From IMG/VR virus record IMGVR_UViG_3300028706_000553: a stretch of DNA of 64,000 nucleotides, one strand, 5' to 3'. The notes under the pieces were generated by a model. The model was given only the letters and a program-made list of their open reading frames with translations, was not told the origin of the DNA and searched no databases. Every line of letters starts with the position of its first letter. Within the stretch, counting starts at the first letter, position 1. Positions 1-64,000 of this stretch are shown here, piece by piece. The translations under genes and the position numbers were made by a program. Origin of the DNA: a virus.

Positions 1-1
1 T

Positions 2-2512
2 ACACCTTACAATAGTAGTGATGCCGGCAGAGTAGAAATAACACATTGGTTCATAGAACATGATCAAACTAATGCTTTGAACGAAAGTACTAAAATTGCA
101 CCTTGGTATCCGAATGTAATCGCAGAATATGTTATTCCAGGTCACTATGAAGGAAATGAATGTACAGGACATAGCGCCGGCGGTGGAGTTTCCCTACACG
201 GTAAGGATTCACACTATAATACAGAAAATAGATGGAACCCTCAAACTTCGACTAATGCAGCTGGGACATATGCGGGCGCACAAAGACCACCGGAAACTTT
301 CTGGGGTCTAGGTGGAGACGGTAATCCAAGTCTAGTACGTAAAGGTGGATTTGAATATTGGCCAGAAATAGGTATATTAGGAAAATATACTTCACCGGAT
401 GGTAATGAAACAATGCCATTAGTTACCACTCATGTAAGTTATGGTGAAGAAGAAGTTGAATTAATCGGTGATGCTACTATAACTGTAATAAGTTGGAAAG
501 AGCCTACACTGCCTATAAGAATGGCAACCGCGTCATTACCAAATTTAACTAGTGTTGATACATATGTTAAATTAGATGAGAGTAGGGTAAAAATACAACC
601 ATTTGATAATATGTCCATTGATAGACAAACTGTACATTGGCCAAATGCTGCAGATCGTTTAATCGCGGTAACAGTTTCAAGCACTGATTTTCTTTTTGAT
701 GGCGTAAACATTAATGATAGTGCATGGTCAAGAAAACTTATCAAGGGTGTAACATATCGTTTTAATCAAGAAGATAGTACTAATTTAGGACACCCATTAA
801 GATTTGCAAATCTTCTTGACGGTAAACATGCTGCAGGATATGTAGAAGCAACAAATCAATATCCTTATACTGCAGTTGGCACACCAGGAAGTGGTGGATC
901 ATATGTTGATTTTAAAATTCCAGATTTTGATGTAGCACATGTTGATGGTTCTGGTAGCTGGAGTAAAAATGATACAGTATGGGCTTATTGTCATAATCAT
1001 TCAAATATGGGCGGCCCAGTAAAAATAGAAGAGAAGATAGTAGTTAATGGTTCTGAATGGATGCATGTTAAAAAATCTCTGGGTGTTAATACTCCAGATA
1101 CTACTGCTTCCGGAATTTATAGAGATCCAACTTATGAATATGGACAGTCATATGCTAGACCAAAAGATAAGAGATTAAATAATCCATTAAGAACTGATAA
1201 TAAGTTTGAAGTCGCAGTTGCAAATATTAAAGCTGGACATGTTGTAGGATTAAGAACGGATGGGACAATACAACAGGTATATCAAACAGGGAATGTTTGT
1301 TTCCCAAGAATCAATTATGTTCATTCATTATTAGGAATAGTTCAATCAGATGGCGCTGTTGGGGAATTTGTTGAAGTTCATGATACTGATTCAACAGAAG
1401 AAAAAGTTTGGGATCTAGTACCTGGTGCTGAATATTATCCTAATTATAGTGCAAATTCTGCGAATCTTCAGGAAGAGGCATATGTTACAACTACTCCTCC
1501 TACAATAACTTCTGCAGATGCTCTTGATAGAATTAAATTAGGAAAAGCAGACACAAAGGATTCATTAAATTTATCTTTTCCTAGATGGGAGATATATACT
1601 TATCAAGCACATGAAAATTTAGTAGAAGGAAATGTAGTAGGTTTAATGTCTAATGGTAAGGTACAAAAAGTTTTCTGTGAAGTAGATGGAACGGCTAAAC
1701 CTCAATTAGATGGCGTTCACTCATTACTTGGTATAGTAAAAGCGGATTGTTTACTAGGAGATTGGGCTGAAATAATAACAAAAGATCAAACTCACGAGAT
1801 GGCAGCATTCTTTCAAGGTGCAGACACAAACTTTACATGGGCAACAGATACAGATCTTTATGTTGATTATAGAGATGCTTCTATAAAGCTAAATGTAGCT
1901 TATAGCAACCATCCACTTAATAAGATTGGAAAGTCACTTGCTGGACAACAAGGTACGGAACAGACGGTATTAGTGACATGCGATATACCGACACATGGAA
2001 CATATTCGCCTACATGGGATAAAACGAAAGCTAGTTGGCCATGGAATACTTATTGTAGAGTATCCACAGTTCCACATTTAGATGATATAGTAGGCGATAG
2101 CACAATAGAAGAATACGCAGGACTTGGTATAGAATTAACTATGCCACAGAATGATCACCCAGTAGAAAATCTTGAATCTGGGCAGAGCATATTATTTGAT
2201 GATATAAATATTATACTAGAAGAAGCAGATGGGATGCTTCTCGAAGATGGTGATGAAGTATTAGTAGAAGATGGTACAACTGATGCAACATCTGCCATGG
2301 GTAAATTAAAAATCGAGAATGATTATCTCTTATATGAAGACCTTATAAATACAGGTAGTGACTATAAACGTATTAATATATATAGTAGGTTTGATGCTAA
2401 ATATATTGTAGGTAATTATACCACAAGTAGTTTTAATGTACATGAGCGCGCGAATAAATACTTCCCGGAAGGACGTAGTGATCACGCAGCTCAACATGCA
2501 GTTTTAGAGTAA
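2..2512 (+). CDS. Large baseplate/structural protein, C-terminal part (gp7-like by position); 5'-truncated by the window edge
   Basis: The frame is open from position 2 (TPYNSSDAG...), upstream of the TTG at 77. It lies directly before gp8. Contains a YRFNQEDSTNLGHPLRF...YCHNHSNMGG module typical of marine T4-like structural proteins. Confidence 0.6.
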   Translation, partial: TPYNSSDAGRVEITHWFIEHDQTNALNESTKIAPWYPNVIAEYVIPGHYEGNECTGHSAGGGVSLHGKDSHYNTENRWNPQTSTNAAGTYAGAQRPPETFWGLGGDGNPSLVRKGGFEYWPEIGILGKYTSPDGNETMPLVTTHVSYGEEEVELIGDATITVISWKEPTLPIRMATASLPNLTSVDTYVKLDESRVKIQPFDNMSIDRQTVHWPNAADRLIAVTVSSTDFLFDGVNINDSAWSRKLIKGVTYRFNQEDSTNLGHPLRFANLLDGKHAAGYVEATNQYPYTAVGTPGSGGSYVDFKIPDFDVAHVDGSGSWSKNDTVWAYCHNHSNMGGPVKIEEKIVVNGSEWMHVKKSLGVNTPDTTASGIYRDPTYEYGQSYARPKDKRLNNPLRTDNKFEVAVANIKAGHVVGLRTDGTIQQVYQTGNVCFPRINYVHSLLGIVQSDGAVGEFVEVHDTDSTEEKVWDLVPGAEYYPNYSANSANLQEEAYVTTTPPTITSADALDRIKLGKADTKDSLNLSFPRWEIYTYQAHENLVEGNVVGLMSNGKVQKVFCEVDGTAKPQLDGVHSLLGIVKADCLLGDWAEIITKDQTHEMAAFFQGADTNFTWATDTDLYVDYRDASIKLNVAYSNHPLNKIGKSLAGQQGTEQTVLVTCDIPTHGTYSPTWDKTKASWPWNTYCRVSTVPHLDDIVGDSTIEEYAGLGIELTMPQNDHPVENLESGQSILFDDINIILEEADGMLLEDGDEVLVEDGTTDATSAMGKLKIENDYLLYEDLINTGSDYKRINIYSRFDAKYIVGNYTTSSFNVHERANKYFPEGRSDHAAQHAVLE

Positions 2513-2540
2513 TTAATTAATAACGATTGGAGTTATCGAA

Positions 2541-4268
2541 ATGCCGGCTTTAGTAACAAATAAATTTAGAATGTTCAATGCAAAGCAGTTTCGAGAGTCT
2601 TTTGACGAAGATTCCGGAATGACAACATTTGCGAACACAGTCGCGGGCGATACATACTTAGAATCTAATATGTATCTTTTCATCGGTGGTGTCCAGAACT
2701 GGGCTAATGTAGCAGGAGCCGCGGCAGCAGACAACGACACAACACCCCCTACACCCACCGATTCAGTATCAAATACTTATTATAATCATTGGAAAGATAT
2801 GATCGCAGCTAAAAAGGTTGTATCTACTGATGTGACACATTGTATTCCTAGATATAATTGGGCTAACAATACATCTTATTTTGCTTATGATAATACGCAA
2901 AATGCTATGCTTGCCAATACCTTTTATGTCATGACAGATGAATATAATGTATATAAGTGTTTAGCAAACAATAACACTGGTGGAACAAGTGTTGCAAAAC
3001 CAACAGGTCAAGCAGCAACTATTGTTACACCTGGATCAGATGGATATAAGTGGAAGTATATGTTCACAATTTCGGCCGCATCGGCTTTGAAATTTGTAAC
3101 CACTAATTATATTCCTGTACAACAAGTACGTTATCAGAATACTGTTATGGCATCGGCCACACAGGAAAACACCTTACAACGTGCTGTTGAAAATGCAGCT
3201 GTTGATGGTGCTATCAATATCTATAGAAAAACAGCTAACGGAACAGTTGGTGGAGCTGAATATTTAATTTTTGAAACCAACACATTGGATAACGGTTTTG
3301 GTAGTGCATATTCACATACTACTACTTCCGTACGTATTCATAGTACCGCAAGTGCTGCTGATGATGTTTATGTCGGTTCAGATATATTCTTTACATCAGG
3401 AAATGCAGAAGGACAAGGTGGAACTATTACAGATTATAATGGTACTACAAAAGTAGTTACCTTCGCGCCAGCAGTTTCATCTGCGGCCGCACAAAGTGAT
3501 AGTTTTCAAATTGCACCTAGATTACAAATATTAGGTGATGGAAGCGGAGCAAATTGTAGATCAAACGGAACTAATACTTCTGGTTTAACTGATGTTATAA
3601 CAATTGCCGCAGGTTCTGGATATACAAATGCAGCTGTTAGTGTTTTAGCTAATAGTTCTTGGAATACAGATGATGCCACAGTTCAAGCTGTTATCGAACC
3701 AAAAGGCGGTCATGGATTTGATGCCACAGAAGAATTAGGTGGATATAACGTTATGGTTAACGTTAGACTTGAAAATGATGAGTCCGGAGAATTTACAGTA
3801 GCCAATGATTTTAGAAAAATTGGTTTAATTTCACATCCGAACGCAGCTAATACAACTAATGATAATGATCTTGCTATACCAGCAACTATTTCATTGGCTG
3901 ACCAGGCACTTAGAGTTACAGTGCAATCTTTTTCAGGTTCTGCATATTCATCAGACCAATTAGTAACAGGTTCAGTATCAGGTGCAACAGGAAGAGTAGT
4001 TGACTGGACTTCAGGAACAAGTAAATTGAGAATGTCTCAAGTTACAAAAGGTTCAAATACTTCAAACGGATGGGATGGAACACCAGGTTCTTTTCAAGCT
4101 AACGAAGCGTTGACGGTTTCTGGAGGTGGAACAACCGCTAATACAAGTGCTATTGAAGGACCTGACTTGAAACAATATACTGGTGATATTCTATATGTTG
4201 AAAATAGATCACCAATTTCAAGAGCTAGTGACCAAATCGAAGATGTTAAGTTAATAATTAACTTCTAA
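2541..4268 (+). CDS. gp8: Baseplate wedge subunit gp8
   Basis: N-terminus MPALVTNKFRMFNAKQF; motifs YLFIG, PRYNW, FYVMTDEYNVYKCL, DGYKWKYMFTI; C-terminus GDILYVENRSPISRASDQIEDVKLIINF. Confidence 0.9.
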   Translation: MPALVTNKFRMFNAKQFRESFDEDSGMTTFANTVAGDTYLESNMYLFIGGVQNWANVAGAAAADNDTTPPTPTDSVSNTYYNHWKDMIAAKKVVSTDVTHCIPRYNWANNTSYFAYDNTQNAMLANTFYVMTDEYNVYKCLANNNTGGTSVAKPTGQAATIVTPGSDGYKWKYMFTISAASALKFVTTNYIPVQQVRYQNTVMASATQENTLQRAVENAAVDGAINIYRKTANGTVGGAEYLIFETNTLDNGFGSAYSHTTTSVRIHSTASAADDVYVGSDIFFTSGNAEGQGGTITDYNGTTKVVTFAPAVSSAAAQSDSFQIAPRLQILGDGSGANCRSNGTNTSGLTDVITIAAGSGYTNAAVSVLANSSWNTDDATVQAVIEPKGGHGFDATEELGGYNVMVNVRLENDESGEFTVANDFRKIGLISHPNAANTTNDNDLAIPATISLADQALRVTVQSFSGSAYSSDQLVTGSVSGATGRVVDWTSGTSKLRMSQVTKGSNTSNGWDGTPGSFQANEALTVSGGGTTANTSAIEGPDLKQYTGDILYVENRSPISRASDQIEDVKLIINF

Positions 4269-4289
4269 TATTTTACAATAAGGTAATAA

Positions 4290-7200
4290 GTGTCAGGCGT
4301 AAAAACAAATTTTAACATTGCACCATACTATGATGATTTTGATAAAGATAAAAACTTTCATAGGATCTTATTCAGACCTGGTTTCGCAGTTCAGGCAAGG
4401 GAACTTACCCAGATGCAAACCATCTTGCAAGAGCAAGTTACCAGGTTCGGTGATCATATCCTTAAAGAAGGCAGCAAAGTTTTTGGTGGAGATGTAACAC
4501 TCAATACACAAGTTAATTCTTTAAAGTTAGAATCGGCTTTTGATAGTGCTACTGTAACAGTTAGTTCTTTTGAAGGTAAAACTATTACTGGCGGCTCCTC
4601 AGGTGCCAAAGGTTTAGTTATTAGAGCAGAAGCTCTTACTGTATCAGATCAACCTACTTTAATTTTTTCTAAATTAGGTGGTGGAAATTTTTTAGATGGC
4701 GAAACAATTTCTACTTTAGAAACAACACCATATCAAGCTAATACTGTTAGTTTAAGTGGTGCCTCTGGAGTGCAGTATGCTCAGAATACGGCATCTGTCG
4801 CAAGTATTACAGAAGGGTGTTTTTATATAAGTGGATTTTTTGTTTTAAACCCCGCGCAAACTATTGCCTTAGATAAGTATAGCGGTTTACCAACAAAAAG
4901 AATTGGTTTAACAGTTACTGAATCTATTGTTCAAACAGATGATGATTCATCTATTTTAGATAATGCACAAGGTACTGCTAACTATGCGGCACCGGGTGCT
5001 GATAGATTTAAAATGGCATTGACTTTAACATCTTTAGATATAGCAACAACAACTACTGCTACAGATGGAACTGTCACAACTACTTCTAGTACTTTTACAG
5101 AATATGCTGGTGAAAAATTTATAGAATTAGTTAGAATGGAATCTGGTGTTAAAGTTTCAGAAACCAAGTTTCCAATTTATGGGGAACTTGAAAAAACATT
5201 AGCTAGAAGAACATTTGATGAATCAGGTTCATATACTGTAAGACCATTTGGAATACAATTAAGAAATCATAAAGATGGAAATACTGCTTTAATCTCTGCC
5301 GGATTAGAAGCAGGTAAAGCTTATGTAAAAGGCTATGAATATGAAAATATTGCAACACAATATATTGATGTAGAAAGAGGTCGTGATACAGCAAATGTAT
5401 CAGATTATATTGTTGCATCAGATTATGGCAATTCTTTGTATCTTAAAAATGTTTTAGGTACTTTCGATATATCCAAACATGAATTGGTGGATTTGCATTG
5501 TTGTCCTTCCGCTTCTGTTAATGCTATGTCAAATGATACTAATGCGTTAACAAAATACAATCAAACGAAGATGGGAACAGCGAGAATAAGATCGTTTGAT
5601 TGGGAACAAGCAGATCTAACTGCATCTAATACTACACACTTTCATTCAGTATATTCATCTCGAATATATGACATACGTTTAGATAAAACTATCGCCGGTG
5701 AAGTAACTGGTGAAGGTGATGATTTAACAACTCTTGGTGTCCCAGCAGGAATTACATCATATGCAAATGGAGCATATAAGGGCGCAGTGGTAACTGTTAA
5801 TACCACGAACGGCTCTACTGTTTCAAGTGATACAGTTTCGATTGCTGAATATATTGCTATAGGTTCACAACACATAATTAAAGCTAATACTGCTTTATCA
5901 CAAAAAGTATTATCAAATTCAACATTTACTATTTCTTTTAAATTTCAAGATTTAGGTTGTTTGATTGTAAAGCATGCAGCTGTAGATCAATTAACTGCTG
6001 CAAACACAACTTATGTTGTAAAAACAACATCTGCAGATATTGATAAACTATCAAAATTTAATAATGATCCTGAAGGAATAGCCCAATTATCAGGTGTAAG
6101 TAAAAATACATTATTATATCAATTACCATTTTCACCTTTGGCAACTATACCTGATGGGGTTACTTATACATATAAAACATTTCAATCGATTTCTGTACCA
6201 ATGGCAGGTGTGACAACTGTATCGACAGCTTCCGGTGCTTTTATAGGAACAGGCGCTCAGTCCGCATCAACTGCGAAAGAATTGTTTTCAGTAGCTGTTA
6301 AAACAATTGATAATGCCGCCAGCCCACCGGTTGATAATGTAACAGGAGAAGCATTAACTGAAGGGCAGTTATTAAATTTTGATGCATCTACAGGTAGAAC
6401 AGCAACTATTGATAGTCCTACTCAAACAACATTAAATTTAAATACAAAAAGTGGTGCATATCAAGTAGAAGTACTTTCAACTATTAGAACAGCTAATGCA
6501 ACGCCAAGATCAAAAACGTTAACGGTTGGAAATACAACTGTCATAGCTTCAAATACAACTATTTCTAAAGGTCAAGTTCATATTGCTGAGCCTAATAAAA
6601 AGTCCGGTAAAAAAGATAACTTGATGATATCTGATGTTGTTAATATAGCTTATATAATTGATTCTGGTGACCCTGCTCAACCGGTAGGTCAACCGATGAT
6701 AACAGCACTCAAAGATGCTGCATCAACAACTGCCGTAGACGCTACTTCCAGATATGATTTAGATAACGGACAACGAGATAATTATTATGATTGGGCTTCT
6801 ATTACATTAAAGCCTGGTCAACCAGCCCCTGCTGGACAACTATTAATAATTTGTGATCATTTTAGTAATCCTGCTTTAACACCACCAATTCAAGATGCGC
6901 TTGCTGGATATTTTTCAATTACATCATATGCCGACGTAAGTTCAAATACAGGATATCATTATGACCTACAAGGTGTTAAAAGAAAAGGATTTAATTTCTC
7001 TGCTGTTCCAAAATATACAAGTCCTACAACAGGTGAAGAAATTGAATTAAGAGATTGTATAGATTTTAGACCCACACGTTATTCTGCTAATAATGATAAA
7101 GGTTCTAATACTACAAATGATATGACATCTAATAATGCAGCGATTCCTTCTTCACAGTTGGGATCTGCCGGTGGAACACCAGACCCTGAATATACATTTC

Positions 7201-10200
7201 AATTTAATATTCAATACTATTTGGGCCGGAAAGATAAATTAACTCTTTCTAAAGATAGGAAGTTTAATGTAATTAAAGGTGTACCTGCATTAGAACCAGT
7301 TGCTCCTCCGGATGACGACGATTCTATGACATTGTATACATTAACTATTCCTCCATATACTTTTAATACTCAAGATATTAAAACAAAGTATATTGATAAT
7401 AGACGTTATACAATGAGAGATATTGGTAAACTAGAAAAGAGGATTGAAAATTTAGAATATTATACTGCATTATCAATGTTAGAAAAAGAAGCTGCAGCTT
7501 CATCTATTTCTGGCGGATCAACACAAGACTCACTCTTTAATCCTGCCGGTGATAGATTTAAAAATGGTATTTTAGTAGATGGTTTTAAAGGTCATGGAAT
7601 AGGTGACGTTATAAACAATGATTATAGATGTTCAATTGATATTGAAAAGAATGAATTAAGACCTCCATTTAAGACAGATAACTATACATTTCAAATGACG
7701 GATATTGGAGGTTCTAGTAATAATGTTCAATGGCATTATCCAGCACAAGAACTAATAACATTACCTTATACAACTGCTAATTTAGTAAATCAACCATTAG
7801 CAAGTACTTATAAAGGAGTTAATCCATTTGGTTTAGCTCAATTTACTGGTGGTATTAAAACATATCCTGATTCAGATACATGGTATGATACTGAATTCCG
7901 ACCTGAGGTATTAGTTAATATTGAAGGTGTTAATGATAATTGGCAGTTTGGAAATTATCGTGCCGGACATGGATCACAATGGGATAATTGGACTAAAAAT
8001 TGGCATGGCGAACAAATTAACCCAGAACCAGAAATAAGTGTTAAGGATGCCGGTGCAACTTCTATTGGTATAAGAAAAGCAAATCTTATTAACAAAGGAC
8101 AAACACGAAAAGGTATAACTTCAAAAAATATTCCAGACTCAATTAAACGATCATTAGGAAATAAAGTAGCAGATATTTCTATGACATTCTGGATGAAGGC
8201 ACACTTGCTAGGTTCTCAATATACACCAGATGATAATAGAATATATTTTGTAGCAAGAGGATTAAAGCCAACAACAAATGTATATGTATTTTTTGATGGA
8301 GATAATGTATCCGCAAACGTTTATCCAATGCCTTTCTTAACAATTAATGGTGTTGATACAGATAAACATCTAATGTTGGGTGAAACAATATCTGAGGGTT
8401 CGAATGTTGCGCAAATTATACTTCCACAATTAACTACTTCAGGTGGAACCGCAACTGCGTATATTAAAGTAGTTAAGGCATTAGATCTTAATGGTGATAA
8501 TGCTGATCTAGATCAAGCTTTTTCACCAGGTTCAACAACTATTCTTACATCTAATAGTGGTGTTTCCGGAGTCATATCAAATAGAACTGTGCCTACAAGA
8601 GGACAAGCAGATTATATGTCAACTAATCAAGCCGGTGAATTTGCAGGTATTCTTTCTATACCAGCAGGAGCTCACAAATCAGGTGAAAGATTATTAAGAG
8701 TTACTGATCAAGAAATAAATTCTGTTCCAGATTCAACTATGGCAGCAGAATGTACTTACACCGTAAGAGGTTTAGTAGATGGTAGAGAACCAACTTCGAT
8801 TTCAACTAGGCCCTCTGTTTCACGAAGAGAAGATGTCACTAATGAAAATGTAATAACAAGTCCTACTAGTAGAATTGAAGGTTCATCTCAGTGGATGGAT
8901 CCAATGGCTCAAACATTTATTGTTAATAAGAGTAATTATCCTGAAGGGGCTTTTATTAAATCAGTAGATTTGTGGTTTAGACAAAAAGCAACAGCTAATA
9001 GTTCAACGCCGCAATTACCTATAACGGTTCAGATTAGACCACTGATTAATGGATATCCAAGTTCAGGAACTATTATTCCACATAGTGAAGCAGTAAAAAG
9101 ACCAGAAGAAATTAATACTATAGTAACTGCTCCGGATGCTTCAAATACATCTCATTATACAACATTTGAATTTCCTGCACCAGTATATTTAACAGGTGAT
9201 GAATATGCATTGGTTGTTCTTTCAAATAGTTCTGAGTATCAATTATGGACAGCTATACAAGGATTAAGTCCTTTAACTGATACATCCATCAGTCCTAATA
9301 TTAGAATACCTAAGCAACCAAATATTGAAACAATGTATTTACCAACCAATGCGGGCATGCCACAAATGTCTCCAGGTGAATCATTGATGATGAGAGTTAA
9401 TAGGTGTCATTTTACAACACAAAATCAAGGCAACATAATTTTGATGTCTAATACACATAGTCAAAATATGGCCACATCTAATGTTTATATAGATGCATAT
9501 AAATTTAATACATCAGTAATGAATTTTGATAGTACAACAATTAATATGGCATTTAAGACTACTAATACATCTGGTGGATATTCATCAACGAATTACGTAA
9601 CAGCCGAGAAAGATAAAAACGTTAATCTTGAAGAACGAATGATGATGCAGTCTAATACAGCAAATAGTTTTAGTACACATATTACTATGAGATCTACTTC
9701 AAAATTTGTTTCACCATTGATTGATACTTCAAGATTTAGTTTAACTACAGTTGAAAATGATGTTGATAATGCAGCTCTAGCAAATTCAAATATATACATT
9801 ATTAATGCTGGCGCAGCTTATACATCTACAGCAGTAGCTACAGTTTCTGGTGGAAATGGAACAGGTGCAGAAATTGCATTAACACTTTCAGCTGGTGGAA
9901 TTTCGGGTGCAACAGTTACTAACGGTGGTTCGGGTTATACAGAAACTCCAACAATAACAATATCAGATACAGGACATACTGGAACCAATTTCGCAAATGT
10001 TGTTGTAAGTAGTGAATTAGATGCACAAGGTGGACCAATCAATGCTAAATATATTACAAGGAAAGTTAACCTTGAGGATGGTTTTGAAGCAGAAGATATT
10101 AAAGTTATCGTTCAGGCTTATAAACCAGAAAGTGCTAAAATATATGCATACGCAAAAGTTTTAAGTCCTGATGATTCCTCTGCATTTGATGATAGAGATT

Positions 10201-10427
10201 ATATCCTATTATCACAAGAAACAGCTGCTTCTGTACATTCTTTAAATGAAGATGATTATAAAGAATTTTTATTTAAATCACCAAATGATACAATTGATTA
10301 TACTGATGATTCAGGAACCAATTATAAGAAGTTTAAAACATTTTCAATTAAGTTATGTATAACTTCTACTAGTACTTTAAAAGTTCCTAAAGTGAAAGAT
10401 TTAAGAGCAATAGCATTAGATGAATAA
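4290..10427 (+). CDS. Large baseplate/virion structural protein (DUF4815/VrlC-like), 2045 aa
   Basis: N-terminus TNFNIAPYYDDFD...FRPGFAVQARELTQMQTILQ; NAPGADRFK, RRTFDESGSY, RYTMRDIGKLEKRIENLEYYT, DPMAQTF; C-terminus PKVKDLRAIAL; follows gp8; GTG start. Confidence 0.85.
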   Translation: MSGVKTNFNIAPYYDDFDKDKNFHRILFRPGFAVQARELTQMQTILQEQVTRFGDHILKEGSKVFGGDVTLNTQVNSLKLESAFDSATVTVSSFEGKTITGGSSGAKGLVIRAEALTVSDQPTLIFSKLGGGNFLDGETISTLETTPYQANTVSLSGASGVQYAQNTASVASITEGCFYISGFFVLNPAQTIALDKYSGLPTKRIGLTVTESIVQTDDDSSILDNAQGTANYAAPGADRFKMALTLTSLDIATTTTATDGTVTTTSSTFTEYAGEKFIELVRMESGVKVSETKFPIYGELEKTLARRTFDESGSYTVRPFGIQLRNHKDGNTALISAGLEAGKAYVKGYEYENIATQYIDVERGRDTANVSDYIVASDYGNSLYLKNVLGTFDISKHELVDLHCCPSASVNAMSNDTNALTKYNQTKMGTARIRSFDWEQADLTASNTTHFHSVYSSRIYDIRLDKTIAGEVTGEGDDLTTLGVPAGITSYANGAYKGAVVTVNTTNGSTVSSDTVSIAEYIAIGSQHIIKANTALSQKVLSNSTFTISFKFQDLGCLIVKHAAVDQLTAANTTYVVKTTSADIDKLSKFNNDPEGIAQLSGVSKNTLLYQLPFSPLATIPDGVTYTYKTFQSISVPMAGVTTVSTASGAFIGTGAQSASTAKELFSVAVKTIDNAASPPVDNVTGEALTEGQLLNFDASTGRTATIDSPTQTTLNLNTKSGAYQVEVLSTIRTANATPRSKTLTVGNTTVIASNTTISKGQVHIAEPNKKSGKKDNLMISDVVNIAYIIDSGDPAQPVGQPMITALKDAASTTAVDATSRYDLDNGQRDNYYDWASITLKPGQPAPAGQLLIICDHFSNPALTPPIQDALAGYFSITSYADVSSNTGYHYDLQGVKRKGFNFSAVPKYTSPTTGEEIELRDCIDFRPTRYSANNDKGSNTTNDMTSNNAAIPSSQLGSAGGTPDPEYTFQFNIQYYLGRKDKLTLSKDRKFNVIKGVPALEPVAPPDDDDSMTLYTLTIPPYTFNTQDIKTKYIDNRRYTMRDIGKLEKRIENLEYYTALSMLEKEAAASSISGGSTQDSLFNPAGDRFKNGILVDGFKGHGIGDVINNDYRCSIDIEKNELRPPFKTDNYTFQMTDIGGSSNNVQWHYPAQELITLPYTTANLVNQPLASTYKGVNPFGLAQFTGGIKTYPDSDTWYDTEFRPEVLVNIEGVNDNWQFGNYRAGHGSQWDNWTKNWHGEQINPEPEISVKDAGATSIGIRKANLINKGQTRKGITSKNIPDSIKRSLGNKVADISMTFWMKAHLLGSQYTPDDNRIYFVARGLKPTTNVYVFFDGDNVSANVYPMPFLTINGVDTDKHLMLGETISEGSNVAQIILPQLTTSGGTATAYIKVVKALDLNGDNADLDQAFSPGSTTILTSNSGVSGVISNRTVPTRGQADYMSTNQAGEFAGILSIPAGAHKSGERLLRVTDQEINSVPDSTMAAECTYTVRGLVDGREPTSISTRPSVSRREDVTNENVITSPTSRIEGSSQWMDPMAQTFIVNKSNYPEGAFIKSVDLWFRQKATANSSTPQLPITVQIRPLINGYPSSGTIIPHSEAVKRPEEINTIVTAPDASNTSHYTTFEFPAPVYLTGDEYALVVLSNSSEYQLWTAIQGLSPLTDTSISPNIRIPKQPNIETMYLPTNAGMPQMSPGESLMMRVNRCHFTTQNQGNIILMSNTHSQNMATSNVYIDAYKFNTSVMNFDSTTINMAFKTTNTSGGYSSTNYVTAEKDKNVNLEERMMMQSNTANSFSTHITMRSTSKFVSPLIDTSRFSLTTVENDVDNAALANSNIYIINAGAAYTSTAVATVSGGNGTGAEIALTLSAGGISGATVTNGGSGYTETPTITISDTGHTGTNFANVVVSSELDAQGGPINAKYITRKVNLEDGFEAEDIKVIVQAYKPESAKIYAYAKVLSPDDSSAFDDRDYILLSQETAASVHSLNEDDYKEFLFKSPNDTIDYTDDSGTNYKKFKTFSIKLCITSTSTLKVPKVKDLRAIALDE

Positions 10428-10653
10428 GATACAAACCGAAGACCCTCGTTTTGTTAGGGACATACACTCAAAGGCACTTTTAGCCACAGATAAAACTGCC
10501 CTAAATAGACACAGATCACAACGGCTAGCTGTTGAGGCCGCTCGTAAAGAAAGAGCTGAGCATCGAGCAGAGCTTGATAGATTAAGTAATACTGTGGATA
10601 AGATAGAAAAATTATTAATGAATGTTTTAGAAAAGGATAAAGATGGCAGCTAA
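10420..10653 (+). CDS. Conserved small protein following the DUF4815 gene (coiled-coil C-terminus)
   Basis: 77 aa, overlaps both neighbours; RDIHSKALL motif seen at this position in T4-like marine phages. Confidence 0.6.
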   Translation: MNKIQTEDPRFVRDIHSKALLATDKTALNRHRSQRLAVEAARKERAEHRAELDRLSNTVDKIEKLLMNVLEKDKDGS

Positions 10654-12178
10654 TGTAGCGTTATCAGATACGTTTGATTTATGGAGAACACGTACAAATC
10701 AACTATTGATGTACACTCAAACACAGGGTGGAAAAGACGTATTACACATTTCTAATACTACCAATTCAACATCTAATACAACAGGTGCAATTACTTCAAA
10801 TGGTGGTATAGGAATTAAGTCGTCAGCAGTCATCGGTGGTGATTTACTCACACATTCAGGCTTAACTGTAACAAAAGTTTCAAGTTTACAAGGTAATACC
10901 GATATTGGTGACACGAACGCAGATACTTTAACAATTACTGCGAGAATTGATTCTGATACGATACCTTATACCGATGCCGATAAGAATTTCGGTAATAGTA
11001 CATGGAGATGGGGAACAGTACACGTTAGTGGTATTGTAGGTTCAAACTCGTCTGCCTCTATATTAATTCCAACAGGCACTTCCGCTGAAAGAGCAGGTAC
11101 TACAGGTGCAATTAGATGGAATACAACACTAGAAAGATTCGAAGGTAATACAGGAACATTATTTTATCCATTCGGAGGAAATCCTGAAGATCAAGATGGT
11201 GATACACAAATTACTACAGACAACGCAAGTGACGAAGATATAATTAGATTCTTTACTGGTAATTCTTCAACGCAATCAACCGAACGAATGAATCTAGGTA
11301 CATCAGGTAACCTAGCAATCGGAACTGGCTCAACTCTTGGTGATGCGATGTTACACGTTGAGGGTACAGCTAACGTCACCGGCACCGTAAACTTCACAAA
11401 TAGGACTAATTTAAAGGGTAATACGCACGTTACAGGAGGAGCCTGGGCAAACGTTTCTGTATCTGATTATGTTAACTTTGCAACAGAATCTATGACGTTA
11501 GATTCTAATACAGTAATTGTAACCGGTAATTTAGTTGTTCAAGGAACCAGAACATATAACGATACTACTATTATGGTTTCCGAAGATAAAACAATGGTCT
11601 TTGGATTAGCAAGTAATATCTATAGTCAATCAGATGCTAGTTCTGGAACAGTTACCTCCCAGAGAAATAATTCAACTGAGACACACGGATTATCGGTCAC
11701 TGATAAAGTCTTTATTACTGATGCTGGAACTTCTGGTTTAACAGCAGAAGCAATATATACAGTTGCTACAGTACCGACAACCACTACATTTACGTTAACA
11801 GGTTATTCAGGGTCCGGATCGTTTGATTTCGCGAAATGTCATACAGATGCTTCAGCAACCGGCGGTGGTATGATAATACCTGGTGCCACTGTACACAGTG
11901 TATTATATAATAGTACAGTTGGAGGATGGGTTGTTTCTGATGGATTAAAGAGTAACGGCGCTGCCCATTTTACAAGTACAATAAATATGGATGGTGATTT
12001 AGATATCGATGCCGCAGTTGTCCATGATGGGGCTTTCACCCATGATGGGGCATTCAAAACAACAGCAGGTGGAACCGCTGCCGCTAATTATATTTTAAAA
12101 AGTGGAGGCGCAACCGGAGAAAGTTCATGGGTAGCTTTTGGGATATATGATTCATCCGGAACGAGACTTGGACCATAA
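10643..12178 (+). CDS. Tail fibre / baseplate-fibre connector protein
   Basis: N-terminal SDTFDLWRTRTN motif; PTGTSAER...GAIRWNTTLERFEG fibre repeat; Gly/Thr/Ser-rich beta-type composition. Confidence 0.7.
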   Translation: MAANVALSDTFDLWRTRTNQLLMYTQTQGGKDVLHISNTTNSTSNTTGAITSNGGIGIKSSAVIGGDLLTHSGLTVTKVSSLQGNTDIGDTNADTLTITARIDSDTIPYTDADKNFGNSTWRWGTVHVSGIVGSNSSASILIPTGTSAERAGTTGAIRWNTTLERFEGNTGTLFYPFGGNPEDQDGDTQITTDNASDEDIIRFFTGNSSTQSTERMNLGTSGNLAIGTGSTLGDAMLHVEGTANVTGTVNFTNRTNLKGNTHVTGGAWANVSVSDYVNFATESMTLDSNTVIVTGNLVVQGTRTYNDTTIMVSEDKTMVFGLASNIYSQSDASSGTVTSQRNNSTETHGLSVTDKVFITDAGTSGLTAEAIYTVATVPTTTTFTLTGYSGSGSFDFAKCHTDASATGGGMIIPGATVHSVLYNSTVGGWVVSDGLKSNGAAHFTSTINMDGDLDIDAAVVHDGAFTHDGAFKTTAGGTAAANYILKSGGATGESSWVAFGIYDSSGTRLGP

Positions 12179-12198
12179 TATAAAGACGATGAAAACAA

Positions 12199-13668
12199 AT
12201 GGCATCACCGTTAAAGGTTATAAATTCTGGATCGGATCTTCAACAAATGACCGATGCAGAAATAGACAATATGATAGTTCCTCTTGTTTTGCAGGAGTTC
12301 GCCTCTAATCAAACATACAATGTTCGAGGTAACGTAACTGCATATGCAAACAACTCTGGGAACGCCGGCGGATTTGATAATAGACTCCGAAATGATGATG
12401 TAGGAGATCATCCTATTTCAGCTGGCAATTTCACTACAACTTCCTGGTCTATTCAACAAGAGCAGTCCAACGCTGCTGGAACTACAAATGTAATTTATCC
12501 CACTAAGTGGGTTACATCTGGTGGTAAGTTGCAGCGAATGACTACTGCTGAATTACAAACTACTATTTTAGCTAGAGTTGCTAATCATTGGAAAACAACT
12601 ACCTATCCCGTTGGTGGTTATTATTTTGGTACTGCTGCACCCGATGCAGATACATGGATTTATTGTGGTGATGTTCTAACAGAAACTTATAGACAAACCG
12701 GTACAGATAGTTCAACTGATTTTAAGTTATGGAGAAAAACAGGGCCAACCTCCACTTCTGGTTCAAGACCTGTTTATAATAGAACAGGTAATGATGGCGT
12801 CCAGGAATTGTCCGATAATGATATGAAATCGTTAGCGGCAGAATGGAGAAACTATCTATTTAATGTTGAATCTATTGGTCATTATGAAATGGTTTCCGGT
12901 TCATCAGCACCAGGAACAGGTACTTGGACACAAGTAGGAAGTTATGTAGATTATTTAACGGATACAGGTAATGTAATATATTCTCAAGGATACGAAGGAA
13001 TATATTCAGCTGGTTATGAAGGAATATATTCTAATCAATATGAGGGATTGTATTCCGGACAATTTACAGGAATGTATTCAGGACAATTTACTGGTATATA
13101 TTCAGGGCAGTTTGCAGGTATATATTCGCGAGGTTATGAAGGATTCTATTCACAAGGATATTCCGGTGGTTATGGAGGTGGTTACCAGGGACCATATGTA
13201 GGTTCTTATCGATCAGGATTTATGGGTGATTATCGTGGTGACTATGAAGGAAGTTATATAATGACCTATGGATCAGGTAGTGAAGAAGGATTAAACCCTA
13301 GAGCTTCATCTGAAGGTCCTGCATATACTGGCACATATTCAGGTACATTTTCAGGAATTTATTCCGGTACATTTTCAGGAATTTATTCTGGGGTATATTC
13401 AGGAATTTATTCAGGACAATATTCAAATCAATATGCCGGCTTTTTTTCAAATCAATATGAAGGCATTTATTCACAAGGTTACCAAGGAATATATTCTGGA
13501 GGATTTGAAGGCATTTATTCATCAGGTTTTGAAGGTTTTTATAGTATGTTTTATGTTGGAATTTATAGTAATCAATATACTGGAATTTATAGTAATCAAT
13601 ATACAGGTTTAACAGTGCTATCATCATTAGGTTCTGCAACGTACACATTTTGGAAGAGGGTTGCGTAA
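12199..13668 (+). CDS. Virion fibre-like protein with Tyr/Gly/Ser tetrad repeats (paralog 1)
   Basis: The C-terminal ~211 aa consist of (Y/F)xxx tetrads around a central NPRASSEGP loop; ends YTFWKRVA; lies in the structural cluster. Confidence 0.7.
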   Translation: MASPLKVINSGSDLQQMTDAEIDNMIVPLVLQEFASNQTYNVRGNVTAYANNSGNAGGFDNRLRNDDVGDHPISAGNFTTTSWSIQQEQSNAAGTTNVIYPTKWVTSGGKLQRMTTAELQTTILARVANHWKTTTYPVGGYYFGTAAPDADTWIYCGDVLTETYRQTGTDSSTDFKLWRKTGPTSTSGSRPVYNRTGNDGVQELSDNDMKSLAAEWRNYLFNVESIGHYEMVSGSSAPGTGTWTQVGSYVDYLTDTGNVIYSQGYEGIYSAGYEGIYSNQYEGLYSGQFTGMYSGQFTGIYSGQFAGIYSRGYEGFYSQGYSGGYGGGYQGPYVGSYRSGFMGDYRGDYEGSYIMTYGSGSEEGLNPRASSEGPAYTGTYSGTFSGIYSGTFSGIYSGVYSGIYSGQYSNQYAGFFSNQYEGIYSQGYQGIYSGGFEGIYSSGFEGFYSMFYVGIYSNQYTGIYSNQYTGLTVLSSLGSATYTFWKRVA

Positions 13669-15503
13669 TGGCTACTGACGGAAGGGTAATGAGAATCTAT
13701 CCACTGGGTAGTAACACAGAATTAGCCGCAACAGAAAGTGGAAAATTATATATAGGGTCAGTAACTGAAACCGGTTCCGGAGCTTCTGCTAATATTGGTA
13801 AAATTACAACTATTACATCTACACCGGGAGCTGGAGTATATGATAATGTATTTTCAGCCGGCGATTATCTTGTTATTAGACATCAACAATATGGAATGTT
13901 AGGTGTTGGTCAATGGATTAAAGTTCAATCTGTTTCAAGTACGGGAGCCAGTACAGAATTAACTTTAGAAGATGGTACTGCAGAATTTTACAAATATTTA
14001 AATTCATCCGGAGCAAGTTATACAGGACAAACTAGCGTAGGTATTACATTTGAAAAGGTAATGGGTTGGGGTATTAGACAAATGACCAACGACCAAATTG
14101 ATGATTCCATAGTTCCAGAAGTTTTTAATAGATGGGGATCCTATACAAAAGGAACTGCAACACATGATGATTGGAAAAGTCATATAAGACCTTTAGCTGG
14201 TACTTCTAATACATCTGGTTATGATTTATGTGGAACTGTTGGTGAAAGATATAGAAGCCCAGATGTTGTAGGCGATCATCCAGTAGCAAATAATGTAACT
14301 ATAACTAATTATTCATTAGAACAATGTGTTGGAACAAAGCCTTTTAACGGCGCATCAAATGCAACACATGTTGATGATTTAGATAGCACTGTAGAATTTT
14401 TAGGTGCTAATACAGGTGGATCTCACGGCGATAAAGTATACGAAATGTCAGACGCAGACATTGCGGCCGGCCCTGTTATTGCTAGGTGTAATGCATATTT
14501 TACTTCAGCATCAAATACTGTTGGTTCTTATCATATTGGAACTGCTGTGGGAGATTCAGATACTGGTTCTTGGCATGATGAAACATGGTATACAGATACA
14601 GTAATAACATCGTCAGGTTCAGCAAACGTTGCATATCATCTTTATAGAAAAGAATCAGGAGCGGTTAGAGGATGGTCAACTTCAAGATCTTTATCAAATG
14701 CTAATACAGAAGCAAGAGCCTCAAATTCTGTTACACATTGGACTGGTGCTAATGCTGACTATATTGCTGTAGGAAATTATCCACGTGCAGCAACGGATGA
14801 GGTAATATACTTACCAATTTATAATCAAGGTAATAATCAAGCTAAAGAATCAAATACTGTTCAAGCCTATGGACATTCTGCAACTTTACAAAATACTGCA
14901 GATGATGCTGGTATACATTTGCATTGGATTAAACATTTATTGATATCAAATGCTGGTGAATATAGTTTAGTAACAGGTAATACAGCTCCTGGAATTGGTA
15001 CATGGTCATTTTGTGGTAATGTATATGATAAAGTTACAACAGTTGGGGATGTAATATATTCTCAAGGATATGAAGGAATTTATTCTGCAGCATATGAAGG
15101 CATTTATTCATTAGGATATGAAGGCATTTATTCATCCGGATTTCAAGGTGGATATGCTGGTGGATATGCTGGTGGATATGCTGGTGGATATGCTGGTGGT
15201 TACGCCGGTGGATACACTCAAACTTATGGATCTATGGCTGAGTCTCCAAACCCACGGACTTCCTCAGAAGGTCCTACATACTCTGGAACTTATTCAGGCA
15301 CTTATTCTGGAACGTATTCAGGCACTTATTCTGGAACGTATTCAGGCATATTTTCGGCTGGCTTTATTGGAATTTATAGTAATCAATATGGTGGAATATA
15401 TTCTGGACAATATGCTGGATTCTATAGTAATCAATATACTGGAGTAACGGTATTTTCTACTTTAGAAACACAAAATTATAGTCTTTGGAAAAGACACGCC
15501 TAA
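13668..15503 (+). CDS. Virion fibre-like protein with Tyr/Gly/Ser tetrad repeats (paralog 2)
   Basis: Likely start is the ATG at 13668 (TAATG coupling to the upstream stop). Shares QMT..ID..IV, GDHP, APG.GTW, NPR.SSEGP and WKR.A motifs with paralog 1. Confidence 0.7.
   Translation: MATDGRVMRIYPLGSNTELAATESGKLYIGSVTETGSGASANIGKITTITSTPGAGVYDNVFSAGDYLVIRHQQYGMLGVGQWIKVQSVSSTGASTELTLEDGTAEFYKYLNSSGASYTGQTSVGITFEKVMGWGIRQMTNDQIDDSIVPEVFNRWGSYTKGTATHDDWKSHIRPLAGTSNTSGYDLCGTVGERYRSPDVVGDHPVANNVTITNYSLEQCVGTKPFNGASNATHVDDLDSTVEFLGANTGGSHGDKVYEMSDADIAAGPVIARCNAYFTSASNTVGSYHIGTAVGDSDTGSWHDETWYTDTVITSSGSANVAYHLYRKESGAVRGWSTSRSLSNANTEARASNSVTHWTGANADYIAVGNYPRAATDEVIYLPIYNQGNNQAKESNTVQAYGHSATLQNTADDAGIHLHWIKHLLISNAGEYSLVTGNTAPGIGTWSFCGNVYDKVTTVGDVIYSQGYEGIYSAAYEGIYSLGYEGIYSSGFQGGYAGGYAGGYAGGYAGGYAGGYTQTYGSMAESPNPRTSSEGPTYSGTYSGTYSGTYSGTYSGTYSGIFSAGFIGIYSNQYGGIYSGQYAGFYSNQYTGVTVFSTLETQNYSLWKRHA
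15147..15194 (+). repeat. Four perfect tandem copies of GGTGGATATGCT encoding (GGYA)n
   Basis: Units start at 15147, 15159, 15171 and 15183, followed by degenerate copies. Confidence 0.9.
15291..15348 (+). repeat. Tandem 24-nt repeat TATTCAGGCACTTATTCTGGAACG (2.4 copies) encoding (YSGT)n
   Basis: Units at 15291 and 15315, with a partial copy at 15339. Confidence 0.85.
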
Positions 15504-15535
15504 ATATAACTAATAACATATTATGAAGAGGAATT

Positions 15536-16117
15536 ATGGCAGAAACTGCAGAAGTCGCTGAATCCACCGAGTGGAGTCACGATACAATGATTGAAGGACT
15601 ATGGCGCTCTGGTGATAAACAAGAAGTTTCCATTTTATATGAACGAGAAGATAAATCTCGATATTCCGGACAAGCAGAAGAAGGAACAAAAGAATGGAAA
15701 GATTTCTTTTTTAAATTCACTACCGAACAAGTAGACTCTTTTACAGATGCACATCGTGCTCAAAGAGAAGCCCACGGGCCAAGGCCTGATCATCAAAAAC
15801 AAATTCAAAAAAGAGAAGACAAACAAGCAGTTGAAAGGAAAAAAGCAGCTGATGAATTAGAATCTCTTTTTCGTGCAAAATTAGAAGCTTTTGAAATACC
15901 AGAAGTTAGAGACAGTGAAAATCGAGATTTAAGATCTCGTATTAGAAAATCTAAATCATTAACAGAAATTTCTGCGTTAGTTGCTTCACTCATTACTCTA
16001 TCTATTATCAGGGTAACCTTAAAAGCAGAAGACCTTTTAGATGAAACACCAGAAGTAAAAGAAACTTCTGGAACAATTGAAGAAGTTGCTAATGAGGTTC
16101 CTAAGGATGAGAACTGA
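15536..16117 (+). CDS. Hypothetical charged protein
   Basis: 193 aa with an SD-like GAGGA; C-terminal LFRAKLEAFEIPEVRDS...RIRKSK motif; function unknown. Confidence 0.6.
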   Translation: MAETAEVAESTEWSHDTMIEGLWRSGDKQEVSILYEREDKSRYSGQAEEGTKEWKDFFFKFTTEQVDSFTDAHRAQREAHGPRPDHQKQIQKREDKQAVERKKAADELESLFRAKLEAFEIPEVRDSENRDLRSRIRKSKSLTEISALVASLITLSIIRVTLKAEDLLDETPEVKETSGTIEEVANEVPKDEN

Positions 16118-16910
16118 TGAAGGTTTTTTATTAGTAGCTACTAACCATAAACCGTATCACACTGCTGCACAACAGTTAGCTGATAGTTTAAAAGAATTTG
16201 CACCTGAACATCCGGTAATACTTTTCACAGAAGATAAATGGGTAGATTGTCCTGGAAATCATATTTTTGATGAAGTCCATGGAGGTATGCCTAGTTCTAA
16301 TCGCGCTAAATTACTAGCATTAAAAGATACTCCTTTCGATATTACATGTTATTTAGATTCTGATATGGTATGTGTTCATCCGGATGCACCTTTAATTTTT
16401 AAAGGTTTAAAAGATGGATATGATATGGCGTGGACTAAAATTAGAACATATGCCGCAGCTATGGTTTGGTGGGATAAAAAACAATTAAAAGTCCCACATG
16501 GTGGAATGTGCTTATATAGAAAATCAGATAAAATGATTTCTTTTATGGAACAATGGTGGGAAAATTGGTGTTGGAAAAAGAATCAAGTAGCAGAATGGGA
16601 CGAAAGATGGAATGGCAAATATCCTTATTGGGAAACCAGAGGATGGGATCAGTTTCCTTTACATTTAATGATGGGCGCTATTAGACAAGATGATCCATGG
16701 TATAGACCTGATATAAAATGGCATTGGGTTTATGGCGGCGATCCACCCTGTACACCTGAAACAGATGATTGGAATGATGGAAGTGATTCAAGGTGGAATT
16801 GGATTATTGGATACCATCATGATAGGGAAAATATGAAACCAGAAGATATAGTATTTCGCGATTATTCGTGTTTATTATTTAAAAGTCAATATCAAAATGG
16901 AAGAGTATGA
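16107..16910 (+). CDS. Glycosyltransferase, GT-A fold (GT8/nucleotide-diphosphosugar transferase-like)
   Basis: DxD motif in YLDSDMV; HGGMCLY and WDQ motifs. Start placed at ATG 16107 (GAGG upstream); the ORF track start is 16077. Confidence 0.65.
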   Translation: MRTDEGFLLVATNHKPYHTAAQQLADSLKEFAPEHPVILFTEDKWVDCPGNHIFDEVHGGMPSSNRAKLLALKDTPFDITCYLDSDMVCVHPDAPLIFKGLKDGYDMAWTKIRTYAAAMVWWDKKQLKVPHGGMCLYRKSDKMISFMEQWWENWCWKKNQVAEWDERWNGKYPYWETRGWDQFPLHLMMGAIRQDDPWYRPDIKWHWVYGGDPPCTPETDDWNDGSDSRWNWIIGYHHDRENMKPEDIVFRDYSCLLFKSQYQNGRV

Positions 16911-17707
16911 AACATACAGAACATATTACTAATTTTTGTAATGATCCAGATATTTTAAATATTTTAGAAGAACTTGGTGAATATTTAGACGGTTTAGATT
17001 TAGATGCAATGAAACTTCGACCAGGGCGTCAAAATAAACCTGAAATGAATGCTGTCATTTCAGATAATTATTTAAGTACATTTAGAAAAACAGTTAGGCC
17101 AGGACCTCCTTGGCATCAAAAAATAGTAGATCTTCTATTAGATTTAAAACAAAGAAAACGTAATACAAAAGTAGCAGACCTGGCAACTGCTTTAGGAAAA
17201 AGAATAGGAGCAAGAAAACAGGCTCTCAGTGCAATATATCCTCCAGGTGGCTATGTTGGGTGGCATACTAATGCAGATGTTCCGGGTAGAAATTTATTAT
17301 TTACTTGGTCTCAAAAAGGTGAAGGTGTTTTAAGATATAAGAATCATACAAAAGGATTCTCTTTTGATATACCTGATCACAAAGGTTGGAATATAAAATC
17401 ATTTGATTGGTTTAGTCATGGTCAATCTGAAAAGGAAGGATATACATGGCATGCTGCAGGATCAAATTGTTTAAGAGCAACCCTTGCTTTTGTTATTCAT
17501 AATAATCCAATGTCCAACGAAATGTTAGAGGATGACTTCAATTTAACATCTTGGAGTCCGGGTTGCTTTATAAGTGATACTGATTTAAAATATGAATCTA
17601 AGTGGTGGGAGAATACTAAAGATAGTATTATCAATTATGAATTAAGTGATGAATTAATAAGTGAACTTGAAACAAGCCCTTCAGGTGTAAAATATGGTCC
17701 TCGATAA
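16907..17707 (+). CDS. 2OG-Fe(II) oxygenase-like / cupin protein
   Basis: YPPGGYVGWHTN (H-x-N), distal WHAAG and RATLAF match the double-stranded beta-helix pattern. Confidence 0.6.
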   Translation: MKHTEHITNFCNDPDILNILEELGEYLDGLDLDAMKLRPGRQNKPEMNAVISDNYLSTFRKTVRPGPPWHQKIVDLLLDLKQRKRNTKVADLATALGKRIGARKQALSAIYPPGGYVGWHTNADVPGRNLLFTWSQKGEGVLRYKNHTKGFSFDIPDHKGWNIKSFDWFSHGQSEKEGYTWHAAGSNCLRATLAFVIHNNPMSNEMLEDDFNLTSWSPGCFISDTDLKYESKWWENTKDSIINYELSDELISELETSPSGVKYGPR

Positions 17708-18281
17708 GAAATCCCCTTATATAAGAATTCAAAGTGGATGGTTTAAAAAGAATAAAGATAAGATTATTAAAGAATTTGAACCTTTAGTTGAAGAAGGAAC
17801 GACTGTAGGTGGAAATAAAAACGAAAAAAGAAAATCAGATGTTCATCTTTTTGATATTTGGAGATTAGAATTAACTGATTTTAAAAAAGTTATTATTTTT
17901 AAAGTTAAAGAGATATTTACTACAGAAAATAAAAATTATGGATTTGATTTAGATTATTCTACTGTAAATATTCAATTTACTAGATATCAAAAAGATGATT
18001 TTTATGAATGGCATGCAGATGATGATTTACTGAATACACATATAAAAACACATAGTATAAGAAAATTAAGTATGGCAATGCCTTTAAATATTGGTGAATT
18101 TGAAGGTGGTGAATTTGAAATTAAATTATCCCCAAGTGAAAATGCAAAAACAAGAAAAATACCTATAGAGCCTGGAAATATAATAGTATTTCCTAGTTTC
18201 TTAGAGCATAGAGTCCTCCCAATAACCTCAAATACACGTTATTCTTTAGTGGCGTGGATCTCAGGACCTCCATGGAGATAA
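17694..18281 (+). CDS. 2OG-Fe(II) oxygenase (PKHD/prolyl-hydroxylase-like)
   Basis: YEWHADD (HxD), RKLSM, FEGGEF, FPSFLEHRVLPIT, RYSLVAW. Confidence 0.9.
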   Translation: MVLDKKSPYIRIQSGWFKKNKDKIIKEFEPLVEEGTTVGGNKNEKRKSDVHLFDIWRLELTDFKKVIIFKVKEIFTTENKNYGFDLDYSTVNIQFTRYQKDDFYEWHADDDLLNTHIKTHSIRKLSMAMPLNIGEFEGGEFEIKLSPSENAKTRKIPIEPGNIIVFPSFLEHRVLPITSNTRYSLVAWISGPPWR

Positions 18282-18284
18282 ATA
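18277..18284 (+). promoter_or_regulatory. Late promoter variant GATAAATA upstream of gp13
   Basis: NATAAATA about 40 nt upstream of the gp13 ATG. Confidence 0.5.
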
Positions 18285-18324
18285 CAATATATGTAGACAG
18301 AAAATGTATTGTAGGATATGAACC

Positions 18325-19068
18325 ATGGCAAAACCGCAAACTCGCGAACAATTAAAACAATACTGCCTCAGAAGTTTAGGTCACCCAGTTATAGAAGTTA
18401 ATGTTGATGACGATCAATTAGAAGATCGCATTGACGAAGCTTTACAAGTCTGGAATGACTATCATTATGATGGGTCGGAAAAAATTTATTTAAAACATCA
18501 AGTTACATCAGATGATATTACTAACGAATATATTACCGTTGGGGAATCAACTATAAGTATAATCAAAGTACATCCTATTGATTCAACAACAGGAAACATT
18601 AATATGTTTGATGTGAGATATCAATTAAGATTAAATGATATATTTGATTTGAGTAAACAGCAGCTTTCAGGATATACTATGGCTATGCAACACTTGAGTT
18701 TAATAGAAAATTTATTTAATCAATCTCCTTCTTTCAGATTTAATAGACATACAGATAAAGTTTATCTTGATGTTGATTGGGATAAAGAATTGGTTGTTGG
18801 AAAATACTTATTATTTGAATGTTATAAATCCGTAGACCCAGAAGAATTGACCGATGCATATAATGATCTTTGGCTAAAAAAATATATATCTTCATTATTT
18901 AAAAGACAATGGGGATCTAATCTATTAAAATATGAAGGTATGCAATTACCCGGTGGCACTACATTAAATGGTAGACAAATTTTTGATGATGCAACAACTG
19001 AATTACAAATGTTGGATGATGAAATCTTTACGAAGTATCAATTACCTGACGACTTTATGGTAGGATAA
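18325..19068 (+). CDS. gp13: Neck protein gp13
   Basis: MAKPQTREQLKQYCLRSLGHPVIEVNVDDDQLEDRIDEAL; KRQWGSNLLKYEGMQLPGG. Confidence 0.92.
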   Translation: MAKPQTREQLKQYCLRSLGHPVIEVNVDDDQLEDRIDEALQVWNDYHYDGSEKIYLKHQVTSDDITNEYITVGESTISIIKVHPIDSTTGNINMFDVRYQLRLNDIFDLSKQQLSGYTMAMQHLSLIENLFNQSPSFRFNRHTDKVYLDVDWDKELVVGKYLLFECYKSVDPEELTDAYNDLWLKKYISSLFKRQWGSNLLKYEGMQLPGGTTLNGRQIFDDATTELQMLDDEIFTKYQLPDDFMVG

Positions 19069-19069
19069 A

Positions 19070-19315
19070 ATGAAAAAATTTAAAACTTTTATAGAAAAAC
19101 CTGAATTCTGTAATGTGCCCGGCGGAGTTAAAAGTCCAGCTCTTGCAGCGAAGTGTGCGGAACCAGAAAAGAAAAAACCGGCACCTCAACAAGCTGATAT
19201 TAGATCAAAAGCTTTGAAGGATAAAAAAGATAAGTGGAAAAAATTAGGTTTATCTACTCAAGAACAAGCTGAATTAATTGCAAAATATACCAAACATTCG
19301 GAAATTGCTGGATGA
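19070..19315 (+). CDS. Small basic protein, possible internal head protein
   Basis: N-terminus MKKFKTFIE resembles the T4 capsid-targeting sequence; Lys-rich. Confidence 0.5.
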   Translation: MKKFKTFIEKPEFCNVPGGVKSPALAAKCAEPEKKKPAPQQADIRSKALKDKKDKWKKLGLSTQEQAELIAKYTKHSEIAG

Positions 19316-19515
19316 AAACGTTTCAAGAATATATTGATGAAGATATCAATTTGCCCATAGAAGTTGGAGATATTGTTCTCGGTGGGAAATTTAAAAATAG
19401 AAGAATAGAAGTAAAAGATATCGGAAAAAATGAAAAGGGTGATATTACTATTAATGGAAAATCAATTCTCAGGATCAGAATAACAGACGAAAAGGCTGAC
19501 GATGCCGACGAGTAA
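19312..19515 (+). CDS. Small protein with capsid-targeting-like N-terminus
   Basis: MKTFQEYIDE compared with T4 IPII/IPIII MKTYQEFIAE. Confidence 0.55.
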   Translation: MKTFQEYIDEDINLPIEVGDIVLGGKFKNRRIEVKDIGKNEKGDITINGKSILRIRITDEKADDADE

Positions 19516-20344
19516 TTATTTTCAAAAATTTGATCATAATAATGAACAAAATCTTCTTCAAGATTTAATGGTGGAGTCTATTCAAATTTTTGGACATGAT
19601 GTATCTTATTTGCCCAGAACAAAAAATAACGTAGATAACATATATGGTGAAGATCCAACTTCATCTTTTGAATCAGCTTATCCTATAGAAATGTATATTA
19701 AGAATACTGATGGATTTGAAGGCGAAGGTGCATTTGTTGGTAGATTTGGATTAGAAATCAGAGAACAAATAACATTTACTGTTGCAAGACGTACTTGGGA
19801 TGGACAAGGAATATCTGATAGACCTTTAGAAGGCGATTTAATTTGGATGCCTCTAACAAGTAAGTTATTTGAAATACAATTTGTTGAGCACCAGGCTGTC
19901 TTTTATCAAATGGGAAAACTTCCTGTTTATGATTTATCTTGTGAATTGTTTGAGTATAGTGATGAAGATATTGATACAGGTATAGCAGCAATAGATAAAG
20001 TAGAAGTTGAAAATGCTTATTCAGTAGAATATGTATATTCCGCTAATTCGGGTGTTTTTACAACTGATGAAACTGTTACAGGAACTCTTTCAGGAGCAAC
20101 GGCAGTAGTATTACAAACATCAACTTCAGGTTCAGATAGTATTATAAGGTTAACAAATATTGTTGGTACTTTTAGTGCAACGGAACAAATTACAGGTGGC
20201 ACTTCAGGCACGACAGCTAATTTAGGTGCAACTGCAACGGAGTTTGCAGGTGACAGTACTGCTAATAATAAAACAATACAGACGACAGCAGATGGCATTA
20301 TAGATTTTAGTGAAGGAAATCCATTTAGTGAAGGAAGTTTTTAA
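19502..20344 (+). CDS. gp14: Neck protein gp14
   Basis: EQNLLQDLMVESIQIFGHDVSYLPR; FGLEIREQITFTVARR; EGDLIW; FYQMGK; C-terminus DFSEGNPF. Confidence 0.92.
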   Translation: MPTSNYFQKFDHNNEQNLLQDLMVESIQIFGHDVSYLPRTKNNVDNIYGEDPTSSFESAYPIEMYIKNTDGFEGEGAFVGRFGLEIREQITFTVARRTWDGQGISDRPLEGDLIWMPLTSKLFEIQFVEHQAVFYQMGKLPVYDLSCELFEYSDEDIDTGIAAIDKVEVENAYSVEYVYSANSGVFTTDETVTGTLSGATAVVLQTSTSGSDSIIRLTNIVGTFSATEQITGGTSGTTANLGATATEFAGDSTANNKTIQTTADGIIDFSEGNPFSEGSF

Positions 20345-21339
20345 TGTTAGGACAATATTGGTATCACGGATTAACAAGAAAATATGTTTCTATATTTGGA
20401 ACCATTTTTAACGACATCTATTTAAAGCGTAAGAATGCTTCTGATGAATTTGTCGAAACATTAAAAGTTCCCTTAGCATACGGTCCGAAACAAAAATTTA
20501 TGACTAGGATCTCGGGCGATGCTAATCTAGACAAAAAGGTGGGGATGCAACTGCCGAGGATGGGCTTCGAGATGACTTCCATGTCATACAGTCCCGAGAG
20601 AATGTTGCATCCCCTTAACCAACAAAAATCAATGTGGAAGGGTCAAATTGGAGTAGTTAAAAGTCCAGTACCATATGATTACGCTTTCACATTGTCAGTG
20701 TTTGTAAAAAATGCGGATGACGGAACACAAATAATTGAACAGATAGTACCGTTTTTTCAACCCGATTTTACAGTAACTATAAATGCACTTCCAACAATGG
20801 GAATCAAGTTAGATGTTCCTATTATTTTAAATGGTGTTAATATTGAAGATTCATATGAAGGTGATTATCAAACACGAAGAGCAATAGTTTGGACATTAGA
20901 TTTTACAGTTAAGGGTTTTCTTTATCCGAATATTAAAGGTAAAGGATTTGGTGACGGTAGTGATGATCAGGCAACAGCATTAATACGCACATCAATTATC
21001 AATTTTCATATAATGCCGTATAGAGATCCAGGCTCGGTAGACGCCGAAAGAATTTTATTAGAATCAGATACAGGGTTTGGAAAAGGTAGGGATGAAATAT
21101 TAAATGAAGATGATTCCAAAATGTTATTAGAAACAACTAGAACAGATATTAATGCAACATTAGTAAAATCAAGATTTACATCTAAAGTACCTATAGATGT
21201 ACCAGCTGGCGATGATTATTATGAACCAACAGAAACAAGAGATTTCTTTGCAGAAGGTCTTGAATGGGATCCAGCTACAGGTACTGATACAATGGGTGGT
21301 ACATTAGATATAAACGCATTCGGTAATTCAAACAAATGA
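20344..21339 (+). CDS. gp15: Tail sheath stabiliser / terminator gp15
   Basis: FGTIFNDI, VPLAYGPKQKF, LPRMGFE, QIIEQIVPFFQPDFTVTI, RRAIVWTLDFTVKG. Confidence 0.92.
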   Translation: MLGQYWYHGLTRKYVSIFGTIFNDIYLKRKNASDEFVETLKVPLAYGPKQKFMTRISGDANLDKKVGMQLPRMGFEMTSMSYSPERMLHPLNQQKSMWKGQIGVVKSPVPYDYAFTLSVFVKNADDGTQIIEQIVPFFQPDFTVTINALPTMGIKLDVPIILNGVNIEDSYEGDYQTRRAIVWTLDFTVKGFLYPNIKGKGFGDGSDDQATALIRTSIINFHIMPYRDPGSVDAERILLESDTGFGKGRDEILNEDDSKMLLETTRTDINATLVKSRFTSKVPIDVPAGDDYYEPTETRDFFAEGLEWDPATGTDTMGGTLDINAFGNSNK

Positions 21340-21791
21340 TTAAAGATAAAATGGAAACTATTGAAAATATTGATAAGCAGGTTGACCCTAAAACGGTTGA
21401 TACAAAATTAGATGAGGTATTTGAGATTACACCAACATCTAAAAATGAACCTGTTGTATATAAAAAACCAGAAGTGAATGATGATGGAATGGATACTGAT
21501 TTTCAGTATGCACGAGAAAATATATATAATGTGATAGAGAGAGGGTCTGACGCCATGGAGGGCTTACTTGAAGTAGCTAGGGAAACAGAACACCCGAGAG
21601 CATACGAAGTAGTAGGTCAGTTAGTTGATAAGTTAACAAATGCAAATAAAGAGTTAATGGGATTACATAAAACAAAAAAAAGCATGTCAGATGAAGTCGT
21701 AAGGTCACCTCAAAATGTTACTAACGCACTATTTGTAGGGAGTACAGCTGATCTTCAGAAGATGCTGAAACAGAAATCTAAGGAGGCGTAA
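21336..21791 (+). CDS. gp16: Terminase small subunit gp16
   Basis: DFQYARENIY, ETEHPRAYEVVGQL, NALFVGSTADLQKML; follows gp15. Confidence 0.88.
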   Translation: MIKDKMETIENIDKQVDPKTVDTKLDEVFEITPTSKNEPVVYKKPEVNDDGMDTDFQYARENIYNVIERGSDAMEGLLEVARETEHPRAYEVVGQLVDKLTNANKELMGLHKTKKSMSDEVVRSPQNVTNALFVGSTADLQKMLKQKSKEA

Positions 21792-21793
21792 GC

Positions 21794-22144
21794 GTGGAAT
21801 CGCTATTCAGTGCGGTAAATATAACAATGTTTGGGATTATATTATTTTCCTCATTGTTCATATTTCTATTCAACTACAGACACGATAATAAAGACAAGTA
21901 TCAGGGCAAGTATTCTCTAATTGTATTTGATCTTTTCATTAACATGGGTATGTCAATTACTGGTTATATTTTAGTATGGCTAGTATTTGAAAACGTTCCA
22001 CAATTAGCTCCATTTAACACTTATAGATTTCCAGTAGGATATATGTTTGGTTTGACTTCTAATATAAGCATTCCAATTGTTTTGAAGTGGTTTACATCAC
22101 AAATCACTAAAAAGTTAAATGAAGCAGTGAAGAAAGGAGTATAA
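21794..22144 (+). CDS. Membrane protein (2-3 TM)
   Basis: GTG start with AGGAGG SD; several hydrophobic segments. Confidence 0.6.
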   Translation: MESLFSAVNITMFGIILFSSLFIFLFNYRHDNKDKYQGKYSLIVFDLFINMGMSITGYILVWLVFENVPQLAPFNTYRFPVGYMFGLTSNISIPIVLKWFTSQITKKLNEAVKKGV

Positions 22145-22602
22145 TGGCGGTAAAACCTAAACAAACTACTGCTCCTGAAGAAGTTGCGGACGAACATGTC
22201 GAGGTAATGGAATTAGAACCAGTAAAAGCCATTGAAATAGAAACTAAAAATCTAGTAGCATCAAGTAGAATATTCATATACACTATAATAGGATTACTGG
22301 CATATTTAATTTTCTTAGTAATACCAGATATTTCCGAGAAGGTTACATGGGTGGAAAAGGATCTTAATTCTGTATTAGTACAATCAGAAAGATTCAAAAA
22401 ATCCACCAGAGTATTTGCAAGAGATAATCAATGTGCATCTTGTCACTTAGAGCCTGATTATCTTCTTCATAATCTCTTAACGAAGTATCCTAGTTTTTCA
22501 GATATTAAATCATTTATGTCTGTAGGACATCAACGATATTATACAATGACTCAACCTATATCAGATGCTGAACTCTTAGCAATTTATAGGACTTTACAAT
22601 GA
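22144..22602 (+). CDS. Membrane-anchored c-type cytochrome-like protein
   Basis: TM segment IFIYTIIGLLAYLIFLVIP, then CASCH (CxxCH), then a C-terminal M...ISDAELLAIYRTL helix like class I cytochromes c. Confidence 0.6.
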   Translation: MAVKPKQTTAPEEVADEHVEVMELEPVKAIEIETKNLVASSRIFIYTIIGLLAYLIFLVIPDISEKVTWVEKDLNSVLVQSERFKKSTRVFARDNQCASCHLEPDYLLHNLLTKYPSFSDIKSFMSVGHQRYYTMTQPISDAELLAIYRTLQ

Positions 22603-23720
22603 TCATGGTTGGCAAACTTCTTGCATTTTTAATATTTTTAGTTATATCAGCATATCCCGGTAAAGCCAAAGATTCTCCTCATGATCGTACTGGCGCAGTA
22701 GTTAGCAAAATAAAACAAATAGAATACATTCCAACATATGGATCAACGTTTAAAAGAGTAAAAGAACGTGGTCATATAATATGTGGTGCCAAAGATTCTA
22801 TGCCAGGTTTTGGAGAAGAGCTTTGGGATGCAGAAACAGGCGTATTAAAATTTCAGGGCTTTGATATAGATATTTGTAGGGCAATTGCTACTGCAGTATT
22901 CGGAGATAAGGAAAAGGTTGAATATGAAATAATAGATGGTAAAACAAGATTTAGTTATTTAATAGATGGAACGGTTGATGTGGTATCGGCTACTGTTACA
23001 TACACATATACTAGAAATGTTCTTAAAAAATTAGAGTTCATGCCCACTACATATTATGATGGACAAGGATTTATTGTTCGAAAGACTCTTGGTGTATCAT
23101 CTGCAAAGCAAATGGATGGTGCAAGAATATGTTATAGTTCAACCGGAACTGCCGCAAAAAATACTAAGGATTTTTTTACAAAACATTTTCTTAATTATGT
23201 TCCAGTTGTGGTGCCAGTTGGAGAAAAATCTAAAGATTATTACTTAGATCGTAAATGTGATATGTATGGCACAGATCGCTCCGGTTTAGCATCTAATAGA
23301 ATTGGTTTTAAAAATCCGGAACAACATGTGATCCTTCCAGAAATTATTTCAAAAGAACCTCTTGGTCCAGTAGTAAAATATGGAGATCAACAATGGTCTG
23401 ATATTGTAAGGTGGACAATATATGTTCTGTTCATTGCAGAAGAAATGGGATTAAATTCAAATAATATATCTAAATTTAAAAATAATATAGATCCAAGTAT
23501 ACAACGATTTATGGGCGAATTAAATGGTAATGATCATCCTCATCTAGGGGCTAAATTAGGATTAGATGCTACATGGGCATATGAAGTTATTAAACAAGTT
23601 GGAAATTATAAAGAAATATATGAAAGAAATCTTGGTGAAAATACACCTCTAGCTCTTAAACGTGGGCTAAATAAATTGTACACTGAAGGTGGTTTATTAT
23701 ATGCACCTCCATTAAAATAG
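22599..23720 (+). CDS. Amino-acid ABC transporter substrate-binding protein (AapJ/BztA-like)
   Basis: Signal-peptide-like N-terminus; GFDIDICRAIATAVFGD, YYDGQGF, EIISKEPLGPVV, DQQWSDIVRW, VGNYKEIYERN, GGLLYAPP. Confidence 0.88.
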   Translation: MIMVGKLLAFLIFLVISAYPGKAKDSPHDRTGAVVSKIKQIEYIPTYGSTFKRVKERGHIICGAKDSMPGFGEELWDAETGVLKFQGFDIDICRAIATAVFGDKEKVEYEIIDGKTRFSYLIDGTVDVVSATVTYTYTRNVLKKLEFMPTTYYDGQGFIVRKTLGVSSAKQMDGARICYSSTGTAAKNTKDFFTKHFLNYVPVVVPVGEKSKDYYLDRKCDMYGTDRSGLASNRIGFKNPEQHVILPEIISKEPLGPVVKYGDQQWSDIVRWTIYVLFIAEEMGLNSNNISKFKNNIDPSIQRFMGELNGNDHPHLGAKLGLDATWAYEVIKQVGNYKEIYERNLGENTPLALKRGLNKLYTEGGLLYAPPLK

Positions 23721-23727
23721 GGAAAAA

Positions 23728-24045
23728 ATGCCAGATGAATTAGTCGATAAAATGTCAAATGAAATAGCCGCAGCAGAAGATAACTTACGAATATGGACAG
23801 AAAAATATGAAATGGAAGTTAGGCGTGAAGCAGTGACTGCACAAGCGGATGCAAAGATGGCACTTGACGCGGCAAAAATAAGATTAGAGAAGTTGACAGC
23901 ACAATATAAACCAGAATATTTAACTAGGTTTGAAGCACTTCCAGTTCCACCAAAGTTTAAGCCACCATTGCCTGTAATACCAGAAGAAATTAAAAAAGAA
24001 ATTCTACCAAAGGTAACCAGAAGTAAGAAGAAAAAGAAAAAGTGA
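23728..24045 (+). CDS. Hypothetical protein
   Basis: 105 aa; coiled-coil N-terminus, Pro-rich middle, Lys-rich tail. Confidence 0.55.
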   Translation: MPDELVDKMSNEIAAAEDNLRIWTEKYEMEVRREAVTAQADAKMALDAAKIRLEKLTAQYKPEYLTRFEALPVPPKFKPPLPVIPEEIKKEILPKVTRSKKKKKK

Positions 24046-24084
24046 GTTAATAAAATATAAACATTATAATTAAAAAAGGATGAT

Positions 24085-24309
24085 ATGTCTTGGATTGGGA
24101 ATATAATTAAAAAAGTTTTTAAAAATGAAGGTTTAAAACAACCAGAACCTGAACCTAAAAAAGCTGAGAAAAAAGTAAAAAAGAAAAATTTGAAAAGTAT
24201 GACAAAAAAACAATTAGAGTCATACGGTAGAGAATTAGGTGTCGAATTGGATAGACGACATAATAAAGCTAAATTAATTGCACGACTGGAAGAGGCGGTT
24301 GCAAATTAA
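24085..24309 (+). CDS. Small basic protein with Rho-N/HeH-like helical motif
   Basis: AAGGA SD; LKSMTKKQLESYGRELGVELDRRHNKAKLIARL. Confidence 0.5.
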   Translation: MSWIGNIIKKVFKNEGLKQPEPEPKKAEKKVKKKNLKSMTKKQLESYGRELGVELDRRHNKAKLIARLEEAVAN

Positions 24310-24583
24310 TAATACAATAAAAGAGTATTGGCGCGATTGGGCTGCACTCGTTTATTTGTTTATCTGCTTAGTAGATTTTTTTGTAGCGCCTTTGATATGG
24401 AACTTAATGATGGCGGAATATTGTGACACACATGATTGTATAAAAGAAGGTGTAACACGATGGATTCCTTTGACACTTGAAAGTGGCGCCATGTTTCATC
24501 TTTCATTCGGAGCAATCCTTGGTGCAACGTCATTTAATAAACATAAAGAGATTCACGCTAGCACTAAGTCTACTGATACTTAG
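24278..24583 (+). CDS. Holin-like membrane protein (GTA 3TM holin-like)
   Basis: WRDWAALVYLFICLVDFFVAP...WIPLTLESGAMFHLSFGAILG pattern; start codon uncertain (TTG 24278 or 24299). Confidence 0.55.
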   Translation: MHDWKRRLQINNTIKEYWRDWAALVYLFICLVDFFVAPLIWNLMMAEYCDTHDCIKEGVTRWIPLTLESGAMFHLSFGAILGATSFNKHKEIHASTKSTDT

Positions 24584-25265
24584 TGGATGTGCTGAAAATA
24601 AAACTGATTCAAATAATGATCTTGATAGTGGAGATAAATCAAATCTACCAGTCACAATATCATCTCTGATTGAACACGCAGAGTATTGTAAAGTAATTTA
24701 CGATAGTGGTGGTAATCAAAAAGATGAAGTTGCATTTGATGTAAAACAAGATAGTGGAATAACAATAATTATTATTAGGGGCACTGCCAATGCAGAAAAT
24801 GTCCAATCTGATATTGATGTAAGATTAGTAGATGATGCAGTCACAGGAATCAAACTTCATAAAGGATTCAGAGATGCGTCTTTAGGTGTTATGGAGATTA
24901 TTGATAGAGATCATACAGTTGAACATACTGTACATATTACAGGTCACAGTTTAGGTGGAGCTATTTCACAAATAATAGGAATGTGGCTTCATAAAAGAGG
25001 TCACAATGTTCAAATCTATTCTTACGGATCACCAAAAGTTACTTATCAAATTATGTCTGGAGGACAGCCCACTCATTGGCGTGTGGTTCGTCTTAGCGAT
25101 CCTATCCCTTTTACTCCTCCCTGGCCTTATGCTCATACCGGTCTTTTTATAGATAGTCAGACTTTAGATTGGGGTCCAGATAATGATAATGGATTAATTT
25201 CTCAAACAGATGGCTTGACTCACGCCATAGCAAAATATGTGGAAACATTGAAAGCCGCTCAATGA
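24522..25265 (+). CDS. Lipoprotein with class-3 lipase (alpha/beta hydrolase) domain
   Basis: GTG at 24522 with GGAG SD; signal peptide ending LILSG-C (lipobox); IIRGT, HKGF, GHSLGG (GxSxG), YGSPKV, DPIP. Confidence 0.8.
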   Translation: MQRHLINIKRFTLALSLLILSGCAENKTDSNNDLDSGDKSNLPVTISSLIEHAEYCKVIYDSGGNQKDEVAFDVKQDSGITIIIIRGTANAENVQSDIDVRLVDDAVTGIKLHKGFRDASLGVMEIIDRDHTVEHTVHITGHSLGGAISQIIGMWLHKRGHNVQIYSYGSPKVTYQIMSGGQPTHWRVVRLSDPIPFTPPWPYAHTGLFIDSQTLDWGPDNDNGLISQTDGLTHAIAKYVETLKAAQ

Positions 25266-25984
25266 AGGGTGAAGAAAGACCTTACTTAAAAAAATATGGA
25301 ATAGAAGAAAAGGTTAACCCATTTGAAAACATTCCAGAAGATAGAACAGCCGTAGATAACATTTTAAGAGTGAATCACGGTAATCAAATGAGATTAAACT
25401 TGATGGCTGATGCTAAAGCTAATATTATGATTACTGTTTCTTCTATTGTTTTTTCAGTCACTATAGCTAATTTAGATAATGAAATAATGAAATGGCCTTT
25501 AATAACATTTGCAGTTGGAAACTTTTTTACATTATTATTTGCCATATTTGCAATTATTCCAAAAACAGCTTATCCTAAGCTACCACATTCCAATGAAATT
25601 GATAGAAAATCGCCTTGGTTTAATCCTTTATTTTTCGGACATTTTGCACATATTGATATTGATGAATATAAAAAAGATTACGCAGAAAAATTGTTGACTG
25701 ATGATAAAATATATGATACTATGGTAGGAGATATATATGGCCAAGGAAAAGTACTTGCACTTAGTAAATATAAGTATCTCAAATGGTCATATAATTGTTT
25801 TCTTGGAGGGATGGCATCAGCAATGGCAGTTTTTGCATTACAAGGGGCTGCAGCAGATTTTATATTAGAGTATGGATTATGGTTAAAAGATATTATATTT
25901 GAGGAAATATCATTTACTTTTGATGGACTGAGAGAAGTAGCCTGTCAAATAAGTACTCCATGTCGACAGAAATATAACTTATAA
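25262..25984 (+). CDS. Pycsar transmembrane-effector-like (DUF5706/PycTM) membrane protein
   Basis: LNLMADAKANIMITVSS, two TM helices, LFFGHF, YGQGKVLALSKYKYLKWSYNCF; recognised from memory of the family pattern. Confidence 0.7.
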   Translation: MKGEERPYLKKYGIEEKVNPFENIPEDRTAVDNILRVNHGNQMRLNLMADAKANIMITVSSIVFSVTIANLDNEIMKWPLITFAVGNFFTLLFAIFAIIPKTAYPKLPHSNEIDRKSPWFNPLFFGHFAHIDIDEYKKDYAEKLLTDDKIYDTMVGDIYGQGKVLALSKYKYLKWSYNCFLGGMASAMAVFALQGAAADFILEYGLWLKDIIFEEISFTFDGLREVACQISTPCRQKYNL

Positions 25985-25987
25985 ATA
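25980..25987 (+). promoter_or_regulatory. T4 late promoter TATAAATA
   Basis: Exact consensus 31 nt upstream of the 26019 ATG. Confidence 0.65.
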
Positions 25988-26018
25988 TGATATACAGATA
26001 ACTTTATGGAACGTATAA

Positions 26019-26399
26019 ATGAGTATATTGAATAGAAGTAAACGTCAAGGTGACGATAAAATAAATACTGTTAAGGAATTGATTATTACATCAGAAGATA
26101 AATTATGGGAAAGTGATCCAATGAAAGCATTGACATTTGAAGGTACGGAACGTCGCAAAAAATTGAACTGGTGGACAAGAACATTTTTATCCATTGTTAT
26201 AGTTCTTACTTTTTTATTCTTAGTGTGGTTACTCTTTATGGAGGACCTGCCTGATGCATCTCGCGATTTAATAAATATAATGACCGGGGCGTATGTGGCG
26301 GTACTCGCCAAAGCAACGGACTACTGGTTCAAAGATAAAGATGATCCAGAACACAAAGAAACAGAACGAGAATTAGCAAAAGATGCTAGCGTAAGCTAA
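26019..26399 (+). CDS. Two-TM membrane protein, holin-like
   Basis: TM segments FLSIVIVLTFLFLVWLLF and LINIMTGAYVAVLA, DYWF motif, charged termini. Confidence 0.55.
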   Translation: MSILNRSKRQGDDKINTVKELIITSEDKLWESDPMKALTFEGTERRKKLNWWTRTFLSIVIVLTFLFLVWLLFMEDLPDASRDLINIMTGAYVAVLAKATDYWFKDKDDPEHKETERELAKDASVS

Positions 26400-26427
26400 T
26401 AAATTAAAATCTAAAAAAAGTAAAGCT

Positions 26428-26703
26428 ATGTCTTTAGAAAAAGAAAATTTAGAGGCCCATGTTGACTTATGTGCGGAGAGGTACCAGCGCTTGGAAGAAA
26501 AGTATCAACTGCTGAAAGATACTATTGATAAAAGTAATACGGTTATTCACGAAAGAATTTCCAAAATGAAAGATAGTATGGACGAAATGAAAGCATTATC
26601 AATAGAACAACATTTTAAACTAAATAGAATAATAATAACTACTGCTGTTGCTGTTATAGGTACTATTGTTGCCGCAGTTATTCAACAGTTGATCCATAAT
26701 TAG
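26428..26703 (+). CDS. Coiled-coil protein with C-terminal TM anchor
   Basis: LEAHVDLCAERY coiled coil followed by IIITTAVAVIGTIVAAVI. Confidence 0.6.
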   Translation: MSLEKENLEAHVDLCAERYQRLEEKYQLLKDTIDKSNTVIHERISKMKDSMDEMKALSIEQHFKLNRIIITTAVAVIGTIVAAVIQQLIHN

Positions 26704-26709
26704 GTTAAT

Positions 26710-27177
26710 ATGTTAACATTGATTGATATAATAGAAGAAGAACTAGATGAATTATTAGAGCTTGAAGAAGATCTTGCTGAAGATGGTTTAACTTTAGAAG
26801 ATTTCTATGAGTGGACTGATCAATTAGATGAAAAAGAATCCCAAGCAAATTATATTAATAGAATGAAAAAATTGGGTAGAAAAGCCAGACGTATAAACAA
26901 GTTATCTTCAACGAAAAGAAAAAAGAAAAGATCTCAATTAAGACGAAAGACTGCTGCTAAGATTCAAAAATCAGCCCTACGTAAGGCCCAAGGTGATGTA
27001 ATACCAAAAGCAGTAATGAAGGCTACAGGTACTGGTGGAATGATTAAAAGAAAAAGATGGAAAGAAATGAAAAAGAAAATGGTTGATAGAAAGAAAGTAG
27101 TAAAAGCCCGTGAAGTTAAAAGAGGCGAACCCGCAAGGATGAAAGCAGCCCGTAGATCAATGGCCAAACGAGGATAA
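26710..27177 (+). CDS. Protein with acidic N-terminus and very basic C-terminus (possible head-internal protein)
   Basis: Glu/Asp-rich first ~45 aa, then Lys/Arg-rich. Confidence 0.5.
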   Translation: MLTLIDIIEEELDELLELEEDLAEDGLTLEDFYEWTDQLDEKESQANYINRMKKLGRKARRINKLSSTKRKKKRSQLRRKTAAKIQKSALRKAQGDVIPKAVMKATGTGGMIKRKRWKEMKKKMVDRKKVVKAREVKRGEPARMKAARRSMAKRG

Positions 27178-27179
27178 AT

Positions 27180-27383
27180 ATGCATCATATTTCAGTAAAA
27201 GAAAAAATTGAACATACAAAGTCATACAGTTCTGATGGTGGAAGAAATGTTCGTAAAGTTATAAAAAAAAGAATTGTTTCCCGAAGAAGGACCGCAGTCA
27301 CAGAATCAGGTGCTGAATTATTGAAAACCGCTCCAAAAGATGAAAACGGTCAAACCAATTGGAAAAAAATAATGAATAGCTAA
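27180..27383 (+). CDS. Hypothetical small protein
   Basis: 67 aa, abutting gp17. Confidence 0.45.
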   Translation: MHHISVKEKIEHTKSYSSDGGRNVRKVIKKRIVSRRRTAVTESGAELLKTAPKDENGQTNWKKIMNS

Positions 27384-29036
27384 ATGCCAAGTACACATTA
27401 TCTCGGAAATCCAAAATTAAAATCTGCTAATGTTCCAGTAGAATTTGCTGAAGAAGAATTAGCTGAGTATATAAAATGTCAAAGTGATCCTGTATATTTT
27501 ATTAAAAAATATGTAAAGATTATTCATGTTGATAAAGGCTTAGTGCCTTTTGATCTATATTCTTTTCAAGAGAATATGGTAGAGACATTTCACGACAATA
27601 GATTCGTGATTTGTAAGATGCCACGACAGTCTGGTAAGTCAACCACTATTATTGCATTCTTTTTACATTACATACTTTTTAATGAAAATGTACAAGTAGG
27701 TATTCTTGCTAATAAAGGTTCACTCGCTAGAGAATTATTAGATAGATTAAAACTATCTTATGAAAATTTACCCATGTGGTTACAGCAGGGTATTTTAGCA
27801 TGGAATAAAGGTAATATAGAATTAGAGAATGGTTCAAAAGTATTAGCGGCTGCTACATCATCATCCGCGGTACGGGGATCATCATTTAATATAATCTTCC
27901 TAGACGAGTTCGCCCACGTTCCAAAAGAATTAGCAGAAGAATTTTTTACTTCAGTATATCCAACTATTTCTTCTGGGCAAACTACCAAAGTCTTTATTGT
28001 ATCTACACCTTTAGGGTTAAATCAATTCTATAAGATGTGGGTTGATGCAGAAGAAAAAAGAAGTAATTATATACCTATAGATGTTCATTGGTCTGAAATT
28101 CCAGGTAGAGATTCAAAATGGAAAGAAGAGACCATTCGAAATACCAGTGAAAGACAATTTTCACAAGAATTCGAAACTGAATTTGTTGGTAGTACACAGA
28201 CACTTATAGCAGGTTCTAAATTAAGACAATTGCCGTTTAAGACACCAATACATTCGCAAGAAAATATTGATATATTTGAAAATCCAATAGAAAAACATTC
28301 GTATACTATATGTGTTGATACGGCAAGAGGACAGGGATTAGATTATTCCGCACTTACAGTTATAGATTCAACTGAAGTCCCTTATAAACTTGTAGCGAAA
28401 TATAGATGTGATACTATATCACCTTTACTATATCCTAACATAATTTATAAAATAGCTAAACATTATAATGAGGCATATGTATTAGTTGAAGTAAATGATA
28501 TAGGCGAACAGGTAGCAGTTACCTTACACCAAGATTTAGAATATGAAAATATGATGATGATGACTTGGAAAGGCAGAGGCGGACAACAGCTGGGCGGTGG
28601 GTTTGGTAAAAATGCTCAGTGGGGTGTAAGAACTACTAAACAAGTTAAACGTTTAGGATGTGCTACATTAAAGAGTTTAATCGAAGAAGATAAGTTAGTT
28701 ATTACAGATTATGATGTAATATATGAACTTACTTCATTTTCAGCAAGAAAAGATTCATACGAAGCTGAAGAAGGTCATCATGATGACTTAGTAATCACGT
28801 TAGTCATCTTTGCGTGGTTAACTAATCAAGAATATTATAAAGAATTAACAGATGTAGATTTACGTGAAAAGATGTACTCAGAAAAAATGAAAGAAATTGA
28901 AGAAAGCTATTTACCGTTTGGAATTATAGATGATGGATTGGAAGAAGAAGAAATCGTCGATAATGAAGGAAATAGGTGGCAAGTTGACCGAACCAATAGA
29001 GTTTTAGAAGATACAGGTCATCATACTTTTTTCTGA
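27384..29036 (+). CDS. gp17: Terminase large subunit gp17
   Basis: YLGNPKLK; Walker A PRQSGKST; Walker B IIFLDEFAH; nuclease motifs VDTARG...DYS and HHDDLV. Confidence 0.97.
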   Translation: MPSTHYLGNPKLKSANVPVEFAEEELAEYIKCQSDPVYFIKKYVKIIHVDKGLVPFDLYSFQENMVETFHDNRFVICKMPRQSGKSTTIIAFFLHYILFNENVQVGILANKGSLARELLDRLKLSYENLPMWLQQGILAWNKGNIELENGSKVLAAATSSSAVRGSSFNIIFLDEFAHVPKELAEEFFTSVYPTISSGQTTKVFIVSTPLGLNQFYKMWVDAEEKRSNYIPIDVHWSEIPGRDSKWKEETIRNTSERQFSQEFETEFVGSTQTLIAGSKLRQLPFKTPIHSQENIDIFENPIEKHSYTICVDTARGQGLDYSALTVIDSTEVPYKLVAKYRCDTISPLLYPNIIYKIAKHYNEAYVLVEVNDIGEQVAVTLHQDLEYENMMMMTWKGRGGQQLGGGFGKNAQWGVRTTKQVKRLGCATLKSLIEEDKLVITDYDVIYELTSFSARKDSYEAEEGHHDDLVITLVIFAWLTNQEYYKELTDVDLREKMYSEKMKEIEESYLPFGIIDDGLEEEEIVDNEGNRWQVDRTNRVLEDTGHHTFF

Positions 29037-29048
29037 AACCGGTTTGTT

Positions 29049-29056
29049 TATAAATA
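29049..29056 (+). promoter_or_regulatory. T4 late promoter TATAAATA (gp18)
   Basis: Exact consensus in the intergenic region upstream of gp18, which has an AGGAG SD. Confidence 0.8.
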
Positions 29057-29105
29057 ATCTTAGTAACTAATAATACATGAACTTAATGAATCATAGGAGA
29101 AGAAG

Positions 29106-31301
29106 ATGGCATTTACAGTAAGTCCAGGAGTAGTTACTCGTGAGATTGATTTAACTACAATTGTGCCTGAGACTGGAACAACTGCAGGTGCTTTTGCTGG
29201 GGCTTTTCGCTGGGGACCCTTAGAAGAGGTTGTCAATGTTAGCAGTGAAGATCTACTCGTAGAAAATTTCCAGAAGCCTGACTCTTCAACATATCTATCT
29301 TTTTTCACAGCGGCGAACTTCTTAGCCTACGGTCAAAATTTAAATGTTGTTCGAGTAGCAAATTCACAAGCATATAACGCAACGACAGATGCGGCAAATA
29401 CTGTCTTAATTAAAAGTGACACAGCCTATTACAATACATATTACACCGAATTTGGAGGCTCAGGAGCTTCTGATAATTACGGTGAATTTGCAGCGAAATA
29501 TGCAGGGGAACTAGGTAACTCACTTAAAGTCGGATTATGTGGTGCTGACATACCAGAGCTAATTTTGACAGGAGCTGTAGCTATTGCCTTTTCAGGAAAT
29601 GAAGGTACTGTTACAGGAACGTCAACTCTTTTTACAATGGAATTACAAGTCAATGACGTTATTAAAAATAACGATGCTAGCACATATTTCATAGTAACAG
29701 CAATAGCGTCCGATACATCAGCAACAGTTCAGTCTTCAAGTAATACTGCTGTGACTGGTTCAAATTTATTTACTAGAATGAAATCATCACATTACGAATC
29801 ACCATCAACAAGTGTAATGGGAACAGTTCAAGTTTCCGATACCGCACGAAAAGTAATGACTGGAACAGGAACATATTTTGATATCAACTTGATAGCCGGT
29901 GACAAAGTAACACTTAATGGTGAAACACATTCAGTAGCTTCTATTACAAGTAATACAAGCGCAACCTTAGAAACAGCAATTTCACCAAGTTCGACAGCAA
30001 TTTCAGGTTCAATTGCATGGTCCAGAGAATGGGAGTTCGCAGGTAATTTTGATTATGCGCCTACCACTTCAGACTTTGGAACACGAAGAGGTGTAACACG
30101 AGATGAAGTTCATGTAGTTGTAGTAGATGAGGACGGAGAATGGACAGGTGTTAAGGGAACAGTATTAGAAACTTTTCCAGCACTGTCCGTTGCCTCAGAT
30201 GCTAAATCAGAAGATGGTCAAGCACTTTATTATAAAGAAGCTATTAATAGACGGTCTAAATACATTTGGTGGATGAAACACCCTTCAGGAACGGCTGCGA
30301 GTACAGCACCTAATACTGCACTATGGGGAACTTCCGCTAATTCAGCTTCCAAGCCTGCATTTACACAGAATAGAATAACTGTTAATGCAAGCATGACAGG
30401 TGGAGCAGATGGTCAAACGTTAACTGATGCTATTACAATTACAGGATTCGATAAATTTAAGTCTTCAGAAGACATAGACATTTCATTAATGATTGCTGGA
30501 TCTTGTTCTTCAACAGTTGCCAGTTATTTAATTAGTAATATTGCTGAAGTTCGAAAAGATTGTATGGTATTCATCAGTCCAGAACAAAGCGATGTTGTTA
30601 ATAATGACGGCGGAGAAGTTACAGCAATTAATGATTTTAGAAATAATTTACCTAGCACATCATATGCGGTTATTGATTCTGGATGGAAATATCAGTATGA
30701 TAAATACAATGATACGTTCAGATATGTTCCGTTAAATCCAGATGTCGCCGGACTCGTTGTACGAACAACATTGGAAAGAGATTTTTTCTTCTCACCAGCA
30801 GGCTTTAATAGAGGCCAGGTTAAAAATGTTGCTCGCCTCGCATGGAATCCTAATAAAACGGAAAGAGACAATCTTTATAAAAATGGTGTAAACCCAGTTG
30901 TTTCGTTTTCAGGTCAAGGTACATTATTATTCGGTGACAAAACATTGTTGGCTAAGCCTTCGGCATTTGACCGTATTAATGTACGTAGATTGTTTATTAC
31001 TTTAGAAAAATCAATTGCTATCTTCGCACAATTTTCAATGTTTGAATTTAACGATGATTTTACGCGTTCATCATTTGTTTCGGCAGTAGAACCTTTCCTT
31101 AGAGATATTCAAGGAAGAGGTGGAATTACAGATTTTGCTGTAATTTGTGACGAATCAAATAATACACAGGAAGTTATAGATAGAAATGAGTTCATCGGAA
31201 GTATATTCGTGAAACCAACCAAATCTATTAACTTCATCTTACTCAACTTTGTTGCTGTTAGAAGCGGTGTAGAGTTTGAAGAAGTTGTGAATGCTGTATA
31301 A
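29106..31301 (+). CDS. gp18: Tail sheath protein gp18
   Basis: SPGVVTREIDLT, FRWGP, FFTAANFLAYG, SPAGFNRG, FDRINVRRLF, KPTKSINFI. Confidence 0.97.
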   Translation: MAFTVSPGVVTREIDLTTIVPETGTTAGAFAGAFRWGPLEEVVNVSSEDLLVENFQKPDSSTYLSFFTAANFLAYGQNLNVVRVANSQAYNATTDAANTVLIKSDTAYYNTYYTEFGGSGASDNYGEFAAKYAGELGNSLKVGLCGADIPELILTGAVAIAFSGNEGTVTGTSTLFTMELQVNDVIKNNDASTYFIVTAIASDTSATVQSSSNTAVTGSNLFTRMKSSHYESPSTSVMGTVQVSDTARKVMTGTGTYFDINLIAGDKVTLNGETHSVASITSNTSATLETAISPSSTAISGSIAWSREWEFAGNFDYAPTTSDFGTRRGVTRDEVHVVVVDEDGEWTGVKGTVLETFPALSVASDAKSEDGQALYYKEAINRRSKYIWWMKHPSGTAASTAPNTALWGTSANSASKPAFTQNRITVNASMTGGADGQTLTDAITITGFDKFKSSEDIDISLMIAGSCSSTVASYLISNIAEVRKDCMVFISPEQSDVVNNDGGEVTAINDFRNNLPSTSYAVIDSGWKYQYDKYNDTFRYVPLNPDVAGLVVRTTLERDFFFSPAGFNRGQVKNVARLAWNPNKTERDNLYKNGVNPVVSFSGQGTLLFGDKTLLAKPSAFDRINVRRLFITLEKSIAIFAQFSMFEFNDDFTRSSFVSAVEPFLRDIQGRGGITDFAVICDESNNTQEVIDRNEFIGSIFVKPTKSINFILLNFVAVRSGVEFEEVVNAV

Positions 31302-31304
31302 ATA
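31297..31304 (+). promoter_or_regulatory. T4 late promoter TATAAATA (gp19)
   Basis: Exact consensus overlapping the gp18 stop codon. Confidence 0.75.
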
Positions 31305-31338
31305 AAGATAATTATACAACAATATTAGGGGAATTTAA

Positions 31339-31905
31339 ATGAGTTTTCAAGTTGATGGACAGAATAGTTTCATTTCGAAACTAGCTAAAGGAGGCGCGAG
31401 AGCTTCCCTTTTTGATGTAAATATTTCACTCAAAGGGGATGCGTCAACTACTGGTACCAATCCAAACTTCAAATTTATGTGTAAAGGTGTGCAAATCCCT
31501 GCTAACGCATTAGGTATAACTACTGTTAATTATTTTGGTCGTGCGGTTAAGATTCCAGGCAATAGAACGTTTGAGGATTTAACAACAACTGTTATAAATG
31601 ATGAGGGATATTTCATCAGAAACCAATTGGAAAGTTGGATGCATAAATTGAATTCGCACCAAGGTAATGTACGTGATGCAACCATGGTAAAAAAGTTAGA
31701 TGGTTACACTGCGGATATGACAGTATGGACCTATGCGAAAACAGGGGATTTTGATCAAGGATATAAATTTGAAAATTGTTTTCCAACTGCACTAGATCAA
31801 ATTGATGTAAATTGGGATCCAAATGATGCAGTAATGGAATATACAGTTACCTGGTCTTACGATTATTGGGAGCACATAGGTATAACCGCTGATTTTGACG
31901 GATAA
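31339..31905 (+). CDS. gp19: Tail tube protein gp19
   Basis: GGARASLF, FMCKG, YFGRAVKIPGNRTFED, FENCFPT, YTVTWSYDYW. Confidence 0.92.
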   Translation: MSFQVDGQNSFISKLAKGGARASLFDVNISLKGDASTTGTNPNFKFMCKGVQIPANALGITTVNYFGRAVKIPGNRTFEDLTTTVINDEGYFIRNQLESWMHKLNSHQGNVRDATMVKKLDGYTADMTVWTYAKTGDFDQGYKFENCFPTALDQIDVNWDPNDAVMEYTVTWSYDYWEHIGITADFDG

Positions 31906-31932
31906 ACGAGATAATTTTTAAGGATAGAAAAA

Positions 31933-32481
31933 ATGCCAGATTTTAGAATAAGCTCTTTTACGAGCAAGTTACAAGGTGGTGGAGCAAGATCCAATCTCAT
32001 GGAAATGACATTGGGGACAGTCCCAGGAGGCGGCACTGCTACAGATTGGAAATATTTGTGTAAGGGTTCTCAAATACCACCATCAAATATTACACCAATT
32101 GAGGTACCTTATTTTGGCCGCCAAGTGAAAGTTGCTGGGGAAAGTAGAGAATTTCCTGCCTTATCTACCATAGTCGTTAATGATGAAATGCATACCCTGA
32201 AAAGCGCACTTGAGAAGTGGATGGCGATTCTTAACGGCCACAAATCAAATAAGGCCAAAGAAGGCATATTCGCGACCAGAAGTAGTTATACTACTCAAAT
32301 GACATTAAAAATGTTTAAAAAAGATGGTGAAAAAGATCAAGAGTGGAAGTTTATCGGCGCTTGGCCATCAAATGTATCAGCTATTGATTTAAGTTGGGAT
32401 TCAGGGAACACAATTCAAGAATTCACCGTAGATTGGCAGTATGACTACTACACACATGAGCAAGCAAACGTTACGTCATAA
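31933..32481 (+). CDS. Second gp19-family tail tube protein
   Basis: GGARSNL, YLCKGSQIP, PYFGRQVKVAG, FIGAWPSNVSAIDLSWDS, FTVDWQYDYY. Confidence 0.88.
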   Translation: MPDFRISSFTSKLQGGGARSNLMEMTLGTVPGGGTATDWKYLCKGSQIPPSNITPIEVPYFGRQVKVAGESREFPALSTIVVNDEMHTLKSALEKWMAILNGHKSNKAKEGIFATRSSYTTQMTLKMFKKDGEKDQEWKFIGAWPSNVSAIDLSWDSGNTIQEFTVDWQYDYYTHEQANVTS

Positions 32482-32520
32482 TAACCCGTTTGCTTTAATA
32501 CTTATAGATAGAAATATATT

Positions 32521-34209
32521 ATGAAATTATTTGGATTTAATATTGAGAGAGATCGTAAACCCGACTTACCTGCACTAAGTTTCCCGGAAAATCAGGAAGG
32601 TGCTATCGAAGCCACTTCGGCTGGTGGTGCCTTTGCTTCTTATCTTGATTTAGAGGCATCTGCTAAAACTGACGCTGATTTAATAATGAAATATAGGGAA
32701 ATGGCAGAGCATCCCGAATGTGATATGGCAATTGAAAATATTATTCAGGAAGCCATTGTTACCAACCAAGCAAGAAATCCCGTTGATTTAGACTTAACTC
32801 ATACAGATTTATCAAAAAATCTTCAAGATAGAATTTCGGATGAATTTGAAATTATCTTGAAATTACTTGATTTTAATAATCAAGCATATGATATTTTTAA
32901 GCGTTGGTATATTGAAGGTAGAATCTTTTATCATGCAATGATAGATCCAAAAGAAATTGAAAAAGGAATTCAAGAATTAAGATTAATTGATTCTTTTAAA
33001 ATTAAAAAAGTTAGACAAATAATCCCAGATCAAAAACAAGCACCTGGTGTTTTCAAATTACCTAAATTTGAAGAGTATTATTTGTTCAATGAAAAAGGAT
33101 TATTAACACCAAGTCAAATGGGTGTTAAGGTAGCTCCAGATTCTATGATAATGGCACATTCAGGAATAATGACAAGAGATAAGAAATTCGTTGTTTCTCA
33201 TTTACATAAAGCCATTAAAGGATTAAATCAATTAAGAATGTTGGAAGATGCTGTCGTAATTTATAGAATAGCAAGAGCACCAGAACGAAGAATATTCTAT
33301 ATTGATGTAGGCAACTTGCCCAAGCAAAAAGCTGAGCAGTATCTAAAAGATATTATGACAAGATATAAAAATAAGCTTGTATATGATGCAGCATCTGGGG
33401 AGATCAAAGACGATAGACGACATCAATCAATGTTAGAGGATTATTGGCTTCCACGAAGAGAAGGTGGAAGAGGAACGGAAATTTCTACTTTACCTGGTGG
33501 ACAAAATCTAGGTGAAATGGAAGATGTTGATTATTTCAGAAAGAAATTATATCAATCATTAAATGTTCCTTTATCCCGATTAGAAGCTGATACACCTTTT
33601 GTATTAGGTAGAGCATCTGAAATTAGTAGAGATGAATTAAAATTTTCAAGATTTATTGATAGAATTAGAATAAGATTTTCTCATCTATTTTTTCAAATAA
33701 TGGAAAAGCAATTGATTCTTAAAAACGTTATTCATACATCTGAATGGCCAAAATTAAGAGAAACTATCAGATTTAATTATGCAATGGATAATCACTTTGC
33801 TGAATTAAAAGAACAAGAATTAATGACTGATAGATTAAATATGATGAGGGACGTAGAAGAATTAGTTGGAAATTATTATTCTAAGCAGTTTGTTAAAGAT
33901 AAGATTCTTAGACTTACACCAGAAGAACAAAAGAGAATCGAAAAAGAAATTAAAAAAGAAGAAAAAGAAGCTGAAGCAGATGGTGATCAATATCCGCCAC
34001 AAGCAGGAATGCCACCGGTAGTTCCACCAGTTAATAAAATTAATGTACAGCCGGGAGCTGATCCAGGTGGTGGAACCTTTACGCCGGCGGATCAGGGCCT
34101 GGCAACATCTCAAGGAATGCAACAAGCTCAAGATGAAGTACAACCAGAATTATTAGCAGGACAAAATTTATTAACGCTAAATAAGAAAAGAATATATGGT
34201 GGAAAATAA
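32521..34209 (+). CDS. gp20: Portal protein gp20
   Basis: KLFGF, YREMA, WYIEGR, LHKAIKGLNQLRMLEDAVVIYRIARAPERRIFYIDVGNLPK, MLEDYWLPRREGGRGTEI. Confidence 0.97.
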   Translation: MKLFGFNIERDRKPDLPALSFPENQEGAIEATSAGGAFASYLDLEASAKTDADLIMKYREMAEHPECDMAIENIIQEAIVTNQARNPVDLDLTHTDLSKNLQDRISDEFEIILKLLDFNNQAYDIFKRWYIEGRIFYHAMIDPKEIEKGIQELRLIDSFKIKKVRQIIPDQKQAPGVFKLPKFEEYYLFNEKGLLTPSQMGVKVAPDSMIMAHSGIMTRDKKFVVSHLHKAIKGLNQLRMLEDAVVIYRIARAPERRIFYIDVGNLPKQKAEQYLKDIMTRYKNKLVYDAASGEIKDDRRHQSMLEDYWLPRREGGRGTEISTLPGGQNLGEMEDVDYFRKKLYQSLNVPLSRLEADTPFVLGRASEISRDELKFSRFIDRIRIRFSHLFFQIMEKQLILKNVIHTSEWPKLRETIRFNYAMDNHFAELKEQELMTDRLNMMRDVEELVGNYYSKQFVKDKILRLTPEEQKRIEKEIKKEEKEAEADGDQYPPQAGMPPVVPPVNKINVQPGADPGGGTFTPADQGLATSQGMQQAQDEVQPELLAGQNLLTLNKKRIYGGK

Positions 34210-34375
34210 TGGTAGAGAAATTATAGCAACAATTATTGATGATATTGTTGCAGGCAGAGATTATAACGCACTGACTTCAGTCCAGAATGTATTACAAAAA
34301 AATACTGCTACAAGATTAACAGATTTTAAAAAAGACCAAGCTGAAACAATGTTTAAGGAAAAACAAGATGTTTAA
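34196..34375 (+). CDS. Small prohead core protein (gp67-like by position and size)
   Basis: 59-aa ORF missing from the ORF track (MVENNGREIIATIIDDIVAGRD...), directly after gp20. Confidence 0.5.
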   Translation: MVENNGREIIATIIDDIVAGRDYNALTSVQNVLQKNTATRLTDFKKDQAETMFKEKQDV

Positions 34376-34655
34376 ATACGATAGAAAAACCTTTTTACCA
34401 ACAGATCAACGTCAGGAATTGAATGAAATTAGTGACGATCAAAATCCTGAATTTATGTTTCAAACAATGCATATGAAGCTTGTGATTGCTATAGCGAATG
34501 GAAAAATTAACGCTAAAAAAGCGGCATTAGAAGAGTTGGCTAATCGTGGTTATGATAAAAACGGTAAATGGGTCGGATGGGATGAGAATCCTGCAAAAAC
34601 TGCTCGAGAAACAAAAAGACGCGCAAAATTAAAATGGCTGTACCCTTCCGGGTAG
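34368..34655 (+). CDS. Hypothetical head-module protein
   Basis: 95 aa between gp20 and gp21. Confidence 0.5.
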   Translation: MFKYDRKTFLPTDQRQELNEISDDQNPEFMFQTMHMKLVIAIANGKINAKKAALEELANRGYDKNGKWVGWDENPAKTARETKRRAKLKWLYPSG

Positions 34656-34691
34656 GAACGACAGAGCCAGTAAACTACGACATTAAATTAG

Positions 34692-34699
34692 TATAAATA
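34692..34699 (+). promoter_or_regulatory. T4 late promoter TATAAATA
   Basis: Exact consensus 25 nt upstream of the 34725 ATG. Confidence 0.75.
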
Positions 34700-34724
34700 A
34701 AACATACACTTTAGAAAGTAGACA

Positions 34725-34991
34725 ATGAAATTAAAAGCTGCAAATACTGCTAGTACAACAACAAATTTGAGTTTAGGAAACGCTACTGCTGTAGCCGTAA
34801 CTACTACCGCTGTTACATTAATTACTATTATAGATAGTGACGGAACAGCATCGGGCACAGACGGAACTGTAGTTGGCTCAATTTCATTACCTGCTGGTTC
34901 AGTACAAATTATACAAAAAGATGCAGACCAGTTTATTAAGGCTAGTGTAACAAATGCGCAGTATACACCGGTTGCTAGGTCAAGTTATTAA
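34725..34991 (+). CDS. Small virion protein preceding gp21
   Basis: 88 aa, Thr/Ala-rich, preceded by a late promoter. Confidence 0.55.
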   Translation: MKLKAANTASTTTNLSLGNATAVAVTTTAVTLITIIDSDGTASGTDGTVVGSISLPAGSVQIIQKDADQFIKASVTNAQYTPVARSSY

Positions 34992-35000
34992 GGAAAACAA

Positions 35001-35651
35001 ATGAAACTAATTTGCGAAGTAAATGAAGAAATAGAAACTCTGGTTGAATCAGAGGGAGACAAAAAAGGTTATTTCATTAAAGGTGTTTTCCTTCAAGCAG
35101 AACAGAAAAACAGAAATGGTCGCATATACCCTATGGAGACTATGGCGAAAGAAGTTGATCGTTATAGTAACCAATACATTAAAACAAATAGGGCTTTTGG
35201 CGAACTAGGTCATCCAGATGGACCCACGATTAATCTGGAAAGGGTATCGCACATGATTAAAGAGTTGAAGCAGGATGGACCCAATTTTACGGGTAAGGCG
35301 AAAATCATGGAAACTCCCTACGGGAAAATTGTTAAGAACCTAATTGACGAAGGTGCGAAGTTAGGTGTAAGTTCCAGAGGAATGGGTTCTCTGAAAACTA
35401 CAGGTGGAGCACAAATTGTGCAAAACGATTTTCATCTTGCAACGGCTGGTGATATTGTTGCAGATCCTTCCGCCCCCATGGCTTTCGTAGAAGGCATCAT
35501 GGAAGGTAGGGAATGGGTTTGGGATAACGGTATTTTAAAAGAAGCTGAAGTACAAGAAATTAAAAACGTTATAGTTAAAGAATTTGCTAAGAAAACGAGG
35601 GACGAATCGGTTTACGCTGAGTCTTTTGAAAAGTTTTTATCAAAGCTTTAA
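35001..35651 (+). CDS. gp21: Prohead core protease gp21
   Basis: IKGVFLQAEQKNRNGRIYP, GELGHPDGP, GVSSRGMGS, DIVADPSAP. Confidence 0.96.
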   Translation: MKLICEVNEEIETLVESEGDKKGYFIKGVFLQAEQKNRNGRIYPMETMAKEVDRYSNQYIKTNRAFGELGHPDGPTINLERVSHMIKELKQDGPNFTGKAKIMETPYGKIVKNLIDEGAKLGVSSRGMGSLKTTGGAQIVQNDFHLATAGDIVADPSAPMAFVEGIMEGREWVWDNGILKEAEVQEIKNVIVKEFAKKTRDESVYAESFEKFLSKL

Positions 35652-35654
35652 TTT

Positions 35655-35662
35655 TATAAATA
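35655..35662 (+). promoter_or_regulatory. T4 late promoter TATAAATA (gp22)
   Basis: Exact consensus upstream of gp22, which has an AGGAG SD. Confidence 0.8.
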
Positions 35663-35696
35663 TATACAGTAACTAAAAATTCATAGGAGATTGTAA

Positions 35697-36989
35697 ATGT
35701 CTGAACAAGAAACTGTCCAAAAACAGCAGTCTCTTGCCAATAGTGTGAACGAACTAGAGACTTTAGCTCAACAAGCATTGGAATTAGATGGCGAGGCAAG
35801 GGAAGAGCTCGTTGAACAGATTAAAACACGATGCGAAGAAGAGGGTCTGTCTTCCCAAGAAACTGATGAGCTATTGGAAGAGATAGGTCTTGTTCAGGAA
35901 GCACGAGTGGTACAAGAGGCTGATAATAAACCTAAAGCTGGCAAGGGCGAATCTGCTGAAAAAGTAGATGGCGACCATGGTAAAGAACAACCTGATCCAA
36001 ATCAAGTAAAAGGATCTGGTACAGCTATGGGCAACCCAGTTAAGGGAAAAGCAAAATGGAGCGATAAGGGTGAATCAATGGAAAAGGTAAAAGAAGATTC
36101 CTTACCTAAAACAAAAGCCGGTATGATGGCTGCTGTTTATGAGAGATTAGGAAAACTGAAGAAAGATCAGATTTCTTCTAATTACGAATCCATTCTAAAA
36201 TCCTTAGATGTAGTAACAGAAGGCACAGAAGAGTCTACTGATACAAAACCAATTGATGTCGCTGATGATATCAACGCATTAACCGAAGGCGAAGAGCTTT
36301 CTGATACATTCAAAGAAAAAGCAAGTACTATCTTTGAAGCCGCGGTGCAAGCTAAAGTAAATTCAGTAATAATTGAAAGAGAGCAAGAACTTGAAGAACA
36401 AATGACAGTTCAGCTTTCTGAAGAGATTGACGAATATAAAGAAGAGCTAGTTAATAAGGTAGATAGCTATCTTAACTATGTTTCTGAAGAATGGGTCAAG
36501 GAAAATAAACTTGCCATTGAAAAAGGAATCCGCACAGAATTAACAGAAGGATTCTTAGTTGGTCTTAAAAATCTATTTACTGAACATTACATTACAATCC
36601 CGGAAGAGAAAGTTGATGTTGTGGACGATCTATTTACAAAAGTAGAAGGTCTTGAAGAGCAACTCAACGGTCAAATTCAGAAAAATGTAGAAGTTCAATC
36701 AGAACTTACTAAGTTTAAAAAAGAAAAGGTCTTAGGCACTATTACAAAAGACTTGACGGAAACCCAAAAAGAAAAAGTAGCAGATTTAGCTGAAAATGTT
36801 GATGCTGAAGACGCAGAGGACTTTGAACAGAAGGTTGAAGTACTGAAGGAAAATTATTTTCCATCGGAAGACAAAAAAGTCGCAATGGTCGAAGACATAG
36901 AATCATCAAATGATGATGAATCCAATCCCACTCATTTACAAGAGGGAATGGATAAATACATGTCGGCTATTTCACGACAAGTTAGATAA
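35697..36989 (+). CDS. gp22: Prohead core scaffold gp22
   Basis: FKEKASTIFEAAV, VDSYLNYVSEEW, FLVGLKNLFTEHYITIPEEKVDVV, LKENYF; acidic; between gp21 and gp23. Confidence 0.92.
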   Translation: MSEQETVQKQQSLANSVNELETLAQQALELDGEAREELVEQIKTRCEEEGLSSQETDELLEEIGLVQEARVVQEADNKPKAGKGESAEKVDGDHGKEQPDPNQVKGSGTAMGNPVKGKAKWSDKGESMEKVKEDSLPKTKAGMMAAVYERLGKLKKDQISSNYESILKSLDVVTEGTEESTDTKPIDVADDINALTEGEELSDTFKEKASTIFEAAVQAKVNSVIIEREQELEEQMTVQLSEEIDEYKEELVNKVDSYLNYVSEEWVKENKLAIEKGIRTELTEGFLVGLKNLFTEHYITIPEEKVDVVDDLFTKVEGLEEQLNGQIQKNVEVQSELTKFKKEKVLGTITKDLTETQKEKVADLAENVDAEDAEDFEQKVEVLKENYFPSEDKKVAMVEDIESSNDDESNPTHLQEGMDKYMSAISRQVR

Positions 36990-37040
36990 TAATAACAACT
37001 TTTTTTAGTAGTTTATAATAAAACATTTAGGAGATTAATA

Positions 37041-38369
37041 ATGTTTTTATCCGAAAATTTACAAGAGAAGTGGGGTCCTGTTCTTGACCATCCTGATCTT
37101 CCTCAAATCAAAGACTCTTACCGAAAAGCTGTTACAGCAGTTCTGTTAGAGAATGAGGAGAAGTCGATCCAGGAAGAAGGCGGTTCTTCACTTTTATTTG
37201 AGAGCTCTCCTACGAACGCTGTTGGTGCCGGTATAGGTAATACAGCTGGAAATATCAAGGGTTATGACCCAGTACTTATTTCTTTAGTTCGCAGAAGTAT
37301 GCCTCTCTTAATCGCATACGATGTTTGTGGTGTTCAACCTATGACAGGTCCGACTGGCTTAATTTTCGCCATGAAGTCCCGTTATGCAAGCCAGACTGGT
37401 TCAGAAGCACTTTTCAGTGAGTCTGATTCCGGAGTATCTGGATTGAAAGCTGGTGGAACTTCCGCTCACACATCAAATGGTAACCCCGCGGCTGCCTCAT
37501 CTAGTTCACTTGCATATCTCCCAGGTCGTGGAATGACTACGACTACGGGTGAAGCACTTGGCGATTCAGCTTCCAATGCTTTCGCAGAAATGGCCTTCTC
37601 AATTGATAAGGTAACTGTTACAGCGAAAACACGTGCTCTCAAAGGTGAGTACACGATGGAATTGGCACAAGACTTAAAAGCAATTCATGGTCTTGATGCT
37701 GAAACTGAACTTTCAAATATTTTGAGTTCAGAGATTCTGTCGGAGATTAACCGCGAAGTTATCCGAACAATTTACGGTAACGCCAAAACTGGTGCCCAAA
37801 CCAACGTAGCCTCCGCCGGTACATTCGATATGGATGTCGATTCAAACGGTCGCTGGATGGTTGAGAAATTTAAGGGTCTCATGTTCCAGATTGAGCGCGA
37901 AGCTAATGCAATCGGGCACGACACACGTAGAGGAAAAGGGAATATCCTTATGACTTCTTCGGATGTTGCTTCCGCACTGCAAATGGCAGGAGTGCTTGAT
38001 TATCAATCTGCCGTTCCAGGTGGATCGTTGAATGTTGATGATACACAATCAACTTTTGCTGGTACTCTTAATGGTCGTTACAAAGTATATGTTGATCCAT
38101 ATGCAACTATTCAAGACACAAACTGGTTTGTGATTGGATATAAAGGTTCGTCAGCTTATGACGCAGGACTTTTCTACTGCCCATACGTTCCACTACAAAT
38201 GGTACGTGCGGTTGGTGAGAATTCCTTCCAGCCAAAGATTGGATTCAAAACACGATACGGAATGGTATCGAATCCTTTCTCAACAGGAACCGCTGCATCC
38301 AGTGATGGATCACTCACATATAACACAAACGTTTATTACAGACGATGTCTTGTTACAAACTTGATGTAA
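37041..38369 (+). CDS. gp23: Major capsid protein gp23
   Basis: LQEKWGPVLDH, YDPVLISLVRR, GVQPMTGPTGLIFAM, TAKTRALKGEYTMELAQDLKAIHGLDAE, FYCPYVPLQM, FQPKIGFKTRYG. Confidence 0.98.
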   Translation: MFLSENLQEKWGPVLDHPDLPQIKDSYRKAVTAVLLENEEKSIQEEGGSSLLFESSPTNAVGAGIGNTAGNIKGYDPVLISLVRRSMPLLIAYDVCGVQPMTGPTGLIFAMKSRYASQTGSEALFSESDSGVSGLKAGGTSAHTSNGNPAAASSSSLAYLPGRGMTTTTGEALGDSASNAFAEMAFSIDKVTVTAKTRALKGEYTMELAQDLKAIHGLDAETELSNILSSEILSEINREVIRTIYGNAKTGAQTNVASAGTFDMDVDSNGRWMVEKFKGLMFQIEREANAIGHDTRRGKGNILMTSSDVASALQMAGVLDYQSAVPGGSLNVDDTQSTFAGTLNGRYKVYVDPYATIQDTNWFVIGYKGSSAYDAGLFYCPYVPLQMVRAVGENSFQPKIGFKTRYGMVSNPFSTGTAASSDGSLTYNTNVYYRRCLVTNLM

Positions 38370-38389
38370 TCTTGTATTAAATTAAGTGA

Positions 38390-38397
38390 TATAAATA
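38390..38397 (+). promoter_or_regulatory. T4 late promoter TATAAATA (gp3)
   Basis: Exact consensus between gp23 and gp3. Confidence 0.7.
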
Positions 38398-38435
38398 AGG
38401 GTAAGGGGTCTTAGATTTCCTTACCCTTTTTTTTT
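38398..38435 (+). terminator. Rho-independent terminator after gp23
   Basis: Stem AGGGTAAGG(GG) / (TT)CCTTACCCT with an 8-nt loop, followed by a T run. Confidence 0.85.
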
Positions 38436-38443
38436 GAGGTTTC

Positions 38444-38959
38444 ATGGCAGCAACAAAACAACCAGACAATATAAATTATCTTTCGCCTACTGGATTCAGG
38501 TTCTCTTGTCAAGCTCTTCCTGAAACACAATTCTATTGCTCACAGGCGGTAATACCTGGAGTATCTATCACAGAAATACCAGTAGCAACCCCCCACAGAC
38601 AACATTGGGTAGCAGGTGATAATCTTGTATATGATGAATTTACTATCACAATGATAGTAGATGAATATATGCGAAATTGGCAAGAAATTCAGGAATGGAT
38701 ACTTGGATTAGGTAAGCCAGAAAGTTTTCAACAATATGAAAGAGCTAAAGCTGCAGATAAAATTAAAACACAAGGCTCTTTATTTGTACTCACCGGTTCA
38801 AAAAACCCAGCATTAAGATTTGACTTTTATGACCTATGGCCAAAATCAATATCATCAATAAACTTTGATATTCAGGCCTCTGAAATTACATATGCAACAG
38901 CAGATGTAGCTTTTCAATATAACTATTATGAAATGACGAGATTAAAACCATCAATGTAA
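38444..38959 (+). CDS. gp3: Tail completion / sheath stabiliser gp3
   Basis: NYLSPTGFRF, FYCSQAVIPG, FIVDE-like MIVDEYMRNW, DLWPKSISSINFD. Confidence 0.88.
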   Translation: MAATKQPDNINYLSPTGFRFSCQALPETQFYCSQAVIPGVSITEIPVATPHRQHWVAGDNLVYDEFTITMIVDEYMRNWQEIQEWILGLGKPESFQQYERAKAADKIKTQGSLFVLTGSKNPALRFDFYDLWPKSISSINFDIQASEITYATADVAFQYNYYEMTRLKPSM

Positions 38960-38960
38960 T

Positions 38961-39404
38961 ATGAAATTAAGTGAAATACAGTTGTTATGGCAAAAAGATT
39001 GTCATATCGACGATACTAAATTAGATGTTGAATTATTAAAAATACCCAATCTTCATAGTAAATATTTGGAGTTATATAATGATGAATGTCTCCAACAAAG
39101 AAAATATTTCTACGAAAAAAAGAAGCTTCTAAAGTTAAAGACTATTTACTATGCTGGTAAAATGAGTCAAGATGAATTAGAGGAACTCGGTTGGGAACCA
39201 TTCATGTATAAAATTATTAAAGGATATGAACCTAAAATAGAAACATATCTTGCCGGTGATAATGATTTAATTAAAGCAGATGAAAAATTAGACTATATAA
39301 AACAGAAAGTAGATTTTCTAGAGTCAATTATCAAGTCCCTAAATACTAGAGGATATAATATTCGATCAGCAATTGACTTTTTAAGATTTACAATGGGATC
39401 ATGA
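38961..39404 (+). CDS. uvsY: Recombination mediator UvsY
   Basis: WQKDCHIDDTKLDVELLKIPNLHSKYL; YYAGK; RGYNIRSAIDF. Confidence 0.92.
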   Translation: MKLSEIQLLWQKDCHIDDTKLDVELLKIPNLHSKYLELYNDECLQQRKYFYEKKKLLKLKTIYYAGKMSQDELEELGWEPFMYKIIKGYEPKIETYLAGDNDLIKADEKLDYIKQKVDFLESIIKSLNTRGYNIRSAIDFLRFTMGS

Positions 39405-40849
39405 AGCTAAGTAAAGTAGATGATGTACATATGTTTATTGATTGTGATGCTTCGCAGGCTGCAGAGCTAAACGACTACTTTACTTTTGAAATTCCAAATG
39501 CGAAATTTACTCCGTCATACAGAAATGGTTTCTGGGATGGAAAAATCAGATTGTTTGATGTTAGAAAAAGGCAACTGTACTATGGGTTATATGAATACGT
39601 TAAAAAGTTTTGTGAAACCGGAGACTATGAGTTACAAATTGACGAAGGTGTTACGGTCGGGGATCATAATTTTAGTGATATTGATTGCACTAGATATAGT
39701 GAACGGCTTAATTTAAACTTAACTCCGAGAGATTATCAATTACAAGCTGTTAGGCATTGTATTAATATGGATAGATGTTTACTTCTATCACCGACAGCAT
39801 CTGGTAAATCTTTCATAATATATTTGTTACTTAGGTATTTTAATACAAGAAGTTTAATAGTGGTACCAACTGTATCACTAGTACAACAAATGTATACCGA
39901 TTTTCAAGAATATAGTGATGATTGGAATGTTGAAGAACATTGTCATTTAATCACTGCTGGTACAGAAAAAGAAACCGATAAACAAGTTGTAATCTCTACA
40001 TGGCAATCTATCTATGCTTTGCCTAAAGATTACTTTAAAGAGTTCCGCTTTATGGTTGGCGATGAAGCACATTTATTTAAAGCAAAATCTTTAACCTCAG
40101 TAATGAGTAAGCTAAAAAACTGTCGTTGGAAGTTTGGAACTACTGGAACTTTAGATGATTCCCAAACTCATAAATTGATCCTTGAAGGGTTATTTGGTCC
40201 TGTTTTTCAAGTTACACAAACAAAAGATTTAATTGATGCAGGATACTTAGCTCAATTTAATATACAATGTATAGTATTCAGATATACACAAGAAGAAAAG
40301 TTATCAGCTAAAAAGTTTAATTACCAAGATGAGATTTCTTTCCTTATTAATCATGAAAAACGAAATAAATTCATTCGTAATCTTGCATGTGATCAAACAG
40401 GAAATACATTATTATTGTATCAATTCGTTGAAAAACATGGTGAAATATTATATAATATAATACAAGAAAAGGTAAATAAAGATAGAAAAGTATTTTTTGT
40501 TCATGGAGGAGTAGATGGATCAGACAGAGAAGAAATCAGAAGAATTACTGAACAAGAGCGAGATGCTATTATCATTGCAAGCTTTGGTACCTTTAGTACT
40601 GGTATTAATATTAGGAACCTTCACAATATCATTTTTGCTAGCCCTTCTAAATCTAAAATAAGGAACTTACAATCAATAGGTAGAGGGTTACGAAAAGGAA
40701 GTAAAAAAGAGGAAGCTACTTTGTATGATATTTCTGATGATTTGTCTTATAAAACGTATACTAATTATACACTCAAACATTTTAAAGAGAGAATTTCTCA
40801 ATATAATGAACAACAATTTAAATATCGTATGTTTCACATTGGAATCTAA
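39401..40849 (+). CDS. uvsW: SF2 DNA helicase UvsW
   Basis: WDGKIRLF, SPTASGKS, GDEAH, GTTGT, FSTGINIRNLHN, LQSIGRGLR. Confidence 0.96.
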   Translation: MKLSKVDDVHMFIDCDASQAAELNDYFTFEIPNAKFTPSYRNGFWDGKIRLFDVRKRQLYYGLYEYVKKFCETGDYELQIDEGVTVGDHNFSDIDCTRYSERLNLNLTPRDYQLQAVRHCINMDRCLLLSPTASGKSFIIYLLLRYFNTRSLIVVPTVSLVQQMYTDFQEYSDDWNVEEHCHLITAGTEKETDKQVVISTWQSIYALPKDYFKEFRFMVGDEAHLFKAKSLTSVMSKLKNCRWKFGTTGTLDDSQTHKLILEGLFGPVFQVTQTKDLIDAGYLAQFNIQCIVFRYTQEEKLSAKKFNYQDEISFLINHEKRNKFIRNLACDQTGNTLLLYQFVEKHGEILYNIIQEKVNKDRKVFFVHGGVDGSDREEIRRITEQERDAIIIASFGTFSTGINIRNLHNIIFASPSKSKIRNLQSIGRGLRKGSKKEEATLYDISDDLSYKTYTNYTLKHFKERISQYNEQQFKYRMFHIGI

Positions 40850-40881
40850 ATTATATATTCCTCTGTGGCAACAACATATTT

Positions 40882-40910
40882 ATTATAACATATCTAAATA
40901 AAAAAATCAA
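40882..40910 (-). promoter_or_regulatory. Sigma70-type promoter on the minus strand (TTGATT-17-TATAAT)
   Basis: Plus-strand ATTATA at 40882-40887 and AATCAA at 40905-40910, with a 17-nt spacer. Confidence 0.55.
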
Positions 40911-40934
40911 GGAAAAAATAAAAAAAATAAATCC

Positions 40935-40963
40935 TTGATTTTATTACAGAAATAGGGTATAAT
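40935..40963 (+). promoter_or_regulatory. Sigma70-type promoter (TTGATT-17-TATAAT)
   Basis: -35 at 40935-40940 and -10 at 40958-40963; A-rich UP-like tract upstream. Confidence 0.7.
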
Positions 40964-42268
40964 ATGTCATTAAAGAAAAAATCCATCGAAGTTTTATTTG
41001 AAGATGGTAGGATATTGTTGCCTAATAATAGGTGGACACCTTATCATCAATTAGAACACGAATATATTCATGAGAATAGTATTGATTCTACATTCAGAAA
41101 TACTGTTGATCTAGACTTATCTAAATGGGTCAGTGTTCTCGTAGATTATGGATATGGGGATATAGTTTGTAATTTAAATTATTGGTTATGGTTAAATGAA
41201 ATAAGACCTATTAAAATAAAGATTTTAATTGACATTACCCATGAGAAAAAAAGCTTTAATAATAAAGAATCTACAAAAGATAAAATTGAATATTTAATAC
41301 ACAAACAATGGCAATCAAATATTGAATATAAGTATGTTACAATACGAAGATCTTTTGGTAATATGTTAAGGACTTATAAAAGTGCATTCCGTGGTAAGGG
41401 ATTAATGAAACATACTGATAAGAATTACCGAAGAATGTGGCATAAGTATGTACCTGTTAATTTAGAACAATATTGGTTTACTCCTCTTTCAATGCAATTA
41501 GAATGGTTTCCAACAAAATCACAATGGGAAAATCCTAAAGAAAAAAAAGCAGTATTATATAGATATTCACCTCCTAGAGATTGGGATCTAATTACAAATT
41601 ATTCTTTTGCAAATATTGGTGATAAAATGATATCACAAGATGAAAAGGAAGTTAGTAAATATTGGTCTAATTTAGAGAAAGCTTTAAAGAAAGAAAAATA
41701 TAGTGTTGAATATCTTGATTATAATATGACACCGAATCAGTTATTTACAAAATTGTCTAAAGCTACAATGTTGATATCATCTAGAGGAGGCTTTTCATAC
41801 TTATCGCAGCACATTGGAACCCCCACAGTTACAATTTTTCCTCCTGCGAGTATGGTTCTTAATAGAAATTATAATGGACAACATGTTCAATTTCATAATA
41901 GATCAATTAAATTATTCGAACCAGAACATATTGCAAAAGTTGAAATTGATGAATTGGCTAAAAGAAGTACATTAGAAAAATCTACAGCGTATTGGAAACA
42001 AACAGTATATAATACTCTTGAAAAAATGCAAACATTAGAAAATGATGTTGGGTCATTTAATTCAGCTACATCAAAAGTTTACAGAGAAGCATTACGAAAA
42101 GACGCGAACGAAAAACCGAATGAAGATTTAAGTAAAATACTCCCTATTATTCAATCGAAAGAGAATGAAGATTGGGAAGGGAAAACTGTGAAATCAAGTA
42201 TTAAAAAAGCTTTAACCAAAAAACCTAAAAAGAAAAAAGTGAAGAAGGCAAGTGGCAAGAAAAACTAA
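40964..42268 (+). CDS. Hypothetical protein with possible GT-B glycosyltransferase C-terminal domain
   Basis: LSKATMLISSRGGFSYLSQHIGTPTVTIFP resembles the GT9/GT-B nucleotide-binding segment; Lys-rich tail; start uncertain because the ATG abuts the -10 box. Confidence 0.4.
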   Translation: MSLKKKSIEVLFEDGRILLPNNRWTPYHQLEHEYIHENSIDSTFRNTVDLDLSKWVSVLVDYGYGDIVCNLNYWLWLNEIRPIKIKILIDITHEKKSFNNKESTKDKIEYLIHKQWQSNIEYKYVTIRRSFGNMLRTYKSAFRGKGLMKHTDKNYRRMWHKYVPVNLEQYWFTPLSMQLEWFPTKSQWENPKEKKAVLYRYSPPRDWDLITNYSFANIGDKMISQDEKEVSKYWSNLEKALKKEKYSVEYLDYNMTPNQLFTKLSKATMLISSRGGFSYLSQHIGTPTVTIFPPASMVLNRNYNGQHVQFHNRSIKLFEPEHIAKVEIDELAKRSTLEKSTAYWKQTVYNTLEKMQTLENDVGSFNSATSKVYREALRKDANEKPNEDLSKILPIIQSKENEDWEGKTVKSSIKKALTKKPKKKKVKKASGKKN

Positions 42269-42395
42269 GGGTATTATTCATAGTATAAAGAAAGGTGTGA
42301 AAAAGAGAACTAGTATTGGTAAATCTCGACGTTCAACACCTAAAAATAAATCTAAAAAAGCTAACTTTAAAAAATATAGGGGGCAAGGAAAATAG
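42252..42395 (+). CDS. Small basic protein ending KKYRGQGK
   Basis: 47-aa GTG-start ORF missing from the track; motif common just upstream of g55 in T4-like phages. Confidence 0.55.
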   Translation: MARKTKGIIHSIKKGVKKRTSIGKSRRSTPKNKSKKANFKKYRGQGK

Positions 42396-42398
42396 ATT

Positions 42399-42989
42399 AT
42401 GGCTAGAAAGAAATCAATACATTATGTAGACAATAAAAAGTTCCATGAGGAAATGGTTGCTTATAAAACCCATTGTGCAGACGTGAAAAATGATGATCCT
42501 GAAGCATTAATTCCAATTATACCAGATTATATTGGTGATTGTTTTATGAAGATAGCGGAGAGATTGAGTTTAAGACCTAACTTCGTTAATTATGCATTCA
42601 GAGATGAAATGATATCAGATGGCATTGAAAATTGTGTTCAATCTGCTCATAATTTCAATCCAGAAAAATCATCCAACCCTTTTTCATATTTTACACAAAT
42701 CATTTACTTCGCCTTTATAAGACGTATTCAAAAAGAAAAGAAACAATTATACATAAAATATAAATCCATACATAATAATAGTATGATATCAGATAGTGTT
42801 TCAATTTCTGATCATGATAGTGAAGGAGCATATAATGTTGAAGTATTATCTGAAGAACAAAAGGCTAACATATATAAATTTGTAGGCGATTTTGAAGCTG
42901 CTAAAGCTTCTAAGAAAAAACAGACTCCTAAAACGGGGGCAAATACATTAATCCCACATATGGTAGAGGCTACTGAATCCACGTCATGA
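42399..42989 (+). CDS. gp55: Late-transcription sigma factor gp55
   Basis: HYVDNKKF, YIGDCFMKIAERLSLRPNFVNY, EMISDGIENC, SNPFSYFTQIIYFAFIRRIQKEKKQ. Confidence 0.96.
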   Translation: MARKKSIHYVDNKKFHEEMVAYKTHCADVKNDDPEALIPIIPDYIGDCFMKIAERLSLRPNFVNYAFRDEMISDGIENCVQSAHNFNPEKSSNPFSYFTQIIYFAFIRRIQKEKKQLYIKYKSIHNNSMISDSVSISDHDSEGAYNVEVLSEEQKANIYKFVGDFEAAKASKKKQTPKTGANTLIPHMVEATESTS

Positions 42990-44029
42990 GATCAGCTATT
43001 ATAACCGATACTCATTTCGGTGCCAGAAACGACAGCTTAGCATTTAGTACATATTTTGCTAAGTTTTATAAAGATATATTTTTCCCTTATTTAAAAAATC
43101 ATAATATAACACACGTTATTCATATGGGTGACGTATTTGATAGACGAAAGTTTGTTAATTATAAGACGTTATATGATGCACGTAGATTTTTCTTCGATCC
43201 TTTAAAGGAAAATAATATTGAATGTTGGATGTTAGCGGGTAATCACGATACCTTTTATAAAACAACAAATGAGGTAAATTCAGTAAGTTTACTATTAAAA
43301 GATTATAATAATATTCAAGTTTTTCACAATGCTACTGAAATGGAAAATTGTGTTTTAATGCCTTGGGTATGCAATGATAATTATGAAGAAAGTATTAAGA
43401 TAATAAAAAACACTAAACACGATTTAATGTTTGGTCATCTTGAGATTATTGGTTTTGAAATGATACCAGGACAATTTAGTCCAGAAGGATTAGATCGCAA
43501 ATTATTTAATAAATTTGATATGGTGTTTAGTGGGCACTTTCATCATAAAAGCGATAATGGAACTGTTTATTACACAGGAAATCCTTATCAAACTAATTGG
43601 TTAGATTATAAGGATCCGCGCGGGTTCCATATTTTCGATTTCGATTCGAGAGAATTAACGTTCATTCAAAATCCATATGAAATGTTTCATAAATTTCATT
43701 ATAATGATATGGAATGGACTAATGAAGAAGTTAATCAAATGGATTTTGATGATTGGCAACAATGTTATGTAAAGATTATTGTTGAGAATAAAACAAATCC
43801 ATTTCTTTTTGATATTATTTTAGACAAGATGTATAAGTCCGGAGTTGGTAATATTAGCGTGGTTGAAGCATTCGCAGAGCTTGATAACGATGTTGATATT
43901 ATTGATGAAGCACAAGATACAATATCAATTTTATCCACATATATTGAAGGGTTGGAAACAAGGGTCAATAAAAAAAGCCTTGACATTTTGATGAGAAACC
44001 TGTATAATGAATCATTAACCTTAGAGTAG
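42986..44029 (+). CDS. gp47: Recombination endonuclease gp47 (Mre11/SbcD-like)
   Basis: ITDTHFGAR, HMGDVFDRRK, GNHD, FGHLE, FSGHFH. Confidence 0.96.
   Translation: MRSAIITDTHFGARNDSLAFSTYFAKFYKDIFFPYLKNHNITHVIHMGDVFDRRKFVNYKTLYDARRFFFDPLKENNIECWMLAGNHDTFYKTTNEVNSVSLLLKDYNNIQVFHNATEMENCVLMPWVCNDNYEESIKIIKNTKHDLMFGHLEIIGFEMIPGQFSPEGLDRKLFNKFDMVFSGHFHHKSDNGTVYYTGNPYQTNWLDYKDPRGFHIFDFDSRELTFIQNPYEMFHKFHYNDMEWTNEEVNQMDFDDWQQCYVKIIVENKTNPFLFDIILDKMYKSGVGNISVVEAFAELDNDVDIIDEAQDTISILSTYIEGLETRVNKKSLDILMRNLYNESLTLE
43980..44008 (+). promoter_or_regulatory. Perfect sigma70 consensus promoter TTGACA-17-TATAAT inside the 3' end of g47
   Basis: -35 at 43980-43985 and -10 at 44003-44008, 22 nt upstream of the 44031 ATG. 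Confidence 0.75.
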
Positions 44030-44030
44030 T

Positions 44031-44342
44031 ATGAGTGACAACGCATCCTGGTTTTATGGTGAGCGTTTACCTGAAATAGCCAGAGAACATAATTGTTCGT
44101 TGAAAGAAGCAGAGAGAATATTTAGAGACGAGAAAGACATGTCAACCCCCGAAGAAACAAAATATGAAGAAGTTGAAATTGAATTAGAAAAAGAAGTTTT
44201 ACACAATTTAATGTTAATGGCACATGAACGTGATATTTCATTAAATAAATTAATTGGTATAGCATTAGAAGATCAAATAAAACAATTCGAATACAAATTT
44301 GAACATGGTCCAAGCCCGCAATTTTTAGCTGAAAATAAATGA
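44031..44342 (+). CDS. Hypothetical protein, possible ribbon-helix-helix DNA-binding domain
   Basis: EIELEKEVLHNLMLMAHERDISLNKLIGIAL. Confidence 0.45.
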   Translation: MSDNASWFYGERLPEIAREHNCSLKEAERIFRDEKDMSTPEETKYEEVEIELEKEVLHNLMLMAHERDISLNKLIGIALEDQIKQFEYKFEHGPSPQFLAENK

Positions 44343-46051
44343 TTCTATTTAAAAATGTTCGTTACAAGAACTTTTTAAGTAGCGGAAATATATTTACAGA
44401 TATACAACTGGACAGGTCTAAAACGACCTTAATTACAGGTGAGAATGGTGCTGGTAAAAGTACTATGCTGGATGCAATAACATTCAGTCTATTCGGTAGA
44501 CCATTTCGTAAAGTTAATAAGCCTCAATTAGTAAATTCTATCAACGAAAAATCAACTGTTGTTGAGGCGGAATTTATGATTGGGAAAAAACATATATTAG
44601 TTCGTAGAGGAATAAGACCCAACTTATTTGAGATTGAAGTTGATGGAGTTCAGCTACAACAAGATGCTAATATAAGAGATTTTCAAGAGTTTTTAGAAAA
44701 GAGTATTCTAAAGTTAAATTATAAGTCATTCACTCAGATTATAATTTTAGGAAACTCTTCTTTTGTCCCCTTCATGCAATTGAGAGCTCATGATCGAAGA
44801 GCTATTATAGAGGACCTTTTAGATATTCAAATATTTTCATCCATGAGTAATGTGTTAAAGACATATGTGGCTGAAAATAAAGTAAAGTTAGATGATAATC
44901 GATCCACAAAAGATTTAGTTGAAAATAAAATTAGCTTAAAAGATGACTATATAACTCAATTAAAGAATAAAACAAAAAATTTAGTTACAAGATTTGAAAA
45001 AGAAATTAAATCCAATTTAGATCAAAAGACATCTCTTTTAACAGAGATGGATGAAACAAATAATAAGGTCCAAGAGCTTTTAGGACAAGTAAACGATGCA
45101 AAACAGGTAAGCGAAAAACATGATAAACTTACAGAATATCAACGTTCCATTCTCCGAAATGTTGATTCCGAACAAAAGAATATCACCTTCTTTGAGTCAA
45201 ACGATGACTGTCCGACATGTAAGCAGAACATCGACCACGCCTTCAAACACAAGGAAATTGTTCAAAAGCAAGAAAAGATCAAAGAATATGAAAACGCAGT
45301 GTCAGAAATTGACGACAAATTGGATGAAGTTAGATCAAGACTTCAAGCAATACAATCAATCCAAGAAGATATACAGTCTCACCAAACTAAAACACAGACA
45401 CTCAATAATAGTATAAGTGCAATTAATCAGTATGTTGATAAAATTGAAAAACAGATACAGGAAACAGAACAGGATACTGGTGATATAAAAGAGGAGAAGA
45501 AAAAATTAAAAGAATTTCAAAAAGAATTAGATGATATTCAAGAAAAAAGAGAAACACTTATAGATGATAATGAGTTATATTCTGTGGCTAGGAATATTTT
45601 AAAAGATGAAGGTATTAAAGCAAGAATAGTTAAACAATATTTGCCAATCATGAATAAATTGATTAACAAATATTTGACTCAAATGAATTTCTTTGTATCT
45701 TTTAATTTAGATGAAAATTTCAATGAAGAAATTAAATCAAGATATAGAGATGATTTTACGTATGATTCTTTCAGTGAAGGAGAGAAGATGCGAATTGATT
45801 TAGCATTATTGTTTACATGGAGAGCAATAGCTAAATTAAAAAACTCTGTCAATACAAATTTATTAATATTAGATGAAGTATTTGATAGTTCCTTAGATGG
45901 CGAAGGTACAGATGAATTTATGAAGATAGTAAATGAACAAGGAAGTTCTACAAATGTGTTTGTTATTAGTCATAAAGGTGATACATTATATGATAAGTTT
46001 AGAGTTCATATGAGATTTGAGAAACGTAAAAATTTTAGTGTAATAATATGA
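44339..46051 (+). CDS. gp46: Recombination ATPase gp46 (Rad50/SbcC-like)
   Basis: GENGAGKS Walker A, CPTCKQ zinc hook, FSEGEKMRIDL signature, LILDEVFD Walker B, coiled coils. Confidence 0.97.
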   Translation: MILFKNVRYKNFLSSGNIFTDIQLDRSKTTLITGENGAGKSTMLDAITFSLFGRPFRKVNKPQLVNSINEKSTVVEAEFMIGKKHILVRRGIRPNLFEIEVDGVQLQQDANIRDFQEFLEKSILKLNYKSFTQIIILGNSSFVPFMQLRAHDRRAIIEDLLDIQIFSSMSNVLKTYVAENKVKLDDNRSTKDLVENKISLKDDYITQLKNKTKNLVTRFEKEIKSNLDQKTSLLTEMDETNNKVQELLGQVNDAKQVSEKHDKLTEYQRSILRNVDSEQKNITFFESNDDCPTCKQNIDHAFKHKEIVQKQEKIKEYENAVSEIDDKLDEVRSRLQAIQSIQEDIQSHQTKTQTLNNSISAINQYVDKIEKQIQETEQDTGDIKEEKKKLKEFQKELDDIQEKRETLIDDNELYSVARNILKDEGIKARIVKQYLPIMNKLINKYLTQMNFFVSFNLDENFNEEIKSRYRDDFTYDSFSEGEKMRIDLALLFTWRAIAKLKNSVNTNLLILDEVFDSSLDGEGTDEFMKIVNEQGSSTNVFVISHKGDTLYDKFRVHMRFEKRKNFSVII

Positions 46052-46617
46052 GAGAATTAGTCCCAGAAGAACATAATTTACTTAACCAAGAAACCATTCC
46101 ATTTAGCCGACTGGCTCCTCCAATGGATGCTCGTCAACTTCAAGATGAATTGATTGAAGGTATGTATCACTATAATGGTGTGGGATTATCAGCAAATCAA
46201 ATAGGATACAAATATAAAGTATTTTCAATGAATCATGAAGGCCAATCAATGGCGTTATTTAATCCAGAAATAATAGAAGTATCCGATGAATTAGTTTATG
46301 AAACAGAAGGATGTTTGAGTTATCCAGGATTATATGTTAAAATATTAAGACCGAAAAGTTTATCAGCGTCATGGGAAGATGCATCAGGTGAGAATTTTTC
46401 AGGTTATTTTTCAGATCTTTCAGCACGCATTTTCCTACATGAAATGGACCATATGGAAGGTAATATATATTATGAGAGAGCCAAAGTTGTTCATTTACAA
46501 AGTGCTAGAAGAAAACGTAGGACTAATCTTAAAGCTTTAAAACAGCAGAGCCCCGAATTATGGCAAAGTCATATAAACAACAAAAAACTAAAGAAAAATT
46601 TAGTAAAGATATCTTAG
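46048..46617 (+). CDS. def: Peptide deformylase
   Basis: GVGLSANQIG, EGCLSYPG, HEMDHMEG. Confidence 0.93.
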   Translation: MRELVPEEHNLLNQETIPFSRLAPPMDARQLQDELIEGMYHYNGVGLSANQIGYKYKVFSMNHEGQSMALFNPEIIEVSDELVYETEGCLSYPGLYVKILRPKSLSASWEDASGENFSGYFSDLSARIFLHEMDHMEGNIYYERAKVVHLQSARRKRRTNLKALKQQSPELWQSHINNKKLKKNLVKIS

Positions 46618-46736
46618 ATAAACAATCTAAGAAACAACGGCGATTCGGTAAAGAATTAGCTGATAATTATGTCATCGATTGGAAAGACGATGAACTCGAA
46701 GAAGAGGAATATGAGTACAATAACACTAGAGAATAA
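46560..46736 (+). CDS. Small hypothetical protein overlapping def and queD
   Basis: 58-aa ORF MAKSYKQQK...EEEEYEYNNTRE, missing from the track. Confidence 0.4.
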   Translation: MAKSYKQQKTKEKFSKDILDKQSKKQRRFGKELADNYVIDWKDDELEEEEYEYNNTRE

Positions 46737-47244
46737 TCAACCTAGAACATATAAGTATAATAGTACGAAGGAATATGTAGATAAATTTCCAGTTGCTTAT
46801 CGACAATGGAAAGCAGATAGTCATTGTAATGTCATTCATGGCTACAGTTTTAGTATGAGATTCTTTTTTGGTACAGATCATTTAGATGTTAGAAATTGGG
46901 TGGCAGATTATGGTGGCATGGGAGAACTTAAACAATTTTTAGATGAACAGTTTGATCATACGTTGTTAGTAGCAGAAGACGATCCACATATTGATTGGTA
47001 TAAGGAAGCAAAGAAAAAAGGTATTGCAAATGTTATTACATTACCTAAACTCGGATGTGAGGGTTTAGCAGATCAATTATACAAATATGTAAACGGTATA
47101 TTCATTCCAGATATGTGGGGTCCAGGTGAAGCAGATAGGCTTTGGTGTTTTAGAGTAGAAGTACGAGAAACACAAACTAATATGGCTTGGCGCGAAGGAC
47201 ACAGAGAATGGGGTGAAGATTTATTTAACATAGATGAAGGATAA
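46711..47244 (+). CDS. queD: 6-carboxy-tetrahydropterin synthase QueD-like
   Basis: CNVIHGYS, DYGG, FDHTLL, GCEGLA, EVRET; start at ATG 46711 with GAGGA SD. Confidence 0.85.
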   Translation: MSTITLENNQPRTYKYNSTKEYVDKFPVAYRQWKADSHCNVIHGYSFSMRFFFGTDHLDVRNWVADYGGMGELKQFLDEQFDHTLLVAEDDPHIDWYKEAKKKGIANVITLPKLGCEGLADQLYKYVNGIFIPDMWGPGEADRLWCFRVEVRETQTNMAWREGHREWGEDLFNIDEG

Positions 47245-47246
47245 CA

Positions 47247-47465
47247 ATGGAAACAAGAGTAGCAAAAGAAGATTATAGTACTTGTGGTAGTATGGAAGTT
47301 AAAGAGTGTGTAAATGAATGTGTTGAACCAATATGTTATGTGCGAGATTTACGAGAAGCGGTTTCTGGCACGGGTGTTGAATCAATGGTGGAAATGGCAT
47401 TAGAGGAACATTGGTTTACAGCATATAATGTTGGAATAAAAGATTGGCCTTTACTTCAAGGATAA
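47247..47465 (+). CDS. Hypothetical protein
   Basis: 72 aa, Cys-containing, between queD and queE. Confidence 0.45.
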   Translation: METRVAKEDYSTCGSMEVKECVNECVEPICYVRDLREAVSGTGVESMVEMALEEHWFTAYNVGIKDWPLLQG

Positions 47466-47473
47466 AAGGTAAC

Positions 47474-48325
47474 ATGTCAAAATTAAGATATTCTGAAATG
47501 TTTTATAGCGTTCAGGGTGAAGGTAAGTTTATAGGAGTACCAAGTGTCTTTTTAAGATTATATGGTTGTAATTTTGAATGTCCAGGTTTCGGTCAGGAAA
47601 GAGGTATACCTCTTCTTCCACGTGATGATATGCCTTGGAAGAATCTTGATATTAGTAAATATAAATCTGTACAAGAATTACCAGTTATGCATATTGGATG
47701 TGATAGTTCAGCTAGCTGGGCTAAAGAATATATGCATCTTTCTGTGTTTGAACAAGCTGATGATATAGCTGAAAAATTATTAGAGTTAACTCCCAATAAT
47801 AGTTGGGATAATGATGGCCAAGATATTCATTTAATATTAACTGGCGGTGAACCACTAATGTGGCAAAAACAATTACCAGATTTATTAAATGCTCCAGCTA
47901 TGAAAGGGCTTAGAAATATTACATTTGAGACTAATAGTACATTTCCACTCACCGAAGATTTTTATCAATGTTTAATGAGAAAGAGTTCTGTTGATGTAAC
48001 ATGGTCTTGCAGTCCTAAATTAAGTATTAGTGGAGAGGAACATGAAAAAGCAATTAAACCAGAGAATTGGGATCAATATAGTACAATAGCTCACAGTAAT
48101 CTTTATTTAAAATTTGTTGTTCAAGATGAAGAAGATTTAAATGAAATAGCAGATATACAACATCGAGAACAATTAAAATACGATATATATTGCATGCCTT
48201 GTGGAGGGACTAGTGAAATGCTAGCTAAAACAAAATTCAATATTGCTGAAAAAGCTATGGCAAGAGGGTGGAGATATTCGCCCAGATTACATGTAGATTT
48301 ATTTGGTAATAGGTGGGGCACATGA
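47474..48325 (+). CDS. queE: 7-carboxy-7-deazaguanine synthase QueE-like radical SAM enzyme
   Basis: EMFYSVQGEG, FLRLYGCNFEC...GCDS, LTGGEP, FETNST, SPKL, YSPRLHVDLFG. Confidence 0.88.
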   Translation: MSKLRYSEMFYSVQGEGKFIGVPSVFLRLYGCNFECPGFGQERGIPLLPRDDMPWKNLDISKYKSVQELPVMHIGCDSSASWAKEYMHLSVFEQADDIAEKLLELTPNNSWDNDGQDIHLILTGGEPLMWQKQLPDLLNAPAMKGLRNITFETNSTFPLTEDFYQCLMRKSSVDVTWSCSPKLSISGEEHEKAIKPENWDQYSTIAHSNLYLKFVVQDEEDLNEIADIQHREQLKYDIYCMPCGGTSEMLAKTKFNIAEKAMARGWRYSPRLHVDLFGNRWGT

Positions 48326-49069
48326 ATGAAAATTTATGTTAGTGGTCCTGGTGTTTCTATAGCGGCCAGAGGAATAGGTTTAGAACGATATACATATTGG
48401 TCTAAACGTTCTGAGATGGAAGAAAACGGATCTGGAACAGGAGAGGATTTGTTTAATTATTCTTGGAATATATCAGATCGCGATAGAATGAATGTTCCAG
48501 AAGACGTAGATTTTTTAGAAGATAAAGCATGGAATGATCCTGGAAATTGGGTTATAAATGCATGCAATTATGAATTAGCTGATATATGCATAGAAGATGG
48601 TGGTGTAGTTAATAGATATCGACCACATGATATTCCTCACGTAAAACATGTATTAGTAAAGTTTAAGCCCCAATTACGTCCGAAAGGATGGGATCTGCCC
48701 GGACAGCAAGCTGCTGCTCCTCCTCTCAATCATCATACCCACCGTTATTTTTTCTATACAGGCTTTTCATCTGAAAGCGGTTATTGGCAACATAAACAAT
48801 ATAATAACTCAATACCTCTTGAAAAGTTTAGGTTACAAATAATAGAGGTCTCAAACAGAAATTGGATCGTAGGTCTGGAAACAACACAAGAATATAGTCA
48901 TGTTATATCCAAAGAAATGTGTGTAAATAGACTTCCTGTTAGAAATCGTGTATTCTTAGAAGACTGGATGAAGGCAACCAACTTACCTTTAGACTATGAT
49001 ATGTTTACAGGTAATCACAAGAGAGATTGTTCTAATTTTAAAATTCATAATAGATATTTTTGGGAATAG
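48326..49069 (+). CDS. Hypothetical protein abutting queE
   Basis: 247 aa; no recognisable motif. Confidence 0.55.
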   Translation: MKIYVSGPGVSIAARGIGLERYTYWSKRSEMEENGSGTGEDLFNYSWNISDRDRMNVPEDVDFLEDKAWNDPGNWVINACNYELADICIEDGGVVNRYRPHDIPHVKHVLVKFKPQLRPKGWDLPGQQAAAPPLNHHTHRYFFYTGFSSESGYWQHKQYNNSIPLEKFRLQIIEVSNRNWIVGLETTQEYSHVISKEMCVNRLPVRNRVFLEDWMKATNLPLDYDMFTGNHKRDCSNFKIHNRYFWE

Positions 49070-49078
49070 ATAAGGTAT

Positions 49079-49086
49079 TATAAATA
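49079..49086 (+). promoter_or_regulatory. T4 late promoter TATAAATA (second fibre module)
   Basis: Exact consensus upstream of 49106, which has an AGGAG SD. Confidence 0.8.
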
Positions 49087-49105
49087 GTACATTAGGAGAA
49101 ATTAT

Positions 49106-49489
49106 ATGGCATCTATTGTAAATTTATTTGTTGATCAAGGCTCGGATTATACTTTAACATTAACTGTTAAAGATGATGATGGCAACGCAACAGATATAAC
49201 GGGATATACCGTTGAATCCCATTTTCAAAAGTGGACTGGCTCAAACAAAGTATACAAATTTACCCCAACCGTAACAGACGCGACTGCCGGTAAACTACAA
49301 ATAAAATTATTGGGGTCTGTATCTGATGATATTTCACCAGGACGTTATAATTACGATGTTGTTATTAATAATTCAACATATGATATAACTAGACGCGTTA
49401 TCCAAGGTCAAGTAACGTTAAATCCCGCAGCAAGTCCTAAAGGTGCAACTTTATTAGAAACCGGTAATAAATTATTACTTGAAAGTTAG
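49106..49489 (+). CDS. Virion structural protein (Ig-like, tail/baseplate associated)
   Basis: NLFVDQGSDY...DITGYT...GRYNYDV...RVIQGQVTLNP pattern. Confidence 0.65.
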   Translation: MASIVNLFVDQGSDYTLTLTVKDDDGNATDITGYTVESHFQKWTGSNKVYKFTPTVTDATAGKLQIKLLGSVSDDISPGRYNYDVVINNSTYDITRRVIQGQVTLNPAASPKGATLLETGNKLLLES

Positions 49490-49497
49490 GAGTGTGA

Positions 49498-50523
49498 ATG
49501 GCCAATACAATAAATATAGGTGAAGTAACCGCCGTAGTGAATTCCGGTGGCGGAGTTTCGGTACTTGTTGGGGGTTCAAATCAACCAGGTAAATCAGTCA
49601 CTACCCGTATTGCTTCAGATGATACTGTAGTTCATTTAGGTATTGTTGATTTAGAAAATCTAACAGTCAACTTAAAACCTAAGGCTCCGGAACCTGGACA
49701 AAAACCTGCCGGGCTTGGTTCTAATACTCAACCCTTTGGGGATTTATATCTTCAAGGAAATACCTTAACATTATCTACACGATCACTTGGAATAACAGAA
49801 GTAGGCGGAGCAGAATATTTAGATTTTGGTTCTAATACTATTATCGGCGCTACACAAATTACTGGTAATAGATTACTAGCTTTTGCAGATCAATTAAAAA
49901 TATCTCAATTAACTGATGTCACGCTGTCCGGACTTCAAAATGGATATATTTTAAAATGGAATACTAACACAGGTAAATGGCAACCGGGTGACCCCTCAAC
50001 AACTGCTGCAGTTGATCTTTCTGCTAGTGAAATAGGAGATTTATCAGACGTTGCAGCATCAGACTATGCAAATAATTCTGTATGGCAATATAATGCAGGA
50101 TTGGGCGCTTGGAGATCCGTTGATATAGATGTTTTATCATTTACAGACTTTCAAACAGCGGGAACTCTCACTGTTAATACCGAAGTAGTTTATTCAACAA
50201 CAAGAACTATTCAAGGTGTAGCAGGTGAAGTTGTTGCGGATACTTTTAATATAAATACTTACAGAACTGCTAAATATCTAATAACATGTGAAGACTATAC
50301 AGTCGATAATCAAGGATATTGGACGGGTGAAGTAAATTTAGCACATGATGGTACTAGTACAGCATTGACAGTTTATGGTGAAGTAGAGTTAGGTTCAATT
50401 ACAATGAGTCCAACAGTTGCTTCAGATATAACAGCAAATAATGTTCGATTAAAAGTAACTACACAGTCAGATCAACAAGTAGTTACAGTTCATCGCACAG
50501 TATGTACCAAATATACAGCGTAA
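49498..50523 (+). CDS. Virion structural / fibre-associated protein
   Basis: LTDV...LKWN repeats; DTFNINTYRTAKYLI domain. Confidence 0.6.
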   Translation: MANTINIGEVTAVVNSGGGVSVLVGGSNQPGKSVTTRIASDDTVVHLGIVDLENLTVNLKPKAPEPGQKPAGLGSNTQPFGDLYLQGNTLTLSTRSLGITEVGGAEYLDFGSNTIIGATQITGNRLLAFADQLKISQLTDVTLSGLQNGYILKWNTNTGKWQPGDPSTTAAVDLSASEIGDLSDVAASDYANNSVWQYNAGLGAWRSVDIDVLSFTDFQTAGTLTVNTEVVYSTTRTIQGVAGEVVADTFNINTYRTAKYLITCEDYTVDNQGYWTGEVNLAHDGTSTALTVYGEVELGSITMSPTVASDITANNVRLKVTTQSDQQVVTVHRTVCTKYTA

Positions 50524-50544
50524 AACATCTGAGGAATTTAGTCA

Positions 50545-51870
50545 ATGGCACAACAACAGTTTAGAGTAAGAGGTGGTTTAAAATCAGATGCCAATGTAAC
50601 TCTGCTTAATACTCCCACCGCAGGCGCAGTAGCAACTAATGGTAAAATTTTACAAATGGACAATAATTCTAATGTCCATTCTCGCACATTTTCACAAGTA
50701 AAAGCTGATATAGATGCTGGAGAATTAAATGCAGTAGTTGCTGGTAATGGTATTACGGTTACGGCTAAACAAGCCGGAGGCGTTGGTACTGATACACAAA
50801 CTGTAACATTAGGTACTCCAGACACATTAACAGCAGTAACTACAGACGCTGTCACTACATCTTCACATACTCACGCAATAACAACATCTAATGATACAAG
50901 TGGTGCATCAGCCGCAGTAGTCCTAGCAGCTAATACAACCGGTGGTTTAAAAGTAAAGAACTTCGCAGCAGGCGGAGATGCCACATTTTCTGCTAATGTA
51001 ACTATTGATGGTAGTTTATTTGTTGATGGCGCACTCACATATGTTAATGCAACGAATTTAAGTGTTAGTGATCCTTTAATTACTTTATCTGCAAATGGTG
51101 ATTCAGTTGCTCCTACACATGACCAAGGACTTATGGTCAACAGGGGCACCTCAGCAAACGTTGCTTTTATATGGGATGAATCAGAAGATGAATTTGCATT
51201 TATTCAAACCACTTCCGGTGGATTATCAACAGGTAGCATAAATGTTTCAGATTATGTTGATACGAATCAAGGCGCAATAACAGCACAAGATTCTATAACA
51301 GTTGAAGGTACAACAGATTCAACAAGTGGGACATCTGGTTCAATTCAAACTGATGGTGGTATAGGTGTTGCTTTATCACTTTTTGCTAATGTTGTACATG
51401 CAGATGGAACATCAAATTCTACATCTAATACAACAGGACAGTTACTATCATCCGGTGGTTTAGGAGTTGCAAAAGCTGCTGTAATTGGTGGTGATTTAAC
51501 AGTCCATACAGATATCTATCATAAAGATATTTCTAGAACCCTAGTTACTTCCGCTACTATTGCACATAATGGTAATGCTTTTCTGTTTCAGATTCCTATA
51601 GCCACTTATTCTGCTGGCGAAACAATTTTAAAGATGAAAGCAGGCGCTAATGAAACAGCAATTCATAAGTACACATTCTGTGAAAGTGGAAGTGGCGCTG
51701 TGGATAATAACGAATATGCTTCGTTAGGACATGATATAACAACAACTATAACTTTTGAAATGACAGATGGTTCTGGATCGTCCGGATCAACACATATAGG
51801 AATGAAAGTAGCTAATGCAGATGGTGTTTCCATAGTTTGTAAAGCAGAAGCGACCTTCTTTACGGTATAA
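50545..51870 (+). CDS. Tail fibre-like protein
   Basis: NLSVSDPLITL...DQGLMVNRG...WDESEDEF fibre motif; STSNTTGQL..SGGLGVAK repeat also present in the 10643 protein. Confidence 0.65.
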   Translation: MAQQQFRVRGGLKSDANVTLLNTPTAGAVATNGKILQMDNNSNVHSRTFSQVKADIDAGELNAVVAGNGITVTAKQAGGVGTDTQTVTLGTPDTLTAVTTDAVTTSSHTHAITTSNDTSGASAAVVLAANTTGGLKVKNFAAGGDATFSANVTIDGSLFVDGALTYVNATNLSVSDPLITLSANGDSVAPTHDQGLMVNRGTSANVAFIWDESEDEFAFIQTTSGGLSTGSINVSDYVDTNQGAITAQDSITVEGTTDSTSGTSGSIQTDGGIGVALSLFANVVHADGTSNSTSNTTGQLLSSGGLGVAKAAVIGGDLTVHTDIYHKDISRTLVTSATIAHNGNAFLFQIPIATYSAGETILKMKAGANETAIHKYTFCESGSGAVDNNEYASLGHDITTTITFEMTDGSGSSGSTHIGMKVANADGVSIVCKAEATFFTV

Positions 51871-51875
51871 TCAAC

Positions 51876-52085
51876 ATGGCAGTAAAAGTATTTGAAGTCG
51901 CCAACGGAATAAAAATAACAGGTGATACAGAATGCACCGGCGATGTGGATCTTGCATCCTCCAAATCATATAAAATAAATAATACACTCATAGCAAATTC
52001 ATCTCAGTTAGGAACTACGATAAGAACTGAGGTTTTAAACAAAGCGGAGTCAGATGCGCTTGCTTTAGCTATTGCACTTGGATGA
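51876..52085 (+). CDS. Small structural protein ending ALAIALG
   Basis: Conserved C-terminal motif; lies in the fibre module. Confidence 0.55.
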   Translation: MAVKVFEVANGIKITGDTECTGDVDLASSKSYKINNTLIANSSQLGTTIRTEVLNKAESDALALAIALG

Positions 52086-52095
52086 TGGAGATTAA

Positions 52096-52452
52096 ATGGC
52101 AAATACATTTAAAAATGCTTGGGTAGAGGATATAAGTAACAGTTCCGGCAGCCCCACAACAGTTTTAACATGTCCAAGTGGAAATAGTTCAAGGTGTGTT
52201 TTAATTGGTATACATGTAACTAATAAGCATGCTTCAGCCGACATCAAAATATCTGTAGAACTAACAGATAGTAGTGCTTCCACAAATGCAATAATTTTTA
52301 TAAATGACGTTGGCGTTTCCGTTAATTCCACATTAGATATCCTAGATAGCAGCAAGCTCATTTTAGAAGAATCAGATATATTAAAGGTATGGTCAGATAC
52401 TGCCACATCAGTTAATGTTTTTCTTTCATATCTATTAGTAGATAGTACATGA
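52096..52452 (+). CDS. Small structural protein (MANTFKN family)
   Basis: MANTFKNA...KLILEESDILKV pattern, typically paired with the ALAIALG protein. Confidence 0.6.
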   Translation: MANTFKNAWVEDISNSSGSPTTVLTCPSGNSSRCVLIGIHVTNKHASADIKISVELTDSSASTNAIIFINDVGVSVNSTLDILDSSKLILEESDILKVWSDTATSVNVFLSYLLVDST

Positions 52453-53060
52453 GATTTGTAAATTTATCCGCAACCAGTGAAAGGGTAGGTAAAGGCCATC
52501 GCAAACGGCTGATACTTAGAAAAGATGCTGCTGGGCAGTCTGCCGCCTTACCTGTTTTAGCTTTTGGTGATGCAGATACTGGTTTTTTTCAAAGTTCCGA
52601 TGATGTTTTAGAATTAACAACTGCTGGCGTTTCAAGAATGAAGTGGGACGCATCCGGTATAACAACCGTTTCCGGAAATTTAGTTGTTAGTGGTACCACA
52701 ACTACGATCGGTAGTACAACTCTTACAGTAGATGATAAGAATATTGAATTGGGTAGTGTTGCAACCCCATCAGATACAACTGCCGATGGTGGTGGTATTA
52801 CTCTTAAGGGCGCGACCGATAAGACTTTTAACTGGATCAATTCAACTGATGCTTGGACTTCGTCTGAACATATTAATCTTGCTTCTGGTAAAACCTTTCA
52901 GTTGAATGGTACATCTATAACATCAACGGCTGCAGAACTTAATCTCCTAAGCAGCGTCCCTGGTCTTGTTCAAGCAGATTTAACAAAATTGGCAGCAATA
53001 ACTTCATCTGCCGCAGAACTCAATTATACTGATGGTGTAACTTCTGCTATTCAGACTCAG
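52449..53060 (+). repeat. Copy 1 of a ~610-nt duplication (5' part of fibre A)
   Basis: Colinear with 54621-55232 (constant offset 2172), differing by substitutions. Confidence 0.85.
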
Positions 53061-54344
53061 CTTACAGCAAGGCTTCCTCTTACAGGTGGAGCAATGACAG
53101 GTGCTATCACAACCAACAGTACATTTGATGGAGTAGACATAGCCGCGCGGGATGCAGTCTTAACCAGTACAACGACTACAGCAGGTGCGGCATTGCCTAA
53201 AGCTGGTGGAGCAATGACAGGCAATATTACAAGTGCCTCTGATTTATCTTTAGATGTAGAAGGTGATATAACTTTAACTGCACTTTCAGATATTATTCAT
53301 CAGTCAACATCTACAAATTCAACAGCAGGACATCATATCTTTAAATCTTATAACACAGAAATTATGAGGATTGATGGATCGCAGAATAGAGTAGGCATCG
53401 GGGATTCTGCACCTAATGATAAGTTGCAAGTTGCAGGTACAATTACTTCTCAACACAATATAGTTTCTGATGAAGTCTATAACCTATTTTCTGCAAGAAG
53501 TTCTCGAACCAATAATGACTATGGTGGTGTAGATAAGCAGTACATGCAGATGAACCTTGTGACACCGGGTGGCACTAATACTCCAGGGGAGGGTAATGCC
53601 CACGCATATGGTGATTTAAGATTTGCTTTTGTTGATGGTGCAGATACTACATTTCATGATAGAGTTACATTCCGATATAATGGCAACGTAGGCATCCGGA
53701 CAGTGCAGCCGCATGCTGTTCTTGCGATACGAGGCCAAAATGAAAATACTGGCAGTAGCACTCACGGTGCCGAAGAACCTATAACAATGCTCAGAGGTTC
53801 TAATGGGTCTACTGTTCAAGAATGGGTTCATGGCAGTAGAGCAACTGTTAGTCCCTCCCATACCACGATGTATTCATGGTATAAACTTTTTTCACCCGGA
53901 GGATATTCTAGTGCGGGAACCCCCGGAGCGTGGGAAATCCATTGTCATATAGGTGGAGGTCATGCTTCGTCTGGAATGGTTCAAAAGTTTACTCTTTTGC
54001 AATCGAATACTCACAGCGGCGTTGCTGATCATGGGGGCGCAAACTACTCACTTGTCAATAGATATTGTACTATGGGTGCTACAGGTGGTGGGGCATATGG
54101 TGCTGGACTAACTGTAACTTTTTGGTATCTTAGCAGTGGTGCTGGCAACAATGGTGCCACATTTTTCGTTAGGGCTCAGCATTATGCTAGAGAACCCCAG
54201 ATGACTTTTTATGCAAAATATATTGGTGGTACTGGAGCAGGAATTGGGAACCATGAACAGTCTTTCTCGTTCTTAGGAACACAAGACAATAATAATCATC
54301 AACCGTCTAATATTACTAGTATCGGAATCACCACCGTTCATTAA
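52449..54344 (+). CDS. Tail fibre protein A (shared N-terminus, unique C-terminal tip)
   Basis: DKNIELGSVATPSDTTADGGGITLKGATDK; LPLTGGAMTG; RVGIG and GNVGI repeats. Confidence 0.8.
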   Translation: MRFVNLSATSERVGKGHRKRLILRKDAAGQSAALPVLAFGDADTGFFQSSDDVLELTTAGVSRMKWDASGITTVSGNLVVSGTTTTIGSTTLTVDDKNIELGSVATPSDTTADGGGITLKGATDKTFNWINSTDAWTSSEHINLASGKTFQLNGTSITSTAAELNLLSSVPGLVQADLTKLAAITSSAAELNYTDGVTSAIQTQLTARLPLTGGAMTGAITTNSTFDGVDIAARDAVLTSTTTTAGAALPKAGGAMTGNITSASDLSLDVEGDITLTALSDIIHQSTSTNSTAGHHIFKSYNTEIMRIDGSQNRVGIGDSAPNDKLQVAGTITSQHNIVSDEVYNLFSARSSRTNNDYGGVDKQYMQMNLVTPGGTNTPGEGNAHAYGDLRFAFVDGADTTFHDRVTFRYNGNVGIRTVQPHAVLAIRGQNENTGSSTHGAEEPITMLRGSNGSTVQEWVHGSRATVSPSHTTMYSWYKLFSPGGYSSAGTPGAWEIHCHIGGGHASSGMVQKFTLLQSNTHSGVADHGGANYSLVNRYCTMGATGGGAYGAGLTVTFWYLSSGAGNNGATFFVRAQHYAREPQMTFYAKYIGGTGAGIGNHEQSFSFLGTQDNNNHQPSNITSIGITTVH

Positions 54345-54354
54345 GGGCATTCTA

Positions 54355-54624
54355 ATGGAAATTTATATGGAATACAAAAAATCAGATATGTCCATTACTG
54401 GATTTGTGTTTGAAGATAATACACATTATGAAGAAACAGATACACACAATATTTCAACTAACAAGATTGAATGGTTAGAAGAAAAAACAGTAGTTTATTA
54501 TAATATTCAATCATTTGATGATATGACCATGATAAAAACTTATGAGGATGTTATGGATACAATAAATAATACACATCAAGTAAGTGAATTAGGAGTAGTA
54601 AGTTTAATAGAAGATGGCACATGA
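54355..54624 (+). CDS. Small acidic protein after fibre A (possible fibre chaperone)
   Basis: 89 aa; function inferred from position only. Confidence 0.45.
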   Translation: MEIYMEYKKSDMSITGFVFEDNTHYEETDTHNISTNKIEWLEEKTVVYYNIQSFDDMTMIKTYEDVMDTINNTHQVSELGVVSLIEDGT

Positions 54625-55232
54625 GATTTGTAAATTTACAGACAACTAGTGAAAGGGTAGGTAAGGGTCAAGTACGACAACTGCTACTTCGAAGACCTAT
54701 TGCTTCGCAGTCTGCCACCTTACCTGTTTTAGCTTTTGGTGATGCAGATACTGGTTTGTTTCAAAGTGCCGATGATGTTTTAGAATTTTCAACCGCCGGC
54801 GTGTCAAGATTTAAAATAATATCAGATGGAACAGTTGCTGTTGCGGGAAATTTAGTTGTTAATGGTACCACAACCACAGTAAATAGTACTACTCTTACAG
54901 TTGATGATAAGAATATTGAATTAGGGTCCGTTGCAACACCATCTGATACAACCGCTGATGGTGGTGGTATTACCCTCAAAGGTGCAACTGACAAGACCTT
55001 TAACTGGGTCGACTCAACTGATGCTTGGACTTCGTCTGAACACATTAATCTTGCTTCTGGCAAAACCTTTCAGTTGAATGGTACGGCTATAACATCAACG
55101 GCTGCAGAACTCAATCTCCTAAGCAGTGTCTCTGGTCTTGTTCAAGCAGATTTAACAAAATTGGCTGCGGTAGATGCATCCGCGACAGAACTCAATTATA
55201 CTGATGGTGTAACTTCTGCTATTCAAACACAA
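54621..55232 (+). repeat. Copy 2 of the ~610-nt duplication (5' part of fibre B)
   Basis: Matches 52449-53060. Confidence 0.85.
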
Positions 55233-56060
55233 TTGGATGCAAAAGCTCCAATAGCTAGTCCTACGTTTACTGGCAACTTTACCTCAGTTGGTATAGATGA
55301 CAATGCAGATGCAACAGCAATTACTATTGATTCTAGTGAGAACGTAGGCATCGGCACTACGGCTCCATACTGTAAATTAGATGTTCGTGGTGGCGTCGAA
55401 GACCCAACTTTAGACTTTCATAGTACTGGTTATTTCTCGATTGGGGCAAACGTTCAGCTAGCATTTGGGTCTTGGGAGTCAAGTCCGTGGGCAATTTGGA
55501 TGCAGACAAGAAATGCTACTGTGAATGGTTCTTCGTATCCTCTTGCTATAAATCCTTTGGGTGGCAACGTAGGCATCGGTACTGCGGCTCCAGACGCAAA
55601 ATTAACAATAACAAATGCTGGAGCTAACTCTCTGAGATTAAAAACAACAGGGGTACACGGAACTAAACCTTACATCTCATTTGATTCAGGATTAGCTGGT
55701 ACTAATTACGCAGAAAAGGCGAGAATAACTGGTGGGTATGATAGTGCAACAGGTGGTAGTGGTGGATATTTTAATATCGCCACTAAAACTACAGGTGAAT
55801 CCTTAACTACTAGATTTTCTATAGATTCTTCAGGTCATATTACTCCCGGTACTGACAATACACAAAATTTAGGTTCTACAACATTAAGATGGGCAAATTT
55901 TTATGTTGGAGATATGCACTTTTCAAATGAGGGTAAGGAAGGTGGAAACGAAGTTGACGGATCCACTGGTAATTGGACTATCCAAGAGGGTGATGAAAAT
56001 TTATTTGTAATTAATAGGAAAACAGGTAAGAAGTTTAAAATGAATTTAACAGAGGTTTAA
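54621..56060 (+). CDS. Tail fibre protein B
   Basis: Same N-terminal ~204 aa as fibre A; GNVGIGT repeats; C-terminal WTIQEGDENLFVINRKTGKKFK module. Confidence 0.8.
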   Translation: MRFVNLQTTSERVGKGQVRQLLLRRPIASQSATLPVLAFGDADTGLFQSADDVLEFSTAGVSRFKIISDGTVAVAGNLVVNGTTTTVNSTTLTVDDKNIELGSVATPSDTTADGGGITLKGATDKTFNWVDSTDAWTSSEHINLASGKTFQLNGTAITSTAAELNLLSSVSGLVQADLTKLAAVDASATELNYTDGVTSAIQTQLDAKAPIASPTFTGNFTSVGIDDNADATAITIDSSENVGIGTTAPYCKLDVRGGVEDPTLDFHSTGYFSIGANVQLAFGSWESSPWAIWMQTRNATVNGSSYPLAINPLGGNVGIGTAAPDAKLTITNAGANSLRLKTTGVHGTKPYISFDSGLAGTNYAEKARITGGYDSATGGSGGYFNIATKTTGESLTTRFSIDSSGHITPGTDNTQNLGSTTLRWANFYVGDMHFSNEGKEGGNEVDGSTGNWTIQEGDENLFVINRKTGKKFKMNLTEV

Positions 56061-56063
56061 AAA

Positions 56064-56543
56064 ATGCCAATACATGCTGATGTAATTAATTGCAAAAATA
56101 CTTTAAGGGCGCAGGGGCACCAAGTCTGGACTACTGAGGGGGCAACCGCTCCTTATATCCCTTATGGTGGTGGTTATTACACTTCTCTTTTTTATAATGT
56201 TGGTGGTTATGCCGCCATGACCGGCCGGATGTATGTTAATTGCAGTATTTCACAACAACATCAAGGCACGTATGATTTTACATTAAGTAGATATGGAGGT
56301 GGTGTTTCAAATAGGTCATCAGGTGGCATGAACAGTTATATAAGTTGGGACACACCTCTGATCGGCACAAATGAATATATGCGTTGGACAAATACTAATG
56401 GTAGTTCTTGGGGTAATGGGACATTGGATATTACTTGCATTATCTGGGGCGCAGGTGCAGATAGGTTTGTTTCTGGTTATCCTGGAATGGACGATAATTT
56501 CTCATCTTCACAAACGGGGAACTTTTTTGTACGAGCAGCATAA
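56064..56543 (+). CDS. Gly/Ser/Tyr-rich protein, possible fibre tip/adhesin
   Basis: 159 aa between fibre B and the chaperone. Confidence 0.45.
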   Translation: MPIHADVINCKNTLRAQGHQVWTTEGATAPYIPYGGGYYTSLFYNVGGYAAMTGRMYVNCSISQQHQGTYDFTLSRYGGGVSNRSSGGMNSYISWDTPLIGTNEYMRWTNTNGSSWGNGTLDITCIIWGAGADRFVSGYPGMDDNFSSSQTGNFFVRAA

Positions 56544-56846
56544 ATGGAAAAACACGAATTAGACGATGATAGAGAAATTTTATACTGGGTTTCTCCAGGT
56601 GTAGAAGGCACACTACTAGAAAGTGACCGATATGCTTGGTTTGAAGATGAGAAACGACACTATACAAATATATTGAGAAATCAACGGAATGAATTATTAG
56701 CAGAGAGTGATTGGACACAAGCTCCAGACTCACCCTTATCAGAAGATAAAAAAGTGGAATGGCAAACATACAGACAGACACTAAGGGATATTACAATAAC
56801 AAACTGGCAACTAGAAGGTACTGTTTGGCCTCAAATACCTGAATAA
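56544..56846 (+). CDS. Phage tail fibre assembly chaperone
   Basis: LRNQRNELLAESDWTQAPDSPL...WQTYRQTLRDIT...WP motif. Confidence 0.85.
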   Translation: MEKHELDDDREILYWVSPGVEGTLLESDRYAWFEDEKRHYTNILRNQRNELLAESDWTQAPDSPLSEDKKVEWQTYRQTLRDITITNWQLEGTVWPQIPE

Positions 56847-56849
56847 TAT

Positions 56850-58082
56850 ATGAAAATTGTAATCATTGGAGGTGGTAATGCTGGTGTATGGACAGCATTA
56901 CATTATGGACACTGGACACGACACCTTACAGACATTGAAGTAGAATTAATACATGACCCCGAAATTGATTCATTTCCAGTAGGTCAGGGTACGACATTAG
57001 ATGTGGTTGAATTATTGTGGTTAGCATGCGGTACTGATTGGTATCATAATGAAATCCGAGCCACACCAAAATTAGGTATCTTATATGAAAATTTTAGTAA
57101 GGAAAATCCAAATATATATCATACATTTCCTTTCAATTCTATTGCAATGCAAATGGATCCAAAATATTTACAGGGATACATATTAAATTCTGGATTGTTT
57201 AATGTAAAAGAAGAAAATGTTACTGATCTTGATACTGTAGATGCTGATGTTATTTTTGATTGTAGGGGAAATACTAAAAAGGATGATATTGAATATGTAC
57301 CATTATACAGTCCAGTAAATTCGGTTTTATTAGCATTAGGTCCGAGCCCAACTGATCCTCAACTATGGAGTAGGCATGTAGCAACACCTGATGGTTGGAC
57401 ATTTGTAATTCCAAACACTACAGATACTATTTCTTATGGTTATGTTTATAATGCAGATATCACTCCTCTGGAAACTGCCAAGACTAATTTTAGGGAACTT
57501 TTCCCGGAAGCTTCAGAATCTTACAGTAAACATTTTGACCACAAACAGGAAGTGGTTAATTTACCATTTGAATCATATATAGCAAACGAACCTGTACGAA
57601 TAGACTCTAATGGAAGAAAAATAATATTAAATGGTAATAGATTATCATTTCTTGAACCGATGGAATCTACTGCAATAGGATTTTATCTGGAAGTGGCTAT
57701 AAAAACTTTTGATTGGGTTATTAATAGAGACCCCTTTTTATCCCCGAAAGCAGGGTTAGAGATGAAGGTTTTTCACTCTAAAGAAGTAATAACCAATATC
57801 CATAAAGAATTTCATGAAATACAAAAATTTATTTTATGGCACTATACAAAAGGATCCGTATATGATACACCATTTTGGAAGGCTGCCCAAACAAAAACAA
57901 CTACTGTATTTGAACAACCAGATGAAAGATTTCAAGAGATAGTTAATTTAGCAAAATCGATTGATAGTACGGATTGCCGTGCTTTACCAACTCCCGCGGG
58001 CGGCCCTCCTGTAACATACGGTCAATGGCCTCCATTATCAATTAAAACATGGTATGACAAGTACATACAGAGCCCTGAATAA
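56850..58082 (+). CDS. Flavin-dependent (tryptophan) halogenase-like protein
   Basis: IIGGGNAG FAD motif, ATPKLGI (catalytic-Lys motif), GWTFVIP (WxWxIP variant), FLEPMESTAI. Confidence 0.82.
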   Translation: MKIVIIGGGNAGVWTALHYGHWTRHLTDIEVELIHDPEIDSFPVGQGTTLDVVELLWLACGTDWYHNEIRATPKLGILYENFSKENPNIYHTFPFNSIAMQMDPKYLQGYILNSGLFNVKEENVTDLDTVDADVIFDCRGNTKKDDIEYVPLYSPVNSVLLALGPSPTDPQLWSRHVATPDGWTFVIPNTTDTISYGYVYNADITPLETAKTNFRELFPEASESYSKHFDHKQEVVNLPFESYIANEPVRIDSNGRKIILNGNRLSFLEPMESTAIGFYLEVAIKTFDWVINRDPFLSPKAGLEMKVFHSKEVITNIHKEFHEIQKFILWHYTKGSVYDTPFWKAAQTKTTTVFEQPDERFQEIVNLAKSIDSTDCRALPTPAGGPPVTYGQWPPLSIKTWYDKYIQSPE

Positions 58083-58093
58083 TATAAAATATA

Positions 58094-59533
58094 ATGTGTG
58101 GTTTTTTTGGTATAAGTGATCGTTCATTAGTTAAAACAGATTTTCAAGATATAAATGAAAGAGGCGAAGATAATTTCACTTTCATTGAAAATAACGTTTT
58201 AATACATCAAAGTGTTTTATCTGTTACCGGCATTTTCCCAGGCCAGCATGTATTTGATGCAGGACATTTTCACTTTACCTTTACGGGAGAGATTTATAAT
58301 GCACCTACAAAAGGCTATTCAAATGATACAGAGTGGTTAGCAGAGAAGATTGCAAGAGAAGATTATAATTTTGATGATGTAAACGGCCAGTATGCTATTT
58401 CAGTGTATGATAAGAAAAAACAAACAATAACCTTGATTAGAGATCCAGTTGGTCAAGTTCCTTTATTTTATTATAATCATAATTGTCTTATCTATAGCAA
58501 TACTATAAAGTCAATTGCTACTACTATTGGTGCTAAATTAGATAAAACTTTTATTAAAAAATGGCATCAGCTAAGACATTATACATTAGACAATACACAT
58601 TATAAGAAAATTAAATTATTTCCTAAGGGGTTGATAATAACTTATAACATGCGTGGTAGAGCTCTTAAATCGCGCGTTATTAGACCTAAAAGAATAAACG
58701 ATGGCAATGTATACAGTTTATTAAAGAATATGCAACCCGCATATTCGAGTCATCGAGCTAATTGTGGAATAGTTTCAGGTGGAGTAGATAGTTCTGTTGT
58801 ATCAGCTCTTTTTAAAGATAACTTAGATTGTTATGTAACGACTATTAATGAAGATAAGTGTTGGGCTTCAGCAGATATTAAAAAATATGGATTTCCAACT
58901 TCCTTAGTAGAAGTTAAAAATGATGAAAAACAATGGTGTGAAGCGGCTATAGAATATATTCAAAAATCTTATATGATTCCATATACCTGGAGTTATGTTG
59001 GTTATTATATAATGGGTAAATCAATGAGTCCACGTGTAAAAGTAATGCTGACCGGTGAAGGAGCAGATGAAATTTTCGGTGGGTATGATGTATATAATAC
59101 TAATAAACTTTCAAAGTATTCACTAAGAAAAGATGGAAATGGTTTGAATGATAAATACAAACAGCAGGTATCAAAACAAGTCTCAAAATTTAATAATGTA
59201 GCACAAGCAAATAAGTATTTGGATCAACGATCCTTTCTCCCCTGTGCGGCAATTGGCGCTAATTTAGCATTAGGAATGAGTTGCATAGAGTCACGAAACC
59301 CCTTTTTGGATCATTCTATATTCTACAATGATGCCTTTGTAGAAGATATAGGAAAACAACGATTAATAAAAATATTCAAAGATGTCTTCAATTTTGACCC
59401 ACCAAAGAAACAAGGTTTTTCAGGGTATATGAATGAATTGTATAATTATGTCAATAATACTGAAATAACAAATGACCCTAAAGATATAAGTCTTTGGAAA
59501 AATGCTTGTTATCAAATTATGGAGAATGTATGA
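58094..59533 (+). CDS. Asparagine synthetase B-like amidotransferase
   Basis: N-terminal MCG, FTGEIYN, RDPVG, SGGVDSS, LTGEGADEIFGGY, ESRNPFLD. Confidence 0.88.
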   Translation: MCGFFGISDRSLVKTDFQDINERGEDNFTFIENNVLIHQSVLSVTGIFPGQHVFDAGHFHFTFTGEIYNAPTKGYSNDTEWLAEKIAREDYNFDDVNGQYAISVYDKKKQTITLIRDPVGQVPLFYYNHNCLIYSNTIKSIATTIGAKLDKTFIKKWHQLRHYTLDNTHYKKIKLFPKGLIITYNMRGRALKSRVIRPKRINDGNVYSLLKNMQPAYSSHRANCGIVSGGVDSSVVSALFKDNLDCYVTTINEDKCWASADIKKYGFPTSLVEVKNDEKQWCEAAIEYIQKSYMIPYTWSYVGYYIMGKSMSPRVKVMLTGEGADEIFGGYDVYNTNKLSKYSLRKDGNGLNDKYKQQVSKQVSKFNNVAQANKYLDQRSFLPCAAIGANLALGMSCIESRNPFLDHSIFYNDAFVEDIGKQRLIKIFKDVFNFDPPKKQGFSGYMNELYNYVNNTEITNDPKDISLWKNACYQIMENV

Positions 59534-60201
59534 TAGATTTTTGGGTTGGTTATACTCCAGGTAGAGAGATTGCAAATAGGAAATGTCGGCAGTCTTTAGA
59601 ACAATTTGGAGTGGTCACACACGATGTACCGCATTATTGGGTACCTAAAACGAACAATCCTTTTGCGAGGACGCGATACTTAGTTCCATTGATAGATTAT
59701 AAATCAGATAATAAATGGGTTGCTTTTGTAGATGATGATTTCTTATTTTTTAGGAATCCATTATCTTTATATAAAACATTAGATGATAATAAAATGTTAT
59801 ATGTAGCAAAACACCCTGAATATGTATCTGTGACTACAATGAAAATGGCAGGTAAAGAAAAACATAAAGGTTGGCGAAATATTAATTATCCTAGAAAGAA
59901 TTGGTCTAGTTTAATGATTTTCAATAAAGAAAAGTTTCCTTTAACTATTAAGGAAATTTTTCATTCTCCGATGAGCTTTTTACACCAATTAGAATGGGCG
60001 GAACCGGAAGAAAATAATATAGGTTCTATTCCTTTAGAATGGAATTGGTTGGTTGGGGAATTACATTGTCCCGATCGTGAAAATATTAATGCTGCTCATT
60101 ATACCTTAGGAGGACCATGGTATGAAAAGTGGCCAAAATCAGTTTATGATAAATCATGGATAGAAATGGAAGAATATGATTACAGTAAAGATTTCGCATA
60201 A
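59530..60201 (+). CDS. Glycosyltransferase (GT-A, GT8-like)
   Basis: FARTRYLVP, FVDDDFLF (DxD), YPRKNWSSLMIFN, EWNWLVG, HYTLGGPW; ATGA-coupled start at 59530. Confidence 0.75.
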   Translation: MIDFWVGYTPGREIANRKCRQSLEQFGVVTHDVPHYWVPKTNNPFARTRYLVPLIDYKSDNKWVAFVDDDFLFFRNPLSLYKTLDDNKMLYVAKHPEYVSVTTMKMAGKEKHKGWRNINYPRKNWSSLMIFNKEKFPLTIKEIFHSPMSFLHQLEWAEPEENNIGSIPLEWNWLVGELHCPDRENINAAHYTLGGPWYEKWPKSVYDKSWIEMEEYDYSKDFA

Positions 60202-60424
60202 GGATAATCGTGATAATCAAGGGAAAGTAATAAAAGCTATGCAAAAGCTAAAGCAAATAGTTTCCCGTGAAGGCACTCTCAATGAGGTGAAAAGGCGACG
60301 TTATTATGTAAAACCGTCGATGCAAAAACGACTAAAGCGTGAAGAGGCAGAAAGACAACGAATAAAAGATATTCGTAATGACATTAAACAAGCAGAACGC
60401 TTAGAACAACAAATGTGGGGATAG
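60176..60424 (+). CDS. rpsU: 30S ribosomal protein bS21
   Basis: KAMQKLKQIVSREGTLNEVKRRRYYVKPSMQKRLKREEA matches the bS21 pattern. Confidence 0.85.
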   Translation: MITVKISHKDNRDNQGKVIKAMQKLKQIVSREGTLNEVKRRRYYVKPSMQKRLKREEAERQRIKDIRNDIKQAERLEQQMWG

Positions 60425-60428
60425 ACAT

Positions 60429-60641
60429 TTGAATTACCTAGAGAAGTTAGAATCCAACCCTAGATGTAGAAGAAGATATAGAGATAGTCTTATGAATTAC
60501 ATCATGTCCATGCTCCCTATGGATCATGAAAAAACTATTGCTTTATTCGCAGAGAGAGCATTAAATGAAGCATATAATAATGGCCGCCACGATGGTCATA
60601 GAGGACCCCAAGCTCACACAGAAATCAAAAAAAGATATTGA
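60429..60641 (+). CDS. Hypothetical protein
   Basis: 70 aa, TTG start. Confidence 0.4.
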   Translation: MNYLEKLESNPRCRRRYRDSLMNYIMSMLPMDHEKTIALFAERALNEAYNNGRHDGHRGPQAHTEIKKRY

Positions 60642-60666
60642 TTTTTTAATAAAAATATAGTATAAT
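60638..60666 (+). promoter_or_regulatory. Sigma70-type promoter (TTGATT-17-TATAAT)
   Basis: -35 at 60638-60643 and -10 at 60661-60666, upstream of 60697. Confidence 0.7.
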
Positions 60667-60696
60667 ATAATCTAATATTTAATAATAGGATGTATT

Positions 60697-61110
60697 ATGC
60701 CGAAAATATATGATAATGTGGGGATAAATTATAATAAAGGTACTAAACGTGTTAACTCTGTAGCTCCCGGCTGCACAATTGAATACGAAGCAGATATCTA
60801 TGAAGAAAGAGATAAGAGAGTTCGAAAAGCTTCAAGACATCGTTCGCAAGAGACCAACGCAGCATTATTGGCTTTCAAACGAAGTCGCGAACAACTCGGA
60901 ATCCAAAGACCAGGAGACATCGAGGCCTCGCCAGGATTTACTGTCAAAATTACTTCGATGGCTGAAAAAGACCTGAGAGGTTGGAATACAGGTAAGGAAA
61001 AAACAACAGGGGATGTTCCCAGTGGTTTTACTATTGCCCCTGCTTATAATAAAGGCGCATATCAAGTAGTACCTTCTACTGATACAGATGCATACACACA
61101 TAGGAAATAA
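60697..61110 (+). CDS. Conserved T4-like hypothetical protein
   Basis: IAPAYNKGAYQVV motif. Confidence 0.6.
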   Translation: MPKIYDNVGINYNKGTKRVNSVAPGCTIEYEADIYEERDKRVRKASRHRSQETNAALLAFKRSREQLGIQRPGDIEASPGFTVKITSMAEKDLRGWNTGKEKTTGDVPSGFTIAPAYNKGAYQVVPSTDTDAYTHRK

Positions 61111-61112
61111 GT

Positions 61113-61277
61113 ATGATTAGCTATTCAACAGAATTGTTATATCATTTTAATTGTGGTGATTGTAAGAATTGGTGGAGTTATGCTTCAACAGAAGATTACA
61201 AACCACACGTAATGCATTGTCCTCATTGTGGGGAAATGGATAAAATTAAACCTATAGACAATAAAGAAGATGAGTGA
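61113..61277 (+). CDS. Small zinc-ribbon-like protein
   Basis: 54-aa ORF missing from the track, with CGDC and CPHC motifs. Confidence 0.6.
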   Translation: MISYSTELLYHFNCGDCKNWWSYASTEDYKPHVMHCPHCGEMDKIKPIDNKEDE

Positions 61278-61590
61278 AGAAATTAAAATTTTAAAGTTGA
61301 GTACAGGTGAAGAAGTAATTGCTAAGATTAACGAATTAGAAGATTCTTATGAAATGATAGAAGCAGTATCATTTCGATGGGGGATTGAATATGATGCTGA
61401 CTTAGGGCGAAATGTTGAAAGATTGCAGCCAGGCTCATATCCAATTAATTCAGCATTAGGTCGTTATGAAATTAAGAAAGATCATGTATTGGTAACAGCA
61501 CCTCCACGTCCGGAAGCACTTGCAGTTTATCATGGATTTGTAGCAAGTGTGTTAAATTATAATTCGGGTCAGCCAAAAGCAAATTCTTGA
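61270..61590 (+). CDS. Hypothetical protein (Sm-like fold pattern)
   Basis: IKILKLSTGEEVIAKI N-terminus common in T4-like phages. Confidence 0.55.
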   Translation: MSEEIKILKLSTGEEVIAKINELEDSYEMIEAVSFRWGIEYDADLGRNVERLQPGSYPINSALGRYEIKKDHVLVTAPPRPEALAVYHGFVASVLNYNSGQPKANS

Positions 61591-61621
61591 TAAATAAAGT
61601 ATAATATAGAAAAGGATTCTT

Positions 61622-61813
61622 ATGAGAACTCGATATGCAAGTGTAGGCACTGCTCATTTAGGGCATCCAAAAAATGACGTGGAAGAATCTACAAAAGAAT
61701 ATGCTAAATCTCTTGAGAAAATAGCAAATGATAAAGCATTAAAAATGCTTACTAAATCTGAAAGAGCAAATCTTCTGAAGATTAGGGATTTACTCGCTAA
61801 AGAGGAGAAGTAG
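61622..61813 (+). CDS. Hypothetical protein
   Basis: 63 aa, coupled to iscU. Confidence 0.45.
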   Translation: MRTRYASVGTAHLGHPKNDVEESTKEYAKSLEKIANDKALKMLTKSERANLLKIRDLLAKEEK

Positions 61814-63192
61814 TGGCGTATAGTGAAAAAGTTGTAGATCATTTTACGAACCCTAAGAATGTGGGAAGTCTTGATAAAAACGATGTTAATGTAGGAACTG
61901 GCCTTGTCGGCGCACCTGAATGTGGCGATGTGATGAAACTCCAAATTAAAGTAGATGATAATCAAAACATAATTGATGCAAAGTTTAAGACATTCGGTTG
62001 TATTGGATCTAATAGTCCAATTGCAACTCCTAACGGATTTAAAAATATTTCAACTCTTTCGGTAGGAGAGGAAATTTGGGCTTGGAATGGAAAAGAAGTT
62101 GTAAAAAATACTATTTCTAAAATAAAAACAAAAGAAGTTGATTATAGAGATTTATTAAGAATTGTTTTTGAAAAAGGAAGACAGCCTATAATTTGCTCCA
62201 AAGATCATATTTGGTGGGGGTCTGACAATAAGCCGATTGAAGCCATAGATTTAGAAGCTGGAAAAGAATTATTAGAAATCACTGAAAATGAAATTCGTTC
62301 TTTAAATAATGTAAGACAACAACAATGGTTAAAAGATAAAAATTCTGTTAATATATCGGAACGTAATAAATTGGGTTTGATGAAACAAAACACCCTTCCT
62401 CAAAATCAAAAAGGATATAAACATACAGATGAAGCTAAACTAAACCACTCAATCGCTTCAAAAAAAGTGTGGAAAAATCCTGAATATAGAAAAAATTGGG
62501 AAAGGGGAATGCAGGGGGCAGCTCAAAATAGACCAACTAAATTAGAAATTGAATATATTAATTTATTTGAAAAACATAAATTAGATGTAAGATATATTGG
62601 TGATGGTAGTTTTTGGTGTGGTTCTTCTCATCTAAATCCAGATTTTAAAGTAAATGGCCAGAAAAAAGTAATAGAAGTTTATACTTCAAAGCTTCCTAAA
62701 TTTATGATGGATAGAAGTGATGAGAATTGGATTGTAGAAAGAAAAGAAAAATTAGAAAACGCGGGATTTAAAAGTTTGTTTCTTGATATAAAGAACATTG
62801 AAAATTCGATACCTGAAGTAACTAAATTTATTCATAACGGATTTAAAATTAAAAAAATAAGTCCAATAGAAGATAAAAGACAATTAAGAGGGCAAGAAAG
62901 AAATGGTGATTTGGTTAAACTTTATGATTTATCACTAAAAGAAGGAGCCAACATATTTTTTGTTCATAGGGCCATGAGTCATAATTGTGGATCTGCAATT
63001 GCAGCATCATCATTGGCTACAGAATGGGTAAAGGATAGACACGTTGATGCCGCTATGGAAGTAAATAATACAGAGATTGTCGAAGAACTTTCTCTACCAC
63101 CGGTTAAGATTCATTGTAGTGTATTAGCTGAAGATGCAATAAAAGCAGCGATTGCAGATTATAAACAAAAACAAGAAGGTATTGGGCCATGA
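61813..63192 (+). CDS. iscU: Fe-S cluster scaffold IscU interrupted by an intein
   Basis: YSEKVVDHF.NP.NVG, GAPEC37GDVMKLQI, FKTFG|CGSAIAASS, LPPVKIHCSVLAEDAI. Removing residues 63-391 gives a 130-aa IscU. Confidence 0.95.
   Translation: MAYSEKVVDHFTNPKNVGSLDKNDVNVGTGLVGAPECGDVMKLQIKVDDNQNIIDAKFKTFGCIGSNSPIATPNGFKNISTLSVGEEIWAWNGKEVVKNTISKIKTKEVDYRDLLRIVFEKGRQPIICSKDHIWWGSDNKPIEAIDLEAGKELLEITENEIRSLNNVRQQQWLKDKNSVNISERNKLGLMKQNTLPQNQKGYKHTDEAKLNHSIASKKVWKNPEYRKNWERGMQGAAQNRPTKLEIEYINLFEKHKLDVRYIGDGSFWCGSSHLNPDFKVNGQKKVIEVYTSKLPKFMMDRSDENWIVERKEKLENAGFKSLFLDIKNIENSIPEVTKFIHNGFKIKKISPIEDKRQLRGQERNGDLVKLYDLSLKEGANIFFVHRAMSHNCGSAIAASSLATEWVKDRHVDAAMEVNNTEIVEELSLPPVKIHCSVLAEDAIKAAIADYKQKQEGIGP
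61999..62985 (+). mobile_element. Intein (329 aa) with internal endonuclease domain
   Basis: Begins C-I-G-S-N-S-P-I (block A), has CSKDH (block B His), ends LYDLSL...FFVHRAMSHN followed by Cys+1; internal KGYKHTDEAK (NUMOD3-like) and PDF...IEV motifs. Confidence 0.92.
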
Positions 63193-64000
63193 AACGTTTT
63201 ATAGAAACATTAGAAGAGCCAGCAGAATATAATGAATTGCGTGATATTATAGAGTCAAAACTCACGAGTGAAGAAGTGTTCCAGCATCATATAGTTCAGG
63301 GAAACACTGAAAAAGGTAAAGTGGCGCACACCGGAACGTTGAAACAAATGCAAAAAAAGATAAGAGACCCCAAAACGGGCCCAAATCACGTTCTTGTAAA
63401 AACCCGGCATAAACTAAAAACAGGTGATACTTGGAAAAAACACATGCATGCCGAGAGTCTAGACACAGTGAATTCACTCAGAAGACCTCAATATACTATT
63501 AAAAACACAAAAACTGGTCAACATTATAGTACAAGTAGATATCAGGATGATGGAAAATTAAATAAGATTCGTAAAGGGGGAGGTGACCATAAACATGCCG
63601 CCCATTACAAAGATGGAAAACAACTTGAGGAAAGCCAGAATCTACAAGCTAAAATGGCATTAGATGATGCAGGAATACCATGGACAATGAAGAGAAATAG
63701 GATAACTGTTAAGAAAAAAGATAAAAAGAAAGCTCAATTAGCATGGGAAAAATCTTTCAAAAAAGGTGGATGGCCTAGTCTTAACATAGAGGACAATTCT
63801 CCTGTAATTGAAATAATAGGTGAAGAAGATATGCAAGAAGCGTTTTTCAAAGTCAAGATTCCAGATATTGCACAACCTACGTTTGTGGAAGCTGGTAGCG
63901 AATCACAAGTTAAAATGTCTTTGAGAAAGATTCTGAGACCAGATAGTATGAAAGAACTAGAAATTGAAAAGGTTACCCCTACTGCAATGAAAAAGATGTA
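63189..64000 (+). CDS. Lys-rich modular protein, possible head-internal protein; 3'-truncated
   Basis: ATGA-coupled to iscU; open to the window end; starts MKRFIETLEE; basic modules separated by Glu-rich linkers. Confidence 0.55.
   Translation, partial: MKRFIETLEEPAEYNELRDIIESKLTSEEVFQHHIVQGNTEKGKVAHTGTLKQMQKKIRDPKTGPNHVLVKTRHKLKTGDTWKKHMHAESLDTVNSLRRPQYTIKNTKTGQHYSTSRYQDDGKLNKIRKGGGDHKHAAHYKDGKQLEESQNLQAKMALDDAGIPWTMKRNRITVKKKDKKKAQLAWEKSFKKGGWPSLNIEDNSPVIEIIGEEDMQEAFFKVKIPDIAQPTFVEAGSESQVKMSLRKILRPDSMKELEIEKVTPTAMKKM

Follow-up and report, generated by a model that had tools for sequence, protein, structure and literature searches.

What could a protein gain from carrying the same number of short repeats on either side of a loop? 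The question is raised by two adjacent genes, p1 and p2, in a 64,000-nucleotide stretch of viral DNA (IMG/VR record IMGVR_UViG_3300028706_000553), which we refer to as the window. Our results suggest that each protein consists of a module-built base and an intrachain antiparallel stalk, and that the two stalks have two fixed lengths. We put the probability of this reading as a whole at about 70%. The same estimate covers p1 and p2 being structural proteins from the tail-fibre cluster of an uncultured marine myovirus related to T4, where they would be attached to the virion.

Layout of p1 and p2

The first gene, p1 (12199..13668, plus strand), is an open reading frame of 489 amino acids with three tandem modules of about 90 residues, the last of which carries the repeats. 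Modules 1 and 2 (12199..12768, plus strand; residues 1–100 and 101–190), delimited by hhalign and a motif scan, each contain a helix with the motif (L/V)Q.M(T/S)D.E(I/L) and a short beta-hairpin whose end reads LWRK. The N-terminal part of module 3 (12769..12978) includes the N-flank APGTGTW...DTGNVI (residues 237–260). Next come arm 1 (12979..13266; 24 tetrads, residues 261–356), the tip loop YGSGSEEGLNPRASSEGPA (13267..13323; 19 residues, 357–375), arm 2 (13324..13611; again 24 tetrads, residues 376–471) and the C-terminal tail TVLSSLGSATYTFWKRVA (13612..13665), all on the plus strand.

The second gene, p2 (13668..15503, plus strand), encodes 611 amino acids. We set its start at ATG 13668 because homologues open with MATDG and because this codon overlaps the p1 stop within TAATG. 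In the AlphaFold2 model an extra N-terminal beta-barrel-like domain precedes the modules, and the last module again holds the repeats. Its parts, likewise on the plus strand, are the N-flank APGIGTW...TVGDVI (14985..15056), arm 1 (15057..15224; 14 tetrads, residues 470–525), the tip loop YGSMAESPNPRTSSEGPT (15225..15278; 18 residues, 526–543), arm 2 (15279..15446; 14 tetrads, residues 544–599) and the C-terminal tail TVFSTLETQNYSLWKRHA (15447..15500). Residue numbers for the p2 arms and loop are counted from the TTG open reading frame (13650–15500) and not from ATG 13668.

A previous reading of the window, made from the sequence only, had reported 24/24 and 14/14 tetrads around a loop. Translation gives the same counts, and the spans it had named, 12979–13611 and 15057–15446, fit the tetrad and loop residues exactly. 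The flank motifs it had listed are present too, although its C-flank, L...Y..WKR.A, was one residue short of the pattern common to p1 and p2, L....Y..WKR.A. The tip-loop residues YGS..NP..SSEG are invariant or nearly so in both paralogue groups and belong to the best-kept parts across phages.

The first position of the tetrad is always aromatic, Y or F (48/48 in p1 and 28/28 in p2). The third is glycine in 34 of 48 tetrads of p1 and 20 of 28 of p2, and the second is serine in half of the tetrads of both proteins. One face of the stalk, made of Tyr and Gly, is strictly conserved and the opposite face is variable. A collagen-like or polyglycine-II segment was considered and rejected, since it needs glycine at every third residue and the stalk has a period of four with glycine at position 3. 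The DNA period under the repeat is 24 bp, which encodes an octad (e.g., YSGQFTGI), with 12-bp arrays beside the p2 tip. Adjoining this tip, five YAGG units in arm 1 stand opposite YSGT units in arm 2 (about five units each), and the two sets come from different 12-bp tandem arrays. At the sequence level this suggests that the two arrays expanded independently, yet to matching extents.

Arm balance and mirror order

Equal arms are found in 39 of the 48 simple homologues with two runs, over a range of 4 to 29 tetrads, and in all 31 genes from 17 independently assembled IMG/VR loci. Judging by these counts, arm balance in the family is far beyond chance. The sequence-only reading had called the arms exactly balanced, which holds as the rule, but there are exceptions. 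Some relatives are one octad off (23/21, 19/21 and 8/10), others have 15/14, 27/34 or 19/9 tetrads, and the p2-like P0038 has 18 tetrads without a loop. Some of these unbalanced relatives may be assembly errors. It had also proposed asking whether the two counts co-vary among homologues, and in the two-run homologues they track each other closely (r = 0.97). Two fibres of different, ruler-like lengths had been predicted as well, and two distinct discrete lengths indeed occur in every related phage: across the 17 IMG/VR loci, the arms count 20, 21 or 24 tetrads in p1-like proteins and 8–17 in p2-like ones.

If the arms pair with each other, each tetrad of arm 1 would face the tetrad of arm 2 that is equally far from the base. 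We call such a putative pair a rung. Pairing at equal distance from the base would mean that tetrads have to be gained or lost jointly in both arms.

Mirror order is apparent in the irregularities of the repeat. Counted from the base, 32 of the 34 register breaks that arm 1 shows in 18 distant compact relatives have a counterpart equally far along arm 2, mostly exact to the residue, whereas direct-repeat order matches just 16 of 34. In mirror register a 'YS' tetrad lies opposite a non-'YS' tetrad in 22 of the 24 rungs of p1 and in all 14 of p2. Across pooled homologues this fraction is 0.79 in mirror register versus 0.32–0.36 at odd shifts. The arms also mirror each other in the types of tetrad that lie towards the base and towards the tip. 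A crude mirror statistic over all 82 multi-run relatives gives a modest excess (102 observed vs 76 ± 10 shuffled); it is weak because aromatic runs that arise by chance in the long central parts shift the midpoint, and the test on the 18 compact stalks was used in its place. The centres of long relatives look like irregular stalk rich in Tyr, Thr and Gly and not like a globular domain, and a Pfam search for a tip domain in eight of them gave no match.

The base, the stalk and other ways to pair the arms

The three modules of p1 are clearly related to each other (hhalign probability 97.9% for modules 1 and 2, 99.1% for 2 and 3, and 97.2% for 1 and 3). With the stalk taken out, module 3 aligns with module 2 at a probability of 99.1% (E = 7.5e-19). 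In the alignment the stalk inserts exactly at the turn of the equivalent of module 2's short hairpin, and the N-flank and C-terminal tail are homologous to the two strands of that hairpin, the tail TVLSSLGSATYTFWKRVA being aligned to the strand SSTDFKLWRKTG. By homology, what has been stretched into the stalk is the terminal hairpin of the final ~90-residue module, a relationship that is new in this analysis.

We propose that this hairpin was lengthened by inserted (Y/F)-x-G-x tetrads into an antiparallel stalk that runs out and back. The N-flank (GTW...VI) and the C-terminal tail (TV...WKR.A) would close the stalk at the base, and the conserved YGS..NP(R/Q).SSEG loop would cap its far end. 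Each rung would add about 1.3 nm, which amounts to roughly 32 nm in p1 and 19 nm in p2 for strands at full extension. The outcome would be a pair of thin projections, each with its own fixed length, that may contact the host surface and take part in adsorption. This origin of the stalk, by expansion of a hairpin in a repeated ~90-residue module, had escaped the sequence-only reading.

In the AlphaFold2 monomer models the base and both flanks reach a pLDDT of about 85–96 (about 90 for the p1 base, 85–96 for the p1 tail and about 88–90 for the p2 N-flank). The flanks are modelled as long strands, at residues 243–269 and 460–487 of p1, the latter including the tail, and at residues 446–461 (N-flank) and 594–609 (tail) of p2. 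The stalk itself has a pLDDT below 50 in both models, so they offer no confident three-dimensional picture of arm pairing. We nevertheless regard it as most likely that the chain goes out and returns, its two arms paired antiparallel and its flanks brought together at the base, because the arms co-vary, their register breaks are mirrored, their rungs are complementary and the flank strands are modelled with confidence. On these four grounds, the fold-back hairpin of the sequence-only reading is well supported.

How many chains make up one stalk is a separate matter. Arm balance, rung complementarity and mirrored breaks would all fit a trimer as well, in which three chains, each running out and back, form a six-stranded needle like that of gp37, its tyrosine ladder exposed and its NPR(A/T)SSEGP tip binding a receptor. 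Trimers are usual for phage fibres, it would be uncommon for a two-stranded ribbon with arms of about 100 residues to stand alone, and both genes lie within the tail-fibre cluster. We consider this needle possible, if on the whole unlikely. Translation gives no histidine in residues 261–471 of p1 or 470–599 of p2, hence the His-x-His iron sites of the gp37 needle are missing, and the proteins have no sequence match to any PDB chain. Furthermore, the base already contains three tandem homologous modules in one chain, which could replace a trimer. The loop is highly conserved across paralogues and phages, unlike a host-specific receptor site. The invariant Tyr/Gly face, opposite a variable one, fits burial as a packing face at least as well as the display of a tyrosine ladder that had been suggested. 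A three-copy complex prediction for p2 residues 425–617 gave no answer (score 0.00) and weighs neither for nor against a trimer. Of the earlier comparison with a gp37-type needle only the analogy is left, as there is no His-x-His and no sequence or fold match with the stalk unmodelled.

One could go further and picture the stalk as a free-standing, single-chain, two-stranded 'tyrosine zipper' beta-ribbon of about 20–33 nm on a pseudo-trimeric single-chain base. It would be a natural rigid rod that lacks a conventional core and whose length could be programmed in ~1.3-nm rungs. Complementary tetrad types would hold it in register, and the rod would be widespread among abundant T4-like phages of the sea. 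So specific a picture is speculative, and we hold it to be doubtful.

Pairing could also occur between chains, with arm 1 of one subunit bound to arm 2 of another in a domain-swapped or head-to-tail polymeric fibre. Equal arms, mirrored breaks and rung complementarity would be explained equally well, yet we think such a fibre quite improbable: the N-flank and C-terminal tail are homologous to a short hairpin within module 2, AlphaFold2 places both flanks with confidence next to one and the same base domain, and a swap would hardly fit in relatives whose arms have 4–6 tetrads and are joined by an 8-residue turn.

About as improbable is a unidirectional fold (beta-solenoid or gp5C-like triple beta-helix) or a disordered, sticky, FUS-like [G/S]Y[G/S] region with arms equal by mere duplication, which would agree with the octad period of the DNA (as in the gp5C beta-helix), the very low AlphaFold2 confidence in the stalk and the unmirrored runs of P0060-type proteins, but duplication predicts direct order where mirror order is seen (32/34 vs 16/34), arm numbers shift jointly in many separate lineages, tetrad types near base and tip are mirrored with complementarity best in mirror register, and a unidirectional fold would put ~30 nm between the conserved N-flank and tail, two segments that have a closed hairpin as their homologue. 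The group P0060–P0071 has about 250 residues of similar tetrads at the N-terminus without evident mirror symmetry, so such repeats by themselves may not depend on an intrachain hairpin.

Genomic setting and known systems

The gene order around p1 and p2 is a gp8-like gene, a DUF4815 giant, a small open reading frame, a 511-amino-acid protein, p1, p2 and, further along, gp13. The pair lies in the host-recognition cluster, downstream of a VrlC-like giant protein. In PMC7029224 this region bears the name host recognition cluster, and the tail fibres are placed downstream of VrlC. The family comprises 144 clusters (50% identity) at E ≤ 0.001 and is present in marine T4-like phage genomes of ~140 kb; homologues of p1 share 70–93% identity. 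Among cultured phage genomes, blastn and tblastn matched p1 in one record, Phage C48C1, and p2 in none.

Database searches placed neither protein in a described family. p1 and p2 have no Pfam match above cut-off and no PHROGs family, a sequence profile run against PDB sequences found nothing below E 0.39, and structure and feature searches of the ESM Atlas returned uncharacterised viral clusters only. The nearest named ESM Atlas cluster, Gp10_C (0.76), we take as chance. In the literature we found no description of this tetrad repeat; the 'Tentaclins' (PMC10743442) are C-type lectin/Ig proteins unrelated to p1 and p2. From its sequence, the stalk appears to be an undescribed fibre design in which two halves fix the length through their matching numbers of repeats. 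If the fold is as we propose, this rod design is absent from PDB, Pfam and PHROGs, and its length would be digital, counted in matched four-residue rungs. The two halves of one gene would then offer a testable case of compensatory length evolution. The proteins are also candidates for the still unidentified fibres of marine T4-like phages, a group with little-known hosts and adsorption machinery, and a possible scaffold for designed nanorods of set length.

How do the parts compare with known structures? Foldseek of the models against PDB and BFVD gave no match at E ≤ 0.001. The best fold matches of the base are MABP and MACPF-associated beta-prism domains (PDB 3tow, 2qp2 and 8b6v), with Z 5.8–6.4 for p1 (113–122 residues aligned, rmsd 3.5–3.9) and Z 5.8–6.2 for p2 (120–126 residues, rmsd 3.9–4.1), where a Z of ~6 is in the chance range for the tool. 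On these models the tandem modules possibly form a beta-prism-like base. MABP-like prisms have a pseudo-threefold repeat in one chain, and the three homologous modules of p1 (hhalign 97–99%) are the arrangement expected of such a prism. In the P2 domain of perforin-2 (6sb1, 6u23) one hairpin is elongated and reaches the membrane. The base of p1 and p2 has no sequence similarity to MABP beta-prisms, and we know of no beta-prism with a hairpin of 56–96 residues per strand.

The T4 gp37 needle (PDB 2XGF) has the out-and-back path that we propose for p1 and p2, in which the N- and C-proximal segments are neighbours and the tip falls in the middle of the sequence, and all three come from the fibre region of a T4-like phage. 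gp37 is a homotrimer with iron-bound His-x-His repeats and a globular head at the tip. By contrast, p1 and p2 have no histidine in the arms, a strict four-residue Tyr/Gly unit and a short conserved tip loop. gp37 is not among the Foldseek/VIA fold matches, which were obtained with models whose stalk is not confident.

In T4 gp5C, a triple beta-helix with an octapeptide VxGxxxxx repeat, and in the triple beta-spiral shafts of adenovirus, the number of short repeats sets the length of a thin projection, as it would in p1 and p2. Shafts of the gp5C type also share a glycine-containing repeat and the eight-residue period at the DNA level. However, they run one way and have no central turn, matched halves or mirrored irregularities. 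The central conserved loop and the mirrored, not direct, irregularities rule against a one-way shaft here.

Cross-strand aromatic residues can stabilise two-stranded antiparallel ribbons without a hydrophobic core in tryptophan-zipper hairpins and in the single-layer sheet of OspA. These are a physical precedent for a lone Tyr/Gly ribbon, in which tyrosines would pair across the strands. Tryptophan zippers are designed peptides of 12–16 residues and the others are short natural sheets, whereas p1 and p2 would carry the principle into natural stalks of 200 residues.

Repeat anatomy and arm balance

Re-counting the stalks of the two adjacent paralogues p1 and p2 gave exactly the tetrad numbers claimed in the sequence-only reading, 24/24 and 14/14. 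In p1, 24 tetrads (aa 261–356) are followed by the loop YGSGSEEGLNPRASSEGPA and then by another 24 (aa 376–471), and in p2 the loop YGSMAESPNPRTSSEGPT stands between 14 tetrads and 14. Each tetrad of both proteins opens with Y or F. Ser fills position 2 in half of them and Gly fills position 3 in about three quarters; position 4 is variable. The DNA period of the tetrads is 24 bp, and two young 12-bp arrays adjoin the p2 tip. The flank motifs described earlier are present too, except that the C-flank pattern was off by one residue.

The Tyr/Gly face of the stalk is invariant and the opposite face is variable, which favours Tyr and Gly as a packing face. The tip loop, said to be conserved, indeed ranks with the best-conserved parts of the two paralogues. 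Distant relatives have swapped it for a plain YGG turn or for long irregular Tyr/Thr/Gly-rich segments, in which we found no Pfam domain. The loop may cap the stalk structurally, instead of serving as a host-specific site.

A word-indexed search yielded 84 relatives; the C-terminal module of p2, run as an exhaustive HMMER query, yielded 144 clusters at 50% identity. Arm lengths co-vary across these homologues, but exact balance is not universal: of the 48 proteins built simply as arm, loop and arm, 39 have arms of exactly equal length (4–29 tetrads; Pearson r = 0.97). An independently fetched set of 17 IMG/VR loci contains 31 such genes, all of them balanced, and p1-like and p2-like genes are adjacent there without exception. 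A p1-like 24/24 protein occurs with p2-like 14/14, 15/15 or 17/17, a 21/21 protein with 8/8, 9/9, 10/10 or 16/16, and a 20/20 protein with 15/15. The p1 stalk is always the longer one in these loci, and its length does not follow that of the p2 stalk.

Unbalanced arms occur in the metagenome protein set (23/21, 19/21, 8/10, 15/14, 27/34, 9/7, 29/30 and 12/13). The 23/21 and 19/21 proteins are one YSGQFTGI octad apart from 21/21 relatives, in arm 1, a case of slippage. Hence, arm balance is a strong rule with exceptions. One homologue from a single short contig, P0012, combines a p1-type arm 1 (19 tetrads) with a p2-type arm 2 (9) and tail, the junction being at the loop; it is probably a p1/p2 chimera, either a recombinant or an assembly artefact. 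Another, the p2-like P0038, has 18 unbroken tetrads and lacks the tip loop, the layout that recombination between arms 1 and 2 might leave.

Out-and-back path or duplication

Three tests were used to tell a fold-back path from a duplication: mirror symmetry, rung complementarity and matched expansions. The arms of distant relatives contain register breaks (6-residue steps and 17-residue bulges). Across 18 compact proteins, 32 of 34 arm 1 breaks are matched in arm 2 equally far from the base, mostly to the residue, whereas direct-repeat order accounts for only 16 of the 34. The mirrored distances are 51 and 73 in homologue P0025 and 19, 37, 55 and 77 in P0042.

When rungs (an arm 1 tetrad and the arm 2 tetrad equally far from the base) are counted from the base, a 'YS..' tetrad lies opposite a non-'YS' tetrad in 22 of 24 rungs in p1 and in 14 of 14 in p2. 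For 32 balanced proteins this fraction is 0.79 in the mirror register, 0.32–0.36 at odd shifts and 0.67–0.70 at shifts of two; among p2-like proteins with short arms, no other register equals the mirror one. Finally, five YAGG units in arm 1 of p2 lie opposite YSGT units in arm 2. The facing units stem from different 12-bp arrays, and therefore point to separate but matched expansions beside the p2 tip.

The repeat also has a second context. In the related proteins P0060–P0071 (626 aa, on phage contigs as long as 134 kb), the N-terminal 250 or so residues consist of Y-x-G-x tetrads without evident mirror symmetry, followed by unrelated fibre-like domains. Hence, the repeat may work outside a hairpin too.

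Base modules and the origin of the stalk

AlphaFold2 was run on p1 and p2 as monomers, with alignments. The p1 model is confident for the base but not for the stalk: residues 1–262 and 468–489 reach a pLDDT of about 85–96, with long strands at 243–269 and 460–487 beside the base, but the stalk between them stays below 50. The p2 model is alike (strands 446–461 and 594–609).

A motif scan divides p1 into three copies of a module of about 90 residues, each with a Q.MTD.E(I/L) helix. In profile-profile alignments, module 2 matches module 3 without its stalk at a probability of 99.1% (E 7.5e-19), and module 1 matches modules 2 and 3 at 97.9% and 97.2%. The model shows the module 2 segment TW....D..TET...[turn]...DFKLWRKTG as a short hairpin, and this segment aligns with GTW...D.LTDTGNVI-[stalk]-TV...YTFWKRVA in module 3. 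This makes the stalk most likely a hugely stretched terminal hairpin of the module. From this homology and the confident model we infer that the two stalk flanks pair. One could also argue that the arms pair between chains. This is possible but less likely, because the flanks are homologous to a module hairpin and because some relatives have only 4–6 rungs.

The best structure matches for the base of both models are beta-prism domains: 2qp2 (Plu-MACPF C-terminal domain), MABP 3tow and Mp2Ba1 8b6v. Scores are Z 5.8–6.4 over 113–122 residues (rmsd 3.5–3.9) for p1 and Z 5.8–6.2 over 120–126 residues (rmsd 3.9–4.1) for p2, a Z range that may be chance. As a lead, a beta-prism base would fit the three tandem modules of p1. 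Trimers are the usual state of phage fibres; here, a pseudo-threefold base formed by a single chain could mean that the stalk is a lone ribbon.

The p2 protein has an extra N-terminal beta-barrel-like domain (residues ~22–135, window 13668–14090) that p1 lacks. Its best match is 9jlf_E, a head-to-tail interface chain of phage FCWL1 (Z 8.3, 82 residues, rmsd 2.2). Many barrels of the flavin-reductase type follow closely behind in score; the domain is thus a generic barrel.

Gene neighbourhood and distribution

The window comes from a T4-like myovirus, as PHROG matches to terminase, tail sheath, portal, scaffold, major head protein and baseplate wedge show. Its major capsid protein shares only 63–65% identity with its counterparts in OM43 phage Melnitz, cyanophages and Pelagibacter phage HTVC008M, and the virus therefore represents an uncultured marine lineage.

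The neighbourhood begins with a gp8-like baseplate wedge protein (PF09215; 2541–4268) and a 2045-aa DUF4815 protein (phrog_358; 4290–10427), the VrlC-like giant of marine T4-like phages; relatives keep this order upstream of the fibre genes. A 77-aa ORF and a 511-aa Thr/Gly/Ser-rich protein (10643–12178) follow. The latter, directly before p1, has only a weak Phage_spike match (E 0.048). The corresponding protein of Phage C48C1 carries the annotation 'tail fiber protein'.

The p1 (12199–13668, 489 aa) and p2 genes adjoin on the same strand. The listed p2 ORF has a TTG start at 13650, which is probably not used because homologues begin with MATDG. Together with the junction sequence, GCGTAATGGCT, this places the start at ATG 13668. 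The p1 stop and p2 start share one base (TAATG, 13666–13670), which suggests translational coupling.

Directly after p2, a conserved cassette (15536–18281) encodes a 193-aa highly charged protein, 277-aa and 266-aa proteins without a Pfam family, and a 195-aa 2OG-Fe(II) oxygenase (PF13640, E 3e-13), an order that recurs in relative locus L002. The cassette could modify the stalks, which are rich in Tyr and Ser; Pfam did not bear out a glycosyltransferase among its products. The next ORF (247 aa; 18325–19068), to which Pfam assigns no family in the window, occupies the position of Phage_T4_gp13 in a syntenic relative locus. Relatives share the gene order; one distant relative keeps it as far as p1.

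Neither p1 nor p2 has a relative in Pfam, PHROG or PDB sequences, and our literature search found no published description of the repeat design. Phage C48C1 (OQ984149) is the only deposited phage genome with a family member, a 3347-aa 'hypothetical protein' (L001 8983–19026). The N-terminal module of this protein bears Q.(F/M)T..(Q/E) helices and its C-terminal tail reads ...YTLYVRVA. It also has the GTW flank and numerous tetrad runs, the longest of 70 units, with other segments in between; its gene has the same baseplate-fibre synteny as p1 and p2.

PMC7029224 names the interval from VrlC to gp14 the host recognition cluster and puts tail fibres directly downstream of VrlC. p1 and p2 would most likely serve as baseplate fibres or whiskers, each of the two with its own fixed length. 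In T4, the corresponding position is occupied by gp9–gp12 and wac.

What the first reader, a model, noticed from the sequence alone, without database searches (positions are those of the whole stretch)
61999..62985. Intein inserted at the Fe-S-ligand Cys63 of a phage-encoded IscU
Seen: the IscU motif KTFG-CGSAIA is split by 329 aa that start with Cys and end His-Asn, so the +1 nucleophile is the cysteine equivalent to E. coli IscU Cys63. Cys37 and the HC motif are intact and splicing yields 130 aa. Established: inteins favour essential catalytic sites, mostly in replication proteins, and the mycobacterial SufB intein in an Fe-S assembly protein is redox- and metal-sensitive. I do not recall a described IscU intein, especially in a phage auxiliary gene. 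Inference: scaffold activity strictly requires splicing, which could be gated by redox or metal state. Intein persistence implies the phage iscU is under selection and present in intein-free form among co-infecting relatives.
Basis: partly seen in the sequence, partly recalled or inferred. Interest (0 to 1): 0.85.

Follow-up and report, generated by a model that had tools for sequence, protein, structure and literature searches.

The report
Mobile intein splitting phage IscU scaffold
A marine T4-like phage carries its own iron-sulfur scaffold gene (iscU) that is interrupted, exactly at a cluster-binding cysteine, by a genuine self-splicing and recently mobile intein with an unusual Vsr-type nuclease. 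I found no paper describing this element, yet it is common in phages, some bacteria and giant viruses.

Summary
ORF 61813-63192 (+) is an IscU (TIGR01999, 203 bits, above the cut-off). Its KTFG/CGSAIA motif is split by 329 codons (61999-62985) that run from Cys1 to His-Asn, followed by Cys+1, which is E. coli IscU Cys63.

The insert folds as a Hint domain (Z 16-19 against solved inteins). It encloses a Vsr-like nuclease whose closest solved relative is the I-Bth0305I catalytic domain (Z 10.9).

It is not unique:
- At least 118 of the 120 best 90%-identity clusters carry the same insert at the same site.
- 47 IMG/VR contigs have it.
- It also occurs in a bacterial iscS-iscU-iscA operon and in a giant-virus-like contig. 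Those two also carry a second intein at Cys37.

It was mobile recently. Another phage (L212) holds a 91.5%-identical intein inside much more diverged exteins (third-codon identity 86% against 48%, p = 1e-12). The nuclease domain has omega 0.13. A near-identical strain variant (L211) has the nuclease precisely deleted, leaving a 157-residue mini-intein.

Nine literature searches found no description. A 2009 paper states that Vsr-like nucleases were not then known inside inteins.

Redox or metal gating is untested speculation. This scan has already noted IscU inteins on at least 15 other genomes, mostly LAGLIDADG inteins at Cys37.

The parts
61802..61807 (+). Shine-Dalgarno-like GAGGAG before the GTG start of iscU. 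The upstream ORF's TAG stop shares one base with the GTG.
   Evidence: Read directly from the sequence.
61813..61998 (+). N-extein of IscU (62 aa), with Cys37 and Asp39, ending KTFG.
   Evidence: NifU_N and TIGR01999 first stretch, residues 2-64. Aligns to residues 1-63 of solved IscU/ISCU chains.
61999..62298 (+). Intein N-terminal splicing region (residues 1-100): Cys1 and block B S-K-D-H (His70 invariant).
   Evidence: Profile match to the gp41-1 intein, E 2e-4. Hint fold Z 16-19. Invariant C1 and H70 in 40 homologues. omega 0.17 against L212.
62299..62523 (+). Helical linker, probably DNA-binding (intein residues 101-175). It looks NUMOD3-like by eye but no model detects it.
   Evidence: Helices at 109-124, 144-158 and 161-172, with lower pLDDT of 58-82. 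Pfam NUMOD3 gave no hit even at E <= 10. Free-standing relatives carry NUMOD3 in 34 of 60 cases.
62524..62853 (+). Vsr-like (I-Bth0305I / EDxHD-related) nuclease domain (intein residues 176-285). Conserved residues: E183, D215 (NPDF), K223, E226 (IEV), R239, H279.
   Evidence: VIA-align gives 3r3p Z 10.9, NGO0050 Z 9.3 and Vsr Z 8.9 over residues 178-283. A family profile hits 3r3p at E 3.4e-6. Invariant residues. omega 0.13.
62854..62985 (+). Intein C-terminal splicing region (residues 286-329): block F YDL, block G ...S-H-N.
   Evidence: Hint fold alignments span residues 1..329. H328 and N329 are invariant.
62986..63192 (+). C-extein of IscU (68 aa plus stop). It starts with Cys+1 (= Cys63) and contains LPPVK and His-Cys. 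Its TGA stop overlaps the next ORF's ATG.
   Evidence: NifU_N and TIGR01999 second stretch. Window-protein residues 392-455 align to residues 63-126 of solved ISCU. Sequence read.
62290..62805 (+). 516-bp (172-codon) segment that is missing in frame from a 99.5%-identical strain variant (L211), leaving a 157-aa mini-intein. The end points are ambiguous within a 10-bp direct repeat.
   Evidence: blastn: L211 1-620 matches window 61670-62289, and L211 611-1160 matches window 62796-63345. Protein comparison.

Best explanation
The 987-bp insert is a bona fide class-1 homing intein. A Hint splicing domain is interrupted by an in-frame helical DNA-binding-like linker and a Vsr-like nuclease related to I-Bth0305I.

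It sits in the auxiliary iscU gene of an uncultured T4-like phage, at the codon of Fe-S ligand Cys63. That cysteine serves as the +1 splicing nucleophile.

Inferred mechanism:
- The 459-aa precursor is translated.
- Cys1 and Cys+1 carry out standard protein splicing and release a 130-aa IscU.
- The free intein nuclease cuts uninterrupted iscU alleles at the conserved FKT(F/Y)G-CGSAIA coding sequence during co-infection, so the element copies itself in.

It is best read as a selfish element that is tolerated because it splices. It persists in phages, a few bacteria and giant viruses by repeated horizontal transfer, and it decays by loss of the nuclease.

The phage IscU itself plausibly supplies Fe-S clusters during infection. 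Earlier notes of this scan report about 19 radical-SAM genes in the same phage.

Shown here: the anatomy, the folds, the recurrence, the recent transfer, purifying selection and the deletion variant. Inferred: splicing activity, nuclease activity and its target, and the role of IscU.
For: - IscU identity and exact junctions.
- All class-1 splicing residues are present and invariant in 40 homologues (C1, S/T67-x-x-H70, D310, H328, N329, C+1).
- Model pLDDT is 87.5. Hint fold has Z 16-19, rmsd about 2 A, over about 131-137 residues spanning 1..329. Foldseek E is 4.5e-6 to the gp41-1 intein, and the sequence profile gives E 2e-4.
- The nuclease domain is closest to I-Bth0305I by fold (Z 10.9) and by profile (E 3.4e-6).
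- The same insert at the same site is in 118 of the 120 top clusters and in 47 IMG/VR loci.
- Homologue contexts are phage-like, bacterial iscS-iscU-iscA and giant-virus-like.
- Recent transfer: against L212 the intein DNA is 91.5% identical, while the C-extein is 72.8% and the N-extein 82%. Third-codon identity is 283/329 in the intein against 41/86 in the exteins (Fisher p = 1e-12). Nothing else of L212 aligns near the window's iscU.
- Purifying selection: omega 0.21 for the intein and 0.13 for the nuclease domain.
- Intein presence changes at least 41 times (at least 8 on well-supported branches) on a tree of 230 exteins.
- An in-frame nuclease-deleted variant exists in the same phage population.
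- The window is a T4-like myovirus: terminase, sheath, portal and major head protein.
Against: - No experiment has been done. Splicing and DNA cleavage are inferred from conservation only.
- The window's own sequence does not reach the gathering score of any Pfam Hint or intein model (PT-HINT 16.7 bits against 27.7).
- The nuclease clade lacks the canonical W-H general-base histidine of Vsr and I-Bth0305I at the aligned position, so its chemistry is uncertain.
- The transfer evidence rests on one pair of contigs. The L212 iscU has a frameshift in its N-extein.
- The extein tree is short (132 columns) and poorly resolved.
- The deletion variant is a single 1.16-kb contig.
Confidence: 0.85

Rival explanations
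1. Conditional protein splicing. The intein has been co-opted as a redox- or metal-sensitive switch. Cys1 and Cys+1, together with the nearby ligands Cys37 and Cys106, would bind Zn or Fe or form a disulfide, so that IscU is released only under suitable conditions during infection.
For: - Both nucleophiles are cysteines, and the +1 residue is itself a metal ligand.
- Conditional splicing of the mycobacterial SufB intein is published (PMC8891592, listed; the Topilina 2015 reference is cited).
- Related inteins sit at the third Cys of the CxxxCxxC motif of QueE-like radical-SAM proteins.
- Other inteins sit at IscU Cys37.
Against:
- Cys+1 is required chemically by Cys-type inteins, and conserved catalytic sites are the usual homing targets. 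Landing on ligand cysteines is therefore expected for a purely selfish element.
- Presence is patchy, with many uninterrupted viral alleles.
- The signs of recent transfer fit parasitism better than a fixed regulatory device.
Confidence: 0.1
2. The intein still splices but no longer homes. The Vsr-like domain would be catalytically dead, because it has lost the general-base histidine, and be retained only as a structural or DNA-binding module on its way to deletion.
For: - The W-H motif that aligns with I-Bth0305I His213 is absent in this clade, and the residue aligned with Asp222 is not acidic.
- Nuclease-deleted mini-inteins exist (L211, P0141, P0146, and the Fischerella MAG L214).
Against: - The nuclease domain has omega 0.13, the lowest of all intein parts.
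- E183, D215, K223, E226, Y228, R239 and H279 are invariant or nearly so over 40 inteins that are 45-88% identical.
- The intein is much younger than its exteins in L212.
- The closest free-standing relatives also lack W-H yet are numerous, which suggests an alternative active site rather than decay.
Confidence: 0.12
3. The insertion does not splice. The phage iscU would then be a disrupted pseudogene, or the insert a bacterial intein-like (BIL) domain that only cleaves.
For: - The top structural match is a BIL domain (2lwy, Z 18.9), effectively tied with true inteins.
- Pfam intein models fall below threshold on this sequence.
Against: - Every splicing residue is intact.
- The insert is in frame and colinear with uninterrupted homologues.
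- Exteins are highly conserved, keeping all ligands and LPPVK.
- The Hint parts have omega 0.17-0.31.
- The deletion variant preserves the frame.
- Homologues such as P0137 pass the Intein_splicing and Hint thresholds.
Confidence: 0.03

Closest known systems
Mycobacterium tuberculosis SufB (Pps1) intein
   Same: It is an intein inside an essential Fe-S cluster assembly protein and uses a Cys1 nucleophile. It is the published model for stress-sensitive splicing (PMC8891592).
   Different: - The host protein is SufB of the SUF system, not the ISC scaffold IscU.
- To my knowledge its insertion site is not a cluster-ligand cysteine, and its endonuclease region is LAGLIDADG-type. Both points are from memory.
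- It is cellular and actinobacterial rather than phage-borne.
gp41-1 and other split inteins of 'fractured genes' in marine phage metagenomes (Dassa et al. 2009, PMC2677866)
   Same: - gp41-1 is the closest solved relative of the splicing domain by sequence (E 2e-4) and by Foldseek.
- Both come from a phage and ocean-metagenome setting.
- Both are associated with Vsr-like homing endonucleases.
   Different: - In the fractured genes the nuclease is a separate ORF between two split-intein halves.
- Here it is fused in frame inside a contiguous intein. That paper drew this arrangement as a hypothetical step and said it was not then known in inteins.
- Its host genes were replication and nucleotide-metabolism genes, not iscU.
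I-Bth0305I, prototype of the EDxHD (Vsr-like) homing endonuclease family (Taylor et al. 2011, PMC3239194; PDB 3r3p)
   Same: - It is the best structural match of intein residues 180-283 (Z 10.9, 94 of 98 residues).
- It is a profile-level sequence relative (E 3.4e-6).
- The acidic residues equivalent to E170, D196 and E206 are kept as E183, D215 and E226.
- Relatives carry NUMOD modules.
   Different: - I-Bth0305I is encoded in a group I intron.
- The window's clade lacks the His213 (W-H) general base and has no acidic residue at the Asp222 position.
- Pfam NUMOD3 is not detected in the window's own intein.
   Same: - They share the host protein and lie directly before a cluster-ligand cysteine.
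- Cys37-site inteins co-occur with the Cys63 intein in P0019, P0023, P0042, P0046 and P0141.
- Earlier scan notes list at least 15 genomes.
   Different: - The earlier cases are mostly LAGLIDADG inteins at the first ligand, Cys37. One is at the His-Cys site. They occur in CPR bacteria, archaea and a sulfur bacterium.
- This one is at Cys63, carries a Vsr-like nuclease and is mainly viral.

Membership tests
Intein (class 1, Hint superfamily) | In-frame insertion in a conserved host protein whose removal restores colinearity with uninterrupted homologues | tested here: met
   Two-stretch NifU_N and TIGR01999 matches. The 130-aa product aligns without a gap to 120 uninterrupted viral IscU genes and to solved IscU chains.
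Intein (class 1, Hint superfamily) | Cys/Ser at position 1, T/S-x-x-H in block B, penultimate His, terminal Asn, and Cys/Ser/Thr at +1 | tested here: met
   C1, S67-K-D-H70, H328, N329 and C+1 are present. C1, H70, H328 and N329 are invariant in 40 homologues.
Intein (class 1, Hint superfamily) | Hint fold formed by the N- and C-terminal parts around the inserted domain | tested here: met
   Model pLDDT 87.5. VIA-align Z 16-19, rmsd 1.6-2.4 A, 123-137 residues against many solved inteins, spanning 1..329. Foldseek E 4.5e-6.
Intein (class 1, Hint superfamily) | Curated Pfam Hint or intein model above its gathering score | tested here: inconclusive
   The window sequence scores only 16.7 bits on PT-HINT (cut-off 27.7). 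Homologues with the same insert, such as P0137, P0150 and P0160, pass Intein_splicing and PT-HINT.
Intein (class 1, Hint superfamily) | Protein splicing demonstrated | not testable with these tools
   This needs expression of the precursor and detection of ligated exteins.
EDxHD / Vsr-like homing endonucleases (I-Bth0305I) | Vsr-type restriction-endonuclease-like catalytic fold | tested here: met
   Residues 178-283 match 3r3p at Z 10.9, 3hrl at Z 9.3 and 1cw0 (Vsr) at Z 8.9.
EDxHD / Vsr-like homing endonucleases (I-Bth0305I) | Detectable sequence homology to family members | tested here: met
   A profile of the domain plus 59 free-standing relatives hits 3r3p at E 3.4e-6. Vsr or DUF559 Pfam models match 5 of the 60 members each. 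The window domain alone found nothing in the PDB.
EDxHD / Vsr-like homing endonucleases (I-Bth0305I) | Composite catalytic motif E-D-x-H-D (E170, D196, E206, H213, D222 in I-Bth0305I) | tested here: not met
   E183, D215 and E226 are conserved. The W-H histidine is absent from this clade and its nearest free-standing relatives. The position aligned with D222 is not acidic in the window.
EDxHD / Vsr-like homing endonucleases (I-Bth0305I) | NUMOD-type DNA-binding modules beside the catalytic domain | tested here: inconclusive
   NUMOD3 is found in 34 of 60 free-standing relatives. It is not detected in the window's linker even at E <= 10. The linker is helical.
EDxHD / Vsr-like homing endonucleases (I-Bth0305I) | Site-specific cleavage of the element-free allele | not testable with these tools
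   Only indirect evidence is available: the intein is far younger than its exteins in L212 and its distribution on the extein tree is patchy.
IscU Fe-S scaffold (TIGR01999 / PF01592) | Curated equivalog score, the three Cys ligands, Asp39, His105 and the LPPVK chaperone motif | tested here: met
   TIGR01999 scores 203.2 bits against a cut-off of 192.4. C37, D39, C63 (+1), LPPVK and H-C are all present and aligned to solved IscU/ISCU.

The most novel reading that the evidence does not exclude
This family of contiguous inteins bearing a Vsr-like nuclease preferentially occupies Fe-S ligand cysteines: IscU Cys63, and the third Cys of the CxxxCxxC motif in QueE-like radical-SAM enzymes. Its splicing would respond to metal or redox state. 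Large phages and giant viruses would thereby gain a post-translational checkpoint that couples release of the Fe-S scaffold to conditions in the infected cell. In this phage that would gate cluster supply to its roughly 19 radical-SAM enzymes.
Probability: 0.07. Interest if true: 0.8.

Novelty: new variant of a known kind. Interest (0 to 1): 0.52.

Why it matters
Inteins are textbook parasites of replication genes. An abundant and apparently undescribed intein allele in the ISC iron-sulfur scaffold widens the known host range of inteins. It sits on a cluster ligand and is shared by T4-like and jumbo phages, bacteria and giant viruses, which points to gene flow between very different viruses.

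Its architecture supplies the 'missing' form predicted by the fractured-gene model of Dassa et al. 2009, which drew an in-frame Vsr-like nuclease inside a contiguous intein only as a hypothetical step.

Practical uses:
- A compact natural mini-intein pair (329 aa and 157 aa, otherwise identical) for studying how an intein tolerates loss of its nuclease.
- A possibly new nuclease specificity.
- A clean system for asking whether splicing at a metal-ligand cysteine responds to metals or redox state.

For phage biology it confirms that the auxiliary iscU is kept functional under selection.

Tried and rejected
- Megablast of 61000-64000 against GenBank phages gave no match. tblastn found only 8 phage records, all with intein-free iscU.
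- A single-protein scan of GTDB genomes with the intein found nothing. The alignment-based rescan found only two MAGs (Crocinitomicaceae, and Fischerella with a mini-intein). Pattern-based scans are lower bounds.
- No whole genome is held for this window, so other intein copies or Fe-S genes elsewhere in the phage could not be searched. Within the window there is only this one copy.
- phmmer of the nuclease domain alone against the PDB found nothing. Homology needed a family profile.
- Pfam NUMOD3 is not detectable in the window's linker.
- I looked for syntenic close relatives with an empty site through the downstream gene. This found only five contigs that share a 139-nt patch and have no iscU.
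- Nine full-text searches and four targeted paper reads found no IscU/NifU intein description. The supplement of the 2016 intein survey is not held, and InBase could not be consulted.
- The pseudogene or BIL-domain reading was considered and rejected; see the rival explanations.

Full report
**1.

- The + strand ORF 61813-63192 encodes 459 aa.
- It starts at a GTG that shares one base with the upstream ORF's TAG stop, with GAGGAG 5-6 nt before it. Its TGA stop overlaps the next ORF's ATG.
- Residues 1-62 and 392-459 together match NifU_N (2e-48) and the IscU equivalog TIGR01999 (203.2 bits, cut-off 192.4), each in two stretches.
- Between them lie 329 codons, 61999-62985. They begin TGT (Cys) and end CAT-AAT (His-Asn), and are followed by the TGT of CGSAIA.
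- In alignments to solved E. coli IscU, Cys392 corresponds to Cys63.
- Cys37, Asp39, LPPVK and the His-Cys pair are intact.
- With the insert removed, the 130-aa product aligns end to end without a gap to 120 uninterrupted viral IscU genes.

**2. The window is a phage**

PHROGs identify large terminase, tail sheath, portal, scaffold, the T4-type major head protein, a helicase and an SbcC-like protein in one orientation. This agrees with earlier notes of this scan, which call it an uncultured marine T4-like phage with a large radical-SAM island. I did not re-test that island. No close relative is in GenBank phages, and no whole genome is held.

**3. The insert is an intein**

- All class-1 elements are present: Cys1, block B S67-K-D-H70, block F Y-D-L, and block G ...S-H328-N329 followed by Cys+1.
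- C1, H70, H328 and N329 are invariant in 40 homologues that are 43-88% identical.
- An AlphaFold2 model built on that alignment has mean pLDDT 87.5.
- Against 48,161 solved chains, the two ends of the insert together give Z 16-19 (rmsd 1.6-2.4 A, 123-137 residues) to inteins and Hint domains.
- Foldseek gives E 4.5e-6 to the gp41-1 intein, and a four-sequence profile reaches gp41-1 at E 2e-4.
- One weakness is that the window's own sequence stays below Pfam's Hint thresholds. Homologues with the same insert do pass them.

**4. The inserted domain is a Vsr-like nuclease**

- Residues 180-283 match the I-Bth0305I catalytic domain best (3r3p, Z 10.9, 94 of 98 residues). Next come NGO0050 (Z 9.3) and E. 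coli Vsr (Z 8.9).
- HMMER against 1.84 billion representatives found 1583 relatives. Many are free-standing proteins of 170-350 aa that match only intein residues ~105-290.
- NUMOD3 is present in 34 of 60 of these free-standing proteins.
- A profile of the domain plus those proteins hits 3r3p at E 3.4e-6.
- Using the residue numbers of Taylor et al. 2011 (PMC3239194), the equivalents of E170, D196 and E206 are conserved as E183, D215 and E226.
- The W-H general-base histidine is missing from this clade and from its nearest free-standing relatives. The Asp222 position is not acidic in the window.
- I therefore call it related to, but not a demonstrated member of, the EDxHD family.
- Pfam NUMOD3 is not detectable in the window's own linker.
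- Dassa et al. 2009 (PMC2677866) found Vsr-like nucleases only as separate ORFs between split-intein halves, in introns or standing alone. [quoted passage not shown]
- I found no later paper describing such an intein.

**5. It is widespread**

- Among proteins of 252-804 aa, 718 clusters matched. Of the 120 best, 118 carry an insert of 157-384 aa at the same FKT(F/Y)G | C...HN | CGSAI site.
- IMG/VR holds at least 47 such loci (35 were found with an intein-only query).
- Contexts on long contigs are phage-like. They include Gp23, tape-measure protein, RNR, ribosomal protein S21, IF3 and ClpX, often with an IscA gene next door, on contigs of 104-353 kb.
- One homologue lies in a bacterial iscS-iscU-iscA operon.
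- Another lies on an 85-kb contig with PARP_regulatory, myosin, SET and protein-kinase genes. Its ISCU is of the eukaryotic type with a presequence-like N-terminus, so I read the contig as a giant virus.
- Achromatium sp. WMS3 and an alphaproteobacterial MAG also carry it.
- Among GTDB species representatives, the pattern scan found only two MAGs.
- Several homologues carry a second intein at Cys37 (GAPxC | ... N | CGDVM).
- Relatives of the same intein sit in family-B DNA polymerase. They also sit in QueE-like radical-SAM proteins, exactly at the third Cys of CxxxCxxC.

**6. It was mobile recently**

- L212 is a different phage contig. Of its DNA, only iscU aligns with this part of the window.
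- Its intein is 91.5% identical to the window's at the DNA level. The flanking C-extein is 72.8% identical and the N-extein 82%.
- Third-codon identity is 283/329 inside the intein against 41/86 outside (Fisher p = 1e-12).
- Synonymous divergence is 0.26 in the intein and saturated in the C-extein.
- omega is 0.21 for the intein and 0.13 for the nuclease domain.
- On a FastTree of 230 exteins (110 with the intein, 120 without), intein presence needs at least 41 changes. At least 8 of these fall on well-supported branches, against about 76 changes for shuffled labels. The alignment is short and the tree is weakly resolved.
The nearest is 77-80% identical in protein to the window's extein.

**7. 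A decay intermediate exists**

Contig L211 is 99.5-99.7% identical to window 61670-62289 and 62796-63345. It lacks 516 bp between 10-bp direct repeats. This removes 172 codons, the linker and the nuclease, in frame, and leaves a 157-aa mini-intein. Other mini forms occur in P0141, P0146 and a Fischerella MAG. This is the pattern expected from the homing cycle: invasion, fixation, then nuclease loss.

**8. Interpretation**

The best-supported reading is a selfish but splicing-competent homing intein in a phage auxiliary iscU that is kept functional. Because the insert separates Gly62 from the ligand Cys63, at the face of the protein where the three ligands meet, a precursor that cannot splice should not scaffold a cluster. 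This follows from known IscU structures and was not tested here.

Landing on conserved cysteines is what a Cys+1-dependent homing element is expected to do.

**9. Novelty**

Nine literature searches and four targeted reads found no IscU/NifU intein description. InBase could not be consulted.

This scan has already reported IscU/NifU inteins on at least 15 other genomes. Most are LAGLIDADG inteins at Cys37, and one is at the His-Cys site. The host gene is therefore not new to the scan.

New here:
- the Cys63 site;
- the in-frame Vsr-like nuclease;
- the mainly viral distribution, including giant viruses;
- the direct evidence of recent transfer and of nuclease loss.

I rate it a new variant of a known kind, of moderate interest.

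Noticed in passing
L040:8001-9893 (P0046), also P0042, P0141, P0146: An 85-kb giant-virus-like marine contig (PARP_regulatory, myosin head, SET, protein kinase) encodes a eukaryote-type ISCU. It has a presequence-like N-terminus and two inteins, one at Cys37 and one at Cys63, and sits next to a DnaJ-like gene.
   Followed up: partly
L042:6630-10511 (P0019): A bacterial iscS-iscU-iscA operon whose IscU carries two inteins, at Cys37 and Cys63. In the relative P0023 the Cys37 intein has an HNH_3 domain.
   Followed up: partly
P0160, P0154, P0169, P0145: Relatives of the same Vsr-nuclease intein interrupt QueE-like radical-SAM proteins. In three of the four (P0160, P0154, P0169) the insert lies exactly at the third cysteine of the CxxxCxxC [4Fe-4S] motif (...C-x-x | C...HN | CDT...). 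Another relative interrupts a family-B DNA polymerase (P0171).
   Followed up: partly
L212:1080-1270: In the phage contig with the 91.5%-identical intein, the iscU N-extein is split by a frameshift just before the Cys37 codon, giving a 39-aa ORF and a 430-aa ORF. It may be an assembly error or a real disruption.
   Followed up: no
window 63482-63620: A 139-nt stretch inside the ORF downstream of iscU is 97.8% identical in five otherwise unrelated IMG/VR contigs (L215-L219) that have no iscU nearby. I have no explanation for this conserved patch.
   Followed up: no
window 56850-59533: A few kb upstream of iscU lie two tailoring-type enzyme genes: a tryptophan-halogenase-like flavoprotein (PF04820, 2e-24) and an asparagine-synthase-like amidotransferase (PF00733 with GATase domains).
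   Followed up: no
window 26157-26362 vs L212:2499-2704: The small gene that lies just downstream of iscU in L212 has a 70%-identical DNA counterpart in the window 36 kb away from iscU. This shows a different gene order in the two phages.
   Followed up: no
L002:7395-7715, L003:7409-7750, L212:709-1065: In many large-phage relatives the intein-bearing iscU is adjacent to an IscA-type gene (PF01521). The window has no such gene next to its iscU.
   Followed up: partly
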